A stretch of DNA of 64,000 bases from Octopus vulgaris (Eukaryota), in NCBI GenBank assembly GCA_951406725.2, contig OX597835.1:25854001-25918000 (forward strand). The letters are read 5' to 3'. The translations under genes were made by a program, and so were the position numbers. The notes under the pieces were generated by a model. It saw nothing but the letters and a program-made list of their open reading frames with translations. It did no database searches and had not been told where the DNA came from. How positions within the stretch are numbered: the stretch's first letter is position 1; each line of letters begins with the position of its first letter. This document shows positions 1 through 64,000 of this stretch, one piece after another.

Positions 1-16373: not shown

Positions 16374-16894
16374 CAACTTTGTGTTATTTACATAATATTC
16401 TAAATAGAGCTTCCCATTGAAGCTGCTCAAAAGGCTGAACAATATTGACTTGACTTCAGTGTGAAGTTGAAGAAATATTTTCAATTAATTTTCAATGAAA
16501 CAGTCTGGTACGTTGAGGGAAAGAGAAAAAGAGATAGAGAGATCGATAGATAGAGATAGGGAGAGAGTGAGAGAAAGAATTAGAAGGAGGGAGAGAGTTG
16601 TATCGAAAAAATACATATGTGTGTGTGTGTGTGTGTTTGTGTGTGTGAATAGAGAAAAAGGGATAGGGTGAGTGAGAAGGAGATATATTTAAAGAGCGCT
16701 AATGTACAAATTAGGTAAATTTTAGGAAGGAACACGAACGGAATTCCTCCAAATACATACATACATGCATACATACATACATACATACATACATACATAC
16801 ATACATAGTACACATACATATAACATAAATACATACACACATACATACATATTTATATATGTATTATGCATATATAATACACACACATACATAC

Positions 16895-16967
<73 letters not shown>

Positions 16968-17076
16968 TGCAGATTGCATGAATACATATATATGCATACA
17001 CACACATCATTATCCCGCTATACATATAAGTATGTATAATGTATAACTAATGTGTGTGTGTGTGTGATGGGGTATG

Positions 17077-17113
<37 letters not shown>

Positions 17114-17168
17114 TAATGTGTGTATTGTCTGTGTATATATGTACATAGATTTACGATTTACCAACCAT

Positions 17169-17215
<47 letters not shown>

Positions 17216-17644
17216 CATGTATTTTACAAACGCATATGTATATGCATACACGCACACACATATTTACATGAGTTTGGGGTATATATATATGTCTGTCGGT
17301 ATATTTGTGTGTGTGTGTGTATGTGTGTGTGCCTGCATGTGCATATATATAATGTATATGAGCAGCTATATCGGTTCCTCGTCTGGGCGTGTTCTACAAC
17401 AAAGGCAATATACAGATACCAATTTAGATAACAAAACAAGAAGAAAGCAACAACAGCAATGGGGATAATAGCAATAACAACAACAACAACAAAAACAACA
17501 AAAGAAGCAAATACAATTAATAAAAAAATTGTTGAATTTATTTCTTCCTGATATGATTTTGATATTATGTACCAAATTTTTACTGTCATATGATACAAAT
17601 GCATCAACTATTTTTGTTCCTCTCTCTCCCTCTCTCTCTCTCTC

Positions 17645-17703
<59 letters not shown>

Positions 17704-17819
17704 GTTCATATATTATATGATTATGTGTAAATCTATGTATGCATATATATATATATAAATATAAAATATACGTGAATAAATATTTATAAACACATAATTA
17801 TATATAAAAATAGGGAGAA

Positions 17820-18016
17820 TTAACAAAAAAAAAACCCAAACCCCCCCAAAACAGAAGACGAAGCCAGGTGGTGTAGACAACAAATAGATGTATTAATATG
17901 ACGCTCGGGAAGTGAAAAAGTCTTTACGTTTCGAGCCTATGCTCTTACGCAGAAAGGAACACAGAAAGAAACAAGGAGAGAAAATAAAAAATGTGTAGTG
18001 GCTAGTGATCTATCAT

Positions 18017-18020
<4 letters not shown>
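17820..18020 (-). mobile_element. Penelope-like terminal fragment, family P1
   Basis: Homologous to 49816-50020. Degenerate core CTGCGTA-A-GAGC-atag-GCTC-GAAA-CG-TA. Confidence 0.6.
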
Positions 18021-18082
<62 letters not shown>

Positions 18083-18414
18083 GTATGTATATGTATATAT
18101 GTATACGAATTACAAATGTTAAGCAGCGATGTGTGCAAACAGAAACTAGTTACGAGTTCAAATGTGCCTGAGGTGAATTCGAACTCGTAAGAAAGTCATT
18201 CACGGGATTTTGTTACGGAGATAAGTATTCCCACTCTGGACAAATATTTGTAAACACATCAAATCATACGTAGTGATTCCTAGTTAGATCGATTAATGCA
18301 TGCATTTCGGAGCATCAAACAGTTGAAAGGAATGATGGGGATGCTGAAGAGGGGATAACAACTACGAAATGTATGCATTTGTGTAAGAGGCGTGAATTTT
18401 TCTCCACGATATAT

Positions 18415-18700
18415 GTAGTGCGGGAGCATCATAGTCATGTGTTGAGAGGAATTTTGGGGAGTTTGAATAATTCATCTCTGGAAACACGGGCGTTCTGCTC
18501 ATCATCCTTAAACAAACCTGAGTCTGAGACATTTTGAGCGCGATGAGCTACTCAACCTGAAGAAAGTTCTAACTGGGATGCACTGTTTATTTTGATATAA
18601 GATCACTATGTCGCGCACATCTGGTTGTTATGCATGGGCCTGTTGTACCCTTAACAGACGATTAGTCATGATGGCTATATTGGGCTTCGCATAATTGTAC
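18415..18700 (+). mobile_element. Degenerate partial copy of the TAA-inserted ~540-bp element
   Basis: gtagtg.gggagcatcatag.catgtgttgagagg...gtcgcgcacat...gtcatgatgg matches 43490-43780. Confidence 0.75.
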
Positions 18701-19724
18701 AAAATACAGTGATTAGATTTCATTCTCACCGTATAGCAAATACAAAGACAGAATTAAAAGTTGTTGCCTTTAAAGACAATTGCTCGAGGAGGTTTGGTTG
18801 ACACTGGGTGAATCTATTTTTTTCATGGTTGACTTATATGGAATGTGATGCTCGGGTATATGAAGATTATGGAACTTTTTCGAAAGGAACCACCGACGAT
18901 AGCGACAGATATATAGTATCTCTGATCGCCAGTTAAGTGATACCACAATACACGTCAGTGAGTAGGACTCTTGACTTAGGCAAAATCTTTAGTCACGTAC
19001 TCTGTTAGTATGATTTGGCTCCATTAACGACGCTCCACGTATTGGCAGTATGCCAATCCGTGCCTTTTTCAGCTATCAAATGAATTGTGTCAAGACGTGG
19101 AATTTTCTTCGTTCCTTCACCTGAATAAATAGAGATAATGAATAGAGCGATATACAAAAGTGATTGTAGTTAGATGCAGCTCATTCATTCAAGGCCTTCT
19201 GGTGGAGGGAGTATTATACGTTTACTCAGTATGTGACTTCGTTAGAGAGCAGGATCTCTTGAGAGGGCATGTAGAGGGATTTCATCGGTCATAGGCTGGC
19301 TTTTGGAGTAGTGACACTATAGGAGGGTGTTTGCGATCAGAAATGTTATACTTTCCATACAAGAATAATTGACCTTAAGGTTGGGTGAGTTGAACAACTT
19401 ATGATATTTGTGTTAGGGCGGAAAATGATGTCTCTGTACAGCTAATGAGTTCTTCACTATGTTCATGGTAACTTCGATGATGCACGCTGGATTAAATCAG
19501 ATCACTTTCTTCAGTTCCCTTTTGCTGTGTTGTGGGTTGCGTCTTTTATCGAATTTGCTACTAAGTTGCATATCATTATTATAGGGCGCTTCCCTATTGA
19601 AAATATCCCTACCTGAAGATATATCACTCAGTATATACTATCCACAAAGTCCCTAGTCATAACGAACGGGTGCCTGGAATGTTTGTAGATGTAAATAGCA
19701 TCACAACTCATATTTCTTTAGTGA

Positions 19725-20140
19725 ACGTGCGGCTTAAAGTTTATGGTATTCGGCTCAGGTTCGTGAGTTCGATTTCTGACTGCTCGTTGTGTCTTTGAGT
19801 AAGACACTCTATTTCACGTTGCTCCGGTCCACTCAGTTGCACCTGTAATTCAAAGGATCGGCCTCATCGCATTCTGGGTCACGCTGAAGCTTTCTGAGAA
19901 CTACGTTAAGGGTATACCTGTTTGTGAATGTATTTGTGTGTTTGTGTTTGACTTTCCCACCATCGCTTGACAACCGATGTTGGTGTGCTTACATCTCCGT
20001 AACTTAGTGGTTCGGCAAAAGAGACTGATAGAATAAGTACCAGGCTTACAAAGAATAAGTCCTGGGGTCGATTAGTTCGACTAAAGGCGATGCTACTGCA
20101 TGGCCGCAGTAAAAATGACTGAAACAAGTAAAAGAGAAAA
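19725..20140 (+). mobile_element. Chimeric SINE: family III head and partial tail joined to a family I tail
   Basis: Head gtgagttcgatt..gtgtctttgagtaagacact and gagaactacgttaagggtata, then accatcgcttgacaaccgatg...atgactgaaacaagtaaaagag. Confidence 0.7.
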
Positions 20141-20500
20141 AAAAGAAGATCAGGAAATGAATGCCGCTAACGAATGTGCCAGTTTTCCGCCTTGCTGTGC
20201 CACTTAGGATGCAGCCAGTTTAGTGCTTTCGAGTGCGTATGTACTATAAAGAGCTATCAGCCCGAATTGATTTGCGATCACAAAAATGAGGAAGCGATTT
20301 ATTATGAAGTGGTATAAGACTTCAAAACAAAATACGTTTGTCTCTTACATTATACTGGTCACAGATGGACAAAAAAATAAAAGCGGAAAGGCATGTGATC
20401 TCCCACAACAGCTATTTTACACAACAATGCTAGAAATATAACACAGCTGTAAATCTTCTCACGTACGTACACATATATACACATACACACATATAAGTAC

Positions 20501-20588
<88 letters not shown>

Positions 20589-20728
20589 ATCACACATGCA
20601 CTGTTATATCATTTGATTATATTGCAATGTACGCTAAGAACATTGATAAGTTTAGTTTAATTTTTGTGCACATACTAGCAACACCATATACATACATACA
20701 TATACATACATACATTCATATATATATG

Positions 20729-20789
<61 letters not shown>

Positions 20790-21235
20790 GTATGAATGTA
20801 TATATATATATGCATATATATTTATGTATGTATATATATATATATGCATATATATTTATATATGTATGTATGTATATATATATATATTCATATTTATATA
20901 TGTATGTATATGTATATATATATATATACATACACATATATACATATAATTCACAACATACACACATACTCACACACACCATACACACACACAGACACAC
21001 ACGCGTACATATGTTCGCGTATCTGTTTCCAGTATTCGCTTGTTTTTGAAAGAAAAAAAAAAACAATCGTTAAACATTAAACAATGCCAGTTTACCCTAA
21101 TAAAGAAACAAGCAAACAAGCAAAGCAAAATTCACAACAAAACCAACAACGGGGAGAAGCAAAACACAAGAGCTTGTTGTTTCAATTTTGATGAAATAAC
21201 AAGAAAAGCAAGTCGAAATAATAATGATAATAATG

Positions 21236-21298
<63 letters not shown>

Positions 21299-21350
21299 GT
21301 GATGATTTTAATAATAATGATAAGAATAAAAATAATGATAATAATGATGC

Positions 21351-21381
<31 letters not shown>

Positions 21382-21749
21382 TTAAAATAAGGAAAATGTC
21401 GAAAGATAACTGTAAAACATTAGCTTATTGCTTTTTGTCTTATGTAGGTAATGTGCTGTCAATGTTGGAGCTAATGGCCGCTTAGCCATCATGTGTAAAT
21501 ACATTAATGGAGAACAAGTAAAACATGCACTAGACTGATTTAGTTTCGAACAACACACATAAATAATGAAATGAAATGAAACAAAATAAAAGAAACAAGC
21601 CTGAAACAATTCAAATAAAAGCCGTATCATTCAACTCAACGTTGAAAGGGGAATGCGTACTTTGAATTTGACGCATAAAAAGTAAAATGGCGTTTGAAAA
21701 AAATTAGTTGTTCTAGAAACAAATAAACCGGTACACATTCAGTGTAATG

Positions 21750-22843
21750 GCTTCTGATTTTGGCACAGGACTAGAGAATTCGAGGGGAACGGCCTAATGG
21801 CTAGCATCGATTTCAGTTCTTGAGTTGTACTTTATTTCATCGACCGCGGGGAGATGAAAGGCACAATTCACTGCGGATTTTGATTTTGATTATAGAATGC
21901 AAAGAACTTGACACAAACACGGTTTGCTGCTGGTAGTTTATTTTATTGTCCCTACTTTCACCAAGCAAAATCGAATACAACGACAACACAGAAGACCAAA
22001 ATATATCAATGAAACCTAATATTTCGATTACAGGCTCTGTTGATACCACCGACTCCAGTATATGAATGGTACTCTATTTTATCGACCCTAGAATGTTGAA
22101 AGGCTAAGTTGATTTCTACAGGGGGCTAAACATTGAAGGGACAAACAACGAAAGACAAAGGGTGCGTAACTGGTACTTATTTAATTGAGCCTGAAAGGAT
22201 GAAAGGCAAAGTCGACCTTGGTGGAATTTGAACTCAGAATGTAAAGACCGATGAAATACCTATTTCTTTACTGCCCATAAGGGTCTACACACAGAGGGGA
22301 CAAACAAGGACAGACAAAAGGAGTAAGTCGATCAAATCGACCCCAGTGCGTAACTGGTACTTATTTAATCGACGCCGAAAGGATGGAAGGCAAAGTCGAC
22401 CTCGGCGAAATTTGAACTCAGAAGTAAAGAACCGGAAGAAACACCAAGAATACATTTTGTTTGACACTTTATCGAATCTGCCGAAAATAAACCTTTCTAC
22501 TAAAGACACAAGGCCTGAAGTTTTGGGGGAGGAGGCTAATCGATTACATCGACCCCAGTGTCTCACTGGTACTTCATAAATTGATCCGAAAGGATAAAAG
22601 GCAAAGTCGACCTCGGCGGAATTTGAACTCAGAACGTAACGGCAGACGAAATACCTATTTCTTTACTACCCACAAGGGGCTAAACACAGAAAGAGGACAA
22701 ACGGATTAAGTCGATTTAATCGACCCCGAAAGGATGAAAGGCAAAGTCGACCTCAGCGGAATTTGAACTCAGAACGTAGCGGCAGACGAAATACCGCTAA
22801 GCATTTCGCCCAGTGTGCTGACGATTCTGCCAGCTCGCCGTCT
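21750..22843 (-). mobile_element. Head-to-tail array of about six SINE family M monomers with alternating tails
   Basis: Repeated gaaaggcaaagtcgacct..gg.ggaatttgaactcag units at ~22200, 22385, 22595 and 22736, plus degraded units at ~22080 and ~21840. Confidence 0.85.
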
Positions 22844-22976
22844 TATTTCAGAGTAAAATCTATTAAAACTGTATGCGATTGCTTGTATTTGTGCGTACTT
22901 GTGCTTTTTGTGCGCTTCTATGTATATACACATATTTATTCATATATTTATTTCACATATTTATTCATATATACCT

Positions 22977-23125
<149 letters not shown>

Positions 23126-23822
23126 GAAGCATTTGATTATGGAACAAAAATTAAATTTGGGTCAACGACTTTACGTACAGTACCACCCCATAAACATTTA
23201 ATCACATATAAAAATCACCATGGTTTTCAAACACATACAAATATAATACATATACCTAAAATCACAGAAGGTAAAAATATATAATCGAATAAAATACAAA
23301 TAGAACGGCCTATCAAAAATGTTAAATATAAACGGCTAAAAATTGAAAAATTACCAAAAAACTTAATAGATAAATATAAAATAAGTAAAGGTAAAAGTAA
23401 AAATAAAATAAATATCCATCGACTAAAAAAATTTTATCAGACGATAAAGATATTTTTAAAAAAATTAAAAAAATTTTTGAAAAATATTTGAAAAAAGTAT
23501 TTTACTTCCCTCATACAAGTACATCCAAATTTCATAAGTAAACAGACATCCAGAGGTCAAATTCACATACATCTTGAAAAAAGTCTTTCACTCCCTCCAC
23601 ACAAGTCCGTTCAGAATATCATAAAGAGCAGACTTCAAAGGTTAAATTCAACATTCAAGTTTATTTACAATGTCTCTATAAAGTTCATAGATGAGATCCA
23701 GATGTTGTCCGTTTAGAATACACTCATAAGTGCTCAAGTGATACAAACTTGAGCGGGAATAGAAGTAAATATGGGGAGAAGCAAATTAGACAGATCAACA
23801 TATAAAGTATATAAGATACACA

Positions 23823-23886
<64 letters not shown>

Positions 23887-23992
23887 TTGCGCATTTATTC
23901 TTTTATTTGTTTCAGTCATTTGACTGCGGCCATGCTGGAACACCGCATTTAGTCGAACGAATCGAACGCAGGACTTATCCTTTGTAAGCCTA

Positions 23993-24248
23993 GGTAGATT
24001 TATAGACAGAGAGGTGAATTTCATTAGTAAGAACATGGTAGTAGATCTTTCCTCATGGGCAGATTTTTTTATCACTGAGTTCACTTTGTTATTTATATTT
24101 ACCAATGGGGACAGGTTTTTTTAATACCCCCTCCCCATTGGTAAATCTAAATAACAAAGTGAACTCAGTGATAAAAATCTGCCCAAGAGGAAAGATCTAC
24201 TACCATGTTCTTACTGATGAAATTCACCTCTCTGTCTATATATCTACC
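23993..24248. repeat. Inverted repeat, ~118-bp arms with a 20-bp spacer (fold-back element)
   Basis: ggtagatttatagacagagagg...accaatgggga (23993-24111) versus tccccattggt...cctctctgtctatatatctacc (24132-24248), with few mismatches. Confidence 0.9.
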
Positions 24249-24451
24249 CTCTTTGTAATGTTGGCAAAAGGAATAAGTATAAAAATGAACATTGTCAATT
24301 TAATTTAAAAAAATTCATATGTGGCTGAATAGTGCTCTACATTGTAAAACTGATGTAATACTTACATTGTTTAATTAAATGAAGTAGCATGAAACGATTG
24401 TACTACACTACCTTTGGATATCCTTGTTGCTTATTTTGATATAAATGTATG

Positions 24452-24497
<46 letters not shown>

Positions 24498-24498
<1 letters not shown>

Positions 24499-25752
24499 GA
24501 GGGGCGTTCAATAAGTAATGCTCCTGACCCACTTGCGGTTGTTTGATCTAGCTGAAATTTTGCATGTGCACTTATTTATACCTCTATAGATTAAGTGGCG
24601 AATTACAGCTCTGAACTAATTGTGGTTTCTAATTTACAGGTGTTTGAACTGAGTCAAGTGTGAAATGGAGCCTGTTGAGTGTCGAGCAGTGATCTGGTTT
24701 TTGTATTTGAAAGGACGCACACCACGGGAGACTTTTGATGAAATGAAAGTAACTTATGGTGATGATGCCCCATCATATGACCTTGTAAAACGCTGGCATT
24801 GTGAATTCAAACATAGTCGGAACTCTGTGAAAACAGCTCCCCTTCTGCCGTTGATGAGACGTCTGTCCGTCAAGTTGGGGCTGCTATTTTGGAAGGTCAA
24901 CGCATAACTATTCGCCAAATAGCCCATAAGGTCAAGATTAGTACCGGGTCTGTGGAAACTATCATTCATGACCATTTGCATATGCAAAAGGTGTCTGCCA
25001 GATGGATTTCCAGGTTGCTCACACCTTTCCAGAAGCAAGAACGCGTTGAGTGCTCGAGGATGAATTTGGAGATGTGCCAAGAAGATGAGTCAACATTTTT
25101 CAAAAGACTGATCACACAGGATAAAACCTGGGTCCATCACTATGATCCATAGACCAAAGCCAAGTCAATGCAGTGAAAGCATCGTGACTCGCCTCCTCCA
25201 AAGAAGGCAAGGGTGCAGCCCTCCGCTGACAAGGTTATACTCACAGTCTTCTGGGACCAGGACGGAGTAGTGATGACAGATTTCCTGGCAAAGGGTACCA
25301 CAATTACAGGAGCCTATTATGCTTCACTTTTGAGGAAATTAAGAGAAGCTATCAAAATCAAGAGGCGGGGCAAGATCAGCAAAGGCATCCTCCTCCTGCA
25401 GGACAACGCTCCGGTCCACAACTCGCGTGTCGCCAGATCAGAAGCACAGGCGTGCAGCTATGAACTCCTCCCCTTGCACCCTCTGATTTTCACCTCTTCC
25501 CAGCCATGAAGTTGATTTTGAAAGGAAAGCGTTTCCCAGATGATGCAGCCTTGATTTCAGAAGTCACGTCGTGGTTGGAGGACCAAGCTGGGGTCTTCTA
25601 CAAAAACGGTCTCCAGAGCTGTGTCAAACGATGGGAGAAATGCATAACTCTGGGTAGTTCCTATGTAGGAAAAGACTAATAACTGTGCCAAGTGTCGTTG
25701 CTCTACTGCTATGGGAAGTGGGTCAGGGGCATTACTTATTGAACGCCCCTCG
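24498..25752 (+). mobile_element. Full-length mariner DNA transposon (1255 bp) with TA target duplication
   Basis: TIRs cgaggggcgttcaataagtaatgc(t/c)cctgacccactt at both ends, flanked by TA inside a (TA)n tract. Confidence 0.97.
24665..25679 (+). pseudogene. Mariner DD34D transposase pseudogene (frameshifts and stops)
   Basis: Fragments MEPVECRAVIWFL (HTH), VSARWISRLL (WVPHEL motif), LITQDKTWVHHYDP, LLLQDNAPVH and LAPSDFHLF. The YSPD part is deleted. Confidence 0.93.
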
Positions 25753-25768
25753 TATATATGTACATATG

Positions 25769-25819
<51 letters not shown>

Positions 25820-25964
25820 GTATATATACTTATATACATACATATATATAAATATATATGTATATCTATCTATCTATACAAACATACCTGTGCGTATACA
25901 TAGAAGCATACATACATACATACATACATACATACATACATACTTACATACATAAATACATACA

Positions 25965-26029
<65 letters not shown>

Positions 26030-26542
26030 TTGTGTGTGTATTTATATAGATATATAGATAGATAGATATAGATATAGATACATATATATGCATATGCATA
26101 GGTACATAGATAAAAATACATATATATTAATATATGTGACATTATGTATATATACGCTTGTACCTACATACCTATATATCTACCAATAGATATACAATTA
26201 CCGAGCGATTTCGTGGCAGCGAGTCGAAACGCGATTGATCTCAACGGTCGGGGAGGGGGAAAAGCAAACAAATACCGGAAGAATAACCGGAAGTAAAGAA
26301 TTGAATGCAGGTTAGTAACTCCAGAGATCAATAAATCTCCATTCGCTGTAATGTCATCCGGGAAACGCCTGAAACACTTGCAAGTGGACATAATATCACT
26401 ACAATAGTATAAAAAGATAAGTTTAATGGAGCATATATGTGTGTATATGCAGAACTGAACCAATGATCTCTCGGTATATATATATATATATGATTTCTTT
26501 TGAATGAAACAGTTCTAGTCCTGTAGAAGCTCATTCTATAAA

Positions 26543-26634
<92 letters not shown>

Positions 26635-26801
26635 GTGTGTATATATATATGTATGTATGTATGTATGCTTGTATGTATACGCATAGGTATGTTTGTATTG
26701 ATAGATAGATAGATAGATAGATAGACAGGAAGGTAAGTAGATAGAGAGCTATTATTATATGTGCATGTATATATATTTGCCTATATGTGTCTGCATATCT
26801 A

Positions 26802-26860
<59 letters not shown>

Positions 26861-27275
26861 ATATCTATCTATCTATATATATATATGTACTTATACCTGT
26901 CTCTCTCTCTCTCTTTCTCTTTCTCTCTATCTCTATTTATCTATCTACATGTGTAGCTGACAAACAAGCAACTTATGAACATATGAACAGTCGAGCATGA
27001 CAAAGCTACTCTCCGTTTCAACATTCTTTTCACTAAAAACCCTTTTTCTGTATCCCCTTCCACGCTTACTATTTAATGCATTAGCCTTACTCAACGTTGA
27101 GTCCCAGATCTGGCCTAAGAGAGAATATTGAAATGAAACAAATATTTTGTTATGTCGATATAAAGAACCATTTTATCGACAATTGATATTATCTATAATT
27201 CAATTTCTACTTATTTTCGTATATATCCATGCAAAAAATAGCCTTTTGCACATTCTCGTTGTCAATGCAGTGCAT

Positions 27276-27334
<59 letters not shown>

Positions 27335-27365
27335 TACACATATCATACACATGTATATGTATATA

Positions 27366-27398
<33 letters not shown>

Positions 27399-27437
27399 AT
27401 CTATATATTATCTATATTTATCTATATCATATTATAT

Positions 27438-27505
<68 letters not shown>

Positions 27506-28046
27506 CTTTATGGATTTGTTTTGCAAGAGTGCTGACGTCAAATAGCGTGCTGAAACAGATATTGTTGTTTCGGTATGGTCATTCTTTCCTTAACATACAA
27601 ACACACATTCTATAGTACGTGTGTTTATTTGGCAAGAGTAAAGAATATTGACCAGCCCCCAAAACAACGACATATATATATATATGAATATATATAAATA
27701 TATATACATATATATATATACATATATTTATATACACATACATACATAATACATGCATACATGAATATATAAGTATGTATATATATATATTTATATTTAT
27801 ATATAGTCAATTCAAATAAACGAATAACATGAGGACGTGCATAAATGTATTAGTTTGACTCTCGGGGAAAGGAGAATATATATATATATAGCTTTTAGCA
27901 TAAAATATATATATATATATAGCATAAAATATATATATATATAGCTTTTAGCATAAAAAATTTAGATTCAGATGAATATGGTACTTAAGTTGAAGCACCA
28001 GAATTTAGTATGGTATTATCCATACAATTTAAAATAACGTGATTAA

Positions 28047-28383
28047 AATCAAAATAAGCAACAAGGATATCCAGAGGTAATGCAGTACGATCGTTTCATG
28101 CGACTCCATTTAATTGAACAATACACCCATTACATCAATTTAAAGTTACAAATATGATGTTGTTGGTAAAACATGTTCTTTATCTATCTCTTTTTCCCCT
28201 TGGAGATTTTGGATAATATTATACTAATGTGTCCTTCAAATTTAATTAAATTCTATGTTTTTGTGCGGTTGAAGATTGCTCTACATTTTAAATTGATGTA
28301 ATGATTGCATTGTTCAATAAAATGGGGTCGCATGAAACGATCGTACTGCATTACCTCTGAATATGCTTGTTGCTTATTTTGAT
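28047..28383. repeat. Inverted repeat, ~100-bp arms with a ~140-bp spacer; one arm is also at 24335-24441
   Basis: atcaaaataagcaacaagg..gcagtacgatcgtttcatgcgac versus gtcgcatgaaacgatcgtactgc..cttgttgcttattttgat. The direct repeat atagcttttagca occurs at 27941-27953 and 28382-28394. Confidence 0.85.
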
Positions 28384-28644
28384 AGCTTTTAGCACAACTA
28401 GGTTTCGGCCAGTATAGTACCAGGCCATATCTAACTTAATAGCACCACTTAGTGAAGTCATTTAGATCGTGATTCACAGCTCAGTCATATATGCGACACC
28501 ATGGCGCACTTTAGCAAAGAGTTTTTATTGTTGGTGACATATCCGGGTGCAGGAGGTTAGTCTGGGAATTTTGGGGAGAAATTTGTCCAGAGAACTTTTG
28601 AATTTTAAGGGATCTGTCATCTAGGCTTCATTATTTCTCGTGCC

Positions 28645-29065
<421 letters not shown>

Positions 29066-29069
29066 CTTT

Positions 29070-29455
29070 AAGCGATTGTACCGTATTTGTTTTCATCCTC
29101 TTTCTTTACAATCCTGGAATCAAACGGACATGATGGATCGATGAGTAAGCAACTTGGCTTTTCCTTGTCTATTCTTCTTATGCCTGGCTTGTTATTTCCC
29201 AGCTTCTTAACCGTTTAAATAGGAAAATCCCACAAAATTTTGCATTTCTCGGACTCCAGCACGCATTCGATCCGACAATCATACCATATAACTCCAGCTT
29301 GAAATCGCCATTTCTTAGATTCTCCCTGTTCCAACTTGGGACATTCTGCAACAATTTGTGTCATGTCTCATTCCAAATTCCACAGATTCTTCATTTTCCT
29401 GACAAACTCTCCACAAACATTTTTTCAAGTTGTCGCTTGATCTTAAGTTGCGTTA
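29070..29455 (-). mobile_element. Old R4/Dong-type LINE fragment (CCHC-RLE region)
   Basis: Minus strand gives ..QIVAECPKL.., VLESEKCKILWDFPI and KPSCLLIDPSCPFDSRIVKK, with stops and frameshifts. Confidence 0.7.
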
Positions 29456-29627
29456 ATTAAGCTATCTGTTTCTCCTTCCTTTTCTCCTCCTCCTTCTCCC
29501 CTTCTTCTTCTTCTTCTTCTTCAGCTCCTCCAACTACTATTATCACCACCTCCGCCACTACTACTACTACTACTACACACATATACCTATATACATATAA
29601 ATATATATGTACATATATGTGTGCGTG

Positions 29628-29658
<31 letters not shown>

Positions 29659-29663
29659 GTATG

Positions 29664-29712
<49 letters not shown>

Positions 29713-29892
29713 GTATATACAAATGATAAGAAGAAGACAGAGAAAATTCTTTAACACATCAATAATGATTCGTTGCAATTATTTCTGTACCATCTCTACT
29801 TGCATCGCCAATTTACGAAACCGACGTAATGTTTGCGGTTTTAGACATTACAGAGGCACTTCATCAGACTTGCATCAAAGGTGTGCAGTAAA

Positions 29893-29933
<41 letters not shown>

Positions 29934-30038
29934 GTATGTATGTATGTATGTATGTGTATATATATATATGTATATGTATGTATATATGCATATATGTATG
30001 TATGTATATATGCATATATGTATGTATGTATATATGCA

Positions 30039-30086
<48 letters not shown>

Positions 30087-30510
30087 CATTCATATACGAA
30101 CATGCATGCATAATTGCCTCCGTGTGTCTACAAAAATGTGCGTGTGTACACATACGTGTAGGTGTACATATCTGCATGTATCGTTTGTTACACAAACAAA
30201 CCTGTTATTCAACCGCTTCCGACAGAAAAAAAGTCTTCGTGTTGATTTTTCTAAAATATTTCTATAACATTGTTTAATGCAAAGTTTGGACATTCTGTTA
30301 AAGTAGCATTTGAAATTTGCAAGTGAAGTCCATAATTTTATCAAAGAGGTGTATACATTAAACACACACACACAATAATAATGCTATAAGCGTATATATG
30401 TACATAATTTCTGAGTTTATTATTTCTCATATATATATATACATGTATAAATATATAAGGACAGGCACATATATAATCACATATATATAAATACATGCCT
30501 TTATATACAT

Positions 30511-30555
<45 letters not shown>

Positions 30556-30602
30556 CATATTATGTACGTTTATGTGTATATATATATACATACATTCATA
30601 CA

Positions 30603-30641
<39 letters not shown>

Positions 30642-30667
30642 CGTATATACATAAATGGCTACCTGTA

Positions 30668-30703
<36 letters not shown>

Positions 30704-43930: not shown

Positions 43931-46714
43931 GACTTAGTATACGCAGCAGCCACTGCAGCCACAAAAGAAGATGGATACTCACTCAAACCCATCCAAACAG
44001 GAGTACCACCACCCAAACAAACCCTGTGGATAAATAACATCCAAAACAAAATACAAAAAATGAGAAAAGATCTGTCGATTCTTAATGAAATCAGTAGACA
44101 ATCAACGCTACTGAGCAGCAAAAAGAAAACAAAAATACTCCGCAAATATAACATCACAGAAAAAGATTTACCTGAGATAAAAGAAAAGCTGAAGCAAGAT
44201 ATCCTTGCCAAAGCACAAAGGATCCGCCGGTACGAGAAACGCCAGCACTTCTTTGAACAAAACAAAAAGTTCAACTCCAACCCCAAAAAGTTCTACCAAG
44301 AACTTGGCAAAAATAAAATAGAAATCACTGCAGCACCAACGGCAGAAGAAGTGGAAGAATTCTGGAGAGAAATATGGTCGGCGAACGAACAACCAAAAAA
44401 AAGGAATATCAAAACAACAAACTCAGCATCTGAGCAACTTTGGACCTCCATAACAACTGAAGAGGTCACCCAGGCACTGCAAAGACTAAGCAACTGGAAG
44501 GCACCTGGGCATGACAAGATCCCCAACTTCGGGTTGAAATATCTAACAGCAATGCACAAAAAGCTGGCTGAAAACTTTAACAACATACTAGCAGAGCCAG
44601 AGATAATGCCTGAATGGCTCACGAAGGGGAAAACCATCTTAATTCCCAAATCAAATGAGACAGCAAAACCAGAAAACTACAGACCAATAACCTGCCTCCC
44701 TACAATGTACAAGGCATTTACTGCAGTGATATCGCAAAGGTTGAACAAGCACCTGGACGAAAACAACCTGTTTCTAGAAGAGCAGAAAGGATGCCGCAAA
44801 GGCTCATATGGCTGTAAAGACCAACTAATGATTAATAAAGCCATAACTGAAGACAGCCACAGAAAGAAGAAAGGCCTCAGTATGGCCTGGATCGACTACA
44901 AAAAGGCGCTTGATAGCATCCCCCACACATGGATCCTCGAAACACTAGCCATTAACAAAGTAGCACCAACAATTATAAAATTCATAGGGCACTCTATGAA
45001 TAAATGGCAAACAGTGCTACAGCTCCAAACAAAAGAGGGACTCTTGAAAACCAAAGCCATCCACATTAGAAGAGGAATATTCCAGGGAGACACGCTCTAT
45101 CCACTCCTTTTCTGCTTGGCACTGTCACCTCTATCTGATATGCTAAATAGAACTGGATGCGGATATAAATGTTACGGCAAAACGATCAGCCACCTTTTAT
45201 ATATGGATGACCTAAAACTATACGCTGCAAATGACAAACAGCTGGAAACACTATTAAAGGCAGTTCATGGATTTACCAAAGAAATAGATATGAAATTTGG
45301 ATTAGAAAAATGCGCCAAAGTAACCATGAAAAGAGGAAAACTAGTTAAGAGTAGCAACATCACACTAGATAAAGCCAATGAAATAAAAGAATTAGACCAA
45401 AGCCAAAATTGCAAATACTTAGGAATCCATGAACTAGATAAGACACAACACACACAAATGAAAGAGAAAATAAAAAAAGAATATTATAGACGAATTAGAT
45501 CAATACTAAAAACAGAGCTCAATGCTAAAAACAAGATAATAGGTATTAACACTTTAGCTGTCCTAGTTATAAGTTACAGCTACAATATCCTTAACTGGAC
45601 ACTAAATGAACTGACCAAAATAGATAGGAAAACAAGAAAAATAATGACAGGATCTAGGATGCATCACCCAAAATCTGACATAGAAAGACTATATATACAA
45701 CGTATAGAAGGTGGTAGAGGTCTTATACAGCTGGAAAACTACTATAAAATAACCACCATAGGACTGCAAAAATATCTACTTCAGAAGGAAGGAAAACTGA
45801 TCCAGATAGCGGCAAAACACGAGCAAAACAAAAAACTGTCCTCAGTATTTAAGGAAGCTGACAAATACAAACAAGAAATCATACCACCTAGTAAATATGA
45901 AAAAGAAGAAGAAGATGAAGAAACAACAAAAACTATAAAACAAATGAAATCCAAACTAAAAATAGAACAGCAACGAACCATGATAAAACGATGGCAAGAA
46001 AAGCCCCTTCATGGTAAATACTGGACTAAACTAAATGCAAAAGAAATAGACAAAGAAAAATCCCAGCAATGGTTGAGAAGCTCAGGACTCAAAGCAGAGA
46101 CAGAGGGATTTTTAATTGCAGCACAAGACCAAAGCCTCCCCACCAGAAATTACCAAAAACATGTAATGAAAAGAAATATAACTAGTAACTGCAGAATATG
46201 TGGAGATGGACAAGAAACAATAAATCATATTATCTCTGACTGCCCAGTCCTGGCTAAGAAGGAATATATTCACAGACATGACAAAGTTGGAACCTACATA
46301 CACTGGAAGCTATGCCAACATTATGGAATAACAACAGAAAAAAGATGGTATAGGCACACACCAGAGAAGGTCACAGAAAAAGGAGAAAGCAACCATACTC
46401 TGGGATATGCCGATACACACAGATAGAGAAATTAAGACCAACAGACCAGATATAGTTGTCAGAGATCATGAAGAAAAAATTGCTTTCTAATTGATGTATC
46501 AATACCGGCAGATGACAACGTGTCTCTAAAAGAAATGGAGAAACTTTCAAAATACAAAGACCTGGAAATAGAGGTAACCAGAATGTGGAATCTAAAAAGA
46601 GAAACAATTCCTATCATAGTAGGTGCATTAGGCATGATAAAAAAATATTCAGACAAATACATAACAAAAACACCAGGACTTACAAACACATATAACATAC
46701 AGAAAATTGCACTA
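43931..46714 (+). mobile_element. R4/Dong-clade non-LTR retrotransposon (family A), 5'-truncated, inserted in (TAA)n
   Basis: RT motifs KAPGHD, YRPITCL, EQKG, WIDYKKA, RGIFQGD and HLLYMDD. CCHC knuckle CRICGDGQETINHIISDC, RHD, and RLE NRPDIV..LIDVSIP..EKLSKYKDL. Confidence 0.95.
44060..46426 (+). CDS. Reverse transcriptase / CCHC portion of the Dong ORF (frame open from 43931; RLE continues after frameshifts near 46378 and 46478)
   Basis: 788-aa ORF with the RT motifs above. Substitutions at normally conserved sites (KKALDS, GDTLYP) suggest an inactive copy. Confidence 0.9.
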   Translation: MRKDLSILNEISRQSTLLSSKKKTKILRKYNITEKDLPEIKEKLKQDILAKAQRIRRYEKRQHFFEQNKKFNSNPKKFYQELGKNKIEITAAPTAEEVEEFWREIWSANEQPKKRNIKTTNSASEQLWTSITTEEVTQALQRLSNWKAPGHDKIPNFGLKYLTAMHKKLAENFNNILAEPEIMPEWLTKGKTILIPKSNETAKPENYRPITCLPTMYKAFTAVISQRLNKHLDENNLFLEEQKGCRKGSYGCKDQLMINKAITEDSHRKKKGLSMAWIDYKKALDSIPHTWILETLAINKVAPTIIKFIGHSMNKWQTVLQLQTKEGLLKTKAIHIRRGIFQGDTLYPLLFCLALSPLSDMLNRTGCGYKCYGKTISHLLYMDDLKLYAANDKQLETLLKAVHGFTKEIDMKFGLEKCAKVTMKRGKLVKSSNITLDKANEIKELDQSQNCKYLGIHELDKTQHTQMKEKIKKEYYRRIRSILKTELNAKNKIIGINTLAVLVISYSYNILNWTLNELTKIDRKTRKIMTGSRMHHPKSDIERLYIQRIEGGRGLIQLENYYKITTIGLQKYLLQKEGKLIQIAAKHEQNKKLSSVFKEADKYKQEIIPPSKYEKEEEDEETTKTIKQMKSKLKIEQQRTMIKRWQEKPLHGKYWTKLNAKEIDKEKSQQWLRSSGLKAETEGFLIAAQDQSLPTRNYQKHVMKRNITSNCRICGDGQETINHIISDCPVLAKKEYIHRHDKVGTYIHWKLCQHYGITTEKRWYRHTPEKVTEKGESNHTLGYADTHR

Positions 46715-47087
46715 TTGAGAAAGAAAACAAACTATGCTGGACCATAGGTATAACATGCCCAGCTGACAAGATATGCGATAAGGAAGAAAGAAAATTTGAG
46801 AGATATGACAGGTTAGCTTGGGAAGTTAAGCAGTTGTGGTCGATGAAAAAGGTAGCAGTAGGACCAATAAATGTCGGAGCCCTGGGAACAGTGAGCAAAA
46901 ATCACGAGAAGTACGTGGAACAAATAGGGGCTATAATAAGGGTGGAGCACTTATAGAAAACAGCACTGCTTGGAAGCGCTCGAATACTCCGGAAGGTGCT
47001 TGAAAAATAAGAGGTGTTAACTTAGTTCACTGGTAGTGAACAGCTGACACCGTAGTACATCTCCAGCGTTAGAAGCTATGCAAAGGC
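46715..47087 (+). mobile_element. R4/Dong LINE family B 3' end (second RLE half and 3' UTR) fused to family A
   Basis: EKENKLCWTIGITCPAD..KFERYDRLAWEVKQLWSMKKV..VGALG..KTALLGSARILRKVLEK* (stop 47008-47010), then (AAT)n. Confidence 0.85.
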
Positions 47088-47146
47088 AATAACAATAATA
47101 ATGATAATAATAATAATAACAATAAAAAATAATAATAATAATAATA

Positions 47147-47601
47147 ACCCTTTCTACCATTAGGCACAAGGCCTGAAATCTGGGGGAGGGGACTAGTCGA
47201 TTACATCGACTTCAGTGTTTTACTGGTATTTAATTTATCGACTCTGAAATGTTGAAAGGCAAAGTCGCCGTCGGTGGAATGTGAGCTCAGAACGTAGAGA
47301 CAGGCGAAATACCTATTTCTTTACTACCCACAAGGGGTTAAACACAGAGAGGACAAACAAGGACAGACAAAGGGATTAAGTCGATTACATCGACTCACAA
47401 CAATAACAACAATTACAGCGATAACACCTGCAGCAACAATACTAATTCTTTCTACAAGGACTAAAATTTGGGGGGAGGGGGCAAGTTGATTATATCGACC
47501 CCAGTGTTTCACTGGTACTTAATTTATCGACCCCGAAAGGACGAAAGGCAAAGCCGACCTCGGCGGGATTTGAACGCAGAACGTGGAGACGGAGGAAATA
47601 C
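47147..47601 (-). mobile_element. SINE family M dimer remnant and adjacent monomer
   Basis: Cores at 47255-47290 and 47545-47580. Same tail-A/monomer junction as at 22253 and 22648. Confidence 0.85.
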
Positions 47602-48208
47602 AATAACAATAATATGAAGAATATATTGAAGAGCAATTACTTCGCTACTTCCAAGTGTTAAGAGATTCTTCATATTAAAAAATAAATATATGAAAACCTG
47701 ATATGTTTGTATTATGATTCTTCTTCCATTTTGTTTTTATTTTGTTTTCTGGTTTTTGCATTGGATTACATGCAATCGTGTGTCAGGCAAGTTGTTTCCG
47801 CGCTTGTTTTAACGAAGATAAAATGAGGAGAAGGCGTTGGTTGCAGAAGGCCATTATCAAGAGTTTTAGAGATCACAAGAAATAAAAAAGACGTGAGGAA
47901 GCATTTGAAGTGACAAGTAGCGAAACTCAAAGCTACAAATTCTATCGTGAATTCTCCGAACAGTTTAGGAATAAAGAGAAAGAAAGAGGAGGGTAGGGGG
48001 AGGGGCGTGGAGGAGGGAGGAAAAGCAGGAAAATATAAACCTGTGACACGGAGATAAAGGTTTTTCTTGAGATGTGAATATGAATGATGATTCCTTGGCA
48101 TCTTGTTTGGTTTTCCTCTTCATTCTGGAATGACGGTTATTTGAGACAATAATGAGACTAGCGAAGTACGTATTTGCATAAAGTGACAATTGGACATGGA
48201 GGACACAT

Positions 48209-48257
<49 letters not shown>

Positions 48258-48261
48258 TACA

Positions 48262-48319
<58 letters not shown>

Positions 48320-48364
48320 TTCATGCATAAATACACACACACGTACACACACTAAATATATATT

Positions 48365-48413
<49 letters not shown>

Positions 48414-48437
48414 GATATGGACATGCATATATGGATA

Positions 48438-48488
<51 letters not shown>

Positions 48489-48889
48489 GATAGATTTTTC
48501 CCTTATGAGGTTTTTCACGCTAACTACTTGATAAATTCTTATAAAGATTTTATCCTATTTTTCAATTATATATATATGTATATGTATGTATGTACGTATG
48601 TATGTATGTATGTATGTATGTATGTATGTATGTATGTATGTATGTATGTATGTATGTACACGAACACATATGCAATTATCGTTAGTAGAGTGGTTTTGAA
48701 GATCACATGCTCGCGAAAATGACAGAGAAACGAAAATAGAAATCAACACCAAGATGGGACAGCTACGTATGTTGGTTTACACTACTAGCTTCCATCGTTC
48801 CGTTGCTAAATCTTTTATAACCGCTTACGGTAATGGTCACGTAGCTAGTGCAGCTGTGGGTTCTTTTACACTTGAATTACTGATACATA

Positions 48890-49266
48890 GTGTGGAGGCG
48901 CAATGGCCCAGTGGTTAGGGCAGCGGACTCGCGGTTTCGATTCCCAGACCGGGCATTGTGAGTGTTTATTGAGCGAAAACACCTAAAGCTCCACGAGGCT
49001 CCGGCAGGGGGTGGTGGCGATCCCTGCTGTACTCTTTCACCACAACTTTCTCTCGCTCTTTCTTCCTGTTTCTCTTGTACCTGGATTTCAAAGGGCCAGC
49101 CTTGTCACACTCTGTGTCACGCTGAATCTCCTCGAGAACTACGTTAAGGGTACACGTGTCTGTGGAGTGCTCAGCCACTTGCACGTTAATATCACGAGCA
49201 AGCTGTTCCGTTGATCGTATCAGCTGGGACCCTCATCGTCGCAACCGATGGAGTGCTCCTATATTA
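48890..49266 (+). mobile_element. SINE family II (tRNA-derived head) with a 12-bp target duplication
   Basis: A-box TGGCCCAGTGG and B-like GGTTTCGATTCCC. TSD tactgatacata at 48878-48889 and 49267-49278. Confidence 0.9.
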
Positions 49267-49285
49267 TACTGATACATATTATGTA

Positions 49286-49504
49286 TGGGGCTGTGCTGAA
49301 AAGTTCCTGGCTTTGGGTAAAAGAAAATACAGGAGGACCAGTTAATTATGATTTTACTTAACATATTCCCTTCTCAGATCCATACACTTATTGCAGAGTT
49401 CCTTCGGTTTTTCTAAGCCCTGTAAAAAAAACTCGGAAGGTTGGGCCTACAAGCAGGCCTTTCATGATACCCTTAAAGTCAGGAAATTTCCAGTACCCCG
49501 CCCA
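49286..49504 (-). mobile_element. Mariner-derived MITE / internal deletion derivative
   Basis: Imperfect TIRs tggggctgtgctgaaaagttcctggcttt and aaagtcaggaaatttccagtaccccgccca, with TA flanks. Minus strand keeps a transposase C-terminus-like peptide (..LCNKCMDLRREYVK*). Confidence 0.75.
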
Positions 49505-49748
49505 TATATTTATATATATATACACACACACATATATATATATACATATATATATATACATGCATGTATATATATATATATACATACATATACATACATA
49601 TATATATATTACGGAGATGTACTTGCATAGCAAGTGACTTGATCTGAGATCGTGTGCTGGAAAGGAAACAATTGCAGCGTGGAAGGTATTTGTAAGCCAT
49701 TTAAGAAACACACAAAACCGTTAGATTCACTTCAACATTTAAATTTAA

Positions 49749-49798
49749 TTTGTCAAAATATTTTCATCGCTTGAGACCGCGACCTGTTCACTGACAAA
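49749..49798 (-). ncRNA. Minimal hammerhead ribozyme variant with compensatory G3-C8 core pair
   Basis: TTTGTCA-GTGAACA-G-GTCGC-ggtctcaa-GCGAT-GAAA-ATAT-TT-TGACAAA: 7-bp stem I, 5-bp stem II and palindromic AATATT stem III. Confidence 0.7.
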
Positions 49799-49815
49799 GC
49801 TTCGTGCTGCACGAG

Positions 49816-50020
49816 TCACCATGATAGATTGTTAGACACTACATACATTTTTTCTCTCCTTGTTTCTCTCCTTGTTTTTTCTGTGTTCCTTTCTGTAGAA
49901 GAGCGTAGGCTCGAAACGTAAAAGACTTTTTCTATTCCTGAGCGTTATACTAATACATCTGTTTGTTTTGTACACCACCTGTCTTCGTCTTTTGTTTTTT
50001 CGTATTCTCTTCCTATATAT
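49816..50020 (+). mobile_element. Penelope-like terminal fragment, family P1, with A6U hammerhead at 49889-49924
   Basis: CTTT-CTGTAGA-A-GAGC-gtag-GCTC-GAAA-CG-TA-AAAG. Confidence 0.65.
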
Positions 50021-50234
50021 ATTCATGTGTGTATGTGTTTATCCCCCTCTCCACCGCTTGATAGCCGATGTTGCTGTGTTTACGTCCCCAGTGTAAGTAC
50101 TGCGGTTGATTCATTCAACTAAAAATTCTTCATGGCGGCGTCCCAGTATGGTCGCAGTCTAATGACCGAAACAAGTAAAAAAAAATAAGAAAAACATAAA
50201 GCATGTTGGAATCATTCAGGCCAAATTGATTTTA

Positions 50235-50617
50235 TCTCTCTCTATATAAACGGCAGTTTGTCTGTGTGTGTTTCTGTGTGTCTGTTTGGTTGTACCCTCA
50301 CCCTGACCACGGCTTTCAACCGATTCTGATGAAACTTGACACACACATAGCCCAATGTCATAATTCAAAACTAAGACAGCGAAAATTTTGAAAAGTTCCC
50401 CCAGTTCTGAAAAAATCGATAAATTCGACATGGGGTCGAGAATCAGAAACACAAACCACAGACTGTCTAGGGGACGCAACTCGACCTTTTTTAACTCTCA
50501 AAAAAAATTTACCATCATTTTTTTCCACTTTTTTGCTATTTTTTGGCTATAGCTCTCTAAAAATGCTTTATAGTTATTTCCCTTACAAACCTGAGCAACG
50601 CCGGGCGATACTGCTAG
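50235..50617 (+). mobile_element. Non-autonomous Helitron
   Basis: A|TC 5' end, subterminal hairpin cctgagcaacgccggg, 3' CTAG|T and no TSD. Confidence 0.88.
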
Positions 50618-51299
50618 TCCGTACATAAACACAGACACACATCAGTATACGTAGTGTATATTTTTACGTGTATTTTACACGAGGCCAAATCTAATTTCCT
50701 CCCTTCATTCCTCTTGTCTCAGAGACACAGGCTTCCTTCTTGACTAAATTGTATTCGCCCTTTGAAATTCGAAACCGTGCCTCTCCTATTATTAATTCCT
50801 AATTGTTAGTCTTGCACTTGTGCCATTATGTAAATCATTTCCTCAACCGCCATGATTTGTGTACATTTGTTCTTACATGAAACTGTAGTTCTGTAAACGT
50901 CTGCAGATTGGAAGGAATTGCAGCGGTCCCTGATGAACCTTAATCGAAATTAAAGAGATTGGTAATTCATTGAAGCAACAGAATTCCAGAGAGGTTTATC
51001 TAATGGTACTGTCTTTCTCAGCGCGCGCTCGTGTTTCTGTGTGCGCGCGTGTGTGTGTATGCATGTATTGATACACACATACACACGCGTAAATATACAT
51101 ACAGATACATACATATACACACGAAGATACACATACACACACACACACACGCAGATACACATACACACATTTATGTATAGCTATATATCTGTATGCATGT
51201 GAGTGTTTATATATGTGCATATATGTATATATGTGTATATATATGTGCATGTGCATATATGTGTATATATATGTATATATACATATACGTATATATGTA

Positions 51300-51363
<64 letters not shown>

Positions 51364-51499
51364 TACATATATATACATATATATACGCATACATTTACAT
51401 ACATAAATACATTAGTAGCTCATAACATACTGTCTACATTAAATCGTCTCGCCATGTTAGGCCGTTGACCTCTGCACATTTTTCCTCTCTCCGTTTCTT

Positions 51500-51650
51500 G
51501 TCATTCTCTCTCCATTTTTGCCCTCTTAAGCCTTTCTTTCGAAGAACGTAGACTCGAAACGCAAAAGACTTTTCCATTCTTCCCGAGCGTTAAACTAATA
51601 CACCTGCTTGTTGTTCCTACACCTCTCTTGGTTTTTTTTTGTTTTAAAAG
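51500..51650 (+). mobile_element. Penelope-like terminal fragment, family P1, degenerate
   Basis: cttt-CTTTCGA-A-gaacgtagactc-GAAA-CG-CA-aaag and ccgagcgttaaactaatacacctgcttgttg. Confidence 0.55.
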
Positions 51651-52126
51651 ATAAATACAAACATATCTATATATTAATGTATGTCTATATATGTATGTGT
51701 GTATATATATGTATACATATGTGTAGTGTACGCGTGTGTTGTGTGTGTGTAGTCTACATATGGTGTGTGTGTGATGTATATGCGGTGCATATGTGTGTAG
51801 TGTGTGTGTATGATGTGTGTGTGATTTAATATAGACAGTATGCCACGAGCTACTGATAGTTTCTTGCCTTGGAGACACGGGTTTAGGCATGCATTTATAA
51901 TATGCTTTGTGTCTCCCAGCAACTTTCAGGTTGAGATACTGTATACATTAAATGACATTTATCCCTAACCTGATGAAGTACATTTTTAGTTGATCTTACC
52001 CCATCGAAACAGTAAAATATATATATTATTTCTATGGTTTCAATGGAATCTGTAAGGTACAGCTCATTCATGTTCGTCGCACCAGTGAGCGGAAAGGAGA
52101 TGGTAATTCCATTACAGAAATATATA

Positions 52127-52436
52127 TATCGCTTGGTGCTCCGTAGGTTACGACGACGAGGATTACAGTTGATCCGATCAACGGAACAGCTTGCTCGTGA
52201 AATTAATGTGCAGGTGGCTGAGCACTCCACAGACACGTGTACCCTTAACGTAGTTCTCAGGGAGATTCAGCGTGACACAGAGTGTGACAAGGCTGGCGCT
52301 TTGAATTACAGGTCCTACTAATGTTTGCCAGCTGAGTGGATTGGAGCAATGTGAAATAAAGTGTCTTGCTCAAGGACATAAAGCGTCGCTGGGAATTGAG
52401 CCGAAATCCTTAACCCCTAAGCCACGCACCTTTACG
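52127..52436 (-). mobile_element. SINE family III
   Basis: Homologous to 63402-63732. TSD-like cagaaatatata at 52115 and 52437. Confidence 0.85.
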
Positions 52437-52454
52437 CAGAAATATATACAAGAT

Positions 52455-52690
52455 ATTAATGTGATGTGCTGGCAGAAACGTTAGCAAGCCTGGCAGAATG
52501 CTTCGCGGTGTTTCGTCTGCCGTTACGTTCTGAGTTCAAATTCCGCCGAGGTCAACTTTGCCTTTCATCCTTTCGAGGTCGATGAAATAAGTACCAGTTA
52601 CGCACTGGGGTCGATATAATCGACTTAATCCGTTTGTCTGTCCTTGTTTGTCCCCTTTGAGTGTAGCCCCTTGTGGGCAGCAAAGAAATA
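52455..52690 (+). mobile_element. SINE family M monomer with tail A
   Basis: gctggcagaaacgttagc..gagttcaaattccgccgaggtc..cttgtgggcagcaaagaaata. TSD agaaatatatacaagat at 52438 and 52691. Confidence 0.88.
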
Positions 52691-53044
52691 AGAAATATAT
52701 ACAAGATCTCTTTCTCGCATGGAAACCAGTTCGCATAAGAATAAACTATGTTACACGATATTTCGTTGTTACTTGCCTCTCCGCATGGAATGAAGCAGTT
52801 GATTAATTAGTATATCTTTAAAATTTTTATTTTAAAATTTGAGATCACAAGCAAACCACGTGATTAAATTATTTTAAATGCATTTAATTTAATGTATTGG
52901 TATACATGAATTTCGTGCAAGCGTTCAAGAATTTATTTGCACAGCTGCTGTATTTTAAATAAGAAAAGGATTACACCACACACACACACACAAACACACA
53001 TACGCGTATACATGCATATATTTATCCAAGTACACACACACACA

Positions 53045-53114
<70 letters not shown>

Positions 53115-53404
53115 CATAGATATATATGTATATAACGTGTGTATGTCTTTCTCTTTATAAATATACATATATATATATACATGCATGCATACATACATAT
53201 ACACTACATACATTCATACATACACACAAACACACACATATATATACATGTACATATACATACATAACATACATATATATATAAACACATACGTACATAT
53301 ATTATCTTGACTATTGAGTAATGTAACATTATTTTATAGATAAATTTCCTCTATTTACATAATATTGAGGTCTCTTTCTTTCTTTTGTTATCTTACCGTT
53401 TTTA

Positions 53405-53462
<58 letters not shown>

Positions 53463-53467
53463 CATCC

Positions 53468-53498
<31 letters not shown>

Positions 53499-53501
53499 CA
53501 T

Positions 53502-53537
<36 letters not shown>

Positions 53538-53544
53538 CATACAT

Positions 53545-53588
<44 letters not shown>

Positions 53589-53986
53589 CAATGGTCTATT
53601 GAAAACAATGATGTTTATTAATTGTATATGGCTACAAAACCAGATTGATATTTTCATTTGATTCGTTATTAAATGCCCGGGCACTTATACGTATAGCTGT
53701 ATACACACATGCAACATGCACTCAAATATGTATATATATACACACACACACATATGCATGTATGCATGTTCAGCTATATGAACATGCACGTACTTCAGAA
53801 ATGGACGGCTATACACATATCCCTCCCTGCCCCACACACACACCCTGATGAATATTATGTTAATCAATGTGAGAAAATGGCACTTTAAGGAAATTCCGAA
53901 AACAAATTAATGCAATCGATCTGAATAATTTGCATTATGATATACAGCAGCAGCAACAACAACAGCAGCAATAACAACGACAGTAA

Positions 53987-54034
<48 letters not shown>

Positions 54035-54091
54035 TAATAATGATTGTAACAACAAAAGCGGAGTCAACGACACAGCAACAGCAACAATAAG

Positions 54092-54285
54092 TGGAGGCGC
54101 AATGGCCCAGTGGTTAGGGCAGCGAACTCGCGGTCGTAAGAACGCGGTTTCGATTCCCAGACCGGGCATTGTGAGTGTTTATTGAACAAAACCACCTAAG
54201 CTTCGCGAGCTTCGGCGTGGGGTGGTGGTGAACCCCGCTGTACTCTTTCACCACAACTTTCTCTCACTCTTTCTTCCTACTTCTG
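54092..54285 (+). mobile_element. SINE family II, 3'-truncated or tail-swapped
   Basis: Head matches 48890-49070 and is followed by unrelated sequence ending in (GAA)n at ~54565. Confidence 0.8.
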
Positions 54286-55025
54286 CCACAAAGCAGAGGA
54301 ACCATGGTGTAACCCAGTATGGTGTGGTAAACTTTCAGACCCTAGTCTAGATAGCGAATCCTCTGTACCCCAGGATAGTTCAGCTCTCCACCCGTTAAAA
54401 GCCACCGTTTACGGAATGAGGATAACAACGTAACTTTCGCACCTGTGCAACCGCCAGTCTATTGCGTGTGGTAGGTGGATCTTCAAGTTGCCACACGCAT
54501 TCTTAGTGGCTTAGAGTAGGCTCGAATTAGCGATTATTCTTTGTGGTTAATGAAGAAGAAGAAGACAACAACATCATCAACAACAACAAAAGAAGCAACA
54601 ACAACAGCAGCAACAGAAATGACAGTGAAAACTGTAGAAACTACAACACTGTGTGTAGCAGCAACATGATTAGCAATAACAATTAAAAGAAACAAGAAAG
54701 ACGAGAGAATAACGGTTCTTGTAGAATGGCGGAACTTATATTCCGAATGGAATACTGTAAATTATTCCGGCAAAAGCTCTTGAGGTCTCCAAAGGCATTT
54801 TCTCAAATTTTGTTGGAAGAGTCAAGTAAATTTGTACTGAATGCGTTTTTCTACACAAACTAGAATTGTACTATCGAAACTCTATTGGGGCCACGTCAGC
54901 TATTTCAATAAAAACATAAAACAAAACAAAAACAAACAAAAATTTAAAAAAACATACAAGAAACAAAGGAAAGAGAAGCACAGATAGCAAAAAAGAAAAT
55001 TAATATATGTACATATAAATATATA

Positions 55026-55462
55026 CGAGGTCAGATCAATATGTATCAGAACTGTTGTCATAGTAACGATGCTAAAGCACGCAAGGTGAAGCCGCTTCGT
55101 AAGGATTGACCCTAAAAGATGCGCACTAAGTTTTAACGTTTCAACGTTTTAACTTCCGCTGTTTACGGCAATGCTTGGAAGGACGGTGTGTAACGTGTGA
55201 TCGTCGTATTGTCATGGCGATACCTGTTCAGAGGCGCGCAGAAAGTGTATAGAGTGGAGTGTATGGGCCGCACACAAGTGTACGAGTGGTTTAGACACTT
55301 CCAAAATGGCGTGCTTCTATGAGGGAAATCCTCGAATCACCATCTGTGAGTTATCAGAGGATGTGCAGATTAGTTATGGTTCAGTTCAGTTCAGTCCATA
55401 ATCACTGAAGATTATGGGCATGAAACGCATGTCTGCACAATTTGTGCCAAAACCGCTTTCAG
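55026..55462 (+). mobile_element. Degraded mariner 5' portion
   Basis: TA-cgaggtcagatcaata TIR-like start. Peptides MGRTQVYEWFRHFQNG and ELSEDVQISYGSVQ..ITED.GMKRMSAQFVPKPL. Confidence 0.75.
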
Positions 55463-55872
55463 GTGATCTCATATCAAGATAAACAGCGCATGATCTTGCA
55501 AGTCTCAGTTAGAATTTTCATCTGATCGGGTAGCCCATTCGGTTCAAAAGGTCCCTGAATAAGGGTTGTTTGAGGATGTTGAACGAAACACCCGTGTTTC
55601 TGGAGGGAAACTATTCAAACCCCGAAGAATACTCGAACACATGACATGATGCTTCCCCACTACTTCTGTTCGTGATCAGAGATGCACATCATGTCATCCA
55701 CCAAGGGACATGCTCAACTGGTTAAGGACAAATAACTGACAAGCAAATCTGTGGTATCGAGCAGAATATTTAGTGTAGCCCATCTGTTACACCAAGACAA
55801 AACATGTACATTATAACACTTCCAATCACTTAAGATCAGAAGCCATGCGAACCAGTGCCTGTACTGCACCAG
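55463..55872 (-). mobile_element. TAA-inserted ~540-bp element, 3' part missing
   Basis: gtgatctcatatcaagataaacagc...gtactgcaccaga, then (TTA)n. Confidence 0.8.
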
Positions 55873-55907
<35 letters not shown>

Positions 55908-55954
55908 TACTACTATCATCATCATCATCATCACCACCATCATCATCATCATCG

Positions 55955-56011
<57 letters not shown>

Positions 56012-56918
56012 ATTTCATTACTATTCTAATGTTTTTTATGTTGTTCTAATTACCATTTTGATAGTAATTTTTAAAAAATATTTTACATTCTTTTTTGGTT
56101 TTTGAACCTATTGTTGGTGCTGATGCCGTTTTTTTTTGGTCATTTTAGCTGTTGATGCTATTCTAAAATCATTGGTCGGCGATTCAATTGCTTATTGAGG
56201 TTGTTGTTGTTGTTATTGTTGTTATTGTTATTATTCCAATTCCTTAAGGTGTTGTAGAGATTATTGCTCTCATGTTCTTAAACCTTGATTTCGTTCATGT
56301 TATTGGTTTTGTTGTTCCACCTGTTGCTGTTTTTTCTTTAATATTTGATGTCTTATTCTTGTGTCGCAATGTTTTTTTTTATATATCCTTGTATTTGTTT
56401 TCCTCCTCGTTGTTGAATATTTCATCTATGGCTCAACTTGGACTAACTTAAAATTAGACGATCAAAGAAAAGCTTTTTACATAATGCTCTAACTGCCATT
56501 ATGGCTACCAACATCTGAGAAGCTCTAATCTTGGCGACACAGGCCCCTATCATTATTATACTGCATTCATTTAATCGCAATTTTTTAAAAATCTCCGTCA
56601 ATAACTTTCTTCCAACTTTATGATATTTTTGATATTTCAACATCAAAGATTCAGAATTTGTAAAAATTATATTCTTAATTTTCTGTATTTTTTTTGGTTT
56701 ATTAATCAGAACACATTACAATCCTTGACAGATTTATAGCTACTTCTACTTTTAGGCATGGCTGTGCGGTTAAGAATCCCGCTCTGTAACCATGTTGTTA
56801 CGCGTTTAGTCCCATTGTGCGGCATCTTGGTGATAGTATCTTCTACTATAGCGCTCGGTCGACCAATCGACTAATCTATAACTAGTGAATTTTGTAGACA
56901 CTGTGTGGAAGACCGTCA

Positions 56919-57016
<98 letters not shown>

Positions 57017-57169
57017 GAGTCGGCAAAGTGTTTCCAATTTATTTTCCTTGCTGAAACTCAATTTTACTTCCATTTAAAGTTCCCTCATACGCGCTCTCCT
57101 TATCTCAACGCTGAGACATTTGACGACGCTCACGCATTCAAAGCTCATAACTCATTACTGACTGACTGC

Positions 57170-57980
57170 CTGACTTACTCACAAACTCACTCACTCACGC
57201 ATTCACTCACTCACGCATCACTCAGTCACTCAGTCAGTCAGTCAGTCAGTCAGTCAGTCAGTCAGTTACTCACTCACTCACTCATGCATTCACTCACTCA
57301 CTCACTCACTCACTCACTCACTCACTCACTCACTCACTCACTCACTCACTCACTCACTCACTCACTCACTCACTCACTCACTCACTCACTCACTCACTCG
57401 CTTGCTCACTCACTCATTCACTCACTCACTCATTCGCTCGCTCTCACTCACTCACCAACTCTCCTACTCACTCGCTCATTCCTTCACTCACTCACTCAAT
57501 TACTCGCTCGCTCAGTCACTCACTCATACACTCACTGACTGTCACTCACCACTCACTCACTCACTCACTCACTCACTCGCTTGCTCACTCACTCATTCAC
57601 TCACTCACTCATTCGCTCGCTCTCACTCACTCACCAACTCTCCTACTCACTCGCTCATTCCTTCACTCACTCACTCAATTACTCGCTCGCTCAGTCACTC
57701 ACTCATACACTCACTGACTGTCACTCACCACTCACTCACTCACTCACTCACTCACTCATTCACTCGCTCACTCACTCAATCACTCACTAGCGCATTCACT
57801 CACTCACACGTTCACTGTCTCTGTCACTCACCACTCACTCACTCACTCACTCACTCACTCACTCCCTCACTCCCTCATTCACTCGCTCACTCACTCACTA
57901 GCGCATTCACTCACTCACACGCTCACTGTCTCTGTCGCTCACCACTCACTCACTCACTCACTCACTCACTCATCCACTCC
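57170..57980. repeat. (CTCA)n-derived array with higher-order tandem duplications (179 bp and 111 bp)
   Basis: cgcttgctc at 57399 and 57578; ctagcgcattc at 57787 and 57898. Confidence 0.9.
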
Positions 57981-58836
57981 TAAACTCCCTCCCTCCCTCC
58001 ATTACTAGCTCCATTCCTCCATCCCTCTTTGTACTCCCACTTCCCTCCCACCTCCCCCTCACCTCCTACTCATTCACTCCCTCATTGAATGCATTCTTTG
58101 AATATTCCCTCACGTAATGCCAGTTTAGAACCTCCAATTGGCTCAGCGCAGACAAAGACATACATCTAAACCGTACGAAATTCAGAGAAAGTAGCCACCA
58201 TTCACTATATTATTATATTACATTTTATCACGTTATACTTCATCATCACAATCATATCAATTATATACATCGCTGATATGGATGACTATAATATCAAACA
58301 TAAATATCCTTGATATCAAGAAATATAGCACAGCACATTATTTCCTAAAAAACGTATATACGGGTGTGGGAGAAAGATTAAGATCAGTATCGCTCTCTGC
58401 GGAAAAATAAATATGCTATAGCAGAGATGAATGATTCTTGTAAAGCTGTTTAATTAACTTAAAACCCTGAGAGGAACATACAAGGCTCCTTCATTAGACT
58501 TGTCCTTCTTAATATCTGCGTCTTTCTTTTTTTGTCACATTTCCACATTGCTAATTTATTGTGCATTTTTAGAATATGGTTTTGATTTTCTTTTTATTCC
58601 TGTGTAGTGTATGGACACACAGACACACACACACACGCATACACACACACGCGCATAGACCCACACACACACGCATGTATATATGTCTCTCTGCATAACT
58701 ATATACTTACATATATACACACACACATATACATATACAAATGCATATTATATATATTTATATATATATATGTATATATATATACATATATATATACATA
58801 AGTATATATATATATATATATGTATATATATGTGTT

Positions 58837-58910
<74 letters not shown>

Positions 58911-59993
58911 CACACTCTTAAAATCATGCCTCTACACAAGTTTATTAGTTTACATGTTTATATGCATGCATGTATGTGCGGGCATACATAAATATATCAT
59001 ATATGTACTATATATTATGTACATATATGTATATATACACACATGCATTAACATACATATACACATGCATACAATTGTTACTATGCGTATATGCGTTGAT
59101 ATGTATATTACGTATACACAGATATATATTTATGTCCAAGTATATATATATATATATATAAGCGTATACATATATACATATATTATTATATATCTCTCTA
59201 TTTATATATATACATGCACACGCATGCATACATACAAATACACACACACACACACAAAATACACAGAGTCAAACATGCACACATCTATGTTTGCACACAC
59301 TTTGAGGCGGTGTAGGGAAAGTGCAACTAGCTCATATATTTTGGCGCAATTTCTTTCAATTTTTATCACATTCCCTCAAGTATTTGCTGCTAACGGCAAA
59401 TATGGAAGCAGATAAATACGACCGAAAATATACTGTTGTGTAGCCATGGGAAAGTGTGCAAAAATAATAACCTAAGTAATGCTAATAAAGATATAGCATT
59501 TTGTATTGGATATCACATGTGCGCTCTCACATGCATGCGTATATCGACATTATTATACGCCCATAAATCTATAGGAATATATATATATATTTACTTAGAT
59601 GCGCAAATTGATATATATATATATACATATACACTTATATATATATATATATATAAGTGTATATGTATATACATAGATATATAAGTATGAATACATATAT
59701 ATATATTATTATCTTGTATTCATATGTATATATTGTATTTTATTTTATATGTGTGTGTGTATATATATGTATGCATATGAATCTGAATGCTTGTGTTAGT
59801 GTTGTGAATATATAAATTTCTAAATGATAACAATTGTTTATTGATTGAAGGACTCAATACTCGTATAAGAGTAAAACTCCTTAATGTATTACTTCGGCAG
59901 GCATTTAATGTTTCACTTTACCTCTCTTCTCTTAATCTTTCAGTCTACATACATACATACATACATACATACATACGTACGTACATACATACA

Positions 59994-60071
<78 letters not shown>

Positions 60072-60179
60072 AAAGATCCCTTCGATCATGAGTGACTATA
60101 GAACCTAGAAAGTTTTCCTACAAAGCACAATCCGGGCAAGGTTCTTTATGGAGACCCGCAGTCGTCCATGCATACGAGC

Positions 60180-60370
60180 CTCACCTTTCCCTCAGTAAGG
60201 AAAAGGGAAAGATCGATATAGCTTGGCCCCAGTGACGTCGCAACTCATTTCTACTGCTGAGTGAACAGGAAATAAAGTCTCTTACCCAAAAACACAACAC
60301 ACAGCCTGGTCCGGGAATCGAACTCATGATTATGAGCCCGACGCTCTAACCACTGTACCATGCACCTTCA
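60180..60370 (-). mobile_element. SINE with family III-type head, degraded
   Basis: gggaatcgaactcatg..ctaaccactg..atgcaccttca head and aataaagtctctt.ccca core. Confidence 0.65.
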
Positions 60371-60382
60371 TGTCACACACAG

Positions 60383-60427
<45 letters not shown>

Positions 60428-60470
60428 CACACACACACGTACACACTCACACAAAGTGACATACATATAA

Positions 60471-60541
<71 letters not shown>

Positions 60542-60542
<1 letters not shown>

Positions 60543-61035
60543 TAGCAGTATCGCCCGGCGTTGCTCGGGTTTGTAAGGGAAATAACTATATAAGCATTTT
60601 TAGAGAGTTACTTCCCTTATAGATGCCAATTCGGGCTTTCTTAGCCATTTCTGTTTTGGTGTCTTCAAGCCATGAAGTCGTTGTTCTAAAAGAACGCTGG
60701 TCTCCTTGACAACGCATTACGACGTTGATTTCTTTACACCCCCTTCCCCACAGCTTCACGAGGGAGGGAAGGGGGAGAAGCAAACAGGCGCAGCTGTGAC
60801 CGTGGACGCCAACTCCGCCACCATTGACACACGAAAAATTATGCATTAAAATGGAATAAAAAATGATGTTAAATTATTTTTAAAATCGTAGACTCATCGT
60901 TGACGCGCGCTAATAGCCAGATGGGCTCGATATTAATCACGACTATAAGATACCCGAATTTGGTTAAACTGCACCGCAAAATGTGGGAGGAGTTAGGAAT
61001 CAAAATCGAAGGGGACAGACACTCACACAACTACA

Positions 61036-61050
<15 letters not shown>
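60542..61050 (-). mobile_element. Non-autonomous Helitron (3' end shared with 50235-50617)
   Basis: a|ctagcagtatcgcccggcgttgctcgggtttgtaagggaaataactata is the reverse complement of the 50570-50618 end. The 5' end merges into (TA)n. Confidence 0.85.
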
Positions 61051-61107
<57 letters not shown>

Positions 61108-61413
61108 TGTATGTATGTATGTATTCAACTGTATCAGTGCTAAATTTAGGTTAGTTAAAATATGTTTCTGACTTATTTCTCCTAAAGGTAAATTCACTGC
61201 GGTTACCGTGAGAAAGAATTCTCTCTTATGGTAAAATAGGTGTAAAAATACCAGTGCTGCCTCCTACATGATTCTCAGAGGCGTTTCTAGCTCTTTAACT
61301 GTTATCAATGGGAAATACTGAAGAGGTAATTCTGGGCAGATTTTAACGCCGTAACTTTAACTAAAACATAGTCATTAACATTTAGGCATAAACAGATATG
61401 GTGTTTTTACGGA

Positions 61414-61510
<97 letters not shown>

Positions 61511-61521
61511 GTCTGTCTACC

Positions 61522-61580
<59 letters not shown>

Positions 61581-61591
61581 GTCTGTCTACC

Positions 61592-61652
<61 letters not shown>

Positions 61653-62438
61653 GTATCTATGTATCTATGTATCTATCTATCTATCTACCCATCCATCCAC
61701 CCACCCATCCATCCATCCATCCATCCATCCATCCATCCCGCTTGTCTTGCGTTGGCGTTTATGTGTGGCTTAGCCAGCAGATCATTCTCAAAAAGTTCTC
61801 CGACAACACAGTTCAATTTCCTGCCACGACCACCGCTCTGTTATTTTAAAACACACCGTATCTACAACGGGTAGATTATCCAATAGGAAAAACATTGCTT
61901 AAGGCTGAAGGACGTGCTGTGTGGGAAAATATCGCTTCTTTCGCTGCTATTTCTTATCTTTCGATTTATATTTTGTACGGCAATTTGGTAGACATATTTT
62001 AGAATTTGGCAAACATACACACTTCACTGAACAATACATTTGAAGTCGTTGCTGTTGTTATTGTTGTTGTTGTTATTGTTACTGTTGCCGTTGTCGTAGT
62101 TGCGGTTGTTATGAATCCATGATAGAATTCTAGAGATATTTATGTCTGTGGAATGGGAAAGTTATTCAGAGTAATATATTAGGAATGCTAAAGAATCAGT
62201 TTAGAAATACAGGAGTCAAGAATCAAAATGGAAAGGAAGAGTTATAAAGAAGGATAAGTATACGCTATTTTAAAATGGCGGGTATGGTGATATTCTGCTT
62301 CTATTCATTCTTGTGTAAAAACCTAACCAATGGAAAGGACCATTCCACCAAATAGATTCTCATACGTGGGTGTACATACATACATACATACATACATACA
62401 TACATACATACATACATACATACAAACACACACATACA

Positions 62439-62474
<36 letters not shown>

Positions 62475-62584
62475 CATACATACATACATATACAAATAAA
62501 TACATACGTGTACATACATACATATACATACATACACACACAAATATATATATAAATATACAAATGTATATCTATATCTATATC

Positions 62585-62616
<32 letters not shown>

Positions 62617-62835
62617 TTTATGTATGTATATATATATGTATCTATCTATACACTCACACATACACACACACACACATATATATATGAATACATATATACG
62701 TGTTTATCTATCTATTTATCTATATGCAGATTTGGTCATGCGTATGTGTCTCCCTTTCTCCCTATCTCGTACACATATACGCAGGCACGCATGTATAATA
62801 TCAGTGATAAAAATAAATGTCTTGTAGCTAATCAC

Positions 62836-63318
<483 letters not shown>

Positions 63319-63401
63319 TAAGCGATATAACGAAAATATTTATTTGTGGAATAGTTTAACAAAGAGCACAATGAAATTGGTAAAAAAATTCCATTGGAAT
63401 A

Positions 63402-63732
63402 GGATAGGAGCACTCCGTCGGTTACGACGACGAGGGTCCCAGCTGATACGATCAACGGAACAGCCTGCTCGTGAAATTAAAGTGCAAGTGGCTGAGCACT
63501 CCACAGACACGTGTACCCTTAACGTAGTTCTCAGGGAGATTCAGCGTGACACAGAATGTGACAAGGCCGGCCCTTTGAAATACAGGTACAACTCATTTTT
63601 GCCAGCTGAGTGGACTGGAGCAACATGAAATAAAGTGTCTTGCTCAAGGACACAACGCATCGCCTGGAATCGAACTCACGACCTTACAATCGTGAGCCGA
63701 ATGCCCTAACCACTAAGCCACGCGCCTTCACT
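63402..63732 (-). mobile_element. SINE family III, full length, with a ~15-bp TSD
   Basis: A-box TGGCTTAGTGG, B-box GAGTTCGATTCC and core gtgtccttgagcaagacact. TSD aattccattg(g/c)aata at 63387 and 63733. Confidence 0.9.
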
Positions 63733-63861
63733 AATTCCATTGCAATATCAGAGCAATAAACGTATAAAATAAATAGCTGAAACGGAATGAATTGTGTGAA
63801 ACAAACTAATATAAATAGACATTAAAATTAACATATATTGCTCTCTCCTCTCTTCCTGCGT

Positions 63862-63963
<102 letters not shown>

Positions 63964-64000
63964 ACATGTAAGTTCAAAGCATATATAATATCTCTGTGTA

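What the first reader, a model, noticed from the sequence alone, without database searches (positions are those of the whole stretch)
49749..49798. Natural hammerhead ribozyme candidate with a swapped G3-C8 core pair
Seen: the minus strand folds as a minimal type-I hammerhead, with a perfect 7-bp stem I (TTTGTCA/TGACAAA), a 5-bp stem II, GAAA, a self-complementary AATATT stem III and a UUU site. The core reads GUGAACA instead of CUGANGA. Established: C3 and G8 form a Watson-Crick pair in the active hammerhead, and compensatory swaps can retain activity. Penelope-associated minimal hammerheads with palindromic stem III cleave as dimers. Inference: both partners changed together, which suggests selection for function. 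Standard CUGANGA searches would miss this family.
Basis: partly seen in the sequence, partly recalled or inferred. Interest (0 to 1): 0.8.

Follow-up and report, generated by a model that had tools for sequence, protein, structure and literature searches.

The report
Octopus retroelement hammerhead with swapped core
A 50-base motif at the end of a jumping gene present in over a thousand copies in an octopus genome has the layout of a small self-cutting "hammerhead" RNA with two paired core letters swapped, and related jumping genes keep that pair matched in three different letter combinations, so it is likely a slow-cutting natural variant, though cutting has not been shown.

Summary
Confirmed. 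It lies in a solo, truncated terminal repeat (pLTR) of an RT-GIY-YIG Penelope-like element (PLE). The genome, inferred to be Octopus vulgaris, holds 1,376 copies with exact flanks. A full-length element carries the motif at both ends.

G3-C8 is the family state. Two sister families carry U3-A8 and C3-G8. Across 13 related families, positions 3 and 8 always form a Watson-Crick pair (8 C-G, 4 U-A, 1 G-C; permutation p about 1e-4), which points to selection on the active fold.

Against strict need for cleavage:
- a G3·G8 sub-lineage still spread (140 copies);
- a sister family has C9;
- genomic 5' ends show no excess at the cut site.

Likely a slow, dimer- or protein-assisted ribozyme; cleavage is untested. 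This copy is probably inert. Lab G3-C8 swaps and natural U3-A8 are published. I found no natural G3-C8 in the searched library, but four key papers were not held. This scan noted G3-C8 candidates before in protist PLEs and phages. Verdict: new variant of a known kind.

The parts
49609..49811 (-). Solo, 5'-truncated pLTR plus tail of an RT-GIY-YIG Penelope-like element (family A, older subfamily), ending in a (TA)n-rich tract
   Evidence: 96% identical to copy L003; same unit at both ends of full-length element L183; no ORF match in the window
49749..49798 (-). Minimal type I hammerhead motif with G3-C8 core
49792..49798 (-). Stem I, 5' arm (7 bp)
49785..49791 (-). Core positions 3-9; G3 = 49791, C8 = 49786
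   Evidence: G3 in 98 and C8 in 96 of the first 100 listed copies, counted by eye
49784..49784 (-). Extra nucleotide (G) between A9 and G10.1
   Evidence: G in 12 of 13 related families; the published consensus has H (PMC4209133 supplement)
49766..49783 (-). Stem II (5 bp; G·U closing pair in this copy, G-C in the family) and loop II
   Evidence: loop II differs between subfamilies while stems do not
49757..49765 (-). G12-A13-A14-A15.1 and self-complementary AAUAUU (helix III can form only between two copies)
   Evidence: predicted dimer duplex only -0.2 kcal/mol
49755..49756 (-). Predicted cleavage site, 3' of U17 (UUU triplet)
   Evidence: inferred from hammerhead numbering; not shown
49749..49755 (-). 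Stem I, 3' arm
49609..49700 (-). Remnant of the ORF start (ATG at 49700), including the ~60-nt tail present in only some copies
   Evidence: the same ATG opens the RT-endonuclease frame in L183 and L184; two 3'-end classes

Best explanation
The motif is the minimal hammerhead in the terminal repeat of a Penelope-like retrotransposon family, with the core 3-8 pair fixed as G-C, and it likely cuts the element's RNA slowly, only when two copies pair through the AAUAUU palindrome and probably with help from the element's protein. Shown: position in both pLTRs of full-length elements, about 56 nt upstream of the ORF start; fixation of G3-C8; Watson-Crick covariation of 3-8 and of stem II across related families. 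Inferred: helix III forms between the two pLTRs of a tandem transcript or between two RNAs; the G3-C8 pair positions the 2'-OH of nucleotide 8 as in the laboratory double mutant; U17 rather than C17 keeps G3 from being strongly trapped at the cut site; the cut trims read-through or tandem transcripts, a step that helps long-term persistence but is not needed for each insertion. The copy in this window is a solo passenger and probably does nothing.
For: Full-length L183 has the motif twice in direct orientation 4,261 bp apart around an RT-GIY-YIG frame. 1,376 copies with exact flanks; 84 of the first 100 listed have the intact core and none has C3 (counted by eye). Sister families in the genome: B has U3-A8 (1,451 copies) and C has C3-G8 (3,412 copies). 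Metagenome relatives: motif found in 10 of 14 distinct loci with a 3' end, 7 C-G and 3 U-A. 13 of 13 families are Watson-Crick at 3-8, permutation p = 1.2e-4, with U-A in four separate places on the RT tree. 0 of 500 shuffles reach the covariation score. None of 17 differences between the old and young subfamily falls in the 42 stem, core or palindrome columns (p = 0.013, or 0.038 counting loop II as one event). The laboratory G3-C8 swap rescues activity (passages of PMC9901934, PMC11167929, PMC8495972). A G3-C8 variant is disfavoured by C17 (PMC3884650 passage, 'data not shown'); this family has U17.
Against: No cleavage data. A G3·G8 form has 140 copies, 45 of them on contig C16, with distinct flanks and both PLE end types, so a master with a broken pair still retrotransposed. 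Family C, young and with intact 1,312-aa frames, has C9 instead of A9 in 95 of the first 100 listed copies. Only 27 copies begin at the cut site, 12 of them explainable as stem I fold-back junctions, against 15 at a control position and 2,673 intact. 5' ends instead pile up about 60 nt upstream. The dimer helix III is predicted at only -0.2 kcal/mol, and G3·U17 forms with p = 0.52-0.67 in three of four folded contexts. Published minimal PLE hammerheads are weak even as dimers (PMC4209133), and cleavage was dispensable for insertion in vitro in another PLE (PMC11167929). An extra G after A9 was detrimental in a viroid hammerhead (recalled, not read). Five of the metagenome motifs were picked by eye, which could bias towards paired 3-8.
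Confidence: 0.6

Rival explanations
1. The hammerhead fold is conserved as a structure, for example a binding site for the element's protein or a signal for reverse transcription, and cleavage is negligible.
For: Insertions derive from uncut RNA. Successful lineages carry C9 or G3·G8. Cleavage mutants did not affect insertion in vitro (PMC11167929).
Against: U4, G5, A13 and A14 are kept in nearly all families, and the 3-8 pair, a contact of the active conformation, covaries. A purely structural role would not obviously need these.
Confidence: 0.25
2. A once-active ribozyme is now a relaxed relic in the octopus clade; G3-C8 was fixed in one master copy and is simply inherited.
For: G-C arose once among 13 families. 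Each octopus family has an oddity (G3-C8, 3-bp stem I with U3-A8, C9), and a G3·G8 lineage exists.
Against: Reaching G-C needs two transversions that end in a pair. Old and young subfamilies differ in loop II and flanks but not in core or stems. In contig sets from other organisms, listed variants inside the motif lie in loop II or keep a G·U pair.
Confidence: 0.12
3. A chance hairpin, or a sequence constrained by protein coding.
For: A loose descriptor hits 0.43 times per shuffled window; short open frames run through the motif.
Against: Equivalent position 3' of the ORF in 13 families, on the coding strand. One-base indels between subfamilies exclude a conserved reading frame, and the ORF starts downstream.
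Confidence: 0.03

Closest known systems
Minimal hammerheads (min-HHR) of metazoan Penelope-like elements (Cervera and de la Pena 2014, PMC4209133)
   Same: Type I topology in the pLTR, an extra nucleotide between 9 and 10.1, G10.1-C11.1, palindromic 15.2-16.2, mostly solo copies and inverted pairs. A natural U3-A8 variant is described in Schistosoma.
   Different: Core pair G3-C8, not mentioned in the main text read nor found in the searchable supplement file. Extra nucleotide G, where their consensus has H. A longer 7-bp stem I and a 6-nt palindrome.
Laboratory C3G/G8C double mutants (Anolis Poseidon HHR, PMC11167929; pairwise mutagenesis, PMC9901934)
   Same: Same swapped pair; single mutants are dead and the double mutant partly active.
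   Different: Engineered, whereas this is fixed in a natural family of over a thousand copies. Activity here is untested.
Natural core-variant hammerheads (Perreault et al. 2011, PMC3088659)
   Same: Natural covariation at 3-8.
   Different: The passages read report U3-A8 only.
EN+ PLEs with a CX2-5CxxC linker (Neptune or Nematis clades, PMC8557442)
   Same: RT followed by a C-terminal GIY-YIG, a CX3CxxC linker, (TA)n targets, tail, inverted truncated partner.
   Different: The clade was not placed on a tree with reference elements; Neptune versus Nematis is undecided.

Membership tests
Hammerhead ribozyme (type I, minimal) | Stems I and II around the core, with helix III possible as a dimer | tested here: met
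   dimer helix III predicted to be weak
Hammerhead ribozyme (type I, minimal) | Literal CUGANGA consensus | tested here: not met
   G3 and C8; no Rfam match
Hammerhead ribozyme (type I, minimal) | Watson-Crick pair between 3 and 8; U4, G5, A6, A9, G12, A13, A14, A15.1-U16.1, H17 intact | tested here: met
Hammerhead ribozyme (type I, minimal) | Self-cleavage 3' of N17 | not testable with these tools
   Indirect genomic test negative; only contigs, no raw RNA reads, were available
PLE min-HHR | Located in the pLTR of an RT-bearing element, on the sense strand | tested here: met
   L183, both ends
PLE min-HHR | Extra nucleotide after A9, G10.1-C11.1, palindromic helix III remnant | tested here: met
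   Family state met; this copy has G·U at 10.1-11.1; the extra base is G, not H
EN+ Penelope-like element | Single ORF with RT and C-terminal GIY-YIG | tested here: met
   GIY-YIG PF01541 at 23.4 bits (cut-off 22.6) on the L137 protein; RVT_1 in 6 of 38 aligned relatives; the longer 839-aa query gave no Pfam hit
EN+ Penelope-like element | pLTR, tail, inverted truncated partner | tested here: met
Neptune or Nematis clade | CX2-5CxxC linker | tested here: met
   CX3CxxC in the translation; motif definition from PMC8557442
Neptune or Nematis clade | Phylogenetic placement with reference elements | not tested
Non-LTR retrozyme | Non-coding tandem repeats of a canonical type I hammerhead unit | tested here: not met
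   Copies are dispersed and belong to a coding element

The most novel reading that the evidence does not exclude
An animal retrotransposon family carries a working natural G3-C8 hammerhead, made tolerable by U17, and its clade repeatedly swaps the 3-8 pair (about five double changes) by passing through lineages with a broken pair that the element can carry for a while, the 140-copy G3·G8 lineage being one caught in the act.
Probability: 0.35. Interest if true: 0.6.

Novelty: new variant of a known kind. Interest (0 to 1): 0.45.

Why it matters
Whether the weak minimal hammerheads of Penelope-like elements cut in vivo or are passengers is open (PMC4209133, PMC8557442, PMC11167929). The 3-8 pair belongs to the active conformation, so its covariation across 13 families is sequence evidence that the active fold is under selection. 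The genome also supplies natural controls (G3-C8, G3·G8, U3-A8, C9 lineages) for one assay. Practically, descriptors fixed at CUGANGA or U3-A8 and Rfam models miss this family, so hammerhead censuses and statements that some PLEs lack hammerheads may be undercounts.

Tried and rejected
Rfam: no hammerhead match among the 150 listed window hits and no match in the local region or for the motifs in 15 related loci.

Sequencing runs: no RNA holder listed on record. The four runs laid were contigs and cannot show ends.

Loci L061, L062 and L065 looked like full elements but are a larger composite repeat carrying the pLTR. The GIY-YIG frame upstream in L003 appears to belong to another element.

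Per-column conservation among copies was set aside because many loci were chosen by exact pattern. Protein coding through the motif was rejected (indels, ORF starts downstream). An idea that an extra 5' G reflects a cap was not supported clearly (mixed letters). No motif was seen in 4 of 14 metagenome loci (L210, L217, L229, L230). The midpoint-rooted tree put family B outside, but the outgroup-rooted tree puts A sister to B plus C; I use the latter.

Four papers were not held: Lunse 2017, Przybilski and Hammann 2007, Hammann 2012, Martick and Scott 2006. One supplement file of PMC4209133 could not be searched. These could already report natural G3-C8.

Full report
OBSERVATION. It folds at -13.2 kcal/mol, z = -2.48. 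A descriptor free at positions 3, 7 and 8 returns only this site in the window. In 100 shuffles it returns 0.43 hits per window, but only one hit in all with stems this long. Rfam has no match in the region.

WHAT IT IS. The window lies on G000:C22 of a 2.8-Gb genome. I infer Octopus vulgaris because a protein named for that species sits on a contig of the same length as C18 and groups with a sister family. The motif belongs to a dispersed ~200-bp unit: 425 exact copies of the commonest 49-mer and 1,376 with exact flanks and a free core. Of the first 100 listed, counted by eye, 84 have the intact core, 98 have G3, 96 have C8 and none has C3. Copies show two 3' end classes about 60 nt apart (26 and 57 of 95 copies, after dropping 13 microsatellite-only rows), inverted truncated partners and frequent (TA)n-rich flanks, as described for PLEs (PMC8557442, passages). 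Walking upstream led through a ~1.1-1.3-kb low-complexity 3' region to a GIY-YIG C-terminus. L183 is a full-length element: motif at 2142, ATG at 2234, an RT-endonuclease frame (broken by a stop and a frameshift in this copy) and the motif again at 6403. Another copy has a 1,025-aa open frame. Pfam gives GIY-YIG just over cut-off, and RVT_1 in 6 of 38 aligned relatives. The window copy is a solo pLTR (49609-49811) with no ORF match in the window, a C11.1-to-U change and a one-base loop deletion.

COVARIATION. Two sister families, 48-54% identical in protein, form one clade with family A, A being sister to B plus C (support 1.0). They carry the motif at the same place. B has U3-A8 (1,451 copies; U3 in 90 and A8 in 98 of the first 100). 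C has C3-G8 with C9 (3,412 copies). Stem II changes between them are compensatory. A metagenome scan gave 31 loci, of which 15 (14 distinct) include the 3' end. A motif lies just downstream of the ORF on the coding strand in 10 of 14: five found by descriptor, five by a loose pattern and by eye. Seven are C-G and three U-A. Two of the ten have a further core defect (G12 in L219, G5 in L228). All 13 families are Watson-Crick at 3-8; permutation p = 1.2e-4; U-A appears in four separate places on the RT tree, one of them weakly placed. Parsimony by eye gives about five double changes; no formal ancestral reconstruction was run, and whether G-C came from C-G or U-A is not determined. On a 13-row alignment (two rows of family A, L228 left out, L207 and L219 imperfectly aligned in stem II), 0 of 500 shuffles reach the covariation score of 0.808; that control ignores relatedness. 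The extra base is G in 12 of 13 families, and the helix III remnant is a perfect palindrome in 12 of 13. Within family A, 17 differences separate the old and young subfamilies and none lies in the 42 stem, core or palindrome columns (p = 0.013 to 0.038). In four contig sets from three coded organisms, variants of 5% or more inside the motif lie in loop II or keep a G·U pair.

AGAINST. A G3·G8 form has 140 copies, 45 on C16. Among my loci it makes up 14 of 25 copies of one loop variant, with different flanks and both end types, so these are independent insertions. Family C is young and abundant despite C9. Only 27 copies begin at the cut site with both preceding bases changed, 12 of them consistent with stem I fold-back junctions, against 15 at a control position and 2,673 intact. 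The anchors differ slightly, so the comparison is rough. In loci chosen for carrying the motif, 56 of 95 copies begin within ten bases of a site 60 nt upstream of the cut. That site follows a branch-point-like and pyrimidine-rich stretch present in 139 copies, so it may be a splice acceptor or a start site. Inserted copies therefore come from uncut RNA. The dimer helix III is predicted to be marginal, and G3·U17 competes in the monomer.

MECHANISM. Established from papers: minimal PLE hammerheads are inactive as monomers and weak as dimers (PMC4209133, parts 1-3 of 4 read; review PMC6765202, part 2 of section 11). In Anolis Poseidon the C3G/G8C double mutant partly rescues cleavage, cleavage needs the protein, and insertion does not need cleavage (PMC11167929, passages). 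Pairwise mutagenesis found the G:C swap the only rescue in that motif (PMC9901934, passages). G3-C8 works better without C17 (PMC3884650, passage, data not shown). Inferred: family A's motif cuts slowly after two copies pair, trimming tandem or read-through transcripts; this benefits long-term survival but is dispensable for single insertions; U17 is permissive for G3. Confidence 0.6 for this; about 0.95 that it is a PLE min-HHR by descent.

KNOWN AND NEW. Natural U3-A8 is published (PMC4209133; PMC3088659, passages). Searches, and term look-ups in PMC6155905, PMC10085705, PMC6962438 and bioRxiv 2026.07.22.740005, found no natural G3-C8 hammerhead and no description of this family's motif. Four key papers and one supplement file could not be seen, so priority is not established. 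The scan's own notes list G3-C8 candidates in protist PLEs and phages (unchecked), and none for this DNA.

VERDICT. A real feature and a new variant of a known kind, well supported by comparative evidence, with catalysis unproven. Interest 0.45.

Noticed in passing
window 49889-49924 (+); related copies near 6-92, 14779-14939, 17848-18018, 39374-39533, 51476-51644: A neighbouring, back-to-back repeat family carries a minimal hammerhead layout whose core has U at position 6 (CUGUNGA) in 14 of 16 descriptor hits in my loci: a second non-canonical core.
   Followed up: partly
G000:C16, e.g. L090-L094, L096: G3·G8 sub-lineage of family A, 140 copies, 45 clustered on one contig; the clustering is unexplained.
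   Followed up: partly
L202:1826-1887 (-); L208:2497: C9 instead of A9 in a very abundant young family with intact 1,312-aa frames, and independently in a metagenome relative.
   Followed up: partly
L207:4973; L228:2358: Related motifs with U15.1-A16.1 and G15.1-C16.1 closing a perfect palindrome.
   Followed up: no
L183:2100-2125; window 49811-49815: A branch-point-like and pyrimidine-rich stretch ending in AG lies directly upstream of the site where 5' ends of solo copies pile up; splice acceptor or transcription start.
   Followed up: partly
L061, L062, L065: A 2-kb-scale composite inverted repeat carrying the pLTR and its inverted partner recurs at three places on C1.
   Followed up: no
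window 39505-39619 (+): Rfam 5S rRNA match at 39 bits (gathering 38), overlapping a repeat end; probably repeat-derived.
   Followed up: no
window 424-533: Near-perfect ~50-bp inverted repeat.
   Followed up: no
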